A stretch of 64,000 nucleotides of DNA from Candidatus Methylomirabilota bacterium (GCA_035627835.1 DASPKX010000104.1:14832-78831); one strand, 5' to 3'; positions 1-64,000 are shown, numbered from the stretch's first letter. The notes: generated from the sequence alone by a model not told the origin. Translations and numbers: made by a program.

Positions 1-453
1 GATCAACCCAGCCGCATGCGCGTCGCGCAATGTGGTCTCGAAATACATTCTCACTTGGCGCATGACCTCATCCACTTTGCGCCGCAAACGATCCTCCTGA
101 GTGCTCACTTCGGCTCCCAAAGCACAGAGAGCGCAACCGAGCACACGTCCGTATTGTTCTTTTAATTTGGCCTGCTCTTCAAATTCGAAGTCGCAGCAGC
201 GAGCGAGGCGCTCGAGGGGAGGAGTCGCTGGGGAAAAGATGTGATCAAGCTTCTGCTTATGCTCCTGCCATGCGGCTTCAACAGCGGCTTCGGCAAGTTC
301 AGCCTTGGACTCAAAAAAATGATAAAAACTCCCCTTCTTCACACCCGCTTTATCGCAGATCTGCTCGATGGTGGTGGTGCCGTAGGAGCCGGTGAAAATC
401 AACTCCGACACCGCGTGCATCAAACGTTCTCGAGCATCACTGACGCGTCCCAT
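1..453 (-). CDS. TetR/AcrR-family transcriptional regulator (3' end runs off the window start)
   Basis: Reverse-strand ATG at 453. Translation MGRVSDARERLMHAVSELIFTGSYGTTTIEQICDKAGVKKGSFYHFFESKAEL... carries the typical TetR N-terminal HTH. The frame stays open to position 1, so it is absent from the ORF track (no stop in window). Confidence 0.85.
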   Translation of the reverse strand, partial: MGRVSDARERLMHAVSELIFTGSYGTTTIEQICDKAGVKKGSFYHFFESKAELAEAAVEAAWQEHKQKLDHIFSPATPPLERLARCCDFEFEEQAKLKEQYGRVLGCALCALGAEVSTQEDRLRRKVDEVMRQVRMYFETTLRDAHAAGLI

Positions 454-472
454 CAGGGAAGGTATGCCTATT

Positions 473-490
473 GTTGACTAAGCGGTCAAC
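473..490. promoter_or_regulatory. Candidate TetR operator: perfect inverted repeat GTTGAC-N6-GTCAAC
   Basis: GTTGACTAAGCGGTCAAC lies about 20 bp upstream of the TetR start codon, in the divergent intergenic region. TetR regulators commonly autoregulate through palindromes in this position. Confidence 0.3.
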
Positions 491-658
491 TATTATTTGC
501 ACCTGAAACTTGAACTTGGGATATGAACAGAAAATCGACGGGGATTTGATCGCCCAGCAGGCTTGCCCCATCCGGGCGATTTTGGCTAGAGTGTGGGCTC
601 AGCTGTAAACCAAGGGACACTGCTTTTTCCAGCAGGCGTTCTCACCATTCGGACTACT

Positions 659-3112
659 ATGACGAAAACGATTCGTCGCCTGATGGCGACTATCCTCGCA
701 CTGGCTGCGCTGGCGATGCCAAGCAACGCAGATGAACTTCGAAAACTATGGCAGGTCGCTCCAGGCGACATTACGTGGCTCACGACAGGAGCAACGGAAC
801 GAGGCCTTGCTTATAATCCAACGACCGGCCACGTGCTGGTTGTCAGCCGCGCCGGGGGCAATAATGTTTGGATCCTTGATGGTGAAACTGGAGCTGAACT
901 CGGCCAGCTTTCCATGGGTGAAGGGCTACTCAGCGGAAACCTTTTCCCCATCAATATGATCGGCGTCGCCGATGACGGCGCTATCTACGCGGCAAACCTT
1001 GCTCAACAGTCCGGCACACCGGCCGTCCCGCCTGTATTCAAAATCTATCGCTGGGAAAATGAGAACGCCACCCCGACCATCGCTTATGAAGGAGATCCAG
1101 CGAACGGTGAAAGCAACCAGCGTTGGGGTGACAGCCTTGACGTTCGCGGGGCTGGAGTGAACACGGAAATCATCATTGGGGCTCGCAACTCGGCATCAGC
1201 AGCTCTCTTCCGCACGACGAACGGCACAGACTTCACCTCCACTCACATTCGAAACGCGGGCAATGGCTCCGGCACGCTCGGAATTGCATTTGGCGAAGGA
1301 AATCGGGTGTGGCTCCGCTTGAATGGCCAACCTATCCGCCATGTCTCCTACGATCTCACTACTCGCAATGCGACGCTGCTCAACTCGTTCAGCAGTTTTC
1401 CAACAGGGATGGCGCCTATCGGTGTGAACCCCACGACGAAACAGCTCGCCGGGATTGTGATTGCAACGCCGGACACGTTAAACCTGTACGATCTTGGAGA
1501 TCTGAATTTAGGGCCGATCTTCATTGATTCGGAGCAATTCCCTGCGGACAACGCGAATGGGAACAACGTGGGCGCGATCGATTTCAGCACGAACAAAGTT
1601 TTCGCACTGAATACCGGGAATGGCATCGTCGGGTTTGAAATCGTTAAAACCACAGTTCCAGCAACGATCGTCACTCAGCCGGGGAATGTGACTGCGTTGG
1701 AAGGCGCCTCCATTTCGCTGACGGTCACGGCGTCAGGTTCATTGCCATTAACATTTCAGTGGGCGTTTGAAGGGACGCCGATCAGCGGAGCAACGGGCAC
1801 AACCCTGAACCTGACGAACCTGCAGGCATCGACGGCGGGAAATTACACCGTCACGGTCACCAACCCAGGAGGCAGCGTCACCAGCAGCAACGCAGTGGTG
1901 ACAGTAAACCCGCTCGTTCGCTCGGACATCCTGACGAAGGCCTGGCAAATTGCTCCGGGGGATGTTTCTTATGTGAACACCGACAGCACCCAACGCGGTC
2001 TGGCTTACAACCCGGTCACTGGGAATGTGCTGCTGGTCACCCGCACGGGTGGGAACAAGATCATCGTTTTGAATGGCAACACGGGAGCATCGAATCGCAG
2101 CCTCACTATCGATCCCGCAATTGTGACGGGCGGCACATTTGCAATCAACATGGTGGACGTTGCGGCTGATGGGGCGGTTTACGTGGCGAACCTGAACACA
2201 GATGTTGCGGCAGCGGGACAGTTGGCGATCTATCGGTGGGAAAACGATTCTGAAGCGGCTGCACCGGTCACGGTGTATGCAGGCAACCCTGTCGCGGACA
2301 TGGACAATGTGCAGAATCGGCGGTTCGGCGACACGCTCGATGTTCGTGGAGCGGGCGCGGACACACAGATTTTGATGTCGGGTCGCAACGGCACGAACCT
2401 GCTCGTCTTCACGACTGTTGGCGGTGATCCAAAAACGCTTGCTCCGACACAGATTGTGGTGACCAACGTGCCTGCGGGCGCATTTGGGCTTGGCGCTGCA
2501 TTCGGCGAGGGCAACACCATTTGGGCCAAGACGACCAGCGGCACGCTTCGCAAGATCACCTTCCCCGACCTAGCTAACCTTCAGGATCAACGAGTTGAGC
2601 TTGGGGCGGAAACCATTGCGGGCGCCGCAGTGGCAACGACAATCGGGCCGATTGGCTACGATTCCACCAACAAGTTCCTGGCAGGCGTCGCTATTGAGAA
2701 TCCTGACAACCTGCGGCTCTACAACCTGGCCGACACAAATAACATCACCATGGTGGATCAAGAGTTGTTCCCAACAGACAATGCGAACATTAATGGGACT
2801 GGCGCCATCGCGTTCGGAGGCGGGCGTGTTTACGTGTTAAACTCAAACAATGGGATCGTCGCGTTCAACTTTAATCCGAATGCGACACCGCAACCTGCGC
2901 GCGCTCGTCTGGCCGCTGGCGCTCTCAGCGGCTCCAGCTTCACGTTGAACGTGACTGGCACGCCCAACGCGCGTTACCGCGTGGAATCGACCACTAACTT
3001 CTCGCAATGGGAGCCAGTCACCGAAGTGACGATTGATGCTGATGGCACGGTGACAGCAACGGATGCCAACGCGACAGCTCAGCGGCGTTTTTATCGTGCG
3101 GTGGCTCTCTAA
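659..3112 (+). CDS. Large secreted protein: signal peptide, two tandem ~300-aa homologous modules separated by an Ig-like domain, and a C-terminal ~80-aa domain
   Basis: ORF 593..3112. The likely start is ATG 659 (MTKTIRRLMATILALAALAMPSNA looks like a signal peptide). Module 1 (WQVAPGDITWLTTGATERGLAYNPTTGHVLVVSRAGGN...YRWENE...GDSLDVRGAG...FGEGN...FPADNANGN) recurs as module 2 (WQIAPGDVSYVNTDSTQRGLAYNPVTGNVLLVTRTGGN...YRWEND...GDTLDVRGAG...FGEGN...FPTDNANIN). The middle segment PATIVTQPGNVTALEGASISLTVTASG...AGNYTVTVTNPGGSVTS is Ig I-set-like. Confidence 0.85.
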   Translation: MTKTIRRLMATILALAALAMPSNADELRKLWQVAPGDITWLTTGATERGLAYNPTTGHVLVVSRAGGNNVWILDGETGAELGQLSMGEGLLSGNLFPINMIGVADDGAIYAANLAQQSGTPAVPPVFKIYRWENENATPTIAYEGDPANGESNQRWGDSLDVRGAGVNTEIIIGARNSASAALFRTTNGTDFTSTHIRNAGNGSGTLGIAFGEGNRVWLRLNGQPIRHVSYDLTTRNATLLNSFSSFPTGMAPIGVNPTTKQLAGIVIATPDTLNLYDLGDLNLGPIFIDSEQFPADNANGNNVGAIDFSTNKVFALNTGNGIVGFEIVKTTVPATIVTQPGNVTALEGASISLTVTASGSLPLTFQWAFEGTPISGATGTTLNLTNLQASTAGNYTVTVTNPGGSVTSSNAVVTVNPLVRSDILTKAWQIAPGDVSYVNTDSTQRGLAYNPVTGNVLLVTRTGGNKIIVLNGNTGASNRSLTIDPAIVTGGTFAINMVDVAADGAVYVANLNTDVAAAGQLAIYRWENDSEAAAPVTVYAGNPVADMDNVQNRRFGDTLDVRGAGADTQILMSGRNGTNLLVFTTVGGDPKTLAPTQIVVTNVPAGAFGLGAAFGEGNTIWAKTTSGTLRKITFPDLANLQDQRVELGAETIAGAAVATTIGPIGYDSTNKFLAGVAIENPDNLRLYNLADTNNITMVDQELFPTDNANINGTGAIAFGGGRVYVLNSNNGIVAFNFNPNATPQPARARLAAGALSGSSFTLNVTGTPNARYRVESTTNFSQWEPVTEVTIDADGTVTATDANATAQRRFYRAVAL

Positions 3113-3141
3113 AAGAGCAACGAGCTAGTAATCACGAGGGA

Positions 3142-3172
3142 GGGCCCGCGTAGGGCGGGCCCCTTTGCTTTT
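3142..3172 (+). terminator. Rho-independent terminator after the secreted-protein gene
   Basis: GGGCCCGC / GCGGGCCC stem with a 5-nt loop, followed by CTTTGCTTTT. Confidence 0.6.
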
Positions 3173-3177
3173 AGCGC

Positions 3178-3987
3178 ATGCGAGTCCGATTCGGAACTAG
3201 GTCGAGAGAACCCGGGTTCACCTTAATCGAACTCCTGGTGGTGATTGCAATAATTGCAGTCCTCGCCAGCATGCTGCTGCCTGCGCTCAGCCGGGCCAAA
3301 GGAAAGGCGCAAGCAACCACGTGCATGAACAACCTCAAGCAGCTAACGCTCTGTTGGATCATGTATGCGGACGACAATGATGACCGCCTTGCGCTAAATG
3401 AGGTCACTGGAGCAACCGGTGAAAGCGCCAGCCCTGATTCCTGGATTGTTGGAAATGCAAGGGAAGACCGCGACACGAAGAACATCGAAAACGGCGCGTT
3501 ATACAAATACAACCGGTCAGCGAAAATTTACCGGTGCCCGACAGATCGTTCCACCGTGCTGCGATTCAAAAACCTCCTGCGCACACGCAGTTACGCCATG
3601 AGCACAGGTGTCGGGCATGATAACCCCAAGTTCCTGAAAAAGGTTTATCGCTTCTCACAACTCACCGATCCAGCGCCATCGCAAGCATCGGTTTTTCTGG
3701 ATGAGGATGCGAACAGCATTCAAAACGGGGCGCTGGGAATTGAGCCGCTGCACACAAAGGTGTATGCGCACTGGAATTTAGTCGCCAATCGCCACAACAA
3801 CTCGGGCACACTGACCTTTGCGGATGGGCATGCGGAAATTTGGAAGTGGCTGGACCGATACATTCCAGAGGGGTCGAAGACCCTGGCTGAACGCGCCGCG
3901 GCGAACCCGAGCAACAGTGATGTGACAGTCCCGAGCGCAGCAAGCGACCGTGACTTGGCCCGCTTGCAGAAGACAGTTCCGTTTTGA
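3178..3987 (+). CDS. Prepilin-type N-terminal cleavage/methylation domain protein, H-X9-DG (DUF1559-like) family
   Basis: N-terminus [25 protein letters not shown] is a type IV pilin-like leader plus hydrophobic helix. C-terminus [13 protein letters not shown] fits H-X9-DG exactly. Confidence 0.85.
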
Positions 3988-3989
3988 AC

Positions 3990-5066
3990 TTAGCGCCGGA
4001 ACCAACCACGAACCGCCGCGGCTGGTTTTGGTGTGTTCTGCTCCCGGAGTTGGCTGATGAGCAGTTGGCTACGAGCAGCGGTCAAGGCCATGATGAACTC
4101 ATCGTAGCTCTGGTAACGCTCCTCCGGGGTCTTGGCCATGGCGCGACTTAACGCATCGCTGGTTGCGTGCGTAATGTCTGGAGCCACGTGATTGGGCGGT
4201 GTTAACGGCGTGTGAATGTGCGCAGCGACTACAGCTTCGACACTCGGCGCTTCAAACGGAACATGGCCCGTGAGGGCGTGGTAAAGAGTCCCCGCGAGGC
4301 TGTACATGTCAGAGAGGAAATCTTCGCGCTCACGCTTCACTTTTTCGGGAGCGATATAATAAGGCGTGCCCCACACGGAGCCGTCAGCCTCCTCCGTGTT
4401 CTCCGCTTTTTTAGCGAGCCCGAAGTCGATCAGTTTCGGCTCGTTCTCGTCGTTGAAGAGAATGTTGCCTGGCTTGATGTCACGATGGAGCAACCCACGC
4501 TTGAGGGCTGAATCGAGAGCGGAGGCTATCTTAATGCCGACATCCAGAACATCCAGTTCGTGGACCCGGCCATTCTTCTCAATGCGGCTGTCGAGGCTGC
4601 CGTTGTCGGCAACTTCCATGGCCAGATAAAGCTGCCCGTCAAAGTCATCGAAGGTGTAGATATGAATGATGTTGCTGTGATTCAACGAGGCGCACGCGCG
4701 GGCTTCCCGGTAGAATTGCTCCAGCGCGAGCGGATCTTCCGCCAACTCGCGCTTCATCAGCTTAACGGCGACTTCCCGCTCGAGCATTACGTCGAAGGAC
4801 CGGTAAACGGTTCCCATGCCCCCGGAGGCAATGGGTGTGCGCAGCTCGAACTGCCGGAGCTGCATGGGCATCATTACGGGCGTCTCACACTTGGTGCACG
4901 GAACTGTGCTCAAAGGCGCGAGGTCGCCTGGGATGAAGAGTTTGCCTCCACATCCGCGGCAGGTGACCATTTTGAGCGACTTGCGTTCTTCCATTGGCGT
5001 CAGCAAAGCGAGCAGAGTAAATACCTGCCACTGTTCCGACAAGAAGCAAGCGGCTCCCGTGCTCAA
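3990..5066 (-). CDS. Hanks-type Ser/Thr protein kinase with an N-terminal CxxC...CxxC zinc-ribbon
   Basis: Motifs HRDIKPGNILF, DFGLAK and GTPYYIAPE. The N-terminus has CRGCGG...CTKCETP. The start may instead be the internal MEERKS (4994). Confidence 0.9.
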   Translation of the reverse strand: MSTGAACFLSEQWQVFTLLALLTPMEERKSLKMVTCRGCGGKLFIPGDLAPLSTVPCTKCETPVMMPMQLRQFELRTPIASGGMGTVYRSFDVMLEREVAVKLMKRELAEDPLALEQFYREARACASLNHSNIIHIYTFDDFDGQLYLAMEVADNGSLDSRIEKNGRVHELDVLDVGIKIASALDSALKRGLLHRDIKPGNILFNDENEPKLIDFGLAKKAENTEEADGSVWGTPYYIAPEKVKREREDFLSDMYSLAGTLYHALTGHVPFEAPSVEAVVAAHIHTPLTPPNHVAPDITHATSDALSRAMAKTPEERYQSYDEFIMALTAARSQLLISQLREQNTPKPAAAVRGWFRR

Positions 5067-5218
5067 CGGGCTAAAAAGTGCGCTGTTTGAGCAATCCTCG
5101 CGCAGTTGTGTCTCACCAGATAACGCACGCTGAGGGTGTCGGAGCAGCGTTTGAAACTTTTTTCAGACCGCTTAGGATTCAGTTAAAGACAAGGTTTTAA
5201 CATCGGAATTGAAGGGGT

Positions 5219-7852
<2,634 letters not shown>

Positions 7853-7858
7853 CGTGGT

Positions 7859-9139
7859 TTAGATCAGCTTTGTCACGCCGGGGATCCCGATTTCGGACTT
7901 GGGTGGGGTGGCGTCCCAGGTGTAGGCGGAGGGGCTCAGGTCTTCTTTGGAATTCATCGCTTGATCCCAGGTTACTTTCTGGCCCGTGTAGGTGGCCATG
8001 CGGCCCATGATGGCCATGAGCGTGCTTTTGGCCATGTAGTTGCCGTTGTTAATAGCTCGACCGTTGCGGATGCTGGCCAGGAGTTCTTCGTGCTCAGTGA
8101 CGAAGGGGTCGTTGGGTTTGCCGGTGAAGCGCCAGTCTGTGGCGCCTTTGATTTCGAACGCGCGTGAGCTAATGAGCGCGCGGCCTTTGGAGCCAATCAC
8201 CTGGGTGGAGATGTCGTTGGCGGTTCCGGCTTGCTGGCGGCAGGTGGCGAAGAGTTTCACGCCAGTGGCATATTCGTAGGTGACGGCATGGTGATCGTAG
8301 ATGTTGCCGTATTCAGGGCCAGTGCGGACGGCGCGGCCCCCTACCCCAATTGCGCTCACTGGATATTCGTCGCGCATCACCCATGAGCAGGTGTCGAGCA
8401 TGTGAACATGCTGCTCGACGTTGAAGTCGCCGGAGAGCCAGGTGAAGTAATACCAGTTCTGCAGATGGTATTCCATGTCGGTCCAGCCGGGCTGGCGGGG
8501 CTTGACCCAGATGGGACCGCGGAAGTCATTCGCTTGAAGGGCAAGTAGTTCGCCAAGCGCGCCTTGGTGAATACGGCTGATGGTTTCACGAAAGCCGTTG
8601 GAATAGCGCAGCGCGAGGCCGGAGACGACGCTGAGGTTTCTGCGTTTGGCTTGCTCGCATGAGGCGAGCACCGACCGAACGCCCTGCGCATCGACGGCCA
8701 CAGGTTTCTCGGCAAAGACGTGTTTACCTGCTGCGATCGCAGCTTTTATGTGCATTGGCCGGAAATGGGGCGGCGTGGCGAGAATGACAACGTCCACGCC
8801 CGAGGCAATGACCTGGTTGTAGGAATCGAACCCGATGAAGCGGCGGTCCTCCGGCACATCGAGGTGCGGAGCGATCTTCTCCTGGGCTTTTAGTGTTTGC
8901 AGGCTGCTTTGGAGACGATCGCTGAACACATCGGCCATGGCGACTAGACGCACGTTCGAATCGGCGGTGAGCGCTTGGGCGGCGGCGCCTGTGCCGCGGC
9001 CGCCGCAACCGACGAGCCCGAGGCGGAGTGTGGCGCTGGGCTGCGCGGCCTGCGTGTGCGTTGAGATGAACGGAGCAGCAAGGGCGACGGAACTGGTGGT
9101 GTGCAGAAACTGGCGCCGGCTAAGTGAAGTCGCTTTCAT
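7859..9139 (-). CDS. Gfo/Idh/MocA-family oxidoreductase with a twin-arginine signal
   Basis: MKATSLSRRQFLHTTSSVALAAPF (Tat-like), then LGLVGCGGRGTGAA Rossmann motif and the EKP motif (FAEKPVA). Start set at the internal ATG 9139 of ORF 7859..9238. Confidence 0.88.
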   Translation of the reverse strand: MKATSLSRRQFLHTTSSVALAAPFISTHTQAAQPSATLRLGLVGCGGRGTGAAAQALTADSNVRLVAMADVFSDRLQSSLQTLKAQEKIAPHLDVPEDRRFIGFDSYNQVIASGVDVVILATPPHFRPMHIKAAIAAGKHVFAEKPVAVDAQGVRSVLASCEQAKRRNLSVVSGLALRYSNGFRETISRIHQGALGELLALQANDFRGPIWVKPRQPGWTDMEYHLQNWYYFTWLSGDFNVEQHVHMLDTCSWVMRDEYPVSAIGVGGRAVRTGPEYGNIYDHHAVTYEYATGVKLFATCRQQAGTANDISTQVIGSKGRALISSRAFEIKGATDWRFTGKPNDPFVTEHEELLASIRNGRAINNGNYMAKSTLMAIMGRMATYTGQKVTWDQAMNSKEDLSPSAYTWDATPPKSEIGIPGVTKLI

Positions 9140-9267
9140 AGGGGACGTTGGACCATAACCACGGAGACACACTGGTTCAAGCAAACCAGTTTCAGAATGG
9201 ACCAAACGGTTGGAGGATCGCCGCCCAGTCTTTCCCACGTTGTGCGGGGAGGACTTGACGCTACCTT

Positions 9268-9296
9268 AAGCAAAATGGGAGGGCCGGAGCCCTCCC
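9268..9296 (-). terminator. Terminator-like hairpin in the leader region upstream of the 7859..9139 gene
   Basis: On the minus strand, GGGAGGGC-tccg-GCCCTCCC followed by ATTTTGCTT. No annotated minus-strand gene lies upstream of it. Confidence 0.4.
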
Positions 9297-9571
9297 TCGT
9301 GCAACTTAGGTTAACGCAGCAAATTTACTGGGCGACGATGCGGAAAAAGCGTGGGTTTCCGATGATTCTGGCAACAATCCGACCATTATACTCCAGGGCA
9401 CGCACAGCATGACGGAAAACGAAGGATCCGAGCTTTACCTGCCACGCAGCCCCACATTCGCACGCGGCTGCGGATACGCTTAGGAGAATTGATGCAGAGG
9501 GTTTTGCAGCAATCTCCTTGACCTTCGCGTTGCGGCGTCAATAAGGTCTTGCCTGATCATAGGCGCCGTTC

Positions 9572-10600
9572 ATGTTTGGACAAGTTAAAGGCCTATTCTC
9601 CCACGATATTGGGATTGATTTAGGCACCGCTAATTGCCTGGTTTTCGTCCGGGACAGAGGCATTGTGCTCAGGGAGCCCTCAGTGGTCGCGATCCAGGCC
9701 GGAACGACACACGTTCTTGCTGTCGGCGAGGAGGCCAAACGGATGCTCGGCCGCACCCCTGGCAACATCGTGGCCATTCGGCCGATGAAGGACGGCGTCA
9801 TTGCCGATTTCGAAATCACCGAAGCGATGCTTCGGCACTTCATCCAAAAGGTTCGCTACCGCAAGCTGATCACCCCACGTGTCGTGGTCGCAGTTCCTTC
9901 GGGAATTACTGAAGTCGAGCGGCGCGCGGTCAAGGATTCCGCCATGCACGCCGGGGCGCGGGAAGTTTACCTGATTGAGCAGCCGATGGCGTCAGCGATC
10001 GGGGTGGGCCTCCCAGTGCATGAGCCAGCGGGCAACATGATCGTGGATATCGGCGGTGGGACGTGCGAAATCGCGATCATTTCACTCGCGGGCATTGTGT
10101 TCAGCCGAAGCTTGCGCGTGGGCGGCGATGAGTTCGACGAGACGATCGTGGCGCACATGAAGCGGGCGCATAACCTAATGATCGGTGAGCGCACTGCGGA
10201 AGAGATCAAGATCCGGATTGGATCGGCTTACCCTCTGGAGCAGGAATTATCGATGGAGGTCAAAGGTCGTGATTTGTCGGCTGGGTTGCCGAAGACGATC
10301 ACAGTGACGTCGCAGGAGGTGCGGGACGCGCTGAAGGAGCCGTTGGCCAGCATTCTGGAATCGATTCGCATCACTTTGGAACGGTGCCCACCCGAACTTT
10401 CAGCGGACCTGGTGGATCGAGGGATCATGATGGCAGGCGGTGGCGCTTTGCTGCGCGGGATCGACCGCATGGTCGCGGATGAAACCGGGTTGCCGGTGCA
10501 TATCGCCGATGATCCGCTGACAGCGGTGGCGCAAGGCACCGGGCGAGTTTTGCAGGAGCTTCAGTTCTTAAAGATGGTCGCTTCCTCGAACCGCACGTAA
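9572..10600 (+). CDS. mreB: Rod shape-determining protein MreB
   Basis: 342 aa, actin-like: [26 protein letters not shown], and [15 protein letters not shown]. Confidence 0.97.
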
Positions 10601-10620
10601 GCCGCATGGATTGTTGATCG

Positions 10621-11427
10621 ATGTTACAACGCGCGCATTTAGCGGCCTTTTTATTAGTGGCCGCGGTGACGGTGGTTCTGCTGAACCTTCCGGAGCGGAC
10701 AACTTCGCGCTCGAAGCTGGCGCTGAGCAGCTTGTTTCTACCCCTTTTCGGCCTCGCCGGCTCAGCCCAGCACCTGGGAGACCGCGCCTTCAGCGGGCTC
10801 AGCTCACGCAAGCAACTCCAGGCGGAGGTGGAGCGTTTGCGTTCCGAGAATGAGCGTCTGCGCATCCTTGCGCTTCAAAATGAGCAGTTGCTGCGTGAAA
10901 ACGGCCAACTACGCGGCGCGCTCGGCTGGAGACAGCAAACCACCTGGAACCTTCGCTTGGCGCAGGTGAGTTTTCGCGACCCTGCCAATTGGTTTCGCAC
11001 GATTCAGATCGATGCCGGCTCGGCTCAGGGAGTTCGCACGAACGCAGCCGTCCTTACGCCCGAAGGGTTGGTCGGGCGAGTGGACGAAGTGGGTGAGCAT
11101 CGGTCGCGAGTGGCGCTCATTGGGGATCCGCAATGCAAAGTGGCGGTGGTGATTCGCGAGACGGGTGACACCGGGGCGATTGCGGAAGCGGCCATGGATT
11201 CAATCGATGAAGGGATTGTGCAGGTCCAGTATCTGCATCGCCACGCGCAGATCCGGCCAGGGCAAGCTGTTTACACGAGCGGTTTAGGAGGCATATTCCC
11301 GCGCGGAATCCTGGTCGGGACCGTGGTGGATGTGAGAAGCGTTGATTTCGGCCTTTCCCAGGAAGCGCGCATTAAATTGGCGGCGAGCTTTCGGCATCTC
11401 GACAATGTTTGGGTGCTAAATCCGTAG
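10621..11427 (+). CDS. mreC: Rod shape-determining protein MreC
   Basis: Sits directly after mreB. N-terminal TM segment, coiled coil (LQAEVERLRSENERLR), and a beta-rich C-terminal domain (GLVGRV...GGIFPRGILVG). Confidence 0.85.
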   Translation: MLQRAHLAAFLLVAAVTVVLLNLPERTTSRSKLALSSLFLPLFGLAGSAQHLGDRAFSGLSSRKQLQAEVERLRSENERLRILALQNEQLLRENGQLRGALGWRQQTTWNLRLAQVSFRDPANWFRTIQIDAGSAQGVRTNAAVLTPEGLVGRVDEVGEHRSRVALIGDPQCKVAVVIRETGDTGAIAEAAMDSIDEGIVQVQYLHRHAQIRPGQAVYTSGLGGIFPRGILVGTVVDVRSVDFGLSQEARIKLAASFRHLDNVWVLNP

Positions 11428-11517
11428 CAAAGAAGTGAACGCAGCAGCGAAAGTAAAGTGGGTCGCAGCCGCTGAAAAGCGGCAGGGCTCCCCTTTGCTT
11501 AGCCCAAGGAGGCTCTC

Positions 11518-12075
11518 GTGAATCCCCGCACAGTGAAGCATGCGGGCCTTGCCCTGGCGATTTATCTGGCTGTGTTCCTGGTGGCGTACTTGGAATTTCC
11601 GAGACGGTGGCTCGGAGCAAGTGTTGATTTGCTCCCGGCTCTGTTCGTGTATGTCGGAACAAGCTGTGGTCTGGCAGCCACGGCTGGTTTGGCGATTTTG
11701 GGCGGGGTTTTGCATGATTCGCTTTCTGCAAACCCGCTGGGGGTTAGTATTCTTCCGTTATTTTTAGTGGGCGCGGCTGTCTGGTCGAACAAGCACAATC
11801 TCCTGAACGAACAAAGGTTCGCGCAGGTGTCACTGGGCCTGATCGCATCGGCAGCGGCGCCATTGATCAGTTTGTTTTTACTTTATGTGCTCGGGGCGCA
11901 ACCGCTCATTGGCTGGATAAGCCTATGGCAGTGGTTGGCAATGGCCCTGGCCGGGGCGCTGATGGCGCCCGTGTGGTTCGGTGTGTTCCACCGATTAGAC
12001 CGCGCTCTCTTCTATCCTGCTGCTTCTGAAAGCGGATTTCGACCAGACAGGGAATTAGACAGAGGGCGCTCATGA
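11518..12075 (+). CDS. mreD: Rod shape-determining protein MreD (polytopic membrane protein)
   Basis: GTG start preceded by AAGGAGG. About 5 hydrophobic helices. Its position between mreC and mrdA supports the call. Confidence 0.72.
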   Translation: MNPRTVKHAGLALAIYLAVFLVAYLEFPRRWLGASVDLLPALFVYVGTSCGLAATAGLAILGGVLHDSLSANPLGVSILPLFLVGAAVWSNKHNLLNEQRFAQVSLGLIASAAAPLISLFLLYVLGAQPLIGWISLWQWLAMALAGALMAPVWFGVFHRLDRALFYPAASESGFRPDRELDRGRS

Positions 12076-12085
12076 TTGAGCGCTG

Positions 12086-14071
12086 ATGTTCGCTGAGGAT
12101 CCGAAACAATCGACGCGCGAGCTGCAATGGCTGGCGTTAGGTGTGCTGCTGGGCATGCTCATCCTTTTGGGCAAGCTCTGGCACACGCAGGTGGTCGCGC
12201 GGAAGCGTTATGAGCAAAGCCTGCAAGTGCAGTCAGTCCGCACGGTTCCCCTGCTCCCCACACGCGGACGCATTCTCGATGTGCGCGGGCGGCAACTCGC
12301 CGAGAACGAGCCGCGGTATGACGTAAAGTTGTATCTCGAGGACATCCGCCCGTTGTTCTACCACGAGTACACGAACACTGTTCGGCCGAGTTACCTCGCA
12401 ACCAACCCGGGGGTGAAGCTGTCGCGCAGCGTGCAATTCGCCTTGCAAGCTGAAGCACGCTATCGGGTGGCTAGCAATCTCGTGGCAAGAGCAACGGCGG
12501 CGGTTGGGTCGCCCTTGATCCTGAATAAGGACAGGTTCGGCGAGCATTACACGAACAAGTTATCGCTGCCGCTCACCGTTCTGACCAACCTCACCCGAGC
12601 GCAGATTTCTGGCTTCATCGAAAAGGCCGCTGACTTCCCAGGTGTCGCGTTAGAAGCGACACCCGTGCGCGTTTATCCATATCCAGGTATCGCATCGCAT
12701 TTGATTGGCTACATTGGGCGGGCGGAAATTCGAGGGACGGGAGAAGAGTTCCAGTTCAGCTATCCGGTGCAAGGCTTCGTTGGCCGCAATGGCCTTGAGC
12801 AGGCGTTCGACAGCGTGTTGCGCGGCACGCCCGGCGTGAAGGCGCTGTTGGTTAATAATATCGGATACGCCCAAAGCGAGTCGCGCCAACAGGAGCCGGA
12901 GCCTGGATGGGATCTCCACCTCACCCTGGATGTCGATATTCAAAAAGCGGCGGACCAGGCGTTGCGGATGACCGGGCCGGAAACCCGCGGGGCGGCGGTG
13001 GTGATGGATGTGCGGAATGGGGACATCATTGCGATGGCTTCGTCCCCAACCTTTGACCTGAACGACTTTGTGGATGGGGTCAGCCATGCGCAATGGGCGG
13101 AGCTGACGGATCCGAAGACGCTGCCGTTGTTCGATCGGGCGGCGCAAGGGATGTATCCGCCGGGATCGGTTTACAAAATAATAACGGGGTTGGCTGCTCT
13201 GGAAGCGGGGTTGGATCCGAAAGCTTTGTACGAGAGCGCGGGCTATACGCGCATTGGACGCCGCATCATCCAAGACACTGCCAAAGCGGGCATTTTTGAT
13301 TTTCGGCGCGCCTTCGCCAAGTCGAGCAATCCGTACTTCATCGATGCGGGGCGGCGGATTGGGAAAGAACGAATCCTCGCGCTGTCGAAGGAGTTCAAGC
13401 TTGGGGAGCGGACAGGCTATCTCTCCCGTACAGACATTAGGGATTCCTTAGAAAAGCCGGGTTATCTCCCGAATCCCCTGACTGGGTTGAAGCGAGACGG
13501 GTTGCCGTGGCAGGAGGGCGACACGGCCAACCTGTCCATTGGCCAGGGCGAGATTCTGACTACTCCGTTGCAGGTGGCGGTGATGATGGCGACGGTGGCG
13601 AACCGAGGCACGATTTACACACCGCGCTTGATCACGGCAATTCGTCCGCCGGAGAAGGACGCGACCGGGGCAGCTGGCGAGTTCTTCGAGCCGGGCATCC
13701 TGCGGGGACGGGTGAACTTAAGCCCGGCTTCCTGGCAGACGCTGCACGAAGCGATGCTGGCGGATGTTGAAGATCCAGAAGGGACTGGGAAGAGCGCGCG
13801 CATTGAGGGGTATCGGATCGGCGGGAAAACGGGCACAGCAGAGTTGGATCAACCGACCAAAGCGGGTGACCGGAAGATCACCTGGTTCGCGGCTTATGGG
13901 CCGTTTGAGAATCCGCGCTATGCCGTGGTGGTGATGCAGGAGGGCGGCGCGTCGGGCGGCGGATCGTGCGCGCCGCGCGCGCGGGAGATCTTCAAGGCCT
14001 TGATCAAGCGGGACACCAATCCCCCACCCCAGGCTGAGCGGACTTTAACTTTTCAGAGGGAGGCGCGGTAA
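12086..14071 (+). CDS. mrdA: Penicillin-binding protein 2 (elongasome transpeptidase)
   Basis: 661 aa. Transpeptidase motifs are SVYK (SxxK), SSN (SxN) and KTGT (KTG). Sits in the mreBCD-rodA context. Confidence 0.93.
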   Translation: MFAEDPKQSTRELQWLALGVLLGMLILLGKLWHTQVVARKRYEQSLQVQSVRTVPLLPTRGRILDVRGRQLAENEPRYDVKLYLEDIRPLFYHEYTNTVRPSYLATNPGVKLSRSVQFALQAEARYRVASNLVARATAAVGSPLILNKDRFGEHYTNKLSLPLTVLTNLTRAQISGFIEKAADFPGVALEATPVRVYPYPGIASHLIGYIGRAEIRGTGEEFQFSYPVQGFVGRNGLEQAFDSVLRGTPGVKALLVNNIGYAQSESRQQEPEPGWDLHLTLDVDIQKAADQALRMTGPETRGAAVVMDVRNGDIIAMASSPTFDLNDFVDGVSHAQWAELTDPKTLPLFDRAAQGMYPPGSVYKIITGLAALEAGLDPKALYESAGYTRIGRRIIQDTAKAGIFDFRRAFAKSSNPYFIDAGRRIGKERILALSKEFKLGERTGYLSRTDIRDSLEKPGYLPNPLTGLKRDGLPWQEGDTANLSIGQGEILTTPLQVAVMMATVANRGTIYTPRLITAIRPPEKDATGAAGEFFEPGILRGRVNLSPASWQTLHEAMLADVEDPEGTGKSARIEGYRIGGKTGTAELDQPTKAGDRKITWFAAYGPFENPRYAVVVMQEGGASGGGSCAPRAREIFKALIKRDTNPPPQAERTLTFQREAR

Positions 14072-15261
14072 TGTTCGAAAAGCCTCTCAAAGAAAATGTG
14101 CATCGCATCGATTGGGTGCTGTGGGGCGGCATCCTCGGCCTGATGCTGGTGGGGGCGCTCTTCATATTTAGCGCGTCGCGCGCTGGCGACCCCACGAGTG
14201 GGCTGTGGATGCGGCAGGTCATTTCGTACGGGATCGGAATCATGCTCGTGGCGGTGCTGTGCGGTGTGGATTACACCAAATGGTCGCGCTACGCGCTGGT
14301 CGGTTACTGGGGGTGCATCCTGCTCTTGCTGGCGGTGCTGATTCCGGGTGTGGGCGTGATGCGATACGGCGCGAGACGATGGATTGATTTTGGGCCCGTG
14401 CAATTTCAGCCGAGTGAATTTGCGAAGCTCGGGTTCATCTTCATGCAGGCGCATTATCTCAGCCAGCCGGTGGAAGAATTGCGCAGACGGTCGGCGTTCC
14501 TGAAGAGCCTCGCGTTGGCAGCGCTGCCATTTGTTTTGATTTTGAAAGAGCCGGACCTCGGGTCGGCGTTGGTCTTTTTCCCGGTGGGGTTGGCGATGAT
14601 GTTTGTGGCCGGTGTGCCACGGCAGACATTGGCCAAGTTTTTGGGCGGGTCAGCAGTGATTATTGGGCTGCTGTTGCTCAACGTGCTTTTCGCCCCGCCG
14701 CAATGGCAGGTGAAGATTGAGGATTACCAGCGCCATCGCTTGCTTGTGTTTTTCGGTTTGGATTTTGCGCCTCGGGACGCCACGCCTGAAGCGCGACAAA
14801 AGGCTCGATCGTTGCAGCGAGAAAAAAGCTACAACGTGGAGCAGGCCTTAATCTCCGTCGGTTCCGGCGGGGTGATGGGCAAAGGCTGGCGGGAAGGAAC
14901 CCAAAATGCATTGGGATACTTGCCGCGGGCAGTGGCGCACAATGACTTCATCTTCTCCGTGATTGCCGAGGAGAAAGGATTTGTGGGCAGCGTGATCGTG
15001 ATCACGCTTTACACCATAGTGCTGCTAAGCGGGCTGCGAATCGCAGGCCAGGCGCGCGATCGCCTGGGAAAACTGCTGGCAGTGGGCGTGGTGGCCCTCT
15101 TGTTCAGTCATATCTTCATCAACATCGGCATGAACATTCGCCTGATGCCCGTGACGGGCATACCGCTGCCGCTCCTCAGTTATGGAGGATCGTCTGTGGT
15201 TTGCTCGTTGATCGCGATTGGCATCCTGCAAAACGTGCACCTCTACAGAAGGTCTTATTAA
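14071..15261 (+). CDS. rodA: Peptidoglycan glycosyltransferase RodA (SEDS family)
   Basis: Polytopic FtsW/RodA/SpoVE-like protein (QPSEFAKL, HNDFIFSVI.EE.G, PLPLLSYGGSS). TAATG overlap with mrdA. Confidence 0.93.
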   Translation: MFEKPLKENVHRIDWVLWGGILGLMLVGALFIFSASRAGDPTSGLWMRQVISYGIGIMLVAVLCGVDYTKWSRYALVGYWGCILLLLAVLIPGVGVMRYGARRWIDFGPVQFQPSEFAKLGFIFMQAHYLSQPVEELRRRSAFLKSLALAALPFVLILKEPDLGSALVFFPVGLAMMFVAGVPRQTLAKFLGGSAVIIGLLLLNVLFAPPQWQVKIEDYQRHRLLVFFGLDFAPRDATPEARQKARSLQREKSYNVEQALISVGSGGVMGKGWREGTQNALGYLPRAVAHNDFIFSVIAEEKGFVGSVIVITLYTIVLLSGLRIAGQARDRLGKLLAVGVVALLFSHIFINIGMNIRLMPVTGIPLPLLSYGGSSVVCSLIAIGILQNVHLYRRSY

Positions 15262-15270
15262 CCCTCAAAT

Positions 15271-17214
15271 ATGAACGATAGAAACTTTTCGCGGCGACGC
15301 AAAACCATGAGATTCCGCCCTCCTGGCGGGCTCAGCGCGCCGAACCGCCCGACCAAAGCAGCGAATGAAGCTCGCGCTGATGCGGTGGGTGAGACGACTT
15401 CAGGGCCGGAAGCTGTGTTCGACGGCAGGCACACGAAGGAAATTGAACGCGCTGAGAATGTGGCGGCGGGACTGCCTGCGGATCCACATGAAGCTTCGAC
15501 TCAAACGACGAATGTGGCTCCAGAGCCGCAGCCGCAAAAACCGGAGCCGGAATACAAGCCAATCGAAGTGCAAAGCGCCGCGCCGGTGGGAATCGTGGAG
15601 ACGATTCGCGCAGCGGCCGAAAAAGTGATCAAACGTGTGCAACGGTTGATCAAGCCGGAGAAGCAGACTCACAAGGAAGTGTTGATCAACGCGGAGTCGC
15701 TCGAGACGCGCGTGGCGGTGTTGGAAGATGGGCGCGTCGAGGAGTTCACGATCGAGCGCACGGAAGATGACCGGCTCGTCGGGAGCATTTACAAAGGAAA
15801 GGTTCGAAACCTTGAAGATGGATTGAAGGCGGCGTTTGTGGACATTGGGTTCGAGAAGAATGCTTTTCTCCATTACTGGGACATTGTGCCGGCGCCGTTT
15901 GATAGCGGCGTGGAAGTGGTCGAGCGCGAAGGCGCGCGGAAGAAAGATCGGCCGCGCATCACGCAAAAAGATATTCCGAAGCTTTATCCTCCAGGCAGCG
16001 AAATCATCGTGCAGGTGACGAAGGGGCCGATTGGGACGAAGGGGCCGCGCGTCACCACGAACCTGGCTTTGCCGGGACGTTACTTGGTGCTGCTGCCGAA
16101 CTCGGACCAGAGCGGTATTTCGCGGAAAATCGAGGATCCCGAGGAGCGGAGCCGGCTTAAGAAAATCCTCCGCAGCTTGAGCATTCCCGAAGGGATGGGA
16201 GTGATCATTCGCACCGTGGGCGAAGGGCAGCAGGCGCGTTATTTCGTGCGCGACCTGGCGTTGCTTTTGGATGAGTGGAAGCGGGTTGCGGACAACATCC
16301 AGAACAAGCCGATTGCGAGCTGCGTGTTCCAGGAACCGGATTTGATCGAGCGCACCGTGCGCGACTTCCTGACGGAGGATGTGGACCGGATCATCATCGA
16401 CAACGGCCGCGAATACGACCGTGTGCGTGAGATGATCGGCCGCATTTCCCGGCGCTCGATGACGAAGGTGAAGCTTTACGCAGAGCCACAACCGTTGTTC
16501 GACCGGTTCGGTGTGACACGGCAATTGGAAAGCGCATTCTCGCGGCAGGTGCCGTTAAAGAGCGGCGGTTACATCGTCATTGATGAAACGGAAGCGTTGG
16601 TGGCGATCGACGTGAACACCGGCCGCCACAAGGGGAGCAAGGATCAGGAATCGACGATCCTGAAGGTCAACGTGGAAGCGGCCGAAGAAATTGGGCGGCA
16701 GTTGCGGTTGCGCAACATCGGCGGCTTGATCGTGCTCGATTTCATCGACATGAAGTCGGTGCGCGATCAGCGGCAAGTTTATCAAAAGCTGAAGGAGTCA
16801 CTCCGCCGGGATAAGGCGAAGACACATGTGCTGCCGATCTCGCAGCTCGGCTTGATGGAGATGACGCGCCAGCGGCATTCAGAGAGCGTGCGCTCGACGG
16901 TTTACGACGACTGCCCGCATTGCAAAGGGCGCGGCAAGGTGAAGAGCGCGCTGACGATGAGCGTGGAGATTCAGCGCAAGCTGGTCGAGATACTCAAACG
17001 CCGCAATCGAGACGAATCGGACTTCCAGCTCAAGGTAGTCGTCAATCCATCCGTGCGCGACCGTCTGCGGGGCGAGGACGAACGGCTAATCATCGAACTT
17101 GAGAAGAAGTACTTTGGACGGCTGGAGTTCCGTTCGGACCCAGGCTTGCATCCCGAGCAGTACAAGATTGTAAATGCGATGACGAACGAAGAGTTGGCGA
17201 ACGTTGGGTTGTAA
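15271..17214 (+). CDS. rng: Ribonuclease E/G family endoribonuclease (RNase G-like) with a ~130-aa low-complexity N-terminal extension
   Basis: S1 domain (GSIYKGKVRNLEDGLKAAFVDIG), a catalytic core (VAIDVNTG, GGLIVLDFIDM) and a CPxCxGxG zinc link (CPHCKGRGKV). Confidence 0.9.
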   Translation: MNDRNFSRRRKTMRFRPPGGLSAPNRPTKAANEARADAVGETTSGPEAVFDGRHTKEIERAENVAAGLPADPHEASTQTTNVAPEPQPQKPEPEYKPIEVQSAAPVGIVETIRAAAEKVIKRVQRLIKPEKQTHKEVLINAESLETRVAVLEDGRVEEFTIERTEDDRLVGSIYKGKVRNLEDGLKAAFVDIGFEKNAFLHYWDIVPAPFDSGVEVVEREGARKKDRPRITQKDIPKLYPPGSEIIVQVTKGPIGTKGPRVTTNLALPGRYLVLLPNSDQSGISRKIEDPEERSRLKKILRSLSIPEGMGVIIRTVGEGQQARYFVRDLALLLDEWKRVADNIQNKPIASCVFQEPDLIERTVRDFLTEDVDRIIIDNGREYDRVREMIGRISRRSMTKVKLYAEPQPLFDRFGVTRQLESAFSRQVPLKSGGYIVIDETEALVAIDVNTGRHKGSKDQESTILKVNVEAAEEIGRQLRLRNIGGLIVLDFIDMKSVRDQRQVYQKLKESLRRDKAKTHVLPISQLGLMEMTRQRHSESVRSTVYDDCPHCKGRGKVKSALTMSVEIQRKLVEILKRRNRDESDFQLKVVVNPSVRDRLRGEDERLIIELEKKYFGRLEFRSDPGLHPEQYKIVNAMTNEELANVGL

Positions 17215-17233
17215 GTCAGCGTTTGAGAATGTC

Positions 17234-17270
17234 AGAGCCCGCTTCGAAAGGAGCGGGCTCTTTCCTTTGT
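17234..17270 (+). terminator. Rho-independent terminator after rng
   Basis: AGAGCCCGCT / AGCGGGCTCT 10-bp stem, 8-nt loop, followed by TTCCTTTGTT. Confidence 0.6.
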
Positions 17271-17360
17271 TGAACGCAGGCGCATGCGCGGGCGCACACC
17301 GTGGAGAGCGACAACCGATTGGCTGCCGCCCTCCGAAAGAGGCTAATGAATGAGCTTCCG

Positions 17361-17720
17361 TTACGCTCTGGCGTGTTGAGGCGAGGGAAGCTTGCTGGTG
17401 AAGGCTGCAGCTCCGATTTCGAACAAGCCAAGCGCCAAATGAGGCGCCCAGACGTGGTCGGCGAAGCCAAGCAGCCATGGGGAAGCGGCCAAAAAGAGGC
17501 CGCTGCAAAAATCGAGGGCCAGATGCATGGACATTGGGATCACACGCAATAGGCCCATCTCGTAATCGGTCAGAAGGCTGTAGAGCAGGCCAAGCCCGCC
17601 TACAGCAACCATTGCCCAGGTCTCGGGACCGCCGGCTGCGAAGCCGAGCAACCAGGGGGCGAACGCGATTAAGGCGCCCACTGAATAATCCAAAAAGCCG
17701 TGTGCTCTGGTCGTTAGCAT
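17361..17720 (-). CDS. SPW-repeat membrane protein
   Basis: 119 aa with four hydrophobic helices and two copies of the (A/S)PW motif (IAFAPWLLGF and AASPWLLGF). Lies 12 bp downstream of the Gly/Ser-rich gene, so probably co-transcribed. Confidence 0.72.
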   Translation of the reverse strand: MLTTRAHGFLDYSVGALIAFAPWLLGFAAGGPETWAMVAVGGLGLLYSLLTDYEMGLLRVIPMSMHLALDFCSGLFLAASPWLLGFADHVWAPHLALGLFEIGAAAFTSKLPSPQHARA

Positions 17721-17732
17721 AAGCGTGCAGAA

Positions 17733-18704
17733 TTAGCGCGAACCGCCGCCAGTGGAGCTGCCGGTGGAACCGCCCGTCGATCCGCCAGCGCCGCTGCTGG
17801 AGCTGGCAGAACCGCCAGAGGTTGAGCCGCCGCTGGACCCGCCAGAGGCGCCACTTCCAGAGCCGCCAGAAGAGCTTCCCGAGCCGCCCGAGCCGCTGCT
17901 GCCGGAACCACCCGAAGAGCTGCCGCTGCCGCCAGCGCCGCTGCTGCCTGTGGAGCTACCGCTGCCACCGGTCGAGCCAGAGGCAGAACCTGTTCCGCTA
18001 CCACTGCCGGAGCCGGTGGCATCCGAGCCGCTGCTGGAACCGGAACTGCCGCTGCCTAAGCCCGAGCCACTCGTGCTCCCAGAGCCGGAGCCGCTGCCGG
18101 ATTGGCCGCTGGCGGAGCCGCCAGAGTTTCTCCCGCCGCGCTGGCTTTGATCAGCATTGCCATGGCCGCGATAACGATTGGTGGAGTTATATAAGCCAGT
18201 GTCAGAAGCACGGCCGCCGCTCGCCGACGCGCCGATGCCACCCTGGGAGCTGGAGCCGCTGCCGCTCAGGCCGCCTGTGCTGCTGCCGCTGGTAGATCCC
18301 GAAGCGCCGCCCTGGCTGGAGCTGGAGCCGGAAAGGCCACCGGAGCTAGAGCCAGAAGAACCGCTCTGCCCCGAGCCGGAGCCACCCGAAGCTGACGTGC
18401 CGCTTTGGCCGGAGGCAGAACCGCCGGACGAAGAGGATCCGCTTTGGTCAGAGCTGGAGCCGCTGGTGGACTGGCCAGAACTGCCTTGAGAGCTGGATTG
18501 GCTGCCTTGCTGGCCTCCAGAGAATGTTCCGCCGCGGGAACGCGCCGTGTCGCTTTGCGAGTTGCCTTGAAGTGAGCCGGAAGAGGAGCCGGAGCTTCCG
18601 CTGCCAGAACCCGAACCGGAACCCGGACCCGAACCGCCAGAACTTTGCGCATGCGTCATGGCGCTCAGCGCGAAGACTGCGATTAAAACTGCAATTTTTT
18701 TCAT
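17733..18704 (-). CDS. Secreted, extremely Gly/Ser-rich low-complexity protein
   Basis: AGGAG lies 8 nt upstream of the ATG. Signal peptide MKKIAVLIAVFALSAMTHA. About 300 aa follow, almost entirely G/S with some Q/T/A/D, interrupted by one non-repetitive island (GRASDTGLYNSTNRYRGHGNADQSQRGGRN). Confidence 0.75.
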   Translation of the reverse strand: MKKIAVLIAVFALSAMTHAQSSGGSGPGSGSGSGSGSSGSSSGSLQGNSQSDTARSRGGTFSGGQQGSQSSSQGSSGQSTSGSSSDQSGSSSSGGSASGQSGTSASGGSGSGQSGSSGSSSGGLSGSSSSQGGASGSTSGSSTGGLSGSGSSSQGGIGASASGGRASDTGLYNSTNRYRGHGNADQSQRGGRNSGGSASGQSGSGSGSGSTSGSGLGSGSSGSSSGSDATGSGSGSGTGSASGSTGGSGSSTGSSGAGGSGSSSGGSGSSGSGGSGSSSGGSGSGASGGSSGGSTSGGSASSSSGAGGSTGGSTGSSTGGGSR

Positions 18705-18934
18705 TCCGTTAATCTCCTAGTTGTCGTTGGACTGCAACCAATGCCGACATGGCTGATTGCGAGGCCAACCTTCCTCGCCAGCAGAGTGGCAACAATGCGT
18801 AGAGGAGCGGGGATGAAGGGCGAACTATGAGATGAGAGCGCGCTCAGGGAAACACGGGGGTATGAGTGCAGGAGAAGCGGAGCGCCAGTTTGTGGTTGCG
18901 CATGGTCTTAATGAAACTTAAACCAAGCATCACG

Positions 18935-19144
18935 ATGAAATCCCTCGTTTACATTCTGATTGCTGTAGTCGCTTTCAGCGCGGCGCCGGTCTACGCTGCG
19001 AACGATCGAGCCAAAGAATCCGCACCGACCGAAGCGACGGATGGGGTGAAGAAAGAGAAGAAGGCCGAAAAGGCCAAAAAGAAGAAGAAAGCCAAGAAGG
19101 CAAAGAAGGCTAAAAAAGACAAGAAGCACGCGCGGCAATCCTAA
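18935..19144 (+). CDS. Small secreted protein with a poly-lysine tail
   Basis: MKSLVYILIAVVAFSAAPVYA signal peptide, then ...KKEKKAEKAKKKKKAKKAKKAKKDKKHARQS. A strong terminator follows immediately. ATG 18911 or 18866 are alternative starts. Confidence 0.6.
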   Translation: MKSLVYILIAVVAFSAAPVYAANDRAKESAPTEATDGVKKEKKAEKAKKKKKAKKAKKAKKDKKHARQS

Positions 19145-19164
19145 TCACGAACACGTTTTTACCG

Positions 19165-19198
19165 GGCCAGCGCTTTTGGTGCGCTGGCCTTTTTGTTT
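19165..19198 (+). terminator. Rho-independent terminator after the Lys-rich small gene
   Basis: GGCCAGCGC-ttttggt-GCGCTGGCC followed by TTTTTGTTT. Confidence 0.7.
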
Positions 19199-19216
19199 AG
19201 ATTTCCGGGCGCTTGC

Positions 19217-19951
19217 ATGAGGATCGAACTCAGTGGTGTTTCAAAGAGGTATGGCCGCACACGTGCACTGGATGCGGTAAGCCTGCAGATTGAGCCGGGG
19301 CAGATCATCGCACTGTTGGGCTCGAACGGAGCCGGGAAAACAACGTTGCTGCGAGCGTTGGCAACCATTGTGGGGCTGGATCGCGGCGAGATCCGCCTCG
19401 ATGGGGAATTGCTCACACGCGACCGGCTGGACTTGCGCCGGCGAATGATGTTCCTGCCCGATTTCCCTTTTCTATTCTGGGACCAGAGCACGCTAAAAAA
19501 TATCGCAACCATCTTGCGGTTGCACGAAGCAGATGCTTCAGGCGTGGAAAAGCGGGTGGTCGAATTGCTAAGGGATTTCGATTTGCTCCCCCTGGCCGAT
19601 ACGCCGGTGCAGAGCTTGTCGCGAGGACAAGGTTATAAGACCGGTCTAACAGGGCTGCTGGCCGTCAATCCTGAGCTGTGGCTGCTGGACGAGCCGTTCG
19701 CCTCGGGCATGGATCCACATGCGATCCAGGCGTTCAAACGGCATGCCCGCACAGCCGCAGCCGCAGGGAGAACCATCATTTACTCGACGCAGATTCTTGA
19801 TGTGGCCGAGCGGTTCTCTGATCGCGTCTGCGTGATCCATGAAGGCGAGATTCGGGCCTTCGATAGCCTGGAACGACTTCAGGCTGCTGCCGGAACACAG
19901 GAGCAGGCTCTCGATGCGCTGTTCCGGCGGTTGCGTGAGGAAAGCAAGTGA
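19217..19951 (+). CDS. ABC transporter ATP-binding protein
   Basis: Walker A GSNGAGKTT, signature LSRGQGYK, Walker B LWLLDEP. Start taken at MRIELSGVSKRYG. Confidence 0.9.
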   Translation: MRIELSGVSKRYGRTRALDAVSLQIEPGQIIALLGSNGAGKTTLLRALATIVGLDRGEIRLDGELLTRDRLDLRRRMMFLPDFPFLFWDQSTLKNIATILRLHEADASGVEKRVVELLRDFDLLPLADTPVQSLSRGQGYKTGLTGLLAVNPELWLLDEPFASGMDPHAIQAFKRHARTAAAAGRTIIYSTQILDVAERFSDRVCVIHEGEIRAFDSLERLQAAAGTQEQALDALFRRLREESK

Positions 19952-21645
19952 GGCTGCATTCACCAGCTTTTCTCCGAGGCGCGAGCGCCCTGGTGCGAAG
20001 GGAAATCCGCGCTTCACGCGAGCTTCGTCGGCAGGCCCGCAGAGCGAAAAAGGCACGGTGGTTCTCGAGCAGCGATTTTTTTGTTCACGCACTCGGGCTG
20101 TCGTTTTTCTTAAGCATGCTCTCGAAGGTGGGCCCCTCGGGAACAGGGGCGCAGATGGTGTTAGTCACTATCTGGTCCACCCTCGCGGTGTTCTGGATCG
20201 TCCCAGCTATTTTTGAGAGAGTGTATCGATCGCCGATCGTTTCAACGCTCTACCATCTGCCCGTCCCAGATGAGATGATCTTCGAGCATCGCTTCCGCGC
20301 GTTAGTCCTGAACGCGGGTGGCTGGCTGCTGGCAGACTTAGCAGTGATCATGGGCTCCCTTCATATCTTCCAAGGGTGGGAGATTTCCGCGGGAGCAATT
20401 GCGGTCACCGTCGCAGTGGTGTCGCTCCAAGCCGCGGTGGTTATGGCCTGCGCAACCCTCGCAGCTCGGCATGCGCCCTCCCTGCCCTATCGCCTCATTG
20501 TGTGGCTTGTGGTCATGGGGGTGATTCTGCCGGTTTGGATCGGGAGCAAGTCTGCGGTCAACACGATTGGGGGAAGTCTCCAAACGATTGCTGGATGGCC
20601 GTTCTGGGCTTTGCCCACCGGGTGGTTAACGCGAACGCACACGGAAGCAATGGGAGAGTTTTGGCTGAGCGCCCTCTTGCCGATTCCCGCCGTTATATGC
20701 CTGATGATTGGAGCGCGCTTGGCCTATCGCGACCTCAAAAGCTCTTACACACTTACGGAGGAAATGCTTCCGCATCCCGGCTCGATTGGTAACCCTTTAA
20801 GGAACGATGAAGAGGGTCTCCAGGAGGAGCGGACGCGAGCAGGCATAACGGAGATCGAAGACCGAATCTTTTCACGCGAATTCTTAACGCCGAGCGCCGT
20901 GAGGCCGGAAGGCATAATCGAGCAAACTGCGCTGGGCGCTCTCAACCCAAAGGAGCGCGAGCTTGTTGCCGTTTTCAACGGGCAGGAACCGCGATGGACG
21001 AGGCAGTGGAAGCGGCGGGCGATTCTGTTGGCGTTTCTGGGAAGCTTGGCCGTGGCCGGACAAAACAAAGCATTGGCTTTGGTGTTCTACCTTGTTTGCG
21101 GAGTCTCGCTATTGGCAGTGATCCCGCTTGGGAACCCGTTGCCTACCGCCTTTCAAATGCTGTTCCTTAGCGGCACAAACATCCCGCTGTATGCCGGGTT
21201 TCCAGTGAGTTTCAAACAACTCGCCTCGATTATTCTACGGATTTCCACCATCCGTTGGGCGGCGGCGCTGCCGCTCGTGCTCGCGTTTTGTGCAGCTTGC
21301 GGGGTCATCGGAGGAAGTGGAGTCACAGCCGGTGTAATGGCCGGTCTGAAAGCGGGGTGGTTGTTGCTCGTTATCCAACCGCTGCTGGTGGTGATGTTCT
21401 TCAGCTCGGGCTCGAACGACAGTTCGCAGTTCCGTTGGCGTCAACTCCCGGGGCTGGTTGCCTTCTTAACGGGGTTCGCCCTGACAGGCGGACTCTGTTT
21501 GGCCGTTATCTTCTCCCGAAATCCAGCCGTAGTGATCTGGTGCGGCATGGGCGCGCTGGTGTGCGCGTGGATTCTGCTGTGGGCTTACGCGAGGATGTTT
21601 CGAACAGGAAAGTTCGATTTACTGCAAATCCCGCAGGTGTCATGA
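19948..21645 (+). CDS. Large polytopic membrane protein (putative non-canonical ABC permease partner)
   Basis: GTGA overlap with the ATPase gene. Two hydrophobic multi-helix bundles are separated by a ~90-aa polar linker (TEEMLPHPGSIGNPLRNDEEGLQEERTRAGITEIEDR...). I recognise no family motif. Confidence 0.72.
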   Translation: MRLHSPAFLRGASALVRREIRASRELRRQARRAKKARWFSSSDFFVHALGLSFFLSMLSKVGPSGTGAQMVLVTIWSTLAVFWIVPAIFERVYRSPIVSTLYHLPVPDEMIFEHRFRALVLNAGGWLLADLAVIMGSLHIFQGWEISAGAIAVTVAVVSLQAAVVMACATLAARHAPSLPYRLIVWLVVMGVILPVWIGSKSAVNTIGGSLQTIAGWPFWALPTGWLTRTHTEAMGEFWLSALLPIPAVICLMIGARLAYRDLKSSYTLTEEMLPHPGSIGNPLRNDEEGLQEERTRAGITEIEDRIFSREFLTPSAVRPEGIIEQTALGALNPKERELVAVFNGQEPRWTRQWKRRAILLAFLGSLAVAGQNKALALVFYLVCGVSLLAVIPLGNPLPTAFQMLFLSGTNIPLYAGFPVSFKQLASIILRISTIRWAAALPLVLAFCAACGVIGGSGVTAGVMAGLKAGWLLLVIQPLLVVMFFSSGSNDSSQFRWRQLPGLVAFLTGFALTGGLCLAVIFSRNPAVVIWCGMGALVCAWILLWAYARMFRTGKFDLLQIPQVS

Positions 21646-23588
21646 ACCAACTCTTCCCATTGGAGGTTCTGCGACGGGGCAGCAAGACCGCAACTCCGCG
21701 GGTTGTGCCGCTCCGAGCCGGGCCACTCGTGATGGAGTTCGAAAGCGGCGGTTTGCGGTACATCCGCTATCGTGATGTTGAGTTGATTCGGCGCGTTTAC
21801 GCAGCGGTGAGGGATAGGAACTGGGGAACGGTTCCTGCCCGTGTTGAAGAGCTGGACATTCAGGCTGTGGATCGTTGTTTCCGTGTCGCTTTTGAATCGG
21901 TTCATCAGCAGGGCGAAATTGATTTCCGTTGGCGCGGCACGATTACTGGCTCAGCCGAGGGCATTGTCGATTTCCACTTTCACGGACTCGCGCACAGCGA
22001 ATTCCTTCGGAACCGCATCGGGTTTTGTGTGCTGCATCCCGCAGATTGCGCTGGGCGATCGTGCGAAGCGTTGAAGGTGAGCGGCGAGCTCGGGACCGGA
22101 AAGTTCCCGCTTACGATTGCGCCGCATTGCCCCTTCACTGACATCAAGGCGTTCACGCATGAACCAGCTCCTGGGGTGCAGGTGAAGGTTGAGTATGAAG
22201 GGGAAATCTTCGAGATGGAGGATCAACGCAACTGGCTGGATGCCTCCTTCAAAACCTATTGCACGCCGCTGCGGCTCCCCTTTCCCGCTTTGGTGCGCCG
22301 AGGAGAGCGCGTTGAGCAGCGTGTGACGGTTCAGTTGCTCGGCAACCCGGTGGAGATGGAGGCGTCCACATCAGCAGTGCAAAAATGTGTGGTGACAATC
22401 GATCCTGCGAGAGTTCGCACGAAATTTCCAAACTTCGGATTGGGGATGGCTTCCGACGGGGAGCCGCTCACTGAAAAAGAGACGGAACTCATTGGAAAGC
22501 TGAAGCCAGCTCACTTGCGAGTCGAGCACACACCCTCTGAGGCGCGTTCAGAAGCAGCCTTGCAGCAAGCGGATCATGAAGCATTGGCGCTCGGCGCGGG
22601 GCTGGAGATCGCCTTGTTCTTGTCCGATGAGGTGGAGCACGAGCTTCAACAGGTCGCGACCACCGCGCTGAAGCTTCGCGCGCCCGTGAGACGGTGGCTG
22701 GTGTTCCATGTGCGGGAAAAGGTTCCTCCGCAAGGAGTGGTCGATTTGGCAAACGCCGAACTTCGGAGGATCTCGCCGGATGCTCGCATTGGCAGCGGCA
22801 CGAATGCGTATTTCACGGAGCTAAACCGGAGCAACTTGGACCCGGCGAAGCTCGACTTTGTTTGCTACTCGGCCAATCCGCAGGTGCATGCATTCGACGA
22901 CGCAAGCCTGATGGAAACCTTGCCGATGATCCGCGCCACCGCGGAGAGCGCATGGCAATTGAGCAAGGGCAAGCCTGTTTGCATCACTCCGGTCACACTG
23001 AAAATGCGGTTTAATCCTGATGCGACAGGAGCCGTAGAGCCCCCGCGTCCGGGCGAACTTCCAGCGCCGGTGGACGCCAGACAAATGTCACTATTCGGAG
23101 CAGCGTGGGCTGTGGGAGCGATGAAGCACGCGCTCCAGGCTCCGATCGAGAGCGTGACGTGGTTCGAAACAGTTGGCTGGCGAGGACTCATTGAGCGAGA
23201 GAAAGGCTCCCCGGAGCCAGCGCTATTCCCTTCGGCTCCTGGGGCTGTTTTTCCCGTGTTCCACGTCTTCAGGGCATTGGCTGGAGCCGAGGCGGTTCTC
23301 GAAACGAACAGTTCTGAGCCGCTGAAATTCGAAGCAGCCGCCGTGAAAGTGAATGGCAAAACGCGAACCCTGATCGCCAACTTGCGCAACGAAGCGGAAG
23401 TGGTGGAGGTCCAAGGGATTCCTTCTGAGCGGGTTCGCCTGAAAACGCTGGATGAGCGGACGGCGCTCGGCGCGATGTTTGATGTGGACACTTTCATTTC
23501 GAATGCGGGCGCTGGGCTGCAAGTCGAGGGTGGTGTCGCCCGACTACACTTGTTGCCTTACGCGGTGGCCCAACTGGATTGGGATTGA
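21642..23588 (+). CDS. Hypothetical 648-aa soluble protein (function unknown)
   Basis: ATGA overlap with the upstream membrane-protein gene. The upstream part of ORF 21255..23588 overlaps that gene and is taken as non-coding. No signal peptide or recognisable catalytic motif. Confidence 0.72.
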   Translation: MNQLFPLEVLRRGSKTATPRVVPLRAGPLVMEFESGGLRYIRYRDVELIRRVYAAVRDRNWGTVPARVEELDIQAVDRCFRVAFESVHQQGEIDFRWRGTITGSAEGIVDFHFHGLAHSEFLRNRIGFCVLHPADCAGRSCEALKVSGELGTGKFPLTIAPHCPFTDIKAFTHEPAPGVQVKVEYEGEIFEMEDQRNWLDASFKTYCTPLRLPFPALVRRGERVEQRVTVQLLGNPVEMEASTSAVQKCVVTIDPARVRTKFPNFGLGMASDGEPLTEKETELIGKLKPAHLRVEHTPSEARSEAALQQADHEALALGAGLEIALFLSDEVEHELQQVATTALKLRAPVRRWLVFHVREKVPPQGVVDLANAELRRISPDARIGSGTNAYFTELNRSNLDPAKLDFVCYSANPQVHAFDDASLMETLPMIRATAESAWQLSKGKPVCITPVTLKMRFNPDATGAVEPPRPGELPAPVDARQMSLFGAAWAVGAMKHALQAPIESVTWFETVGWRGLIEREKGSPEPALFPSAPGAVFPVFHVFRALAGAEAVLETNSSEPLKFEAAAVKVNGKTRTLIANLRNEAEVVEVQGIPSERVRLKTLDERTALGAMFDVDTFISNAGAGLQVEGGVARLHLLPYAVAQLDWD

Positions 23589-23619
23589 CGCTGCGGGGGG
23601 TGAGCGAAGACTTCCTTCG

Positions 23620-24654
23620 ATGGCGACTGAAACAAAGCTGCGGTTTGGAACCTTAGGCGCTGGGTTTTGGGCTAATTACCAACTGGCTGCATGGAGCGAG
23701 GCTGGCGGCGCTGAATGCGTTGCCATTTACAATCGCACTAGGGCCAAGGCCGAGTCGCTGGCCGGGAAATTTGGAATCCCAAGCGTCTATGACAACGCAG
23801 AGCGCCTCCTGGAAACGGAGCGCCTTGATTTTGTGGACATTATCACGGACGTGGAGACGCATCCAAAGTTCGTGCTGATGGCGATTGAGCGCGGAATTCC
23901 CGCCATTTGCCAGAAGCCGATGGCCCCCACGTTCAGCGTGGCGCAGGAGATGGTCGAAGCCAGCAGGACGCAGAAAGTTCCTTTCTTCATTCACGAGAAC
24001 TGGCGCTGGCAGCGGCCGATCCAGGAACTGAAGCAGGTTCTAACAAGCGGGATGATCGGGCAGCCCTTCCGCGCGCGCATTCGGATGGTCTCCGGCTTTA
24101 AAGTTTTCGAGAACCAGCCGTTCCTGGCTGAGCTGGAGCGATTCATTCTCACGGATATGGGAAGCCATGTCCTCGATGTGGCGCGCTTCCTTTTCGGTGA
24201 AGCCGAGTCCGTCTATTGCCAAAGCGCGAAGGTGCACGAGAGCATCAAAGGTGAGGACGTCGCCACGGTCATTATGCCAATGGGGCCGAGTCGGACGACG
24301 GTCACGGTGGAGATGGGCTACCCGGGAAATTACGCGGAGCATGATCGTTTTCCGGAAACCTACATTGTTGTCGAAGGCTCAAAAGGCACTCTCGAGCTTG
24401 GGCCGGATTATTGGATTCGGGTAACGACTGCAGAGGGCACCCATGCGAAACGAACGCCGCCTCCGCGTTATGCATGGGCGGATCCGCGCTATGACCTTGT
24501 CCACGCGAGCATCGTGCCTTGCAACGTGGATCTGCTCGCGGGCATCCGTGGTGAACGGCCAGCGCAAACCACCGGTGAAGATAACCTCAAGACGACGAGA
24601 CTTGTTTTCGCAGCCTATGACTCTGCCGAGAGAAACGCGGTTGTGCGCCTCTGA
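23620..24654 (+). CDS. Gfo/Idh/MocA-family oxidoreductase (cytoplasmic)
   Basis: MATETKLRFGTLGAGFWANYQ Rossmann N-terminus and a QKP variant of the EKP motif (ICQKPMA). Internal ATG 23620 of ORF 23452..24654. Confidence 0.88.
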   Translation: MATETKLRFGTLGAGFWANYQLAAWSEAGGAECVAIYNRTRAKAESLAGKFGIPSVYDNAERLLETERLDFVDIITDVETHPKFVLMAIERGIPAICQKPMAPTFSVAQEMVEASRTQKVPFFIHENWRWQRPIQELKQVLTSGMIGQPFRARIRMVSGFKVFENQPFLAELERFILTDMGSHVLDVARFLFGEAESVYCQSAKVHESIKGEDVATVIMPMGPSRTTVTVEMGYPGNYAEHDRFPETYIVVEGSKGTLELGPDYWIRVTTAEGTHAKRTPPPRYAWADPRYDLVHASIVPCNVDLLAGIRGERPAQTTGEDNLKTTRLVFAAYDSAERNAVVRL

Positions 24655-24663
24655 ACCAGCGGC

Positions 24664-25944
24664 TCAGACTTTTGGTTCCCAGCCCGGACGGTAATCACGC
24701 TTCCAGAGCAGTTCCGCCTCGGCATCTTCTTTGATCCGGCGATCTTTCGGATTGAAGTGAATCGTGCGGCCGGTGCGGTACGCGATGTTGCCGAGATGGC
24801 AGAGCATGACGCTTTTTTGGCCATCCTCAATCTCAGCGTTCAACTTCGTTCCATTGCGGATCGCATCCAGGAAATTCTGGATATGAATCGCTTCACCACC
24901 TGGCCCATTCTGACGGGCAACCTCTTTGCCTTTGATGTCGTAGATGACGTAGTCCGTGCCGAAGTTCACAAGGCTCCCACCCTCGCCATAAAATGCGACG
25001 AAGGGGAGCTTCTCATTCGAGCGCGGGTGGCAACTGCTGCTGTCCCAGATGCCGACAGAAGTCCCGAAGTCGTAAGTCGCGAGGATGGTGTCAGGCGTTT
25101 GTTGGTCGTCATCAAAATGATAGCGGCCTCCATTGCAGGTCACCTTCTGGGGGTATTCAACGCCGAGTCCCCAACGGATGAGGTCTAAAGCGTGGGGCCC
25201 ATTGTTGGCAAGTTCACCGCCACCCCAGTGCCAACGCCAATGCCAGTTGTAATGGACGAGGTTATCCACGTAAGGACGCTCAGGCGCGGGCCCTTGCCAG
25301 GCGCTGTAATCGAGACCCTCAGGAATTGGAGCTGGTTTGCCTCGGCCGATGGACCCGCGCTGGTTGTTGTACCAACCCCGCGCGGAAGTGACCCGTCCAA
25401 TGGCGCCGGAGCGAAGCTTTTCCATTGCTTCAATGATCGCGGGCCAACTACGACGTTGGTTACCCATCTGAACCTTGCGGTTATTTTTTCGGGCTGCCTG
25501 CACCATCATTTCTGCCTCCCATGGATTATGACTCGCGGGCTTTTCCACGTAGACATGCTTCCCCGCGGAACAGGCCAAGATGGTGGCTGGAGCGTGCCAG
25601 TGATTCGGCGCGGCGATGAACAGCGCGTCGATATCCTTGTCCTCGAGAACCTGCCGGACATCTTTGACCGCCTTGGGCGTTTTCTCCTGTTTTTCCGAGG
25701 TCGTCTTAACACCGCGCGCAAGGCGGCTGTCATCCACATCGCAAACATAGCCGACCTCAAGATTCTTGAGTGTGAGGCTGCTTCGAACATGATCGAGGCC
25801 GCGACCCAGCCCCATCACTCCAATGACGATTCTCTCACTGGGGCTTTGTGAGCGAAGGATTGCTGGCGCGCCAAACGCCGCGGCAAGAGCGGTGGCAGTG
25901 GCGGCGCGTTTGACAAAGCGGCGGCGAGTGATTGGGGCTTTCAT
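24664..25944 (-). CDS. Gfo/Idh/MocA-family oxidoreductase with a twin-arginine signal
   Basis: MKAPITRRRFVKRAATATALAAAFGAP (Tat-like), IGVMGLGRG Rossmann motif, YVEKPASHN. Confidence 0.9.
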   Translation of the reverse strand: MKAPITRRRFVKRAATATALAAAFGAPAILRSQSPSERIVIGVMGLGRGLDHVRSSLTLKNLEVGYVCDVDDSRLARGVKTTSEKQEKTPKAVKDVRQVLEDKDIDALFIAAPNHWHAPATILACSAGKHVYVEKPASHNPWEAEMMVQAARKNNRKVQMGNQRRSWPAIIEAMEKLRSGAIGRVTSARGWYNNQRGSIGRGKPAPIPEGLDYSAWQGPAPERPYVDNLVHYNWHWRWHWGGGELANNGPHALDLIRWGLGVEYPQKVTCNGGRYHFDDDQQTPDTILATYDFGTSVGIWDSSSCHPRSNEKLPFVAFYGEGGSLVNFGTDYVIYDIKGKEVARQNGPGGEAIHIQNFLDAIRNGTKLNAEIEDGQKSVMLCHLGNIAYRTGRTIHFNPKDRRIKEDAEAELLWKRDYRPGWEPKV

Positions 25945-26047
25945 AGGCTCAGCAACATTTTGGTCGCTTCAGCTCCGAGCGGTCAAACGCAAAGCGCGGG
26001 TGGCGGTGTTTACTTTCGCAACCCCATTCGGTTGACTGGCGGCGGAA

Positions 26048-26893
26048 ATGAAGATCTACGCGACGATCACGGTGATTGGCAAAGACAAGACAGGCGTTAT
26101 CGCACGTATCACGAACTATTTGTTCGAGCAAAAAGCGAACATCGAAGCCTTGGAGGAGCAGGTCACGCGTGGGCAGTTCAGCATGATCCTGCAAGCGAGC
26201 TGGGAGCAGGAGCAACTGGATCGTGCGGGGATGGAGAGCGGTTTAGAGGCCGTTGGGCAGCAGCTCGGAATGGAAACGAGCATTATGTTCACCGAACCGG
26301 GGCGGTTGCAGCGCATGGGAATCCTGGTGACAAAGGAGAGCCACTGCCTGGAAGCCATATTGCGCGCAGTGGCTCAAAAGGAGCTGGAGACTGAACCAGT
26401 TGTGGTCGTGAGCAACCGGCCCGAACTGCGCCCTTTGGCTGAGGGTGCGGGGCTGCCGTTCGAGCAGATCGAATGGGAAGATCGGACCCGCGCTGAGGAA
26501 CAGGCCATTCGGGTGCTCCAGAAGCATGGGGCGGATTTTGTGACGCTCGCCCGCTTTATGAAAATCCTGAGCCCCAACTTCGTTTGGCGGTACAAGAACA
26601 AAATCATCAACATTCATCCTTCGTTGCTCCCGAGTTTCCCTGGGCCACAGGCGTATCGTCAGGCGTACGAGCATGGCGTCAAAATCATCGGGGTGACCGC
26701 GCATTTCGTGAGCATGCACCTGGACGAAGGACCAATCATTGCGCAAAGCGCATTTGAAACGCGTCCGAATATGACTCTTCGCGAGATTGTCGCCGAAGGC
26801 CAGCGCCTGGAAGCGGCCACCCTCCTGAAGGCCATTCAGCTCTACCTGGCTAAGCGGCTGGACGTCTATTGGGGCGTGGTCAAAGAGGTTTAA
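26048..26893 (+). CDS. purU: Formyltetrahydrofolate deformylase
   Basis: N-terminal ACT domain (ITVIGKDKTGVIARITNYLFEQKANI) plus a formyltransferase domain (IINIHPSLLPSFPG, GVTAHFV). 281 aa. Confidence 0.92.
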   Translation: MKIYATITVIGKDKTGVIARITNYLFEQKANIEALEEQVTRGQFSMILQASWEQEQLDRAGMESGLEAVGQQLGMETSIMFTEPGRLQRMGILVTKESHCLEAILRAVAQKELETEPVVVVSNRPELRPLAEGAGLPFEQIEWEDRTRAEEQAIRVLQKHGADFVTLARFMKILSPNFVWRYKNKIINIHPSLLPSFPGPQAYRQAYEHGVKIIGVTAHFVSMHLDEGPIIAQSAFETRPNMTLREIVAEGQRLEAATLLKAIQLYLAKRLDVYWGVVKEV

Positions 26894-26914
26894 CCTCTGT
26901 GTCGAGGTCGGCGT

Positions 26915-26928
26915 TTGACTTAAGTCAG
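26915..26928. promoter_or_regulatory. FNR/FixK-like box TTGAC-TTAA-GTCAG upstream of the cbb3 oxidase cluster
   Basis: Matches 9 of 10 positions of TTGAY-N4-RTCAA and sits inside the perfect 12-bp palindrome TGACTTAAGTCA. About 100 bp upstream of the ccoI start. Confidence 0.35.
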
Positions 26929-27023
26929 AACGAGTACTGGTTTGTTGTAACCAGCCAAAAACGGACAGGGATGAGCAAGGAATGTAAAGCGAGGAAACGT
27001 CAGGCGGGCGACGCTTTTCCTGC

Positions 27024-29546
27024 TTGGAACGGAACTCATCAGCCGACCTCTTAGACCAACCCGCAGCCTGGAGTGACCCAGCCATTGCGGGAGACTCTTC
27101 GGCTACCGCTGAACCGGCTCGCTGCTTTCATTGCGGCACCCGTTGCCGCGGGGAGGTCTTCACACTTTTAGAGAAGTCATTCTGCTGCCAGGGCTGCAAA
27201 ACCGTTTTCGAGATCCTTTCCGAAAACGGGCTGAATGATTTTTACAGCCTGAGCGAGAACGCAGGCGTGAGGGTGAAACGAGCCACGCGCGCGGACCAGT
27301 TCTCCTATCTCGATGCCCCAGCGGTGCTGGAGCGTTTGGTGAATTTCACCAACGGCAAGCTCACGCGCATCACCTTTCACATCCCGTCCATGCACTGCAT
27401 CGCCTGTGTTTGGCTGCTGGAAAACCTCTTTCGCCTCAAGGCGGGCATTGGACAATCGCAGGTTAATTTTCCGCGCAAAGAGCTGTCGCTGAGCTTCGAG
27501 AACGAGAAGGTAAAACTCAGCGAGGTGGTTGGCCTGCTGGCGGCGCTCGGTTATGAGCCGGAACTGAAGTTTTCCGACCTGGAGAACCATGCGAAAAAGC
27601 CGGTGAATAGAAGGCTCTGGTTGCAAATGGGCATAGCTGGGTTCGCCTTCGGCAACATCATGCTGTTCAGCATCTCGGCTTACCTGGGCCTGGATAGCTT
27701 CAGCGGGCCGGGGTTCAAGAAACTGGTCGGCTACATAAGCCTGTTCCTCGCGCTACCGGTGGTGACGTATAGCGCCTGGGATTATTGGCGTTCATCCATT
27801 ATCAGCCTGAGGCAAAAGCTTCTGACGATCGATGTTCCGATCGCAGCGGGGATTCTCGCCATCTATGCGCAAAGCGCTTACGAGGTTTTGAGCGGAGTTG
27901 GTGAAGGTTACTTTGACTCTCTCTGCGGGCTGATTTTCTTCCTGCTGTGCGGGCGGTTGTTTCAACAAAAGACCTACGACCGGCTGGCGTTCGACCGTGA
28001 CTACAAATCGTTTTTCCCACTGTCCGTCACACGCATCGCCCACGGGACCGAAGAAACCGCCGCTTTGGCCCAGGTGGAAACCGGCGACCATTTGCTGGTA
28101 CGGAACGGCGAGTTGATTCCGGCTGATGCGCGCCTGGTGAGCGGCGCAGCAGTGATTGATTACAGCTTTGTGACGGGCGAATCAGAGCCGGTCGAGAAGC
28201 AAGCAGGCGATCATCTTTACGCCGGCGGCAGGCAAATGGGGGGAGCGATTGAAATTGAGACTGTGAAGGCGGTTTCACAGAGCTACCTGACTTCTCTTTG
28301 GAACCAGGAAGCTTTCCGCAAAGAGAACAGCGAGACGCTCGCGACGCTCACAAACATCTTTAGTGAGCGTTTCACCCGGATCGTCATCGCGATCGCCGCG
28401 GGAAGCGCGGTCTTTTGGTGGCCCACCAGCCCGGCTTTGGCGATCAAAGCATTCACGTCGGTCTTGATTGTCGCTTGCCCGTGCGCATTAGCGCTAGCCG
28501 CGCCCTTTACGCTCGGCACAGCGCTGCGGGCGCTCGGGAAGAGGAACATCTTTGTCAAAAGCCCCGTCGTTCTTGAGACCTTGGCGCGGGTGACTGCGGT
28601 CGTGTTCGACAAGACCGGGACGCTTACTGCGGCAGGAGCCGGCTCGATCCGTTTCGAAGGCAACGCTCTGAACGATCAGGAAAAGGGCTGGGTTTTCTCG
28701 TTGAGCAGACACTCGACGCATCCATACGCAGTCAGAATCAGTGAGGCGCTGGCGGAAGAACAATACCCGCAAGTGGTGCGCTCGTTCCTCGAAACGACCG
28801 GCTGCGGGATCGAGGCGAACATCGGATCCAATGAGATCTGGATGGGATCAGCAGCGTGGTTAGCGACGCGCAATGTTGCCGCTCCAAAAGGCGCCATGAA
28901 GGGAAGCCATGTCCACCTGGCTATTAACGGCACGTACCGTGGGTGCTTCGTGCTCGCCAGCGCTTTGCGCGAGGAAACCGAGCAACTCATTGGGTCTCTG
29001 CGAGCCAACCATCAACTCGCGCTCTTGAGCGGGGACAACGACAAGGACCGCGCCAAGTTTCAGGCTCTTTTCGGAACAGAATCTCGTCTGGCCTTCAACC
29101 AATCCCCTGTGGAGAAGCTCGCGTTCATTCGCTCCCTCCAGGGTGAAGGAAACACTGTGATGATGGTCGGCGACGGCTTGAATGACGCTGGCGCGCTTAA
29201 GCAGAGCGATGTGGGTGTGGCAGTGGTCGAGCGGATCAGCGCCTTCTCGCCCGCCAGCGATATCATTGTCGCCGCCGGTGCCGTGCCGAAGCTCGCAGCC
29301 GCCCTGAAGTTTTCAAAAGGAGCCGTGCGCATTGTGCGCGTGAGCTTCTTGATCTCCGGATTTTACAACGTGATCGGCATTGCCATAGCGGCCAGCGGCA
29401 GTTTGTCGCCCATCGTGTGCGCCATCCTTATGCCGCTGAGTTCGGTGAGCGTCGTGGGATTTGCCTGCGGGGCAACAGCATGGCTGGGTAGGCGCTCCGG
29501 GCTGGGTGAACCTTCGCAGTTCCAAAGTAAGAACAAGCAACCATGA
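27024..29546 (+). CDS. ccoI: Heavy-metal (Cu) translocating P1B-type ATPase, CcoI/FixI type
   Basis: N-terminal CFHCGTRC...CCQGC metal-binding region, HMA-like MHCIAC, CPC motif (ACPCALALA), DKTGTLT, GDGLNDAGAL. The start codon is uncertain (TTG at 27024). Confidence 0.9.
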   Translation: MERNSSADLLDQPAAWSDPAIAGDSSATAEPARCFHCGTRCRGEVFTLLEKSFCCQGCKTVFEILSENGLNDFYSLSENAGVRVKRATRADQFSYLDAPAVLERLVNFTNGKLTRITFHIPSMHCIACVWLLENLFRLKAGIGQSQVNFPRKELSLSFENEKVKLSEVVGLLAALGYEPELKFSDLENHAKKPVNRRLWLQMGIAGFAFGNIMLFSISAYLGLDSFSGPGFKKLVGYISLFLALPVVTYSAWDYWRSSIISLRQKLLTIDVPIAAGILAIYAQSAYEVLSGVGEGYFDSLCGLIFFLLCGRLFQQKTYDRLAFDRDYKSFFPLSVTRIAHGTEETAALAQVETGDHLLVRNGELIPADARLVSGAAVIDYSFVTGESEPVEKQAGDHLYAGGRQMGGAIEIETVKAVSQSYLTSLWNQEAFRKENSETLATLTNIFSERFTRIVIAIAAGSAVFWWPTSPALAIKAFTSVLIVACPCALALAAPFTLGTALRALGKRNIFVKSPVVLETLARVTAVVFDKTGTLTAAGAGSIRFEGNALNDQEKGWVFSLSRHSTHPYAVRISEALAEEQYPQVVRSFLETTGCGIEANIGSNEIWMGSAAWLATRNVAAPKGAMKGSHVHLAINGTYRGCFVLASALREETEQLIGSLRANHQLALLSGDNDKDRAKFQALFGTESRLAFNQSPVEKLAFIRSLQGEGNTVMMVGDGLNDAGALKQSDVGVAVVERISAFSPASDIIVAAGAVPKLAAALKFSKGAVRIVRVSFLISGFYNVIGIAIAASGSLSPIVCAILMPLSSVSVVGFACGATAWLGRRSGLGEPSQFQSKNKQP

Positions 29547-29719
29547 GCGTCATTTTTCTATTAATCCCGCTGAGCATCGTGCTCGCCGCCTGTTTCCTTG
29601 GGGCGTTTATCTGGGCGGTGAGGAGCGGCCAATACGAGGACACCTGCACACCATCAATGCGACTGCTGACTGAAGAAAGAGCCGTGAAGAATTTCAAAGA
29701 GAAGGCTGAGCTACCATGA
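29543..29719 (+). CDS. ccoS: cbb3-type cytochrome oxidase maturation protein CcoS/FixS
   Basis: 58-aa ORF below the ORF-track cut-off: MSVIFLLIPLSIVLAACFLGAFIWAVRSGQYEDTCTPSMRLL... ATGA overlaps with both ccoI and ccoN. Confidence 0.8.
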   Translation: MSVIFLLIPLSIVLAACFLGAFIWAVRSGQYEDTCTPSMRLLTEERAVKNFKEKAELP

Positions 29720-31914
29720 ACATAGAAACATTCAAATACGACAATCGGATCGTCCGCGCGTTCGCGATTGCCACCGTGGTCTGGGGCCTGGTGGGGATGA
29801 GCGCCGGACTGCTGGCTGCCGTCCAGTTGTTCTGGCCGGAGGCAAACTTCAACCTGCAGTTCACAACTTTCGGCCGAATTCGGCCGCTCCACACGAACGC
29901 CGTGATCTTCGCATTCGTGGGCAACGGCATGTTCATGGGCATCTATTACTCGCTGCAACGCTTGTGCAAGGCACGCATGTACAGCGACCGGCTGAGCTGG
30001 ATTAACTTCTGGGGATGGAATGCCATCATCGTCGCAGCGGCTATCACCCTGCCGTTGGGCTTCACCACCAGCAAAGAGTACGCTGAGCTGGAATGGCCGA
30101 TTGATCTCGCGATTGCCGCAGTCTGGGTCGTGTTCACAGTGAACCTGCTCGGCACGATCCTGAAGCGGCGCGAGAAGCACCTCTACGTGGCGATCTGGTT
30201 TTACATCGCCACGGCAATCACCGTGGCGGTGCTGCACATCTTCAATTCGTTGGCGGTCCCCGCGAGCTGGTTCAAGAGCTACTCCGTTTATGCCGGTGTG
30301 CAGGATGCGTTGGTTCAATGGTGGTACGGGCACAACGCGGTCGCCTTCTTTTTAACCACTCCATACCTCGGCCTGATGTATTATTTCCTGCCGAAGGCGG
30401 CGGAGCGTCCCGTCTTTTCGTATCGCCTGTCGATCATCCACTTCTGGGCGCTCATCTTCATTTACATCTGGGCGGGGCCGCATCATCTGCTCTACACCGC
30501 CTTGCCAGATTGGGCGCAATCCCTCGGGATGGTTTTCTCCATCATGCTCGTTGCTCCGAGCTGGGGTGGCATGCTGAATGGGTTGCTCACGCTGCGCGGC
30601 GCGTGGGACAAACTCCGCACGGAGCCAATGCTCAAGTTCATGGTGGTAGCGCTCACTGCCTATGGCATGGCGACTTTGGAAGGGCCAATGCTCTCGATCA
30701 AGAGCGTCAACTCCCTCTCCCACTACACCGACTGGACGGTCGCTCACGTGCATACCGGCGCGTTGGGCTGGAACGGGTTCCTGACCTTCAGCGTTCTCTA
30801 TTGGCTCCTGCCAAAGCTCTACAACACACAGCTTTGGTCCAAACGGCTGGCCAACTGGCACTTCTGGATCGCGCTGCTCGGCATGATGTTCTACGTGGTG
30901 CCGATGTACTGGAGCGGCATTGCGCAAGGGCTGATGTGGAAGCAATTCACGCCCGAAGGGTTCATGCAATACCCGAACTTCCTGGAAACAGTGCTGCAAT
31001 TGATCCCCATGCACAGGCTGCGCGCGATTGGTGGATCGCTCTACATCGTGGGGGCATTCATCATGGCTTACAACCTCTGGCGGACAGCGCGCTCGGGCGT
31101 CTTCGTCCCTGACGTTGAGGCGCAAGCGGCGGCGCTTAAATCCCAAGACGCCCACGCGCCAGCGGATCCATGGAAGCATCGTTGGCTGGAATCCAAGCCG
31201 GTGTTGTTCACCGCGCTGACCACGTTGGCCATCTTGATCGGCGGTTTGATCGAAATCGTGCCGCTCTACCTGATCAAACAAAACGTGCCGACGATCGCGA
31301 GCGTGAAGCCTTACACGCCATTGGAAGTGATGGGCCGGGACTTCTACATCCGCGAGGGTTGTGTTGGCTGCCATTCGCAAATGGTGCGCCCCTTCCGCTC
31401 AGAAACGGAGCGTTACGGGGAATACTCGAAGGCTGGTGAGTTCGTGTTTGAGCATCCCTTCCTGTGGGGTTCCAAGCGCACTGGCCCCGACCTTCATCGC
31501 ATCGGCGGGAAGTACCCGGACGCCTGGCATTACAACCACATGGATGATCCGACCAGCACATCGCCTGGTTCCATCATGCCGCGCTACTCCTGGTTGTTGA
31601 AACAAAAGATCGACACCAACGCTGTGGCGGCCCGAATCACCGCGCTGCGCAAGGTGGGCGTCCCCTACCCTGCCGGTTATGAAGCCGTGGCGGTGGCTGA
31701 CCTGCAAAAGCAAGCAGCCTCAATTGTCGCGAGCCTGGAGACGGGCTCCATCAAGGCTGAGCCTGACAAGGAGATCATCGCGATGATCGCGTATCTGCAA
31801 CGGCTCGGCACCGACATCAAGGCAGCCCCGCAAGAGGAAGCGCCCCTGGAAACATCACAAGCTCCAGCGCCTCTCAAGCAAGCGTCAGCCACACCAACCA
31901 TCATCAATAACTAA
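29716..31914 (+). CDS. ccoNO: Fused cbb3-type cytochrome c oxidase subunits I and II (CcoN-CcoO)
   Basis: 732 aa. The N-terminal ~480 aa form a polytopic heme-copper subunit (HTNAVIF, WWYGHNAV, HHLLYT, HYTDWTVAHVHTGALG). The C-terminal part is CcoO-like (GRDFYIREGCVGCHSQMVRPFRSETERYGEYS...WGSKRTGPDLHRIGGKY). Confidence 0.93.
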   Translation: MNIETFKYDNRIVRAFAIATVVWGLVGMSAGLLAAVQLFWPEANFNLQFTTFGRIRPLHTNAVIFAFVGNGMFMGIYYSLQRLCKARMYSDRLSWINFWGWNAIIVAAAITLPLGFTTSKEYAELEWPIDLAIAAVWVVFTVNLLGTILKRREKHLYVAIWFYIATAITVAVLHIFNSLAVPASWFKSYSVYAGVQDALVQWWYGHNAVAFFLTTPYLGLMYYFLPKAAERPVFSYRLSIIHFWALIFIYIWAGPHHLLYTALPDWAQSLGMVFSIMLVAPSWGGMLNGLLTLRGAWDKLRTEPMLKFMVVALTAYGMATLEGPMLSIKSVNSLSHYTDWTVAHVHTGALGWNGFLTFSVLYWLLPKLYNTQLWSKRLANWHFWIALLGMMFYVVPMYWSGIAQGLMWKQFTPEGFMQYPNFLETVLQLIPMHRLRAIGGSLYIVGAFIMAYNLWRTARSGVFVPDVEAQAAALKSQDAHAPADPWKHRWLESKPVLFTALTTLAILIGGLIEIVPLYLIKQNVPTIASVKPYTPLEVMGRDFYIREGCVGCHSQMVRPFRSETERYGEYSKAGEFVFEHPFLWGSKRTGPDLHRIGGKYPDAWHYNHMDDPTSTSPGSIMPRYSWLLKQKIDTNAVAARITALRKVGVPYPAGYEAVAVADLQKQAASIVASLETGSIKAEPDKEIIAMIAYLQRLGTDIKAAPQEEAPLETSQAPAPLKQASATPTIINN

Positions 31915-31922
31915 AGGTCGTT

Positions 31923-32123
31923 ATGGTTAAGAACATATTGCAAAGCATCGGGGGGATTGGGCTTTACGGGGTGATCTCCGTTTGCCTCTTCTTCGCGGTC
32001 TTCAGCGGGGCAGTCCTGCTGGCCTGCCTGCATCGCCGCGGTTTCCTCGACCGGATGAGCGTCATGCCCCTCGAGGATGGTGAACGGCCAATTCAAAGCG
32101 CAGGAGGAAGTGACCATGAATAA
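31923..32123 (+). CDS. ccoQ: CcoQ/FixQ-like small membrane subunit
   Basis: 66 aa with a single TM helix (GLYGVISVCLFFAVFSGAVLLACL). Sits between ccoNO and ccoP and overlaps the ccoP start. Confidence 0.55.
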   Translation: MVKNILQSIGGIGLYGVISVCLFFAVFSGAVLLACLHRRGFLDRMSVMPLEDGERPIQSAGGSDHE

Positions 32124-32715
32124 TCCAAAAGATCCGAACGAACAGGATCCGCTGCTCATCGACCACGAGGCTGATGGAATCAAAGAGTTGGACAACTTGC
32201 TCCCCCGCTGGTGGGTGTGGCTGTTCTACCTCTGCATCGCGTTCTCCGTCGGCTACATGCTCTACTACCACGTGCTCAATGTGGGTGATTTGCAGATCGC
32301 CGAATACCAGAAGGAAGCGAAGGCTGGCGAAGCCATTAAATCCGCTGCGTTGGCGAAGTTCGAAAGCTCACTCGACAGCCTGGAGCCACTTAAGGATGAC
32401 AGCGCGATTGCAGCTGGAAATCAGGCTTATCTAACCTACTGCGCGCCTTGTCATCGGGCGGATGGTGGCGGTTTGGTTGGCCCGAACTTGACCGACGATT
32501 ACTGGATTCACGGCTCCAATTATGTGGAGTCAGTGAAGGTCATCATCAACGGCGTTCCAGACAAAGGAATGCTCACGTGGCGCGGGGTTCTTAAGCCTGC
32601 GGAGATTCAAAACGTCGCCAGCTACATTTGGACATTGCGGGGCACTAAGCCCGAAAATCCGAAGCCGCCGGAGAATCAACAAGCCGCGGCGCCAGCCAGC
32701 AACGATTACGAGTAA
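32116..32715 (+). CDS. ccoP: cbb3-type cytochrome c oxidase subunit III (CcoP), monoheme form
   Basis: CcoP N-terminal signature DGIKELDNLLPRWWVWLFY and a single CxxCH (CAPCH). Internal ATG 32116 of ORF 32077..32715. Confidence 0.85.
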   Translation: MNNPKDPNEQDPLLIDHEADGIKELDNLLPRWWVWLFYLCIAFSVGYMLYYHVLNVGDLQIAEYQKEAKAGEAIKSAALAKFESSLDSLEPLKDDSAIAAGNQAYLTYCAPCHRADGGGLVGPNLTDDYWIHGSNYVESVKVIINGVPDKGMLTWRGVLKPAEIQNVASYIWTLRGTKPENPKPPENQQAAAPASNDYE

Positions 32716-32739
32716 AGTCGTTCACCAAGCAGGTAGCAC

Positions 32740-34209
32740 ATGTCTGTCACGATCCAACCAACTCCGAATGGCTCCCACAGGAACGCTGGGGTCCAGCAGG
32801 ATATCCATTGGGAGGATTTCCGTGATCACTTGGCGACTGCGGAGAAGGATGGCAAACGGAAGTGGGTTTACGCAAAGAAGCCGTCCGGCAAATGGTATCG
32901 GCGGCGGGCATGGTTCAGTGTCCTGCTCCTGGCCATAATGTTCATTGGGCCGTTTGTTCGCATTAACGGCAACCCACTCTTAATGTTCAACATCGTCGAA
33001 AGGCGTTTCTCGATCCTGGGGCAAATCTTCTGGCCACAGGATGTGGTGATCTTTGCCGTGGCGATGCTGCTATTCATCACCAGCATCATCATCTTCACAA
33101 CTGCGTTTGGGCGGCTCTGGTGCGGCTGGGCCTGCCCGCAAACCGTCTTGATGGAGATGGTGTTCAGGCGAGTCGAGTATTGGATTGAAGGCGATGCCGC
33201 AGAGCAACGCGCTCTCGCAACGGCCCCCTGGAGCCGCACCAAAGTGGCCAAGAAAGCCCTGAAGCACGCGACATTCTTCGGCCTGTCGTTCCTGATAGGG
33301 AACACCTTGCTCAGCTACATCATCGGGGCGGACGCCTTGATCGACATCGTGCGGGACGATCCTCGCGAGCATATCACCGGGCTTTCGTTCATGATGTTAT
33401 TCACGCTGATCTTTTACGCGATCTTTGCCAGGTTCCGTGAACAAGCGTGCACGTTCATCTGCCCGTACGGCCGTTTTCAATCGGCTGTGCTTGATGAGAA
33501 CACGATGGTGGTGGCCTACGACCATAAACGGGGTGAGAAGCGGGGCAAGTTGCACCGGAACCAAGCTTGGGCAAATCGTCTCGCAGAGGGGTATGGCGAT
33601 TGCGTGAATTGTCGTGCATGCGTTGCGGTCTGCCCCACGGGAATCGACATTCGCAATGGCACGCAAATGGAGTGCGTGAGCTGCACCGCTTGCATCGATG
33701 CCTGCGATAGCGTGATGACGAAGGTCGGCCGCCCAACCGGTCTTATTCGTTACGCCTCTCTGAACAGCATTGAGAAAGGCGAGAGATTCCGCTTCACCGC
33801 CCGGATGGGGTGGTATTCCGCCGTGCTGTTCGCGCTTGCGATGCTCTTGTCCGCGCTGGTGTTTACACGCGCAGAAGTTGAAACGCTGTTCCTGCGCGCG
33901 CCCGGCGCGCTCTACCAGGAGACTGCGGACGGGAAGATTCAAAACCTCTACACCGTCAAGGTAATCAACAAGACCTCACATGAAATCGCAGTCCAAATGA
34001 GGGTAGAAAATTTCCCCGCCGAGCTGCAAATCATGGGACACAAGCATTTCAGCGTGGCCAAGGAGCAACTCGCGCAAACCTCCGTGTTGATTCGGGCGGA
34101 CAAAGCCGCCGTTCAATCGGCCAAAACGCCCCTGAAGATCGGGGTGTATTCCAACGACAAACTTTTAGAGACCGTCGAGACCGTTTTTGCGGGACCACGA
34201 GATCGCTGA
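32740..34209 (+). CDS. ccoG: Cytochrome c oxidase accessory protein CcoG (4Fe-4S ferredoxin-type membrane protein)
   Basis: CGWACPQT, CTFICPYGRFQ, and CVNCRACVAVCPTGIDIRNG...CVSCTACIDAC. Confidence 0.9.
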   Translation: MSVTIQPTPNGSHRNAGVQQDIHWEDFRDHLATAEKDGKRKWVYAKKPSGKWYRRRAWFSVLLLAIMFIGPFVRINGNPLLMFNIVERRFSILGQIFWPQDVVIFAVAMLLFITSIIIFTTAFGRLWCGWACPQTVLMEMVFRRVEYWIEGDAAEQRALATAPWSRTKVAKKALKHATFFGLSFLIGNTLLSYIIGADALIDIVRDDPREHITGLSFMMLFTLIFYAIFARFREQACTFICPYGRFQSAVLDENTMVVAYDHKRGEKRGKLHRNQAWANRLAEGYGDCVNCRACVAVCPTGIDIRNGTQMECVSCTACIDACDSVMTKVGRPTGLIRYASLNSIEKGERFRFTARMGWYSAVLFALAMLLSALVFTRAEVETLFLRAPGALYQETADGKIQNLYTVKVINKTSHEIAVQMRVENFPAELQIMGHKHFSVAKEQLAQTSVLIRADKAAVQSAKTPLKIGVYSNDKLLETVETVFAGPRDR

Positions 34210-34218
34210 GGAGAACGC

Positions 34219-34683
34219 ATGAAGAAGATTCTGAACAACCCATGGCCCTACGCAATAATGGCGTGGTTCGCACTTGCAATCACCGGCATGGTCATTTGGA
34301 TCACCGTGGCGGTTCGCAATGACCACGAACTCGTGCGCAAGGATTACTACGAGGCGGAACTCCGTTTTCAAACTCAGTTCGACAGCGTTCAACGAACCAA
34401 ACCGATTCGCAAGGATGTCGCTGTGGCGTATGAGCCTTCTCGTGAGAGCGTGACCGTCAAACTGCCCGCTTCTCATCATGGCGCTACCGGGGTGGTTCAC
34501 TTTTATCGGCCCTCTGAGGCCAAACTCGACCGAAAGTTCGACCTGCAACTCAGCGAAGCCGCCGTTCAAGAGCTGGCAGTCAAAGATATGAAAGCCGGTC
34601 TTTGGAAGGTCCAGGTCGCGTGGACCGTAAACGGGGTGCAATACTACTTCGATCAACCACTGATGCTCGCGGGAACCCAATAA
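34219..34683 (+). CDS. FixH/CcoH-family protein
   Basis: N-terminal NPWPYAIMAWFALAITGMVIWITVAV TM helix followed by a beta-rich domain. Position after ccoG. Confidence 0.78.
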   Translation: MKKILNNPWPYAIMAWFALAITGMVIWITVAVRNDHELVRKDYYEAELRFQTQFDSVQRTKPIRKDVAVAYEPSRESVTVKLPASHHGATGVVHFYRPSEAKLDRKFDLQLSEAAVQELAVKDMKAGLWKVQVAWTVNGVQYYFDQPLMLAGTQ

Positions 34684-35375
34684 TGATCGAACTGCCCACA
34701 GCCTTCCTGCTCGGGCTGGTCGGCAGCCTGCACTGCATCGGGATGTGCGGGCCGCTCGCCCTTGCGGTTCCGCGCGTGGGCTCCACAAATCGCGCCTTGG
34801 TCGTAAGCCGCCTGCTCTACAACGGCGGCCGCATAACCACTTACATGGTTATTGGCGGAGTGTTCGGCCTCGTCGGCAAAAGCATAGCGCTTGCAGGCCT
34901 GCAGGAATGGCTGTCGATCATTGCAGGAGCGCTGTTGCTGGTGGGGTTGGCCTTCTCTCGCCAAGCTGCGGCGATTGCGCCGATGGGACGGATGGTAATC
35001 AAGTTGAGGAATCGATTCGGACTGCTGTTGCGGAGGCGAACATATCCAGCAGTTGCCGGCCTGGGTCTGCTGAATGGTTTGCTCCCTTGTGGTTTGGTTT
35101 ATGCGGCGGCCACTGGCGCGGCGGCGAGCGCTGGTTTGCTCGCCGGCACGGGCTTCATGCTGGCATTCGGAATTGGCACCTTGCCAGTAATGCTGGGCCT
35201 TGGGTTGATTGGCCCACGGCTCCAAGGTGTATTGGGTTTCAAGCTCCAAAGGCTCATCCCTGTTTCCGTTGCCTTGGTTGGAGCATTGCTGATCCTGCGC
35301 GGCCTCGCCCTGGGCATACCGTACATTAGTCCCGACCTTGCGCCCGAAGCAGGAGTCACAGTTAAGTGCCACTGA
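34683..35375 (+). CDS. DsbD_2 / TauE-SafE-like membrane protein of the cco operon
   Basis: Motif GSLHCIGMCGPLALAV and ~6 TM helices. The ATG overlaps the fixH stop. Internal start of ORF 34602..35375. Confidence 0.78.
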   Translation: MIELPTAFLLGLVGSLHCIGMCGPLALAVPRVGSTNRALVVSRLLYNGGRITTYMVIGGVFGLVGKSIALAGLQEWLSIIAGALLLVGLAFSRQAAAIAPMGRMVIKLRNRFGLLLRRRTYPAVAGLGLLNGLLPCGLVYAAATGAAASAGLLAGTGFMLAFGIGTLPVMLGLGLIGPRLQGVLGFKLQRLIPVSVALVGALLILRGLALGIPYISPDLAPEAGVTVKCH

Positions 35376-35394
35376 GCGCCTCTAGCTGACGCAT

Positions 35395-35418
35395 CGCGAG
35401 GGAAAATCCCTTGCGTTT
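35395..35418 (+). terminator. Candidate terminator at the end of the cco cluster
   Basis: CGCGAGGGA-aaa-TCCCTTGCG (one G-U pair) followed by TTTGGGG. The T-tract is weak. Confidence 0.4.
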
Positions 35419-35445
35419 GGGGTTGCCCAGGCCTATCTCAAACAG

Positions 35446-36798
35446 ATGCATCGCCGTGACTTTCTCAAGTTGACCGCAGCTTCCATTGCTGCTGCCGGGC
35501 TGGACATTTCCGCCGCAGACATTCTCTCCGGGAAACCTAAACGCGTTGGCCTCATCGGCACCGGCTGGTATGGCAAAGCCGATCTCTTCCGTCTTATCCA
35601 GGTTGCTCCCGTAGAAGTCGTCTCCCTCTGCGACGTCGACAAGAAAATGCTCGCTGAGGCTGCGGACATGGTTTCTGAGCGGCAGGCTTCAAAGAAGAAG
35701 CCGCGGACGTATGGCGATTACCGCGAGATGCTCAAGGAGAAGGATCTCGACATCGTGCTGATCGCGACGCCGGACCATTGGCACGCGCTGCCGATGATCG
35801 ACGCAGTGAAAGCAGGGGCTCATGTTTATGTGCAGAAGCCCACCAGCGTGGATGTGGTTGAGAGCCAGGCGATGCTCGCGGCTGCGAAGAAATATAAACG
35901 CGTCGTGCAGGTCGGCACCCAGCGCCGCAGCACTCCACACCTCATCGAAGCTCGCGACCAAATCATCCGCGAAGGAAAGCTGGGGAAGATTCACCAGGTC
36001 GATATCTACTGCTATTACCACATGCGCGCCCGCGAAAACCCCGCGGACACGACGGCGCCCGACTTCCTGGATTACGACATGTGGACAGGCCCTGCTCCAA
36101 TGCGCCCCTACAACAAGCTGATCCACCCACGCAGTTGGCGCGCCTTTATGGAGTACGGCAACGGCATCGTTGGCGATATGTGCATCCACATGCTCGATAT
36201 GGTGCGCTGGATGATGGACCTCGGTTGGCCCACCTCAATCAGCTCCAACGGCGGCATTCTTTTCGACAAGGCGAGCAAGGCCAACATCACTGACACGCAG
36301 ACAGTCACCTTCGACTACGATGGCCTGCCGATTGTTTGGCAGCACCGCACGTATGGCGACGCGCCGGATCCCAAGTATCCCTGGGGCGCGACGATTCACG
36401 GCGAAAAAGGGATCCTCAAGGCGAGCGTGAACAGTTACGACTTCATCCCCCGCGATAAGAGCCAGAAGGCTATTCACAAGGATGTGACTTTTGAGCTGGA
36501 GCAATATCCTATCGACAAAGTGGAGAAAGATCTGGAACGCCACGTTGCCCCTGCTATTCGCCGGCATATGCTCGACTTCCTCGCGGCCATTGAGAAGCGG
36601 AGCAAGCCCGTTGCCGACATTGAGCAAGGAGTAACTTCAACAATCAGCTGCATTTTGGCCAACATCTCGCAGGAGCTTGGCCGAAGCGTCCGCTACGACC
36701 ATCGCAAAGGCGAGATCATCAGCGACCCCGATGCCAACCGCTTGCTTGCGCGGCAATACCGCGCTCCGTGGGTGCATCCCGATCCGAAGAGCGTTTAG
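35446..36798 (+). CDS. Gfo/Idh/MocA-family oxidoreductase with a twin-arginine signal
   Basis: MHRRDFLKLTAASIAAAGL (Tat-like), VGLIGTGWYG Rossmann motif, YVQKPTS. Confidence 0.9.
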   Translation: MHRRDFLKLTAASIAAAGLDISAADILSGKPKRVGLIGTGWYGKADLFRLIQVAPVEVVSLCDVDKKMLAEAADMVSERQASKKKPRTYGDYREMLKEKDLDIVLIATPDHWHALPMIDAVKAGAHVYVQKPTSVDVVESQAMLAAAKKYKRVVQVGTQRRSTPHLIEARDQIIREGKLGKIHQVDIYCYYHMRARENPADTTAPDFLDYDMWTGPAPMRPYNKLIHPRSWRAFMEYGNGIVGDMCIHMLDMVRWMMDLGWPTSISSNGGILFDKASKANITDTQTVTFDYDGLPIVWQHRTYGDAPDPKYPWGATIHGEKGILKASVNSYDFIPRDKSQKAIHKDVTFELEQYPIDKVEKDLERHVAPAIRRHMLDFLAAIEKRSKPVADIEQGVTSTISCILANISQELGRSVRYDHRKGEIISDPDANRLLARQYRAPWVHPDPKSV

Positions 36799-38021
36799 TG
36801 GAACAACCGCTCGCCTGCCCGTGAGCGGTAAGGTCCGACTCCTGGAGTAAACGGGCGCGCACGGCCATGCTTGCGCGCTTCGAAGTCATATTGGAAGAGC
36901 ACTCCAACGGAGTTGGCGCCACGTCCATGGCTCCGCAACGCGCGAATCCCGTGCCCATAAACGAGCGTCACGAACCAACTGCGGCGGGGAGAAGCGTAAG
37001 TTAGCCCGCCGCCCACGCCCGCATGCAAATGCCCGCCGGGCATTTCCAAGCCGGGCAGGTAATCAATGTATGCGCCCGCCGCCAACAGATCAGCGTACCA
37101 ATGCTTCCCCGGCGTGAGGGGGATCGAGTATTGGCCATTGAGGAGCACGAAGTTTTCCGCGCTTAGCTCCTGGTAAAAATATCCCGGAATGCTCAACGGA
37201 AATTCTGAGCCGAAAGGAAGCACGCCGCCCAGGCGATAAGCCCCGAAACGATCAGCCTCGAAAGTGGTGCCGACAGTGAAGGAAACATCAAACAGCTGCT
37301 CCGACGGGAACGTGTACTTGAGAAGCGCTCGAGCCCAGACCGCGTGCGTGGAGTTTTCTAGGTTGCGGTCATTCGCGAACCCGTACCCTTCCGATTCATC
37401 GCGGAATGCATAGTCATACCAGGCCGACAGCTCCATCGCTAAAGGAGCCGTGAGGCTGGGCTCTCTGCCGCCAAACCGAAGTCCGACCCGTCCGCTGTAA
37501 TAGTTGTGATCGGGCGGCAGCTCAAAGTTCGCCGCAGTGTCGTCCTCGTCAAAAATCGAGCGGCCAACCTCCCCACGAAAAACTGCCCACAACGGGATTT
37601 CGGAGCCGGGGTTGAGCCGGTGGTAAATGGACGCGGAGAAGTTCCCGCCATGCCCGTTAAAGGATTCTTCTTCAATGTACCGCCCGCGACGGATCTCTGA
37701 GTAGGTGTTCGCGAATCCGCCGCCAGCCACGCCAAACGCCACATCAGTGTTCGGGCCTAACAGTTCGCTGAAGCCAAGTTCGGCATCGATGTAGATAGGC
37801 GCGATCGCCAGGCGGAGGGTGCGATCTTCCGCGGTGAACTCCGGCTTGTTGTAGTAGTAAAATCCATACCCGGAGATGGGCGCTTTTCCTTCGAGGGGCT
37901 GGTTGTAGCCGAGCTGAATGAGCCGCCGCTTGTAAGGATCGATCTGCCCGTGAGCCTTAGCCCCGTAGAAACAGATGCACGCTGCCAATATTCCGGAGAA
38001 CAGACCCAGTTTCCTCGTCAC
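36795..38021 (-). CDS. Hypothetical outer-membrane beta-barrel-like protein
   Basis: GTG 38021 gives VTRKLGLFSGILAACICFYGAKAHG (signal-like). The body is rich in alternating aromatic/Gly beta-strand patterns (YGFYYYN, GGGFANTY, GGGLTYA). The upstream part of ORF 36795..38294 overlaps the uvrD start and is rejected. Confidence 0.55.
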   Translation of the reverse strand: MTRKLGLFSGILAACICFYGAKAHGQIDPYKRRLIQLGYNQPLEGKAPISGYGFYYYNKPEFTAEDRTLRLAIAPIYIDAELGFSELLGPNTDVAFGVAGGGFANTYSEIRRGRYIEEESFNGHGGNFSASIYHRLNPGSEIPLWAVFRGEVGRSIFDEDDTAANFELPPDHNYYSGRVGLRFGGREPSLTAPLAMELSAWYDYAFRDESEGYGFANDRNLENSTHAVWARALLKYTFPSEQLFDVSFTVGTTFEADRFGAYRLGGVLPFGSEFPLSIPGYFYQELSAENFVLLNGQYSIPLTPGKHWYADLLAAGAYIDYLPGLEMPGGHLHAGVGGGLTYASPRRSWFVTLVYGHGIRALRSHGRGANSVGVLFQYDFEARKHGRARPFTPGVGPYRSRAGERLFH

Positions 38022-38166
38022 GCCTGGCGATCTTACACAAACGGTCCTCAGCGAGCAACTTGCCCCCCCTCCCTGCCCTCGCAAATCAAGACTAAAAGCA
38101 ATGTGAAGAACTTTTTCCAGCCCCTCCTTGTGGATGAGTTTTGGCGAAGTAAGATGCGCGACGCTG

Positions 38167-40236
38167 ATGTTCAATCTCGGATCGCTTAACCCGCAACAAC
38201 GCGAAGCTGTGCAGACGATACGAGGCCCGGTGCTGATCCTGGCCGGCGCGGGCACAGGCAAGACGCGTGTGATCACCTGCCGCATTGCGCACATGGTTCA
38301 GCAAGGAATCCCGAAGGAGAAAATCCTGGCGGTCACCTTCACGAACAAAGCCGCGCGCGAAATGCAGGAGCGCGTGTCCGAAATGCTGCCGCGGAAGCGG
38401 AAAGATGAGGAGAAAACGGAGCGCCCGACCATCGCCACCTTTCACTCACTCTGCGTGCGAATCCTTCGCCAGCACATTGAGGCCCTCGGGTACAAGAAAA
38501 ACTTCGTGATCTACAGCGATTCCGAGCAAATCGCGACACTGAAGAAAATCCTGGCGCGCGTCCATGTTGGCGAAGACAGCGTCGACGTGCGGCAGGTGTT
38601 GAGCGCAATCAGCAAGTATAAAAACGCGAATTGCGATCCCGCAGCAGTGGCGCTCGATAGCCACGGGCAGATCGCGATGCACATTTTCAACAAGTATCAG
38701 AGCGCTTTGCACGCCTGCAACGCGGTCGATTTTGATGATTTGATCCTGCTCACGCTCCGGCTCTTTAGCGAACATCCTGCCGCCCTCGGAGCCTGCCGGG
38801 AGAAATATCGTTATGTGATGGTGGACGAGTACCAGGACACGAATGGATCGCAGTTCCGGCTGGTGCACGACCTGACGAAAGAGCACCGGAATCTTTGTGT
38901 CGTCGGCGACGATGACCAGAGCATCTATGGCTGGCGCGGCGCTGATGTGCGGAACCTCCTGGATTTGGAGAAGCACTATCCTGAGGTGCGCGTGGTGAAG
39001 CTGGAGCAGAATTATCGCTCCACCAATTGCATCCTGAACGCAGCGAACGCCGTCATTAAAAACAACACCAAGCGGCGGGGTAAGCAACTTTGGTCCTCAA
39101 AAGGTCCAGGCGATAAAATCACGCTCATGACCTATCCCAGCGACGAGGAGGAAGCGACCGGCGTGGTGGAGGAGATCGAGTTTCTCCGGCAGGCCCGTAG
39201 GGTTCCCTGGAAAGATCAGGCGATCTTGTTCCGAACGAACCTTCAATCCCGCCCCATCGAACAAGCCCTTCGGAAAGCGAAAGTTCAATACCACCTCGTT
39301 GGAGGCCAGAGCTTTTTTGATCGCCGCGAAATCAAAGATTTCGTCGCCTATCTGCGCACCTTTTTAAATCCCAATGACGACATTAGCCTCCTCCGCATCG
39401 CGAACACGCCTCCGCGCGGTTTAAGCGACGAGACCATGGAAAAGCTGCTGGCCGCCAGCCAGGAGCGCAAATGCTCCGTTTATGAGGCGATGCGCAATCC
39501 AATGGTGCAGATGTCTTTCCAGAGTCGCACGCGGAACAGCATCGAAAATTTCCTCTCGTTCATCCAGCGGCACCACAATGCGCTGAACACTTCAGCGGCT
39601 GAACAACTAAAAAGCTGGAGCGAGGAGTTCATCAAAGAGACACGGTATTTCGATGAGATCCGTCGCAGCGAAAAGGACGAACAAACGGCGCTGAACCGCG
39701 TTCGAAACATCGAGGAACTCTGCGCAGACCTGCCGGGCCCCGCGCCGAAGGAACACGGTTCGGAACGACTCCTCGATTTCCTTGAAGACCTTACATTGGA
39801 CTCCGACCGTGAGGACGAAAAAGAGAACACTGCCGACGCGGTGACCCTCATCACGATGCACAGCTGCAAAGGCCTGGAGTTTCCCTATGTCTATATCGTG
39901 GGGCTGGAGGAGGGCATCCTCCCGCACTCGCGTTCCAAGCTGGAAGGCACATTGGATGAGGAGCGGCGCTTGTTTTACGTGGCTATCACCCGCGCCATGA
40001 AGAAGCTCCACATGAGCTACTGTCTCGGGCGGAAGAAATACGGGGAGGTCACCCCAGCTCATCCCTCCAGCTTCCTCAACGAGCTGCCGAAGGAGCTGAT
40101 TGAGAGCCTCGACGAGCAAAAGAAGCAGCCCGTGACGGTTGATCAAGGGAGCAATCTATTCGCCAGCATGCTCGCGGCAATCTCAGATCCGTCCCCTCTG
40201 CCAGAACAAACAAAAACGCCTCGGGTAAGCCCCTGA
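38167..40236 (+). CDS. ATP-dependent DNA helicase, UvrD/PcrA/Rep family
   Basis: LNPQQREAV, ILAGAGTGKT (motif I), VMVDEYQDTN (motif II), VGDDDQSIYGWRGA, QNYRST, and TMHSCKGLEFPYVYIVG. Confidence 0.93.
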   Translation: MFNLGSLNPQQREAVQTIRGPVLILAGAGTGKTRVITCRIAHMVQQGIPKEKILAVTFTNKAAREMQERVSEMLPRKRKDEEKTERPTIATFHSLCVRILRQHIEALGYKKNFVIYSDSEQIATLKKILARVHVGEDSVDVRQVLSAISKYKNANCDPAAVALDSHGQIAMHIFNKYQSALHACNAVDFDDLILLTLRLFSEHPAALGACREKYRYVMVDEYQDTNGSQFRLVHDLTKEHRNLCVVGDDDQSIYGWRGADVRNLLDLEKHYPEVRVVKLEQNYRSTNCILNAANAVIKNNTKRRGKQLWSSKGPGDKITLMTYPSDEEEATGVVEEIEFLRQARRVPWKDQAILFRTNLQSRPIEQALRKAKVQYHLVGGQSFFDRREIKDFVAYLRTFLNPNDDISLLRIANTPPRGLSDETMEKLLAASQERKCSVYEAMRNPMVQMSFQSRTRNSIENFLSFIQRHHNALNTSAAEQLKSWSEEFIKETRYFDEIRRSEKDEQTALNRVRNIEELCADLPGPAPKEHGSERLLDFLEDLTLDSDREDEKENTADAVTLITMHSCKGLEFPYVYIVGLEEGILPHSRSKLEGTLDEERRLFYVAITRAMKKLHMSYCLGRKKYGEVTPAHPSSFLNELPKELIESLDEQKKQPVTVDQGSNLFASMLAAISDPSPLPEQTKTPRVSP

Positions 40237-40266
40237 GGCGTTCGTCAATTCAATTTGGGAGTCCGC

Positions 40267-40572
40267 TTAAAGTTCCGCCAACTTGTCCCAGTCAGTCCCC
40301 CGGTCGAACCGGGTCCGCTGGAGTTTTGGAGTAATCTCGTTGCAGATGATGCGGGTGGATGAATCCATCCCCCAACGCGCGAGCATGTTGCCGCTGATGT
40401 AAAAGTCGTTGCTGACGGCGGAGCCGTTAGCTGTCGCTGAAACGTGGATTTCCTCAGGCAGATCAGTGCCTTCGACGCAGGCCCCGTGGTTCACTGGCTG
40501 GCAGTTCCATTGGAATGCAGGGAGTTCCCTTTGAAGCCGTTGCTGCAGTTGGTTCAAGCTTACTGTTATCAT
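40267..40572 (-). CDS. Hypothetical 101-aa protein
   Basis: Isolated ORF between the tal terminator and the convergent uvrD end. I recognise no motif. Confidence 0.4.
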   Translation of the reverse strand: MITVSLNQLQQRLQRELPAFQWNCQPVNHGACVEGTDLPEEIHVSATANGSAVSNDFYISGNMLARWGMDSSTRIICNEITPKLQRTRFDRGTDWDKLAEL

Positions 40573-40713
40573 ACCCTACCTACGTTCTTACTTTTCTAAC
40601 GGGGTTCATCCTTGCTCCACACCGGAAGCGAAGCCATCAGGGAACCCCTCAAAAGGGTCTTAGATAAACTCCGAGCTAAGGACAAGGATGAGGAACGTAG
40701 GGGCCACAGCTGC

Positions 40714-40749
40714 AAAAAAACGCGCAGTATTGAAGTTCAATACTGCGCG
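40714..40749 (-). terminator. Rho-independent terminator after tal
   Basis: On the minus strand, CGCGCAGTATTGAA-c-TTCAATACTGCGCG (14-bp perfect arms) followed by TTTTTTT. Confidence 0.75.
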
Positions 40750-40777
40750 CTGCTAGCGGAAGGCGTTTCTTGGCCGA

Positions 40778-41743
40778 TTATTGTTTCGCCAAGTGCTCGC
40801 CAATGAATTTCTCGAGCTTAATGGCATCCGCTCCGAATGTCCGAATCCCTTCGCTGAGCTTCTCCGTCGCCATTTGGTTCTCGTTGAATAACCAGCGGAA
40901 TTTTTTCTCGTCCAGGGTGATCTTCGGAAGTGTAAGGCTTGCCGCGGTTTCCGGACCGAGTTTCCGCGTGAGTGAGCCAGGTGTCTTCTGCAGTTCATCC
41001 AGGAGCGTTGGGCTGATCGTCAGGAGATCGCAGCCAGCCAATTCGAGAATCTCACCGACGTTCCGGAAGCTCGCGCCCATCACTTCGGTGTTATACCCGT
41101 ATTTCTTGTAGTAACCGTAAATCTGGGTGACCGACACGACTCCGGGATCTTCGGCAGCGGTGTAGTTGTCTTTGCCCGAGTTCTTCTTGTGCCAGTCGAG
41201 AATGCGGCCAACGAAGGGCGATATGAGCTGCACACCGGCTTCAGCGCAAGCCACTGCTTGGGCCAGGGAAAACAACAATGTCAGGTTGCAACGAATTCCT
41301 TCCTTCTCCAACTGGCGCGCGGCGCAGATACCCTCCCAGGTGGCCGCCAGCTTGATCAGAATCCGCTCGCGTGGAATGCCCGCTTCCTGGTACAGGCCGA
41401 TGAGGTGCCGCGCTTTGGCAAGGCTCGCTTCGGTGTCGAAACTAAGCCTCGCATCCACTTCTGTGGAGACACGGTTTGGCACAATTTTTAGGATTTCCGC
41501 ACCAAAGGCGACCGACAACTTGTCCATGGCCATTTCCAAAGCCGCCGCGCCAGTCGCCTTGCTCGCCGTGTCCGCCAGTACCTTCTTGACCAGGTCAGCG
41601 TATTCCGGCATTTGTGCTGCCTTAAGCAGCAGTGTCGGATTGGTGGTCGCGTCCCGAGGCTGGTATTTGCGAATGCTCTCGAAGTCGCCGGTGTCCGCCA
41701 CGATGATGCTGAACTGCTTTAGCTGGGTGAGAAGATTGCTCAT
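40778..41743 (-). CDS. tal: Transaldolase (TalB-type)
   Basis: 321 aa: [42 protein letters not shown], and [27 protein letters not shown]. Confidence 0.95.
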
Positions 41744-41791
41744 ACTTCAAAGCCGGGGATGGTAAAGGGTGGCCAGTAGAAAGCAACTGCC

Positions 41792-43018
41792 ATGGCTCTT
41801 TTCACCCGACCAATTGCGGAAACCACGATCGCAGTTTCCCACGACGATACCATGCCACCTGAGCTAGCCGGCCCCAGCAGCTCGGTCGCCAACCGCGCCC
41901 CACGCCCTTGCGTGCTCGCTGTCGACGATCAGCGCGACTCCTTGCGCCTGCTCCAGTTGCGCCTCCTCAACGCCGGCATGGATTGCGTCGGCTTCTCCGA
42001 CCCGCAAAGCGCGCTCGCTCATCTGCAAACGCACACAGTCGATTTGATCATTCTCGACTTGATGATGCCGCAAATGGACGGCTACGAAGTTTGCCGCCTG
42101 CTCAAGCAAGACGCCCGTCTTCGCGATATTCCGATCCTGTTCCTGACCGCCAACAGCGAAGTTGAGGACAAGGTCAAAGCGCTGGATGTCGGCGGGCATG
42201 ATTATCTCACGAAGCCCGTCGAGCAGGCCGAGCTGCTCGCCCGCACGAAGGCAGCTCTTCGCGTAAAGCACCTTCAGGATCAACTCCGCCAGAAGCTCGC
42301 GCTGCAGGAGCAAGTCAACAAGATGCAGCAGGAAATGCTCAGTGAGCATTGGCAGAAGAATTTCGGCCAGCTCGCCGCCAGCCTCGCCCACGAGATCAAC
42401 AACCCGCTCGCCGCTGCCATCGGCAGCATACAGCTTCTCACCCTCGATCACACCATTGGGCCCGATCCCATGATGCGCTTGCACATGATCGACCGGAGCC
42501 TCCAACGGGCGAGCCAAAAGCTCCGCAGCTTGCTCCTTATCGCGCACAGCAGCGGCACCGGTCCCCAAATCACTTTGGGCCAAATGCTGGACGACCTCAT
42601 CACCATCGTTAATTACCAGATCGTGATGAGCAAGGTGTCGCTAACCACGGACTTTCCAACGGATGCCCGCAGACGTCGTGCGTCGAGCGAATTAGCACGA
42701 GCGTTCCTTTACGTCGTTAACAACGCCATTGAGGCGGTGAGCGGCCAACACGACGCGGCCATCCACCTGAACCTTGAGGACGCCCCGAGCCAAACAATCC
42801 TTCGCGTCATCGACAACGGGCCAGGGATTATTCCGGAAAATCTGGGCAAGGTGCAGCAGGCCTTCTTCACCACAAAGCCAAATCCACACCACGGTGTTGG
42901 CCTTTATCTGGCAACGGAAATTGTCCAGGCGAGCCAAGGCAATATTAAGATCCTATCGCCATCCTCAACCGGACGTGGGGTGGAGGTGCGAATCGAATTG
43001 CCCGTCCGGCCATCATAA
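41792..43018 (+). CDS. Hybrid response-regulator receiver / histidine kinase
   Basis: Receiver domain (VLAVDDQ...DLIILDLMMPQMDG...DYLTKP), coiled coil, H-box (LAHEINNPL) and HATPase N/G boxes (NNAIEA, DNGPGI, GVGLYL). Confidence 0.88.
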   Translation: MALFTRPIAETTIAVSHDDTMPPELAGPSSSVANRAPRPCVLAVDDQRDSLRLLQLRLLNAGMDCVGFSDPQSALAHLQTHTVDLIILDLMMPQMDGYEVCRLLKQDARLRDIPILFLTANSEVEDKVKALDVGGHDYLTKPVEQAELLARTKAALRVKHLQDQLRQKLALQEQVNKMQQEMLSEHWQKNFGQLAASLAHEINNPLAAAIGSIQLLTLDHTIGPDPMMRLHMIDRSLQRASQKLRSLLLIAHSSGTGPQITLGQMLDDLITIVNYQIVMSKVSLTTDFPTDARRRRASSELARAFLYVVNNAIEAVSGQHDAAIHLNLEDAPSQTILRVIDNGPGIIPENLGKVQQAFFTTKPNPHHGVGLYLATEIVQASQGNIKILSPSSTGRGVEVRIELPVRPS

Positions 43019-43035
43019 GGCCCGCTCCTCGGCAT

Positions 43036-43800
43036 TCACGACACCAGCGACCGATTAAATGCCACCGCATCCGCGTACCGGACCCCGCTGCCGCCAAAAA
43101 TGTCCAACGCCGATCCAATCGTCAGATGCACGCGCCCTTCGCTGGCATTTGTGACCACCCGAAGATCCTCCATAGATGCGGCGCCACCCGCGTAAGTTGC
43201 GGGTATCGGAGAATGCTTTGCGAGCAGCTCCACCATCTCCAAATCAACACCACGGCATAAGCCTTCAACATCCACAGCGTGCACCAGGAACTCCGCACAA
43301 TGCTTCGCGAGGGCGCTCAAAGTCTCAGCCGTCACGCGCATATCCGTAAACTTCTGCCACCGATCTGTGACGACGAAGTAATCATTGCCACGCTTTCTAC
43401 AGCTCAGATCCAAAACCAGCTTCTCTTTGCCGATCTTCGTGACGATCTGAGTCAGCCGCTCCCAATTAAGCTGCCCATTGCTAAACACCCACGATGTTAC
43501 AATGACGTGCGACGCGCCTTTCTCCAGCCAGCCAGCAGCGTTGTCCCCGTTAATGCCGCCCCCGATCTGCAACCCTCCAGGATAAGCGTTCAGCGCTTCA
43601 CTCGCGGCGATCTCATTCCCCTGCCCCAGCATAATCACATGGCCGCCTGGCAGCTCGTCACGGCGGTAGAGTTCAGCGAACCAGGACGCCGGCCGTTCAG
43701 AGACGAAGTTCGTGCGCAACGACGCGCCTGAATCGCTCAGTGTGCCGCCGACGATTTGTTTTACCCGACCCTCATGAAGATCGATGCACGGCCTAAACAT
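43036..43800 (-). CDS. hisA: HisA-like phosphoribosylformimino-AICAR-ribotide isomerase (His6-type)
   Basis: MFRPCIDLHEGRVKQIVGGTL..., GGLQIGGGIN, AGGAASMEDL: a (beta/alpha)8 HisA/HisF-family pattern. The ORF extends to 43836, but MFRPCID is the conserved N-terminus. Confidence 0.85.
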   Translation of the reverse strand: MFRPCIDLHEGRVKQIVGGTLSDSGASLRTNFVSERPASWFAELYRRDELPGGHVIMLGQGNEIAASEALNAYPGGLQIGGGINGDNAAGWLEKGASHVIVTSWVFSNGQLNWERLTQIVTKIGKEKLVLDLSCRKRGNDYFVVTDRWQKFTDMRVTAETLSALAKHCAEFLVHAVDVEGLCRGVDLEMVELLAKHSPIPATYAGGAASMEDLRVVTNASEGRVHLTIGSALDIFGGSGVRYADAVAFNRSLVS

Positions 43801-43882
43801 TGGACCGAGCCTAAGCCGCTCAGCTCTGTTGATCAACGCTGGGCACGATCTGCTTGACGGGAGTTCAGAAGCAAAGCCCCAT

Positions 43883-44347
43883 GTGCGTATTAAACCGGCC
43901 TCGCAAGTGAGTTCAACCGAGCCGCCCCGGAAGGCGCACGGCCCCGCGTTGATATGCGCTCGTAACCTGATTGCCTACTTCGTGGTCTGCATGGCCACAC
44001 TGCCGCTGGTCCGGCACGTTTGGATTGGTGAGTTGCCATTGCTCGCGCTAGTGCAGCTGCCCAAGCTCCAACTTGCGCAGTGGTTCCGAAAATCGGTTGT
44101 TATGCCGCTGTTGAAACCGCTCGGCCTTTCCGTCGGCTCCTTCTCTCCTGACTATTCGTTTGCGGGGCCATATGGATTGGCATTGGCTTACCTGCTCGTC
44201 GTTGGAGTGGTCTTGCTCTGGCTGCGACAGTGGTCCGCGTGGGAGAAGCGGGAGCGCCGCACCGCGCGTATCTTAGCCGCCGTTGCTCTTCTGGACTTCC
44301 TGGCTACGCTACTGTTCAGCTCGCAGAGAACCTTGACGCTTTACTAG
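43883..44347 (+). CDS. Hypothetical small membrane protein (start uncertain)
   Basis: Hydrophobic segments (LIAYFVVCMATLPLV, YGLALAYLLVVGVVLLWL, ILAAVALLDFLATLLF). Candidate starts are GTG 43883 or ATG 43991. ORF start 43784 would overlap hisA. Confidence 0.35.
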   Translation: MRIKPASQVSSTEPPRKAHGPALICARNLIAYFVVCMATLPLVRHVWIGELPLLALVQLPKLQLAQWFRKSVVMPLLKPLGLSVGSFSPDYSFAGPYGLALAYLLVVGVVLLWLRQWSAWEKRERRTARILAAVALLDFLATLLFSSQRTLTLY

Positions 44348-46029
44348 CTCACGCTCTGTTTGCGCGTCTTCTTCTTGTCCTGCGTGTCGTGAAGCAGGAT
44401 GGAAAGCACCAGCCAGAAGCCTCCTCCTGCGGCGGCTAAAAAGCACAAGATCGCCAATCCGGGATAGCCAAACAAAGTGAAGTCCGTCTTCACCTGCATC
44501 AGCAAGGCCGCGCCAATGATCAGCGAAGCCAGTATGAGGCCCATCGTGATTCGGTTTGCCACCTTCTGAAACCCGCCGATAAGGAACTCCACATCCACAG
44601 TGCGCACCTTCACTTCAAAGTTCGCCCCCGAGATATTCTCGAGCAACTTGTTCAGGCGCACCGGCAACGCAGTGACGAATTCCTTCAGCTCAAGAGCGGT
44701 GGCCATCAAGTTCGAGCTGTTCAGGTTGCTCTTGAACCGTTTGTTCAGAATCTCCGCGACGTTGCGACGAATGGCGTCGTTCGGATTAAAGCTGGAATCC
44801 AAATACTTCCCGACCGCATCCAACTGAAGCAGGGTCTTCCCGAGCAAACTCAGTTCGGTGGGCACGAGCAACCCGTTGTTCCCCGCAGCCTGGCTCACTT
44901 CAATCAGTGTTTTGCCCAGATCCAACTCCCGAAGCGTGTTATGCCGTTGCTCGCTGACGATCAGGGTGACCTTTCGCCGGAACTCCTGCTCATTGAACTC
45001 CTCGGTTTTCTGCCCGATGCGAATGGCGATATCCGCAGCGTCGTCTCCCCTCCCCTCCGGAATCGCGACCAGGATCTTAATCAACTGCTCCTGCATTCCA
45101 GGCGTGAAGCGCCCGACCATGCCAAGGTCGAGCAGAGCCACTTTGCGATCCACAGTCAGGAAGACGTTCCCAGGATGCGGATCCGCATGAAAAATGCCGT
45201 CGACCAACACTTGCTTGAGATAAGCCCGAAAGACCTGCTCAGCGAGGTAACTTCCGTTCAACTCCATGCGCGCGAGCGGGCCGACAGAAGTGATCTTTTG
45301 CCCCTCGATTCTCTCCATCGTGAGCACACGGGTGGTGCTGTAGTCGCGGATTGGCAACGGGATCTTTATGCTGTCGCGAAACTCCTTCAAGTTGTCGGAG
45401 AGGATCTCCATGTGCGCGGCTTCACGGGTGTAATCCAACTCCGCGACCAGCGTGCGCTTGAACTCTTCGAATATATTCCGCACCTGGTAACGCCGGCCCC
45501 AGCTCGTGTGCTCACTCATGAAGGCGGCGATTTCTTCGAGCACCTCCATGTCTTCAGCAATTTGCCGGCGAATGTCCGGCCGTTGAATTTTGACAACAAC
45601 GGGTCTTCCGTCGCGGAGAGAGGCGCGGTGAACTTGGCCCAGGGAAGCCGCTGCCAGCGGCTCCTGCTCGAAGTCCTGGAACCCTTTCGAGACCCGCACT
45701 CCAAGTTCCTCGAAAATGATCCGCTCCACATCGGAATATGGAAACGGCTTTACCTTGTCCTGAAGCCGCTCGAGGCCCTCAATGTATTTCTCAGGAATCA
45801 GGTCCGCGCGGCTGGAAAGAATTTGGCCGAGCTTCACGAAAGTCGGCCCCATCTTCTCCAGGTCGTCCGCCAGGTCCGCCGGGCAAACCTCTTTGGTCGC
45901 GCGTGACTGGGTCTCAGCTTCGTCATCAACCCCGAAATCCTTAACCACGTCCGTTCGGCCATACTTCACCAACAGCCCAACCAGATCCTTGTACAATTTA
46001 AGCGCCCGCGCGTTTAACGGAATTTTCAT
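44344..46029 (-). CDS. ABC1/UbiB-family atypical kinase
   Basis: GPTFVKLGQILSSRADLIP, AAASLGQVH.A, VVVKIQRP, HADPHPGN, and LDLGMVG, plus two C-terminal TM helices. Start at MKIPLNA (46029). Confidence 0.9.
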   Translation of the reverse strand: MKIPLNARALKLYKDLVGLLVKYGRTDVVKDFGVDDEAETQSRATKEVCPADLADDLEKMGPTFVKLGQILSSRADLIPEKYIEGLERLQDKVKPFPYSDVERIIFEELGVRVSKGFQDFEQEPLAAASLGQVHRASLRDGRPVVVKIQRPDIRRQIAEDMEVLEEIAAFMSEHTSWGRRYQVRNIFEEFKRTLVAELDYTREAAHMEILSDNLKEFRDSIKIPLPIRDYSTTRVLTMERIEGQKITSVGPLARMELNGSYLAEQVFRAYLKQVLVDGIFHADPHPGNVFLTVDRKVALLDLGMVGRFTPGMQEQLIKILVAIPEGRGDDAADIAIRIGQKTEEFNEQEFRRKVTLIVSEQRHNTLRELDLGKTLIEVSQAAGNNGLLVPTELSLLGKTLLQLDAVGKYLDSSFNPNDAIRRNVAEILNKRFKSNLNSSNLMATALELKEFVTALPVRLNKLLENISGANFEVKVRTVDVEFLIGGFQKVANRITMGLILASLIIGAALLMQVKTDFTLFGYPGLAILCFLAAAGGGFWLVLSILLHDTQDKKKTRKQSVS

Positions 46030-46225
46030 TGGCCCCCCACCTTCATCAAAGAAGCGTACGAGTGAACACAAACCCCGACAACCCGAGCGACATAGCGGTT
46101 CGCCCTCTAGGTTTGCCTTACCCTAATTAAGATTCACCCCTGAGATCCGGTTCAGGCGCTGGCAGCGTTGCCCGGTGCTTGTTGCGGACTACGTTTCAGT
46201 CACAAGGATCAATTTCAGAGGCAAT

Positions 46226-47020
46226 ATGGAAGACTCAGTGAATTTTAAAGAGGGGCTCGAGGTCGCATGGGTGAACTTCATGACGTTCTTACCTAAAGCA
46301 TTGATGTTCGCGATCATTCTCGTGGCCGGGTACTATCTGGCGAAACTGCTGGCAAAGCTGCTGGATCGCGCGTTGGAGCGAATCGGTTTCGACAACATGG
46401 TCGAGCGCGGCGGCATAAAGAAAGCGCTCGCCCGTTCCAAATATGATGCGAGCGACCTGCTCAGCAAACTGCTCTTCTACACAGCTTTTCTCTTTGTGCT
46501 GCAACTGGCGTTTGGCGTGTTCGGGCACAACCCTGTGAGTGACTTGCTCACTCGCATGGTTGCGTTCCTGCCAAGCTTGTTCGTTGCGGTCATCATCGTC
46601 ATCATCGCCTCCGCCATTGGCGCGGGCGTGCGTGACATACTCAAGTCGACACTCGGTGGCATGTCCTACGGCAACTTCCTCGCGAATGCCGCCTCGACCG
46701 CCATCATAGTGCTCGGCGTGTTCGCGGCCCTGAGCCATGTGGGGATCGCTCCGGCGATCGTCAACGGCCTGTTCTACGGGTTGTTGGCCGTGGTTTGTGG
46801 CTCAGCCATCATCGCGATTGGCGGCGGCGGCATCGCTCCTATGCGTGCCGAATGGGAACGCGCTCTTGGCAAAGTGCGCAAGGAAGCCCCACGCGTGGCG
46901 GAGCAAGCTGCGAGCAAAGGCCCTCAAACTGTTCAAGCCAAAGTGCAGGAATGGAAGGAGTTGGCCACGCATCCAGCCGACGGCGGCGGCAACGCCCCTG
47001 GTCGGATCATTACGCCATAA
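46226..47020 (+). CDS. Membrane protein with a repeated conserved-TM-helix architecture
   Basis: Repeating hydrophobic helices each followed by short polar turns. Start at MEDSVNF (46226). The family assignment is tentative. Confidence 0.7.
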   Translation: MEDSVNFKEGLEVAWVNFMTFLPKALMFAIILVAGYYLAKLLAKLLDRALERIGFDNMVERGGIKKALARSKYDASDLLSKLLFYTAFLFVLQLAFGVFGHNPVSDLLTRMVAFLPSLFVAVIIVIIASAIGAGVRDILKSTLGGMSYGNFLANAASTAIIVLGVFAALSHVGIAPAIVNGLFYGLLAVVCGSAIIAIGGGGIAPMRAEWERALGKVRKEAPRVAEQAASKGPQTVQAKVQEWKELATHPADGGGNAPGRIITP

Positions 47021-47039
47021 GAAGCAGCGCAAACAAAGA

Positions 47040-47075
47040 AACACCCTCCGGGCAACCGAAGGGTGTTTTTGTTTT
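47040..47075 (+). terminator. Rho-independent terminator
   Basis: ACACCCT-ccgggcaaccga-AGGGTGT followed by TTTTGTTTT. Confidence 0.6.
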
Positions 47076-47115
47076 CACCATCGCTCCAAAAAGACGTAAT
47101 CACGCGTTCTGTGGC

Positions 47116-47139
47116 AGGCCCGGTCCCCCGACCGGGCGT
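47116..47139. repeat. 24-nt hairpin repeat AGGCCCGGTCCCCCGACCGGGCGT (copy 1 of 2)
   Basis: An identical 24-mer recurs at 63044..63067. It contains the CCCGGTC/GACCGGG stem. Confidence 0.9.
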
Positions 47140-47382
47140 TTTGCATTCTTTGGAATCCCGCCAGTCATGTCGCTTCCTATCCTACACTCGCAATTCCAAG
47201 CACTCCGGAACTAAGAAAAAGTCTTAGAGCACGTACGCCAGCGGCGCTAGTTGCATCTGGAAAATTGAGCCAATTGTTACAGCAGCGCCGCACTTCTATT
47301 GTGAACACGTAAACAATATTTGTTTCTCCGAGCGCCCTCTCCAAAAACCAAAAGGCGCGAAAGAGATTCGAGGCCAAGCAAT

Positions 47383-48282
47383 ATGATGTCGAACAATAGC
47401 AAGAAAATGGTGGAAGCTCTCAACCACTCCGCCATTTACCACGATTACGAGCGCGCGTTCAACGACGCGACGGGGCTTCCCCTCTCCCTCTCTTCCCTTG
47501 AGTCGTGGGGATTGCCCCATCATGGCCGCCGGAAGGAAAATCCATTCTGCGCGATGATGGCTGGCAACAGCCGCTCGTGCGCCGCTTGCTTGCGCCTGCA
47601 GCAAGACCTTTGTCAATCAGCGACTACCGAAGCTAAAAGCGTGAACTGCGAGCTGGGGCTTACAGACACAGCCGTGCCCGTTCGCCTCGGCGAGCAAGTC
47701 ATTGGTTATCTGCACACCGGCCAAATCTTCCGCAAGAAGCCGAGCGAGGCCCAATTCAATCGCGCGGTTGAGACCATTCGCAGTTGGGGAATGGACCTCG
47801 ATCCAGAAGCGCTGCGCGAAGCTTATTTCAGCGGGAAGGTCGTTGGCCAAAAGGAGCACGAAGCTGTGGTTCGCCTGCTGAGCATCTTCGCCCAGCACCT
47901 CTCCAGCATCTGCAATCAAATTGTCATTCAAAACGAAAACGCCGAGCCGCCTGTGATCACGAAGGCAAAGAAGTTCATCGAGGAGAACCACTCGGAAGAT
48001 CTCTCCCTGGCTGGAGTGGCCAAAGCGGTGAACACGAGCCCGTTTTACTTCTGCAAACTCTTTAAGAAGAGCACCGGGATCAATTTCACCGATTACGTCT
48101 CCCGCATCCGCATTGAACGAGCGAGGAACCTTTTGTTGAACCCGAACCTGCGCGTGAGCGAGATCGCTTACGAAGTCGGCTTTCAATCCCTGACCCACTT
48201 CAACCGTGTGTTTAAGAAGGTCAACGGCCAATCCCCCAGTGATTACCGCGCCCGCCTAACCCGCGCTCAAGTCGGCATCTAA
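47383..48282 (+). CDS. AraC-family transcriptional regulator with an N-terminal PocR-like sensor domain
   Basis: N-terminal Cys-containing sensor region (FCAMMAGNSRSCAACLRLQQDLC). C-terminal double HTH (LSLAGVAKAVNTSPFYFCKLFKK...VSEIAYEVGFQSLTHFNRVFKK). Confidence 0.85.
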   Translation: MMSNNSKKMVEALNHSAIYHDYERAFNDATGLPLSLSSLESWGLPHHGRRKENPFCAMMAGNSRSCAACLRLQQDLCQSATTEAKSVNCELGLTDTAVPVRLGEQVIGYLHTGQIFRKKPSEAQFNRAVETIRSWGMDLDPEALREAYFSGKVVGQKEHEAVVRLLSIFAQHLSSICNQIVIQNENAEPPVITKAKKFIEENHSEDLSLAGVAKAVNTSPFYFCKLFKKSTGINFTDYVSRIRIERARNLLLNPNLRVSEIAYEVGFQSLTHFNRVFKKVNGQSPSDYRARLTRAQVGI

Positions 48283-48297
48283 ACAGCTCGATCTCCC

Positions 48298-48327
48298 GCG
48301 CGCAGCCCACAAGCTGCGCGCTTTTTT
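48298..48327 (+). terminator. Rho-independent terminator after the AraC-family gene
   Basis: GCGCGCAGC-ccacaa-GCTGCGCGC followed by TTTTTT. Confidence 0.75.
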
Positions 48328-48445
48328 CTCGTCCACGTCGATCCAGCAACGTGCTTGCGTTGGGCGATCTCTGCTCGTCGACGCAAGAAAGGAGCCGACG
48401 CATCACGCATCGGCTCCTTTCGTAAGAGTTGTAGCCGCAACCTTT

Positions 48446-48472
48446 AGGTTGCGCAGGTTGCGCAGGTTGCGC
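48446..48472. repeat. Tandem 9-bp repeat (AGGTTGCGC)x3
   Basis: Three perfect tandem copies, with an inverted GCAACCT immediately upstream. Lies just downstream of the ftsH stop. Confidence 0.9.
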
Positions 48473-48482
48473 GGCACACACC

Positions 48483-50282
48483 TTAATTATTCGTGTAGTG
48501 CGACGGCGGGGGTGATCCGGGGCCGTTCTCGAGAAAGTCAGCGATCACAAGCGGCTTCTTGGACGCGCGGCCATCTTCAATCCCCAGCAACTTAAGCACT
48601 TGGTCGCGAGCCAGAGTTTCCTCCTTCAGGAGCGTCTCAGCCAGGAGCTTCGTTTGTTCACGCTTCTGCTCGATGATCGCCAGAGCCTGCTTATACGCAT
48701 CTGTCAGGAGCGTGTTGATCTCCGACTCCGCGTGATCTTTCTCAAACTCGTAATAGAGCTTCTGGCCCATGCCCCAGTCGTGAATCATCTTCCGGGCAAT
48801 GTTCTTGGCGGAATCGAGGTCGCCATTGGCGCCATTGGTGATATCACCGATGAAGGTCTGCTCCGCAGCGCGGCCAGCGGCCAAAACCACCAGCTGCTGC
48901 AACAGGTACGTCCGGCTGTGAATGTTCTGGTCTTCCTTCGGCAAGGACATGGTTGAACCAAGGGACATGCCGCGTGGGATGATGGTGACCTTGTGCAACG
49001 GCGGCAGCAGCGGCTGCTCGAGCTGTGCGATCGCATGGCCCGCTTCGTGATACGCAACCACACGGCGTTCATCCGCCTTCATCGTCATGGACCGACGCTC
49101 AATGCCGAAGCGCACTTTGTCGCGAGCTTCTTCCAATTCCGCGAGGCTGATGTTCGCCTTGCTGCGTTGAGCGCTGAGAATAGCAGCTTCGTTGATCAGG
49201 TTCGCCAAATCAGCTCCAGACATCCCTGGCGTGGTGGCGGCAATCACTTCGAGAACCTTCTCTGGATGCTCGATCGGCGCGTTGCGGCTATGCGTGTTCA
49301 AGATCGCGCGGCGGCCACGGCTGTCCGGGAGGGAGACAAACACCTTGCGGTCGAAACGACCAGGGCGCATCAACGCGTCGTCCAGATCTTCAGGGCGATT
49401 CGTGGCCGCGACAACAATGACACCATCGGCGCTGTTGAACCCGTCCATCGCGGTTAACAACGCGTTCAAAGTTTGTTGCGACTCACCGTTCTGGTCGTGC
49501 TTCCGGTGCTTGCCGAGGCAGTCAATCTCATCGATGAAGATGATCGATGGCTTAGCCGCTTTGGCCTGGTTGAAGATTTCGCGGATGCGCTTCGCGCCCA
49601 CGCCGACATACACTTCATTGAAATCACTGCCGCTGGCGCTGAAGAAGTTCGCATTGGCTTCGCCAGCAATGGCGCGGGCCAGCATGGTCTTGCCAGTCCC
49701 TGGAGGCCCAATCAGGAGGACACCCTTCGGAAGGCTGCCGCCCAGTTTCTTGTACTTGCCGGGCTCGCGGAGGAAGTCGATCACCTCGCGCACTTCGGCT
49801 TTCGCCTCGTCCACACCAGCAACGTCATCGAATCGCACACTCGGGCGCTGGCGAATCTTGTGAGTCGCCGTGCTGCGAGTGGCGCGCATCTGGTAGAACA
49901 GCAGCGCGCCGATAATCACAGCGATAAAGAGCGTGGGGAGCATCTCGACCAGCTTCGAGCGGGCGCTCAAGTGCGGCATGCTCATAGTGGTGGTGCTCTT
50001 GGAAAGGAGCTTCTCCAGGAGCGGCTCGCTCAAATGAGTGGTGACGGTGAAATCGGCTTTCTTGCCGCTTTTGAGGTATTTGCCCTTGATCGTGTACATC
50101 CCGGCAGGGGTGCGGGGAGCAATTTCAGCCTGCGCGATGGCATTGGCTGATACGAGGCGCTCGAGGCGCGCGTGAGTGATTTCTTCGGGAGCCACCGATG
50201 GCTCGCGCATGTAGAGGAACCCGATGGCAGCCGCAATTGCGATTAACAGGACCGGGAAGATTCGTTTAAATTTTGCTGTCAT
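48483..50282 (-). CDS. ftsH: ATP-dependent zinc metalloprotease FtsH
   Basis: Walker A GPPGTGKT, Walker B IIFIDEID, SRH region (TNRPEDLDDALMRPGRFD) and Zn site HEAGHA. Start at MTAKFKR (50282). Confidence 0.95.
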   Translation of the reverse strand: MTAKFKRIFPVLLIAIAAAIGFLYMREPSVAPEEITHARLERLVSANAIAQAEIAPRTPAGMYTIKGKYLKSGKKADFTVTTHLSEPLLEKLLSKSTTTMSMPHLSARSKLVEMLPTLFIAVIIGALLFYQMRATRSTATHKIRQRPSVRFDDVAGVDEAKAEVREVIDFLREPGKYKKLGGSLPKGVLLIGPPGTGKTMLARAIAGEANANFFSASGSDFNEVYVGVGAKRIREIFNQAKAAKPSIIFIDEIDCLGKHRKHDQNGESQQTLNALLTAMDGFNSADGVIVVAATNRPEDLDDALMRPGRFDRKVFVSLPDSRGRRAILNTHSRNAPIEHPEKVLEVIAATTPGMSGADLANLINEAAILSAQRSKANISLAELEEARDKVRFGIERRSMTMKADERRVVAYHEAGHAIAQLEQPLLPPLHKVTIIPRGMSLGSTMSLPKEDQNIHSRTYLLQQLVVLAAGRAAEQTFIGDITNGANGDLDSAKNIARKMIHDWGMGQKLYYEFEKDHAESEINTLLTDAYKQALAIIEQKREQTKLLAETLLKEETLARDQVLKLLGIEDGRASKKPLVIADFLENGPGSPPPSHYTNN

Positions 50283-50533
50283 GTCCAATATAGGTAAAGC
50301 CATGCCCGCTTGAGCAGGAATTGTGCTGAAATCGCTGGGAACTTGGCCCAACACAGGCTTGTCCGCAATGGCGAGACAGGGAAAAGATTACTTTTTTTCT
50401 AATGGATGTTCTGTCTGGCTCAGACTGTCCACAGAGCAATCAACTCGTTCAAAGTTGTCCCATTTCAAGCCATAAAAAGCCTGCTTTTACAGCTTGCCGC
50501 TGACCAGCCACAGGCCACAATTCCGGCCAACCT

Positions 50534-51748
50534 ATGCTCCGCTTGCTGCTCCTGTTTGCTGCCGCCATCTCATGCTTCGCTGCGGAAGAAACGAAGCTGG
50601 ATGAAATCAAGGTTCTGAAAGGGTTCCGTTACGAAGTGCTACTGGAGAAGGACTTGCCTGAACCGATGGACCTCGAGTTCTCGCCGGACGGCAAGCTCTG
50701 GGCCACCGGCCGGGGCGGACAGTTGTTTATCGTAAGCTTGGATCGTGGAGGCCATCGGAAAGTCGCCACGCTCGAAGTGGACCATAGTGAGGACCGCGGC
50801 CTTCATGGCATCGAGTTCCATCCAGGGTACACCACGAACGGCTTTGTTTACCTCTACTTCTCCCCTCCTGCCACGAACGGCTTCAGAAACAGGCTCTCCC
50901 GATTTACGATTACAAAGTCCGGCAACGCCGAGCAGTTGGACCGAGCCAGTGAGGTCATTTTTCTCGAATGGCCGAGCGAGAAGATCGGCTTCCACCAGGG
51001 TGGCGCCATCGAATACAACCCCGTGGACCAAAAGCTCTATATCTCCACGGGCGACAACAACTGGAACAACGATCTGGAGAAGTATTATCTCGATCCGCAG
51101 AACCGAGCCCAGAGCGTGGCAGATCTTCGCGGCAAATCCCTCCGCCTGAATCTGGATGGCTCCATCCCGTCGGACAACCCTTTTGTCAAGGAAAAGGGCG
51201 CGCGCCAGGAGATCTTCACAGTCGGCCATCGGCAGCCCTTCACGTTAGCCGTGGACCCCGTCACCGGCGTCGTCTTCGAAGGTGAAAACGGCGGCGATCG
51301 CACAAACGACTTCGAAGAGATCAACCTCCTGAAAGGCGGCGGCAACTACGGCTGGCCCCGAGTCATTGGCAACAACATTGGCACCTACGGGGGCGAAGAT
51401 CCTTTGCCGGGCGCAATCAAGCCATGGCTCGTTTACGAGCACACCACCCTCCCCTCCTCCTGCATTCTGGGGCCTGTTTACCGTCCGAACGGCGGCACGA
51501 ACGAATTCCCCGCCCAGTTCGCGAACGTCATTTACTACGCCGATTACGCCCGCAAATGGGTGCGCATCGCCCGCTTTAAGGAGCCGGGCTTCGAACTCAC
51601 CGGCACGGAGCCTTTCGCCCGCGGTTTCGCTGGCGGCCCTCTTGCCCTCCAGCAAGGCCCTGATGGCGCCCTCTACATTCTCGAATACGGCGGCGGCAAC
51701 AACAACCCGCGCGACCGCATCTCACGGATCGTTCCCGAAAAGCCATGA
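50534..51748 (+). CDS. PQQ-dependent (soluble glucose/sorbosone dehydrogenase-like) beta-propeller dehydrogenase, secreted
   Basis: Signal peptide MLRLLLLFAAAISCFA. Motifs typical of the GSDH family: PMDLEFSPDGKLW, GLHGIEFHP, HQGGAIEYNP.D.KLYISTGD, GHRQPF, and GGNYGWP. Confidence 0.82.
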   Translation: MLRLLLLFAAAISCFAAEETKLDEIKVLKGFRYEVLLEKDLPEPMDLEFSPDGKLWATGRGGQLFIVSLDRGGHRKVATLEVDHSEDRGLHGIEFHPGYTTNGFVYLYFSPPATNGFRNRLSRFTITKSGNAEQLDRASEVIFLEWPSEKIGFHQGGAIEYNPVDQKLYISTGDNNWNNDLEKYYLDPQNRAQSVADLRGKSLRLNLDGSIPSDNPFVKEKGARQEIFTVGHRQPFTLAVDPVTGVVFEGENGGDRTNDFEEINLLKGGGNYGWPRVIGNNIGTYGGEDPLPGAIKPWLVYEHTTLPSSCILGPVYRPNGGTNEFPAQFANVIYYADYARKWVRIARFKEPGFELTGTEPFARGFAGGPLALQQGPDGALYILEYGGGNNNPRDRISRIVPEKP

Positions 51749-52059
51749 GTTATCAGATTGTCGCGCAACTCTCCGATCTGCCGCCGAACACGGGGAAGAC
51801 AGTTCGCATCGGCACGCTGCAAGTGGCGTTATTCAACCACGATGGGCAGATCTACGCCTTGGACGGCTATTGCCCGCATCGTGGCGCCCCGCTGGGCGAT
51901 AGCTGGTTTGAGTTCCCGATAGCCCATTGTCCCTTGCACGGTTGGGACTTTGATGTGCGCACCGGCGCCTGCGGCATTAACCCCGAAAAGCCAGCCAAAG
52001 TGTTGCCCGTGCGAGTGGTTGGCCAGAACATCGAAGTTTTATTACCATTACCCGCATGA
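51745..52059 (+). CDS. Rieske [2Fe-2S] protein, NirD-like small form
   Basis: CPHRGAPL ... CPLHGWDF (CxH...CxxH). ATGA overlap with the upstream dehydrogenase gene. Confidence 0.85.
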   Translation: MSYQIVAQLSDLPPNTGKTVRIGTLQVALFNHDGQIYALDGYCPHRGAPLGDSWFEFPIAHCPLHGWDFDVRTGACGINPEKPAKVLPVRVVGQNIEVLLPLPA

Positions 52060-52337
52060 AGAGCGCTTACGAATTGGCGATGGAACGCCTGAACAAGACC
52101 GCCCCCACGGTCAAACTCACACCCGAGCAAAAAGCCAAAATCGCGGAACTCGAGTCCGTTTACGCCGCCAAGATCGCTGAAAAAGAGATTTATCTGAAAG
52201 AGGAACTCTCCAAAGCCCGCGAAACCGGCGATCCAACGAACTACATGGAAGCCGAGCAACGCCTCTCGCACGAACGCAAAGCCCTTCAGGCTCAACTGGA
52301 AGAGAAGAAAGAAGCCGTCCGCGCAGGCAAAGCCTAG
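52056..52337 (+). CDS. Hypothetical 93-aa charged coiled-coil protein
   Basis: ATGA overlap with the Rieske gene. K/E/A-rich helical sequence with no recognisable motif. Confidence 0.5.
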   Translation: MKSAYELAMERLNKTAPTVKLTPEQKAKIAELESVYAAKIAEKEIYLKEELSKARETGDPTNYMEAEQRLSHERKALQAQLEEKKEAVRAGKA

Positions 52338-52414
52338 AAGCCCTCTCTTTAACAACCAGCAAGTGAATGGCGCGGGTATTCTGGTGGACGCGAACCGCGC
52401 CAAGGAGCACGCCA

Positions 52415-52460
52415 ATTCCCTCTCTTCCCCCCAGGGAGGAGAGGGTCAGGGAGAGGAGGC
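52415..52460. repeat. REP-like GC-rich hairpin element
   Basis: CCCTCTCttccccccagggagGAGAGGGtcagGGAGAGG: an inverted repeat plus a partial third arm, in an intergenic position. Confidence 0.6.
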
Positions 52461-52568
52461 CCGCCCCGTTCCGGCTAAACGCCCTGCAAAAACCTTTGCA
52501 GCGTATCGCTTCTAATCGCTGTGAATAACTTCCTGTCCGAGATTCTCGACAGCTCCGCGCGAGCGGAA

Positions 52569-52588
52569 TACTGTTCATTTGAACAGTA
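52569..52588. promoter_or_regulatory. LexA operator (SOS box) TACTGTTCATTTGAACAGTA
   Basis: A perfect 20-bp palindrome 8 bp upstream of the lexA ATG. It contains TGTTC-N4-GAACA and also fits CTGT-N8-ACAG. Confidence 0.8.
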
Positions 52589-52596
52589 TAGGCGTT

Positions 52597-53232
52597 ATGG
52601 AAACACTTACGGATCGCCAGCAAGAAGTTCTCAGTTATATCCGCTCCAGCCAGCAGCAAGGCCGCGCTCCCAGCCTGCGGGAGATCGCCGCTCACTTCGG
52701 CTTTCGCAGCATGACCGCTGCCCGTGATCACGTGCGCGCGCTCGAGCAGAAGGGCGCCTTGGAAACCGCTCCCCGCCAGGCCCGCTCGTTGCGGGTGACC
52801 CGCAGCGACTTCAACCCGCCGCCCAGCGAGCGGTTCCTCGAAGTCCCTGTTTACGGCAGCATCCCCGCCGGATTTGCCGATGATCGCCGCCAGGAGAAGA
52901 AAGGGTGCATCAATGTGGACCTGCAAATCCTCGGCATCCGGCCCACCGCCCGCACATTCGCGTTGCAGGTTCGCGGCGATTCCATGATCGGCCGCCACAT
53001 CCTCGAAGGCGATTACGTGATCCTGGAGCATGGCCTCACACCGAAGAACGGCGATGTCGTTGCAGCTTTAATCGACAACGAAAGCACCTTGAAAACCTTC
53101 GTGGTGGATAGAGGCCGCCCACCCTTCCTCCGCGCCGAAAACCCCAAATACCGCGACCTGCACGCCGCTGGCGAACTCGTGATCCAAGGCGTCATGGTCG
53201 GCCTGGTGCGCAAAGCAAGAGCCCAGAATTAA
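52597..53232 (+). CDS. lexA: LexA repressor (S24 peptidase)
   Basis: Winged-helix N-terminus (LTDRQQEVLSYIRSSQQQGRAPSLREIAAHFGFRS). S24 domain with VRGDSMIG (Ser nucleophile) and a downstream Lys (LKTF). Confidence 0.93.
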   Translation: METLTDRQQEVLSYIRSSQQQGRAPSLREIAAHFGFRSMTAARDHVRALEQKGALETAPRQARSLRVTRSDFNPPPSERFLEVPVYGSIPAGFADDRRQEKKGCINVDLQILGIRPTARTFALQVRGDSMIGRHILEGDYVILEHGLTPKNGDVVAALIDNESTLKTFVVDRGRPPFLRAENPKYRDLHAAGELVIQGVMVGLVRKARAQN

Positions 53233-53282
53233 AGTTCGCCCCGATTGCGAAGCGCGTGCCAATCGCACAATTTTGTATGGCT

Positions 53283-53438
53283 ATGAAACAAATTGTGATC
53301 GCACTGGCCGCTGCGGTGGTCCTGCTCAGCGGGTGCGCAACCAACAAAAGCCACAAGGAACATCAAACTGCCGCCTGCTGCAAAGAAGGCGCTGCCTGCT
53401 GTGGACCCGGCAAAGCCTGCTGCGCCGATCATTCTTGA
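53283..53438 (+). CDS. Small lipoprotein with a Cys-rich tail
   Basis: MKQIVIALAAAVVLLSGC has a lipobox (LSGC). Then ATNKSHKEHQTAACCKEGAACCGPGKACCADHS, with three CC pairs and several His. Confidence 0.5.
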   Translation: MKQIVIALAAAVVLLSGCATNKSHKEHQTAACCKEGAACCGPGKACCADHS

Positions 53439-53488
53439 TGGACGGACAGGAAGGGAGCTTTCATCAGCGTTCTTCCGCCGCTTTTTTT

Positions 53489-53518
53489 AATCTGCGTCAA
53501 TCTGCGAAATCTGCGGAT
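53489..53518. repeat. Tandem ~10-bp repeat (AATCTGCGnn)x3
   Basis: AATCTGCGTC AATCTGCGAA ATCTGCGGAT, located after a T7 tract. Confidence 0.85.
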
Positions 53519-53535
53519 GTCCTCTTCCTGTCTCC

Positions 53536-53799
53536 TCATCTAAACGGCGGGACTCCCCAATCGAACTGGTCCCCATCTTTTCCCACTGATTCGGTTGGGC
53601 ACCCCGCCGCCCCTTCCTCGACAAGAGCCACCTCTTCCGGCGTGCTCGGCTGTTTGAACACGTACGAGATCCCAGTCCGATCATCGCGTGTGATGTTCCC
53701 CGGCGCCATTTGGCGGCAGTAATCGCAATCCGTGCACGAGCCATCCACATAATACTTGCCCGGCACATTCAACGGATATCGGTGAGCGAACTCAGCCAT
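53536..53799 (-). CDS. Small ferredoxin (single Fe-S cluster type)
   Basis: 87 aa with the pattern YYVDGSCTDCDYCRQMAP......GCPTESV, typical of single-cluster ferredoxins. Confidence 0.78.
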   Translation of the reverse strand: MAEFAHRYPLNVPGKYYVDGSCTDCDYCRQMAPGNITRDDRTGISYVFKQPSTPEEVALVEEGAAGCPTESVGKDGDQFDWGVPPFR

Positions 53800-53808
53800 G
53801 CTCCAAGC

Positions 53809-54906
53809 TTAACGCCCTTCGCGGCCGAGAGGAATCGCAGGCGCTGCGTTTGGATTAAACTTCCGCGCATTCAGGCCAAGATACTCAAGCATCGTTGCCG
53901 CCACATTGCTCAGCGTGTAATCGCCCGACTTCATTTCCCCCTGCGGCGCCACGCCCGCGCCAAACACACCCAGCCAAAGCTCCTCCGCTCCCGGCACGTT
54001 CTTCCCGTGGTCCGTCCAATCCTTGTTCGTCCGTCCGCGCCCATGATCTGTGGTGACGATCAGGATGCTGTTATTCCGGTACGGCCGCGTGTTCTGGATG
54101 AGATCCCAAAGCTGCTCCAGCGCCTGATCAAAGTAAGCCAACGTTTGTACCGTTCGATCGTAACGGCGGTTGTGCGCCCAATCATCCGTCTCTCCCAAAG
54201 CCAAATAGAGCACACGCGGCTTCTCCTTCTTCACAAATTCCAGCGCAAGGTTCAGCGTCGGCGCGTCATGCCGCACCGTGTCCCACGGCGAGAGCATGCT
54301 GAATTGCACCTCGTCCCACAATTTGGCCTGCGGCGTCAGGAGCCCTGCGGGCATACGTTCGTAACCCGCGTTGCAAAACACCGCCCCATCCTTGCTCATC
54401 GAAATCCAATTAAAAATCTTCCACGAGCCGAACACCGCCACATCCGTTTCCTTCAGACGCAACTCTCGGCGAATGAACTCCAACACTGTCTCGCGCGGGC
54501 TCCACTCCGCCGAGTTGCTCGTGACCGCCTCCACCGCCTGCCCATTCAAAATCTCCGCGTAGCCTGGGTAAGAGAACTTGTGCGGATTTTGAATGCCCAC
54601 TTTGCTCCCGAGCGCGCGATTCCCATAAATCGCGCCATGCTTTGAAAGCGTGTTCCAGAAGAACGGCATCACCTTTTCCCGCCGCACCTTCGGGCTCTCG
54701 TCCCAATAATTCTTGCGGAAAGTGTCCGCGCTCTCGATTCCTGAAGAAGGCTTGTTCGTCGCCAGCGAGAGTTGTTCATCCGCGCCCGTGAAGACCTCCT
54801 GCCAGCGAATTCCATCCCCGGTCACCAGAAAAACGAACTTCTGTTCCGCGCCCCACGCGCTCGCACAAAGCAGCGCCACCATGCACAAGAGAACCTTGCA
54901 ATTCAT
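53809..54906 (-). CDS. Secreted alkaline-phosphatase-superfamily metalloenzyme (phosphoesterase-like)
   Basis: Signal peptide MNCKVLLCMVALLCASAWG. FVFLVTGDGIRW near the N-terminus and the metal-site-like motifs ETDDWAH and VTTDHGRG. Confidence 0.75.
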   Translation of the reverse strand: MNCKVLLCMVALLCASAWGAEQKFVFLVTGDGIRWQEVFTGADEQLSLATNKPSSGIESADTFRKNYWDESPKVRREKVMPFFWNTLSKHGAIYGNRALGSKVGIQNPHKFSYPGYAEILNGQAVEAVTSNSAEWSPRETVLEFIRRELRLKETDVAVFGSWKIFNWISMSKDGAVFCNAGYERMPAGLLTPQAKLWDEVQFSMLSPWDTVRHDAPTLNLALEFVKKEKPRVLYLALGETDDWAHNRRYDRTVQTLAYFDQALEQLWDLIQNTRPYRNNSILIVTTDHGRGRTNKDWTDHGKNVPGAEELWLGVFGAGVAPQGEMKSGDYTLSNVAATMLEYLGLNARKFNPNAAPAIPLGREGR

Positions 54907-55021
54907 ACGTTGATTGCCCGCAGGCTACGCAAACCACCTGACTTATGACAGCCGTTTCGAGCAACGTTGTTGTGACAAAGCGAAACTGGAGGCGCGCAAA
55001 CAGCTTTGATACCATTGCCCA

Positions 55022-56074
55022 ATGCACCGCCGTTCCTTCATCCAGCGCACGTGCACGGCTGCGCTGCTCGGCCCCATGGCTTTAGCTGCCGCGCAAAACC
55101 GCCGCGTGCGCATTGGCTTCCTTGGCGCTGTCCATTCGCATGCTGCCGCGAAGATCCAGATCGCCCGCGATTCCGCAGATTGGGAATTGATCGGCGTGGC
55201 CGATTCCACCACCGCCGGTGAAGCCACTGCCAAACGCCTCAACGTCAAAGTCCTTCCTCCGGACGAGATCCTGGCAAAAGCCGAGGTGATCGCCATCGAG
55301 TCCGCCGTGCGCGACCAGGCGAAGCTCGCCTTACTTGCGCTCAAAGCCGGCAAACACATCCACCTCGAAAAACCAGGCGCTGCCGCCTTGCCCGAGTTCA
55401 CCCAACTCGTGAACGAAGCCCGCGAACGCCGCCTCCTCCTGCAAACCGGCTACATGTGGCGGCACAATCCCGGTTTTCATAAAATCTTCGAAGCCGTCCG
55501 CGAAGGTTGGCTCGGTGACGTCGTCATGGTCCGCGCGCACATGAGCAACAACCTCGCTCCATCCTCCCGCGCCGAATGGGCCGAGTTCAAAGGCGGCTCC
55601 ATGTTCGAGCAAGGCTCGCACATGATCGATGCCATCGTGCGTCTCCTCGGCAAACCACGTCAGATCACCTCCACCCTGCGCACCCACGGCTCCTCCACCG
55701 ACACCTTGAAAGACAACAATATTGCCATCCTGGAATATCCCAAAGCCACCGCCGTCCTTACCAACAGCTCCCTCCAACGCACCGCCGCCCCGCAACGCAG
55801 TTTCGAAGTCATCGGCAGTGAAGGCTGGGCCAAACTTGAGCCGATCGAGCAACCGCGTTTGCAAATCGAACTCCGCCAAGCCGCGGGTCCATACGCCAAA
55901 GGCGCCCAGGAGGTTCCCCTCTCCCGCTTCGAGCGCTATGTCGGTGACTTCGTGGAACTCGCCGCCGCCGTCCGAGGCGAGCGCCAACTCTCAGTTTTGC
56001 TTGATGATGAATTGCTCGTCGCCGAAGCCACCCTCCGCGCCAGCAACATGCATTGGACCCAAGCCCCCTGTTAG
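55022..56074 (+). CDS. Gfo/Idh/MocA-family oxidoreductase with a Tat-like leader
   Basis: MHRRSFIQRTCTAALLGPMALAAA, IGFLGAVHSHA Rossmann-like motif, HLEKPGA. Confidence 0.86.
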   Translation: MHRRSFIQRTCTAALLGPMALAAAQNRRVRIGFLGAVHSHAAAKIQIARDSADWELIGVADSTTAGEATAKRLNVKVLPPDEILAKAEVIAIESAVRDQAKLALLALKAGKHIHLEKPGAAALPEFTQLVNEARERRLLLQTGYMWRHNPGFHKIFEAVREGWLGDVVMVRAHMSNNLAPSSRAEWAEFKGGSMFEQGSHMIDAIVRLLGKPRQITSTLRTHGSSTDTLKDNNIAILEYPKATAVLTNSSLQRTAAPQRSFEVIGSEGWAKLEPIEQPRLQIELRQAAGPYAKGAQEVPLSRFERYVGDFVELAAAVRGERQLSVLLDDELLVAEATLRASNMHWTQAPC

Positions 56075-56210
56075 TATTGCGCGTCTAAAGACCATCCACA
56101 CACTGGGTGCCCAGAGGCTCTCTACCCTACTTGAACCTGCGTTTCTGCTGCGCGCTGCGTAAACGCGCCTCTAGCCTTGACCATGCGCGCCGCAAGCTCA
56201 CACTCGCGGC

Positions 56211-57533
56211 ATGAACCAGCACCTTTCCGAAGTCATTAACCTCCTGGAGCCTGAATCGACATCGCTCCTGGGCGCCTCACGCGAAGAAGCCGAGGCCCTG
56301 CTCTGGAGTGATGACGCAGAGGCTCTGGGGAAGCTGCACGGCTCATTCTGTTTGCTCGCCCAACATGGCAAAACAGTGCGCATGGCGCGCTCATTGGATC
56401 GGCCAATGCGCTATTTCCTCGCGAAGAAAGCCGCTGGTCCCGCCCTGATTGTGGCTAACCGGATCGACGTCATCCGGGATTTTCTAAGGGCTTATGGAAT
56501 GGATGGGCAGTTTCATCCGACCTACACCCGCATGGTTCCAGCGCATTATCGCGTGGAAATTCAGCTCGTCGGATGCCCCGATCCCGATCCGGTTTACACC
56601 CGCTTTTTCACTCCTGAGCTCGGCACACTTACGCCCGACTTGGATTTGATTGGCAAAAAATATATCGGCGCGGTCGCAGAGGAGATCGAGCGCTGGCTGC
56701 TGCCCCTGCGAGACAAAGCCGATCCAATAGGAGTCTCCTTTTCCGGCGGGGTGGACAGCGGGGCGATATTTGTTCTGACATATTGGACGATGCAGAGGCT
56801 CGGCATGAACCTCGGCCGCCTGAAGGCGTTCACGCTGCAGCTCGGCAACGGTCCAGACCTCCAGCAAGCCCGCGCCTTCCTCGATGCGATGGGCCTCGGC
56901 TTGTTCCTTGAACCAATCACCTCACCGCACGTCCGCTTTGATTTGGCCCAGGTCTTGAAAACCGTCGAGGACTACAAACCCCTTGACATTCAATCCGCCG
57001 CCATGGCCATGCATCTCCTGAATGGCATCCGCGAGCGCTATCCCGATTGGAAGCTTTTGCTGGATGGCGAAGGCGGCGACGAAAACCTGAAAGATTATCC
57101 GATTGAAGAAAATCCCGAACTTACGATTCGCAGCGTCGTGCACAATCGCATGCTGTACCAGGAAGGATGGGGCGTCGGCAAAATCAAGCACTCATTGACG
57201 TACTCTGGTGGTTTGAGCAGGAGTTATGCGCGCTCGTACGGCCCGGCCCGGCGCTTTGGCTTTGAAACGTTCAGCCCCTTTACCCGCCCTTCAGTCATTC
57301 GTGTGGCTGAAGCCATTCCATTTATCGAACTGACGAAGTACGATGTGCCGAGGCTTTATTCGCTTAAAGGCGAAGTAACAGGCCGCGGCGTCAAAGCTCT
57401 TACTGGTCTTGAAATGCCAGTCTTTGAAAAGCGCCGCTTCCAACATGGCGCCATGAGCCGCGACGCCTTGCTCGGCCAGTTCCCGGATGCGGAAAATCAG
57501 TATCGCCGCACCTACCACAGCTTCTATGCCTGA
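56211..57533 (+). CDS. Asparagine-synthetase-B-like PP-loop adenylating enzyme lacking the N-terminal glutaminase Cys
   Basis: PP-loop VSFSGGVDSGAIFV (SGGxDS). The degenerate Ntn-like N-terminal domain (GSFCLLAQHGKTVRMARSLDRPMRYF) begins MNQHL, with no Cys2. Confidence 0.82.
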   Translation: MNQHLSEVINLLEPESTSLLGASREEAEALLWSDDAEALGKLHGSFCLLAQHGKTVRMARSLDRPMRYFLAKKAAGPALIVANRIDVIRDFLRAYGMDGQFHPTYTRMVPAHYRVEIQLVGCPDPDPVYTRFFTPELGTLTPDLDLIGKKYIGAVAEEIERWLLPLRDKADPIGVSFSGGVDSGAIFVLTYWTMQRLGMNLGRLKAFTLQLGNGPDLQQARAFLDAMGLGLFLEPITSPHVRFDLAQVLKTVEDYKPLDIQSAAMAMHLLNGIRERYPDWKLLLDGEGGDENLKDYPIEENPELTIRSVVHNRMLYQEGWGVGKIKHSLTYSGGLSRSYARSYGPARRFGFETFSPFTRPSVIRVAEAIPFIELTKYDVPRLYSLKGEVTGRGVKALTGLEMPVFEKRRFQHGAMSRDALLGQFPDAENQYRRTYHSFYA

Positions 57534-58494
57534 AGCCGGGTTGGCCTACCCCGCCGAGGCTGCGGCCCAGTCCTCGTGGGTTCTTGCACGCCGCGGCGCG
57601 CGCAGGAGAGTTTCCCCTGATCAGCCTCACGGTGTTTTTGTCGAGCTTGAGCGCGACTCAACCGGAAAATTAACCGAGACGCTCACCGTCCTCCTCACCA
57701 ACAAGGAGTGCCCGTTTCGCTGTGTGATGTGCGACCTTTGGGAGAACACTCTTCAAGAGCGCGTTCCCGTTGGCTCGATATCCGCGCAGATGGAGGTGGC
57801 CTTGCAGGCGCGGGGAAATGCAACCGTCATCAAACTTTATAACAGCGGCAGCTTCTTCGATCCGCAGGCTATTCCTCACGAGGAATATCCTTCCATCAGC
57901 GCGCGCCTTCGTGGCTTTTCCCACGTGATTGTCGAGTCGCACCCCGCTTTCATCGGCGCGCGAACACTCGAATTTGCGCGCTCCCTGACAGGCGCGCTGG
58001 AGGTCGCCATCGGCCTCGAGACAGCGCACCCGGTGGCGTTGGAAAAACTGAACAAACGATTTAGCCTGGAGCAGTTTACCGCCAGCGCGGCTTTCCTGCG
58101 GGCGCATAACATTGCTCTGCGCGTGTTCCTGTTGCTTAACGCCCCTTTCATCCCCGCTTCGGAGACTCAGGCCTGGACCTTGCGTTCGATTGATTTTGCC
58201 CTAGAGCAAGGCGCCTCCGCGGTGGTGGTCATCCCCACCCGGTTCAATCGCAGTTTGGAGGATCTCGAGAAGCTTGGGCTCACGACGCGTTCGCGGTTGC
58301 AACATCTCGAGGATGCGCTTGCCTATGGGATTGCGCAGAGGCGCGGGCGCGTTTTTGCAGATCTGTGGGACCTCAATTCACCTGCCGGCTGCGCTCGTTG
58401 CTTTCCTGCACGCAAAGAGCGATTGCGGCTCATGAACAATCTGCAAACCGTGGCGCCAAAGATTCACTGCACTGAGTGTGAAGCGCCGTTGTGA
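57526..58494 (+). CDS. Radical SAM enzyme (small; looks to me like TIGR01210/RaSEA-type)
   Basis: CPFRCVMC = CX3CX2C. Also NSGSFFD and a TIM-like continuation. ATG 57526 overlaps the upstream stop by 8 nt (ATGCCTGA). Confidence 0.82.
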   Translation: MPEAGLAYPAEAAAQSSWVLARRGARRRVSPDQPHGVFVELERDSTGKLTETLTVLLTNKECPFRCVMCDLWENTLQERVPVGSISAQMEVALQARGNATVIKLYNSGSFFDPQAIPHEEYPSISARLRGFSHVIVESHPAFIGARTLEFARSLTGALEVAIGLETAHPVALEKLNKRFSLEQFTASAAFLRAHNIALRVFLLLNAPFIPASETQAWTLRSIDFALEQGASAVVVIPTRFNRSLEDLEKLGLTTRSRLQHLEDALAYGIAQRRGRVFADLWDLNSPAGCARCFPARKERLRLMNNLQTVAPKIHCTECEAPL

Positions 58495-59914
58495 TCTCCT
58501 AATTATCGGCGCGGGCTTCGCGGGCTCCCTCCTGGCATTGGTCGCTGCCCGCCTCGGCCTGCAGGTCATCGTTGTGGACAAAGCCAGGCATCCGCGCTTT
58601 GTCATCGGCGAGTCCACCACCCCGCTAACCAATCTCCTCCTCGAGCAGCTTGCCCACGAGCAAGATCTTCCGGAGTTGCTCGGCTTTACTGAATGGGGCC
58701 GGTGGCAGCAGACGTATAACCAAATTCCAGTCGGCCTCAAACGCGGGTTTACCTTTCTCCATCATCGTGCAGGGCAATATTGTGACGCCTCGCGGGAAGC
58801 CCAATTGCTTGTCGCAGCGAGCCCAAACAACACCCTCGCTGACACCCACTGGTTCCGAGCTGCTTTTGATCAGAAACTCATGGAACTCGCCCGCGCACGG
58901 GGGGCAACATTCTTCACCGGGGCGACGGTTCTTGCGTTCAAGCCTGAGCAAGTCCAAATCAGCATCGAGGCTGAGGATGAGCAACTCGAACTGGAAGCGC
59001 CATTCCTGGTCGATGCCAGTGGTGCGCGCGGCTTTTTATTTCAGCGGCTTGAGCTTCAGGAGGCAGACATTCCCCACATGCCCAGTCATAGCGCCCTTTT
59101 CACGCATTTCACAAACGTGCCGCCGCTCTCTGCCGGCTTGTTTGAGCACGGCGCTCCTTACCCGCCCGAGGATGCCGCCGTGCATCATCTGTTTGAAGGT
59201 GGTTGGGTATGGTCGCTCTGTTTCAACAATGGCCTCGTCAGCGCTGGCATCTCCGCCGAGGAATCATTTGCGCGCGAGCTTCGGCTCCATGAAGGCCATG
59301 CCGGATGGAACCGTTTGCTCGCCCGCTTTCCAACACTCGCGCAACAGTTACAGGGAGCAACACCGGTCCAGCCCTTTCATTTCCAGCCAAAACTCTCGTT
59401 TCGCTCGCAGGTTATGATTGGACCCCGCTGGGCGATGCTTCCATCAGCGGCCGGCTTCCTTAACCCGCTCCTGTCCACAGGGTTCCCGCTAACACTTCTG
59501 GGAATCCGCCGCATGGTGACACTCCTCCAAGCTCTCCCGGAAGTTCCGCCACAAAGTTTAAAGCAATATGCCGAGGACTGCGCGCATGATTTCAACGCCG
59601 CAGGCCTGCTCACCAGTGCAATGCTGAGGCGCGCCGACGACTTTGACGCCTTCGCTCAACTCTCACTTCTTTACTTCGCTTCAAGCATCTGGGCCGAAAC
59701 GCAAGTCCGGGCCGGGGGCCTCGAGTGGCTGTATCGGTTCCCCCTTGGCCGCGCGCCGTTCTGGCCTGGAGCACAATCAATTTGCCAGGCCTCTCTCGCT
59801 CGCAAACTCTCCGCAAAAGAGTTGCAAGCACAGGTCCAGGCATTGATTGAGCCCTATGACATAGCGCAACTCACCCGACCAGAGAAACGCAATTGGCACC
59901 CCTTCCCTTCATGA
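58478..59914 (+). CDS. FAD-dependent oxidoreductase of the halogenase / geranylgeranyl-reductase-like flavoprotein class
   Basis: DLLIIGAGFAGSLLA (GxGxxG), GESTTP, FEGGWVWSLCF (WxW-like motif). GTG 58478 overlaps the radical SAM gene by 17 nt. Confidence 0.82.
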   Translation: MKRRCDLLIIGAGFAGSLLALVAARLGLQVIVVDKARHPRFVIGESTTPLTNLLLEQLAHEQDLPELLGFTEWGRWQQTYNQIPVGLKRGFTFLHHRAGQYCDASREAQLLVAASPNNTLADTHWFRAAFDQKLMELARARGATFFTGATVLAFKPEQVQISIEAEDEQLELEAPFLVDASGARGFLFQRLELQEADIPHMPSHSALFTHFTNVPPLSAGLFEHGAPYPPEDAAVHHLFEGGWVWSLCFNNGLVSAGISAEESFARELRLHEGHAGWNRLLARFPTLAQQLQGATPVQPFHFQPKLSFRSQVMIGPRWAMLPSAAGFLNPLLSTGFPLTLLGIRRMVTLLQALPEVPPQSLKQYAEDCAHDFNAAGLLTSAMLRRADDFDAFAQLSLLYFASSIWAETQVRAGGLEWLYRFPLGRAPFWPGAQSICQASLARKLSAKELQAQVQALIEPYDIAQLTRPEKRNWHPFPS

Positions 59915-59921
59915 ACCGCAG

Positions 59922-60047
59922 ATGAACCCGATATACGCGCCACCTCCCCCCTTCGCCAAATCCGACACCCGCATGCCCGACTACGACGGCTCCCTAACCC
60001 CACCTCAAATCGACTCCATCATCTTGTTTCTTAAAAACTGGAAGTAA
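59922..60047 (+). pseudogene. 41-codon ORF resembling only the C-terminal end of a c-type cytochrome (probable gene remnant)
   Basis: MNPIYAPPPPFAKSDTRMPDYDGSLTPPQIDSIILFLKNWK matches the usual cytochrome c C-terminus pattern (MP.a.G.LT..qI..iI.aL...). There is no CxxCH upstream. Confidence 0.3.
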
Positions 60048-60075
60048 ACTTCGGCTGACATCGCTGAGGCCTCCT

Positions 60076-60271
60076 GGTCAGCTCTTAACATTTAAGGTGC
60101 GCGAGCAGCGGGGTCAGCTCTTAACATTTAACGAGTGTTAATTGAATGCGCGCGAGTGCGCGAGTGGGGTCAGCTATTAACATTTAACAGATGGTGCATT
60201 TTGTTTGGCCAAAGCCGGCGAGTGTTGATTGTTAAGAGTTGACCCTGTGGGTTCGAACCCTGTGGGTTCCC
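60076..60271. repeat. Intergenic repeat cluster: three direct ~20-bp repeats, one inverted copy and a 15-bp tandem duplication
   Basis: GGTCAGCTCTTAACATTTAA at 60076 and 60112, and GGTCAGCTATTAACATTTAA at 60168. Inverted GTTAAGAGTTGACC at 60231..60244. CGAGTGTTRATTG occurs twice. ACCCTGTGGGTTC is duplicated at 60242 and 60257, creating the palindrome GGGTTCGAACCC. Confidence 0.9.
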
Positions 60272-60563
60272 GAAAACGATCCGCTGGCGAGATAGCCTTT
60301 GGCCACGAGCAAGAGTATTCGGTTCGATCTCGCCGCGATCACAAAGGCCGTGCCGCTCAGTAAGTGGACGAAAGCCCACACGAAGAGGATTAGAGGTCCC
60401 CAGTGTAAGAGGTTGGCTGGTGCCATCATGGCTTAACCCACACGACCGTCATGGCAGCGTATTGGATTGGATTAAAACCGTCGTTGTCTCGCGACGCATC
60501 GGCTTCTGTGTTCCTCGCGCCTTTGTGCCGCGAGATTCCGCAGCGATTCCGTGGAACTGGAAG

Positions 60564-60638
<75 letters not shown>

Positions 60639-60736
60639 CCCAACAGGGAGGGGTTATTTACCCCAAAATTTCAGGATGTCAAAGGCTTTCACCCAAAGCG
60701 CGTCATGTCGCTTCCGGACTACCCGCAGCCACCGCC

Positions 60737-61996
60737 TCACGGCTTGATCGGCGGGAGCGCGGCGTAGAACGCGTTGATATGCGCCAGCGCATTCGTGCGG
60801 CCTTCCGCGTCCAACAAGGATTGCTGCACCAGCGCTTCCAAAGCCGCTCTGCGCTCGGCGAACATTTGCAGCGCTGCCAAAAAGCTCGTCGGGCTGACTC
60901 GTTGCTGCACTTGATCCACTTCGTAATGCGCCTGCCGCTCCAGGTCCGGAAGGTCAGGGCGATAATCATGCGGCGCCATCAAGCGCGTTTGCCCGGTCAC
61001 CCATGAGGCCAGGTCAAAGTCACCGGCCACGAGCATATGGCTGCGGTCGGGCATCTCGATCACATCCACATTCCAGAGCCCCCGCTCCATCTCGCCGATG
61101 CTGTAATCCCAATTTCCAATCAGCGCGTTAAACAAGCGAAGGTTGGTCACCAGTTGCTCGTCGAAAATCGGGTCCTTCAATGCGCTGACCTCCTCATCCT
61201 TTAAGGCGCGCCCGCCGATCCGCTCCGCGATGACTTCCACATCCTCGACCAGCAAGGCCTGTCGGGTGAGTTCCCAGCCGACCATCTCGCTGTCGTTAGT
61301 GGACGTGGTGTCTTTGTAAGTGATCTCCGCGCGGCGAACCTTCGGCGCAGGCGCATCGATGAGAGCCAGCGCCTCGTAAGCCAGAGCCTCGCGATAAGTG
61401 GCGATCTGCTCCCGCAACCGCCCGATCGGACCGCGGCCACCCTCCGCGCAGTGCGTTCCAATTTTCACTTCACGCGCCTCGGCAAACGCCGTTCCCGCGC
61501 GGTTCACTGACGAAATCTTGAACTTCAGCTTCGGAAACGGGCACTCCTGCAGGCTGGAGTTGCCGCGCACGCGCAACGAAGCCGGGATCGTCGCGCCCTC
61601 ATGCGTGATGGAGCCGTCGAAGTAAGGCTTCTCCCGCAGCGGTGGGAAAATGCCATCAGGCATGCCAGCGTGCGCCAGTTCGAAATGTTTTTGCAATGGC
61701 CCGGTCACGGTGAGTTGCACCACTGACGTCGAGGCGAAGATGCTGGCCGCTGGAAGAGCCGCTGCCCGGAAGAACGCGCGTGGGCTGCTGATCTCCACCT
61801 GAAACGGGCTGGTCGCGTTCGTAAGCGTGAGCCACGCGCCGCCGAGATTGGTGGACATTTGGAGCGCCCCGGTGAAGGTCACTTCAATCTTTTCCCCAGT
61901 CCGCGCGAGCTGAATGGACGGCACGACCGCAGCCGAACCATAAGTAATGCCCGCAGCGAGCAGTGACGACATAATGAGTGGAACAACACGTTTCAT
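60737..61996 (-). CDS. Secreted protein, tentatively a CotH-like atypical kinase fold
   Basis: Signal peptide MKRVVPLIMSSLLAAGITYGSA. LRVRGNSSLQECPFPKLKFKI resembles the CotH RGxS...KKSaKaxF motif. LIGNWDYS...GLWN...AGDFDLASW resembles the CotH catalytic N.D...N / WD.D region. The functional call is from memory only. Confidence 0.7.
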   Translation of the reverse strand: MKRVVPLIMSSLLAAGITYGSAAVVPSIQLARTGEKIEVTFTGALQMSTNLGGAWLTLTNATSPFQVEISSPRAFFRAAALPAASIFASTSVVQLTVTGPLQKHFELAHAGMPDGIFPPLREKPYFDGSITHEGATIPASLRVRGNSSLQECPFPKLKFKISSVNRAGTAFAEAREVKIGTHCAEGGRGPIGRLREQIATYREALAYEALALIDAPAPKVRRAEITYKDTTSTNDSEMVGWELTRQALLVEDVEVIAERIGGRALKDEEVSALKDPIFDEQLVTNLRLFNALIGNWDYSIGEMERGLWNVDVIEMPDRSHMLVAGDFDLASWVTGQTRLMAPHDYRPDLPDLERQAHYEVDQVQQRVSPTSFLAALQMFAERRAALEALVQQSLLDAEGRTNALAHINAFYAALPPIKP

Positions 61997-62130
61997 AACA
62001 AAGCACAGAGACAGTAAGTCCCTGGATGCCGATGGTGTGGGTGGAATCGGGGCTGACCTGCCTCACAAGAAGCAAAGCCACAAACCGCCTCCAGCCGTCA
62101 ATTCAAAACCGCCCGCTCTGCCGGTCGGAA

Positions 62131-62168
62131 AAAGAAGATTTCCCGCAGAGACGCCGAAAACGTGGAGC
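62131..62168. repeat. Inverted partial copy of the 'A' repeat (core ATTTCCCGCAGAGACGCCG)
   Basis: The 19-nt core at 62138..62156 is the exact reverse complement of 62325..62343. Confidence 0.9.
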
Positions 62169-62250
62169 CTTAAAAAGATCGAACGATTTCAGCTCAGCTG
62201 CAAACCCTACACCAGAACCATCCGCTTGTTCCCGTTATGCTTCTTCAATT

Positions 62251-62351
62251 CCCCTCTGTTACCTCCGTTAGCTCCGCGCGCTCTGTGTTAAATCCTTCAG
62301 CTTCCTTCTTCCACCTCTGCCCCTCGGCGTCTCTGCGGGAAATTTTTCTTC
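62251..62351. repeat. Composite interspersed repeat (B+A unit), copy 1
   Basis: B: CCCCTCTGTTACCTCCGTTAGCTCCGCGCGCTCTGTGTTAAATCC. A: CTCTGCCCCTCGGCGTCTCTGCGGGAAATTTTTCTTC. The same B+A arrangement recurs at 63067..63158. This copy overlaps the 3' end of the 62297..62965 gene. Confidence 0.9.
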
Positions 62352-62965
62352 CGAAGACGCCACCATCCGCCCAGCAGCCCGGCACCGAACACCGCCAAAG
62401 CTGCAGGCGAAGGCTCCGGCACCGCAAAGATTGTCTGCCCAACGTTCAATGCTCCCGGCGTCGCGAAGGACAGAGCCGCCCACGAAAAATCCTCCCCGCT
62501 CTCCCCTGCTCCCACCAACCCCAGAGCAGCGGCACCGGCCAAAGGTTCAGCCAACCCAATGTCACTGGAAGTCAACCCGAGCGCTGGCCCTCCTGTGGCC
62601 GTTATCGACCCTTCGTACGAAAGGAAACTCACCAACGCTCCGCCAAAGTCCAGCGATAACCCATCCGGCGCGCCATTCTGAATGCCCGGGATCAGTTTGG
62701 AGTAAAGCCGGTAGGCTCCGCCCTGCTCCCCTGCCGTAAATGTGCTGAGCCGGTGACTTTCATAAACACCGCCGCCGTTCCCATTGTACAGACTCAGCCG
62801 CAACGCGCTCAGGTCAGTGATTGATTCATGCACCGCCACTTCCACGAACTCATTCACGTCAGCCCCATCGTTGTCGTAATGAAGCTCATTGATCCACGCG
62901 ACAGGCTGCTGCCCCTGTGCTTGGAAAGCCAATAAAACCCCAGCTAAAGCCGTTAGCCACCTCAT
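62297..62965 (-). CDS. Lamin-tail-domain (LTD) protein with a PEP-CTERM sorting signal
   Basis: Signal peptide MRWLTALAGVLLAFQAQG. LTD-like INELHYDNDGADVNEFVEVA. C-terminus VPEPSPAALAVFGAGLLGGWWRLRKK (PEP motif, TM helix and basic cluster), followed by a 15-aa tail encoded by the repeat element. Confidence 0.8.
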   Translation of the reverse strand: MRWLTALAGVLLAFQAQGQQPVAWINELHYDNDGADVNEFVEVAVHESITDLSALRLSLYNGNGGGVYESHRLSTFTAGEQGGAYRLYSKLIPGIQNGAPDGLSLDFGGALVSFLSYEGSITATGGPALGLTSSDIGLAEPLAGAAALGLVGAGESGEDFSWAALSFATPGALNVGQTIFAVPEPSPAALAVFGAGLLGGWWRLRKKNFPQRRRGAEVEEGS

Positions 62966-63043
62966 AGGAAAGACCCCTTGTAGCGCCCCGGTTCACGACG
63001 GGCAACGACAAGCAGCTTGAGAAACTTTGGCGCAAGGAACGGT

Positions 63044-63067
63044 AGGCCCGGTCCCCCGACCGGGCGT
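63044..63067. repeat. 24-nt hairpin repeat AGGCCCGGTCCCCCGACCGGGCGT (copy 2 of 2)
   Basis: Identical to 47116..47139. It directly abuts copy 2 of the composite B+A repeat. Confidence 0.9.
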
Positions 63068-63158
63068 CCTCCTCTGTTACCTCCGTTATCTCCGTTCCCT
63101 CTGTGTTAAAATCCTTTCTTCCTCTGCCCCTCCGCATCTCCGCGGGAAATTCTTCTTT
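63067..63158. repeat. Composite interspersed repeat (B+A unit), copy 2
   Basis: TCCTCCTCTGTTACCTCCGTTATCTCCGTTCCCTCTGTGTTAAAATCC...CTCTGCCCCTCCGCATCTCCGCGGGAAATTCTTCTTT, in the same orientation as copy 1. Confidence 0.9.
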
Positions 63159-63191
63159 CTCTGCCCCGCCTTGTTTGAATCTCGTTCTTGG

Positions 63192-63243
63192 TTCCCCTCT
63201 GTTACCTCCGTTTCCTCTGCGCCCTCTGTGTCAAAATTTTCCT
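63192..63243. repeat. Third (B-only) copy of the interspersed repeat
   Basis: TTCCCCTCTGTTACCTCCGTTTCCTCTGCGCCCTCTGTGTCAAAATTTTCC. Confidence 0.85.
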
Positions 63244-63298
63244 TCTCTTCGAACCTGTGGACAGGCCCGGCTCTTTGTCTTACCGTGATCAAATCCGT

Positions 63299-64000
63299 AT
63301 GCTCAAAGGAGTTTCTCGTCACGTTGGTGGTCTCTGCGCCGGTTTCATCGTTGCGTTCTCTGGCTCCACCGCAAGTTTCGCGGTCATCCATGAGGTCGCC
63401 ATTCTTGACGGCTCATTCTCTCCCGCTCAGGCAAACGTGATCGTTGGCGACACCGTCCGTTGGGTCCACCAGGGCACAGGCTTCCACACGACCACCAGCA
63501 CGACCGGCCTGTGGGATTCCAGTGTGCTCCTCCCGGGTGAAAGCTTCGACTACACCTTCAGCGACCCTGGGATATACAATTACACCTCCACCACTGACAC
63601 CGGCATGAACGGCCGCATCGTGGTGGAACGCGGTTACGGCGTGAACATCATCAGCCCTGGCCAGGGCTCACGCTTTAATCCAGGGGACAACGTCAACGTC
63701 CAGCTTTCGCTCTCCGATCCTGACGCCCTGGTGACCGAAATCGTCCTGAACGTGCTGCATAGCGGCGCCACCACAACCCTCACCAACCAGAGCACAAACC
63801 TGGTGTTCACGATCACGAACATTGTGGAAGGCCTGCACCGGCTAACCGCTACGGCTTACGGCGGCGGAACGAATCGCGCCTCCACCCCAATCACCATCGC
63901 CGTGGGTGACGTGAACCCGAACCCGACACCAGACACCCCAGTGATCACAAACGTGACGCTGACTGCGAGCTTCCAAATGCGCTTCATCGTCCTCGGCACA
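63299..64000 (+). CDS. Secreted cupredoxin-like protein with altered copper ligands, followed by Ig-like repeats (3' end runs off the window)
   Basis: ATG 63299, open to the window end, so not in the ORF track. MLKGVSRHVGGLCAGFIVAFSGSTASFA is a signal-like leader. VIVGDTVRWVHQGTGFHTTTS...PGIYNYTSTTDTGMNGRIVV has a plastocyanin-like pattern, with Ser and Asp where Cys and His are expected. Confidence 0.7.
   Translation, partial: MLKGVSRHVGGLCAGFIVAFSGSTASFAVIHEVAILDGSFSPAQANVIVGDTVRWVHQGTGFHTTTSTTGLWDSSVLLPGESFDYTFSDPGIYNYTSTTDTGMNGRIVVERGYGVNIISPGQGSRFNPGDNVNVQLSLSDPDALVTEIVLNVLHSGATTTLTNQSTNLVFTITNIVEGLHRLTATAYGGGTNRASTPITIAVGDVNPNPTPDTPVITNVTLTASFQMRFIVLGT

Follow-up and report, generated by a model that had tools for sequence, protein, structure and literature searches.

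A widespread, translationally coupled cassette of a Cys-less AsnB-like enzyme, a radical SAM enzyme and a halogenase-type flavoprotein

Organization of the locus

The window, that is the whole 64-kb stretch of DNA that was analysed, carries three genes in the same orientation, g1, g2 and g3, which overlap one another (Table 1). All three are real genes, as homologues exist in thousands; homologues of g1, g2 and g3 are about 65%, about 50% and about 45% identical to the respective proteins of the window. An alternative ATG at 57487 would give a g2 protein of 335 aa; the start at 57526 is backed by homologue lengths and by the gene calls of two metagenome assemblies. Given this start, g1 and g2 overlap by 8 nt, ATGCCTGA, at 57526-57533. 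The GTG of g3 at 58478 precedes the g2 stop codon (58492-58494), which makes an overlap of 17 nt. The region 5' of g1, beyond which lies a GFO/IDH/MocA oxidoreductase gene (55022-56074), is of insufficient length for a precursor-peptide gene, and neither a sigma-70 consensus nor an Rfam match, riboswitches included, was found in it.

Table 1. Features of the cassette and their positions in the window
Feature	Position	Strand	Description
Intergenic region, 136 nt	56075..56210	+	5' of g1; presumed operon promoter/5' UTR
g1	56211-57533	+	440-aa AsnB-like PP-loop adenylating enzyme, truncated Cys-less Ntn-type N-domain; ATG start
g2	57526-58494	+	322-aa radical SAM enzyme, RaSEA/YtqA/Elp3-like group, extra C-terminal CxxC...CxxC
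g3	58478-59914	+	478-aa flavin-dependent halogenase-type flavoprotein, PltM/CtcP clade; GTG start

The AsnB-like enzyme

The g1 protein begins with MNQHLSEV and thus does not have Cys2, which is the nucleophile in the Ntn glutaminase domain. The reading frame of g1 offers no longer ORF, and the N-terminal Cys is absent in 16 of 16 homologues. On the other hand, the PP-loop SGGVDSG (aa 178-184, nt 56742-56762) is present and GxGGDE is intact within DGEGGDEN (aa 285-292). The score against PF00733 (Asn_synthase) is 43.6 bits, above the cut-off of 21. A glutamine-hydrolysing asparagine synthetase B was considered and rejected on the missing Cys2 and on the scores against TIGR01536 (45.3 bits, far under the cut-off of 267) and PRK09431 (27.2 bits, under 499); all 16 family members likewise fall short of both.

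The AF2 model of g1 (pLDDT 70) was matched by Foldseek over both domains to CarA (1q15), BLS (1mc1), ASNS (9b6c), AsnB (1ct9) and TsnB9 (7ylz), with E 1e-9 to 1e-7 over 420-480 columns. In the same E range, TM was 0.40-0.49 against 1q15, 1mc1, 1mbz and 1jgt. This pLDDT-70 model displays the beta-lactam/carbapenam synthetase type of fold, two-domain and AsnB-like with an inactive glutaminase domain. Sequence alignment to any solved AsnB is limited to aa 165-296, the C-terminal half being unaligned, so that the alignment gives no positions in g1 for the catalytic Tyr-Glu dyad and Lys of lactam closure. The sequence-only reading had described g1 as a Cys-less AsnB homologue, and the Pfam score, the N-terminus and the fold all agree with this. 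Thus g1 is an AsnB-fold PP-loop enzyme that, judged from its sequence, is predicted to be incapable of glutamine hydrolysis.

In common with BLS, CarA, TsnB9 and the peptide-acting lasso cyclases, TsrC and PesC, g1 has an AsnB fold of two domains in which the PP-loop is intact and the glutaminase domain dead, and the closest folds are those of small-molecule amide and lactam formers. The chemistry expected of Cys-less AsnB homologues, g1 included, is ATP-dependent formation of an acyl-adenylate followed by attack of a non-glutamine nitrogen. However, g1 is shorter than these homologues (440 aa compared with about 500-580) and forms its own tight clade, apart from BLS, CarA, TsnB9 and the peptide-acting AS-like enzymes; moreover, none of these enzymes is paired with a RaSEA-like radical SAM enzyme as g1 is. 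The clade is strongly conserved. In a search set of 1.84 billion representatives, 993 belong to the g1 family at E<=1e-3, and its core is almost wholly one 50%-identity cluster. Mean column identity among 16 homologues from several phyla is 81%, with about 65% identity between phyla.

The radical SAM enzyme

In g2 the CX3CX2C motif is CPFRCVMC (aa 62-69, nt 57709-57732), and the C-terminus carries CARC (aa 289-292) and CTEC (aa 315-318). C62, C66, C69, C289, C292 and C315 are invariant in 18 homologues, C318 is conserved in at least 90%, and the wider family has the same Cys pattern. The AF2 model (pLDDT 92.7) has as top PDB folds the Elp3 rSAM domain, PFL-AE, LipA and MiaB. PF04055 is recorded for many homologues; g2 itself scores 17 bits (cut-off 29.5). 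With the invariant motif, the matched folds and a length of 322 aa, the earlier description of g2 as a small radical SAM enzyme stands. The best curated match in all 18 family members is TIGR01210 (RaSEA; best 3.4e-35), and TIGR01212 (MnmL/YtqA) is second, matched by 14 of the 18 (best 5e-6, below cut-off). The substrates of these nearest relatives are amino-acid adducts carried by a nitrogen-bearing side chain.

RaSEA reportedly acts by cleavage of a lysine C-N bond, as Yokogawa et al. are said to have found in 2019. In archaeosine synthase, ArcS-RaSEA, lysine is first put onto preQ0. The resulting adduct, preQ0-Lys, is then turned into archaeosine by the radical SAM enzyme RaSEA (PMC11298593). 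In a like manner, g2 is translationally coupled with a partner, g1, that would install a nitrogen-bearing group, and as g1 has no glutaminase of its own, a similar amino-acid nitrogen relay is conceivable. It should be noted here that g2 is not RaSEA proper. Its TIGR01210 score of 93.8 bits is under half of the cut-off (212) and only the barrel matches (profile positions 8-212 of 313); in 122 loci the partner is an AsnB-like ATP-dependent ligase rather than ArcS or ArcTGT, and a halogenase is attached. The hosts are bacterial, with no ArcTGT or preQ0 context. MnmL/YtqA of Gram-positives, of the Elp3-like cluster and the same fold group as g2, turns cmnm5s2U into (m)nm5s2U and is proposed to process the glycine adduct in cmnm5s2U (bioRxiv 10.1101/2023.12.21.572861). 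The similarity of g2 to it is weak, and neither an MnmM partner nor a tRNA context accompanies the cassette.

The flavoprotein

The g3 protein contains the FAD motif GAGFAG (GxGxxG, aa 11-16) and scores 55.4 bits against PF04820 (Trp_halogenase), above the cut-off of 21. Its closest solved relatives are PltM (6bza/6bzt, 1.3e-39) and CtcP (7xgb, 4.5e-39), which act on free phenolics and align at 1e-39 from residue 4 to about 398. The sequence-only reading had called for a check of the catalytic Lys and of the WxWxIP motif. The former is in place: K88, within GLKRGF (aa 86-91, nt 58733-58750), aligns in VGLKRGF with catalytic K87 of PltM (CGIKLGF), has K98 as its counterpart in CtcP, and shows at least 95% conservation across 48 homologues. 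The catalytic Lys of flavin-dependent halogenases has been described (PMC6424973, PMC12400496), and position 87 in PltM is confirmed by the K87A primer sequence (PMC6424973). The latter survives in part, as GGWVWSLCF (aa 241-249) aligns with PltM GWLWVIPF, so that WxW is retained and IP is replaced by LC; throughout the family WxW is conserved, I is L and P is variable. Also unlike PltM and CtcP, the C-terminal ~80 aa do not align with their helical region, and the trio does not lie in a polyketide or pyoluteorin setting. As is usual for this type of enzyme, the trio is not accompanied by a flavin reductase gene. The pocket-lining segment ASP.D.iaDTHWyR is conserved throughout the g3 family, which suggests a single substrate.

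Of the two likenesses first proposed for g3, that to halogenases is the one that holds. The match to geranylgeranyl reductase (TIGR02032) is below cut-off (61.9 bits, 158.8) and covers only the N-terminal Rossmann part (aa 6-196). Scores against the tryptophylquinone maturases QhpG (90.9 bits, 8e-26), LodB (46.7 bits, 2e-12) and GoxB (39.1 bits, 5e-10) are likewise under their cut-offs of 240, 400 and 400, and no qhp, lodA or goxA gene adjoins g3 in the window surroundings or the examined flanks; both assignments were rejected. By sequence, g3 is a homologue of phenol/pyrrole-type flavin halogenases with its predicted catalytic Lys intact.

Conservation and genomic context

The order g1-g2-g3 is kept in 122 of the soil-bacterial loci collected, with the genes overlapping or near-abutting. 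The hosts belong to at least three phyla, Acidobacteriota, Verrucomicrobiota and Abditibacteriota, and the taxonomic spread is patchy. Among g1-centred genome loci 56/80 have the ordered trio, and among g2-centred metagenome loci 59/80 have all three genes. The 122 trio loci represent at least 28 genomic contexts that are unrelated and share no neighbour, every Pfam family of the flanking proteins occurring in at most 2 of 90. The g1-g2-g3 genes therefore constitute one translationally coupled operon, an instance of an as yet uncharacterised enzyme cassette that is widespread and self-contained. The claim of one functional unit, made earlier from the two overlaps, is strengthened by this constancy of order, and co-conservation, the check proposed for it, is seen in genomes and metagenomes alike.

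The three genes are not equally bound to each other. g3 is missing beside g1 and g2 in three genome loci (L001, L005, L012) and five metagenome loci, and behind a divergent g1 (P0245, 402 bits) there is once more a g2-like protein with CX3CX2C. Thus g1 and g2 are a conserved core pair, retained in a divergent branch as well, and g3, often present as an accessory, is dispensable in some lineages. In about 19 loci of Verrucomicrobiota and Abditibacteriota g1 stands by itself, and g2 is found without g1 in 7/80 metagenome loci.

In Acidobacteriota the trio often has as neighbours exported proteins of the FG-GAP/ASPIC type and a membrane protein that is RnfD-like. Where enough flank was available, FG-GAP/ASPIC genes were within the locus in 64/85 trio loci and an RnfD-like gene in 54/85. 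The arrangements vary (convergent, divergent and, in L022, a six-gene co-directional overlapping cluster). In one Abditibacteriota genome a UbiD decarboxylase gene precedes the trio and an MFS transporter gene follows it.

No conserved small ORF was found within 1.2 kb of the trio in 117 loci, and the cassette has no conserved companion gene for a scaffold synthase, carrier protein, precursor peptide or exporter. Profile searches of the trio proteins and the 90 flanking proteins detected no RRE, SPASM or leader-peptidase partner, in contrast to lasso cyclases and RiPP AS-like enzymes, which have an adjacent precursor with a leader peptidase or RRE. Clavam, carbapenem, beta-lactam and RiPP genes are absent from the examined flanks, no TGT- or ArcS-like neighbour occurs in the trio loci or among the 90 proteins, and PADLOC gave no defence-system match. 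As had been supposed from the sequence, no characterised pathway with this trio was found in NCBIfam, Pfam, PADLOC or the literature searched, and the window has no transporter, regulator, carrier-protein or precursor gene next to the trio. The label "orphan" is apt for the window only; the cassette is widespread, and in Acidobacteriota it recurs with the FG-GAP/ASPIC and RnfD-like module.

Discussion

Our preferred explanation, put forward tentatively, is that the trio carries out glutamine-independent amide formation on a carboxylate together with a radical step, followed by halogenation or hydroxylation of an electron-rich ring. g1 would adenylate the carboxylate of a metabolite common in cells, in all likelihood a small aromatic acid that derives from an amino acid, and the amide nucleophile could be free ammonia, an intramolecular amine or the amine of an amino acid. 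g2 would perform a tightly coupled radical step on the g1 adduct or its precursor. g3, with FADH2 from a host flavin reductase and O2, would halogenate the electron-rich ring of the same molecule, or hydroxylate it if the degraded WxWxIP motif matters; a halogenase fold is no guarantee of halogenation (PMC7876137). The UbiD-trio-MFS context is one supportive case for such a small-molecule substrate. The lost "IP" of g3 and the solitary g1 loci are points against it, and the unusual conservation of g1 agrees with a macromolecular or universally conserved substrate at least as well as with a secondary metabolite.

Maturation of a protein or peptide is an unlikely alternative, in which g2 and g3 would modify Trp, Tyr or another residue and g1 would contribute an amide or isopeptide link in the manner of lasso cyclases or of C-terminal amidating/nitrile-forming AS-like enzymes. 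Peptides are known substrates of AS-like enzymes (PMC13060819). The model is QhpD and QhpG, a radical SAM enzyme and a halogenase-fold flavoprotein encoded in one operon that jointly modify a single polypeptide, QhpC (the QHNDH gamma subunit), before its export (PMC7876137). g3 also matches QhpG, LodB and GoxB, which hydroxylate Trp in proteins; but it is closer to the free-substrate enzymes PltM/CtcP (139.7 bits) than to QhpG, g2 is not of the SPASM type, and no QhpC-like peptide, protease or exporter lies near the trio. The candidate substrates would be the FG-GAP/ASPIC proteins adjoining the trio in Acidobacteriota, and this link, once in a six-gene cluster, hints at a protein substrate. 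However, it is near chance level outside Acidobacteriota (5/~27 loci), may be inherited synteny within Acidobacteriaceae, and neither an ASPIC nor an RnfD-like gene is present in the 64-kb window. The lack of a conserved small ORF and of RRE or leader-peptidase partners also speaks against maturation.

It is rather improbable that the cassette modifies tRNA or rRNA, with g1 adenylating a carboxylated or carbonyl side chain of a base, g2 processing an amino-acid adduct like RaSEA or MnmL and g3 oxidising or halogenating the base. tRNA is a common substrate of PP-loop enzymes such as TilS, MnmA and TtcA. The nearest characterised relatives of g2 all act on tRNA bases, with Elp3 and MiaB among its top structural matches, g1 is very highly conserved across phyla, and the operon is autonomous in housekeeping-type contexts without need of a transporter or regulator. 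Against this, profile searches found no PUA, THUMP or TRAM RNA-binding domain in g1, g2 or g3, the distribution is patchy, no TGT or ArcS partner is near, and the families are acidic (median pI 5.8-6.1, which is weak evidence). No RNA substrate is, to our knowledge, on record for AsnB-type PP-loop enzymes or for FDH-type flavoproteins. It is highly improbable that the genes are adjacent without a joint function, g1 being simply a paralogue of asparagine synthetase, g2 a radical SAM enzyme of a generic kind and g3 an unrelated monooxygenase, in spite of the loci that have g1 alone or g2 without g1. This reading is already largely refuted by the constant gene order in unrelated contexts, the g1-g2 pair retained in a divergent branch, and the TIGR01536 score and missing nucleophile of g1.

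For small-molecule amide formation with subsequent ring modification, the absence of any conserved scaffold synthase, carrier protein, precursor peptide or exporter suggests that the substrate is probably made by every host already. A metabolite in modified form, or a compound resembling a cofactor, is a more likely product than a secreted antibiotic of the classical kind.

Structure and surroundings of the operon

The operon consists of three overlapping genes, coding for a Cys-less AsnB-like PP-loop enzyme (g1), a small radical SAM enzyme (g2) and a halogenase-type flavoprotein (g3). The sequence-only reading had described the overlaps and a number of motifs; the overlaps were confirmed by the ORFs and by direct reading of both junctions, and all the motifs were found in place. 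g1 and g2 overlap by 8 nt (ATGCCTGA at 57526-57533) and g2 and g3 by 17 nt, from the GTG at 58478 to the TGA at 58492-58494. The internal start of g2 was chosen by the gene callers in two metagenome assemblies with identical proteins, and the length of g2 homologues (318-331 aa) is consistent with it. GC content is uniform over the operon region. Promoter and terminator scans gave a result no better than shuffled controls, and no riboswitch or leader RNA was found by Rfam upstream of g1 in the window or in seven diverse loci.

Table. Position of the three genes and of nearby features in the window
Feature	Position	Strand	Remarks
g1	56211-57533	+	440 aa, from ORF scan
g2	57487-58494	+	ORF of 335 aa; internal ATG at 57526 gives 322 aa
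g3	58478-59914	+	478 aa, GTG start
41-aa ORF (MNPIYAPPPPFAKSDTRMPDYDGSLTPPQIDSIILFLKNWK)	59922-60047	+	starts 8 nt past the g3 stop
tRNA-Lys, anticodon CTT	60564-60638	-	about 650 nt 3' of the operon; the only tRNA of the window
PEP-CTERM protein gene	62297-62965	-	

In the window the operon is flanked by a GFO/IDH/MocA oxidoreductase gene and the tRNA-Lys(CUU) gene. Upstream are genes for a metalloenzyme/sulfatase-family protein, LexA, a Rieske protein, glucose/sorbosone dehydrogenase and FtsH; downstream is the PEP-CTERM gene, and a PSCyt1 protein is also among the neighbours. None of these gives a hint of a pathway. From the PEP-CTERM and PSCyt1 neighbours the window may be PVC/Verrucomicrobiota-like. 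Gene callers picked up the 41-aa ORF in two metagenome assemblies, and it is not conserved beside the three genes elsewhere. It may be a gene remnant, since on visual inspection it looks like the end of a c-type cytochrome domain on the C-terminal side. Between g3 and the tRNA gene (60071-60245) the 20-nt motif GGTCAGCTCTTAACATTTAA is present in three direct copies and one inverted copy, with no further copy in the 64 kb (0 expected by chance); it could be a small repeat element or a clustered site for protein binding. Another repeat, of about 45-100 nt with the core CCTCTGTTACCTCCGTT, surrounds the PEP-CTERM gene at 62249-62350, 63067-63157 and 63192-63235, with 4 matches in the window vs 0 expected.

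Conservation of the three genes

A scan with a g1 profile, using one genome per GTDB species, revealed at least 594 stretches encoding a g1 relative. Of the 80 best, 56 had g1-g2-g3 in the same order and orientation, a few had g1-g2 only, and about 19 had g1 alone, all labelled Verrucomicrobiota, with one Abditibacteriaceae. A scan of metagenome contigs centred on g2 gave all three genes in 59 of 80 loci, g1 and g2 without g3 in 5, and g2 without an upstream g1 in 7. When loci having any flanking gene cluster in common were dropped, 28 distinct contexts remained, and no Pfam family occurred more than twice among their 90 nearest flanking proteins. A lack of co-conservation, which had been set beforehand as the refutation test, was thus not observed. 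All scans together yielded 122 loci with the trio, under labels among which are Acidobacteriaceae, Bryobacteraceae, Solibacteraceae, Holophagales, Blastocatellia, Limisphaerales, Chthoniobacteraceae, Opitutaceae (Lacunisphaera) and Abditibacteriota. Cultured carriers are, for example, Silvibacterium acidisoli, Acidobacteriaceae bacterium KBS 96 and Acidobacterium sp. S8. The description of the cassette as an orphan holds for its local context in the window, but not for the cassette itself.

In a divergent branch of g1 (P0245) the next gene again codes for a g2-like protein, which has RCPYGCVFC, KLYNGSSFFE and C-terminal cysteines. Thus, g1 and g2 form the core and g3 is accessory. One distant g1 relative is partnered by an unannotated 782-aa protein beside a sigma-54 activator. 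A divergent g2 was sought in three loci with g1 alone (L064, L074, L075) and rejected, as the downstream ORFs of 293-363 aa had neither CX3CX2C nor a match to the g2 HMM; other neighbours in such loci were unrelated (NTP transferase, HARE-HTH, ADH, PIG-L). A 1111-aa g1 fusion in locus L035 was only apparent, being an overlapping ORF in the IlvD frame.

Other arrangements were also observed. On an archaeal contig (GCA_053536395.1, locus L173, 7193-9389) a distant g1 homologue (P0264, 294 bits) lies 4 nt downstream of a 267-aa protein with a weak match to Haem_oxygenase_2. Neither a radical SAM enzyme nor a halogenase is present, and the 267-aa protein may serve the g1 ligase family as an alternative oxidative partner. 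On a metagenome contig (locus L087, 2189-8590) g2 and g3 occur without g1 and are preceded on the same strand by genes for a Rieske ring-hydroxylating oxygenase, a flavin amine oxidase and a PLP-dependent (PALP) enzyme, which may represent a variant pathway with g1 replaced by other enzymes.

Relationship of the three enzymes to characterised families

Each of the three proteins falls in a known superfamily and under the curated cut-offs of every characterised family tested. g1 passes the Pfam Asn_synthase model (43.6, gathering score 21) and, like 16 of 16 aligned homologues, lies far under the curated scores of true asparagine synthetases (45.3 vs 267; 27.2 vs 499). It begins with MNQHLSEV and has no longer in-frame ORF, and an N-terminal Cys is lacking in all the homologues; the family as a whole is therefore without the Ntn glutaminase nucleophile, which bears out the Cys-less assignment made earlier. 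The protein is an ATP-binding PP-loop ligase unable to use glutamine. By sequence, solved AsnB/ASNS structures align to the PP-loop half alone (aa 165-296). An AlphaFold2 model, of moderate quality at pLDDT 70, has matches over 420-480 columns (E 1e-9 to 1e-7) to carbapenam synthetase, beta-lactam synthetase, TsnB9 and the asparagine synthetases of human and E. coli, which supports a predicted two-domain AsnB architecture; in this model the invariant segment aa 290-336 is of poor quality. Cys-less AsnB homologues (BLS, CarA, lasso cyclases, TsrC, PesC) form an amide or lactam bond by way of an acyl-adenylate (PMC13060819). The g1 family is very uniform, with 63-67% identity to the window protein under the labels Acidobacteriota and Verrucomicrobiota and a mean column identity of 81%. 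In a search of 1.84 billion representatives at 50% identity its profile found just 993 matches at E<=1e-3; most of them are pieces of a single cluster, and the others a few divergent branches of full length.

In g2 the cysteines of CPFRCVMC are invariant, and a C-terminal CxxC...CxxC is conserved as well. The sole significant curated family for g2 is RaSEA (TIGR01210), the radical SAM partner of ArcS in archaeosine synthesis, at 93.8 bits against a cut-off of 212 over profile positions 8-212 of 313. RaSEA was matched by 18 of 18 aligned homologues (best 3.4e-35) and MnmL/YtqA by 14 of the 18 (best 5e-6). In a high-confidence model (pLDDT 92.7) the nearest fold was the Elp3 radical SAM domain, followed by PFL-activating enzyme, LipA and MiaB. 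From these scores and model matches it follows that g2 is a sister family of RaSEA/YtqA in the Elp3-like radical SAM group and not a RaSEA orthologue.

g3 was earlier called halogenase- or geranylgeranyl-reductase-like, of which only the first part stood, as the geranylgeranyl-reductase model matched the Rossmann part alone, below cut-off. From residue 4 to about 398 g3 aligns with the phenolic halogenases PltM (1.3e-39) and CtcP (4.5e-39), and more weakly with CmlS, PltA, ChlB4, RadH, Bmp2 and CndH. The catalytic Lys was found: K88 (VGLKRGF), at least 95% conserved in 48 homologues, is the alignment partner of PltM K87 (CGIKLGF), which is required for PltM activity (PMC6424973) and is equivalent to CtcP K98 (PMC12400496). 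PltM and CtcP halogenate free phenolics beside this Lys (PMC6424973, PMC12400496). The halogenase motif is kept in half: GGWVWSLCF vs GWLWVIPF retains WxW, but Ile-Pro is replaced by L-x across the g3 family. Scores below cut-off were also obtained against QhpG, LodB and GoxB, which have the halogenase fold and hydroxylate peptidyl Trp (PMC7876137). By sequence, then, g3 is halogenase-type, and it may either halogenate or hydroxylate.

The sequence-only reading knew of no characterised pathway with this trio, and NCBIfam, Pfam, PADLOC and the literature bear this out: the combination is in none of the three databases and is unreported in the literature found. A defence system was considered and dropped, as none of the three proteins has a PADLOC match. 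The ammosamide and nitrilobacillin pathways have only enzyme classes in common with the trio. The trio is a variant on known kinds of tailoring enzymes and not a categorically new system.

Proposed mechanism and substrate

It is established that g2 is of the RaSEA/YtqA kind, that g3 has the catalytic Lys and that the three genes are tightly coupled genetically. In the proposed mechanism g1 would activate a carboxylate and form an amide, g2 would carry out a coupled radical step on the g1 adduct or its precursor, and g3 would halogenate or hydroxylate an electron-rich ring of the same substrate. The cassette has no conserved association with a scaffold-forming enzyme, a carrier protein, a precursor peptide or a dedicated exporter, so the substrate is probably a compound or macromolecule found in every host. 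A small molecule is the leading candidate, with somewhat less than an even chance. In one Abditibacteriota genome (AP024152.1, locus L166, 6120-13082) a UbiD-family decarboxylase, the trio and an MFS transporter stand in a row on one strand. Among the contexts found, this alone gives a hint of export and of an aromatic acid as substrate.

A protein or peptide substrate is unlikely; by analogy with QhpD/QhpG, a radical SAM enzyme and a halogenase-fold flavoprotein that mature the QHNDH gamma subunit, it could possibly be the ASPIC proteins. Among the contexts outside the window this association is the most conspicuous: in Acidobacteriota and a few Verrucomicrobiota loci the trio adjoins genes for lipoprotein-type FG-GAP/UnbV_ASPIC (CRTAC1-like) proteins, a TPR-FG-GAP-ASPIC giant and an RnfD/NqrB-like membrane protein of 270-290 aa. 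Where the flank was sufficient, an ASPIC gene was present in 64 and an RnfD-like gene in 54 of 85 trio loci. The layout is convergent in Acidobacteriaceae and divergent in Lacunisphaera, and in a Bryobacteraceae MAG (locus L022, 1111-11208) six co-directional, mutually overlapping genes code for TPR-ASPIC, ASPIC, RnfD-like, g1, g2 and g3. The adjacency recurs in L082, L083, L168 and most Acidobacteriaceae loci, and the module may be tied functionally to the trio. The adjacency suggests a functional link, which is weakened because the module is missing throughout the 64-kb window and in most loci outside Acidobacteriota, such genes are plentiful in these phyla, and nothing on the function of the FG-GAP/ASPIC and RnfD-like genes was found in the literature. 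A precursor peptide was rejected: when every ORF of 18-90 aa lying up to 1.2 kb from any of 117 trios was clustered, only shadow ORFs and C-terminal extensions of g3 recurred, and no recurring cluster took in the window.

An RNA nucleoside is quite unlikely as substrate; in its favour, the relatives of g2 are all tRNA enzymes and g1 is highly conserved. Against it, the three families are acidic by pI, a proxy for RNA binding that counts as weak evidence. Part of the probability falls to none of the three substrate classes.

A more speculative and rather improbable proposal concerns the core pair. By analogy with ArcS-RaSEA, g1 and g2 could be its carboxylate counterpart, performing glutamine-independent amidation by an amino-acid nitrogen relay. 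Yokogawa et al. are said to have reported in 2019 that RaSEA acts by radical C-N cleavage, with the nitrogen left behind. RaSEA converts preQ0-Lys, the lysine adduct made by ArcS, to archaeosine (PMC11298593), and MnmL is proposed to act on the glycine adduct cmnm5s2U (bioRxiv 10.1101/2023.12.21.572861). In such a relay g1 would adenylate the carboxylate and ligate an amino acid (lysine, glycine or another) to it through the amine; g2, acting like RaSEA/MnmL, would cleave the C-N bond of the amino acid so that the nitrogen alone remains, either in a primary amide or in a group processed further; and g3 would halogenate the product last. This would explain the lost glutaminase of g1, its obligate, translational coupling to this particular radical SAM clade and the persistence of the g1-g2 pair without g3.

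Significance

The description and interpretation given in the sequence-only reading are supported, and the feature is real. The trio is among the more widespread uncharacterised enzyme trios of soil phyla that are abundant and poorly cultured, namely Acidobacteriota, Verrucomicrobiota and Abditibacteriota, and its ligase is conserved at a level usual for core enzymes. Identification of the product would give a function to thousands of genes annotated as 'asparagine synthase-related', 'radical SAM' and 'tryptophan 7-halogenase'. It could also bring to light a metabolite, cofactor or macromolecular modification that is new, halogenated (or hydroxylated) and frequent in soils, as well as a new route to amides that dispenses with glutamine by combining a RaSEA-type radical SAM enzyme with an AsnB-like ligase. 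The cassette is relevant to biological halogen cycling in soil, where the genes responsible are largely unknown.
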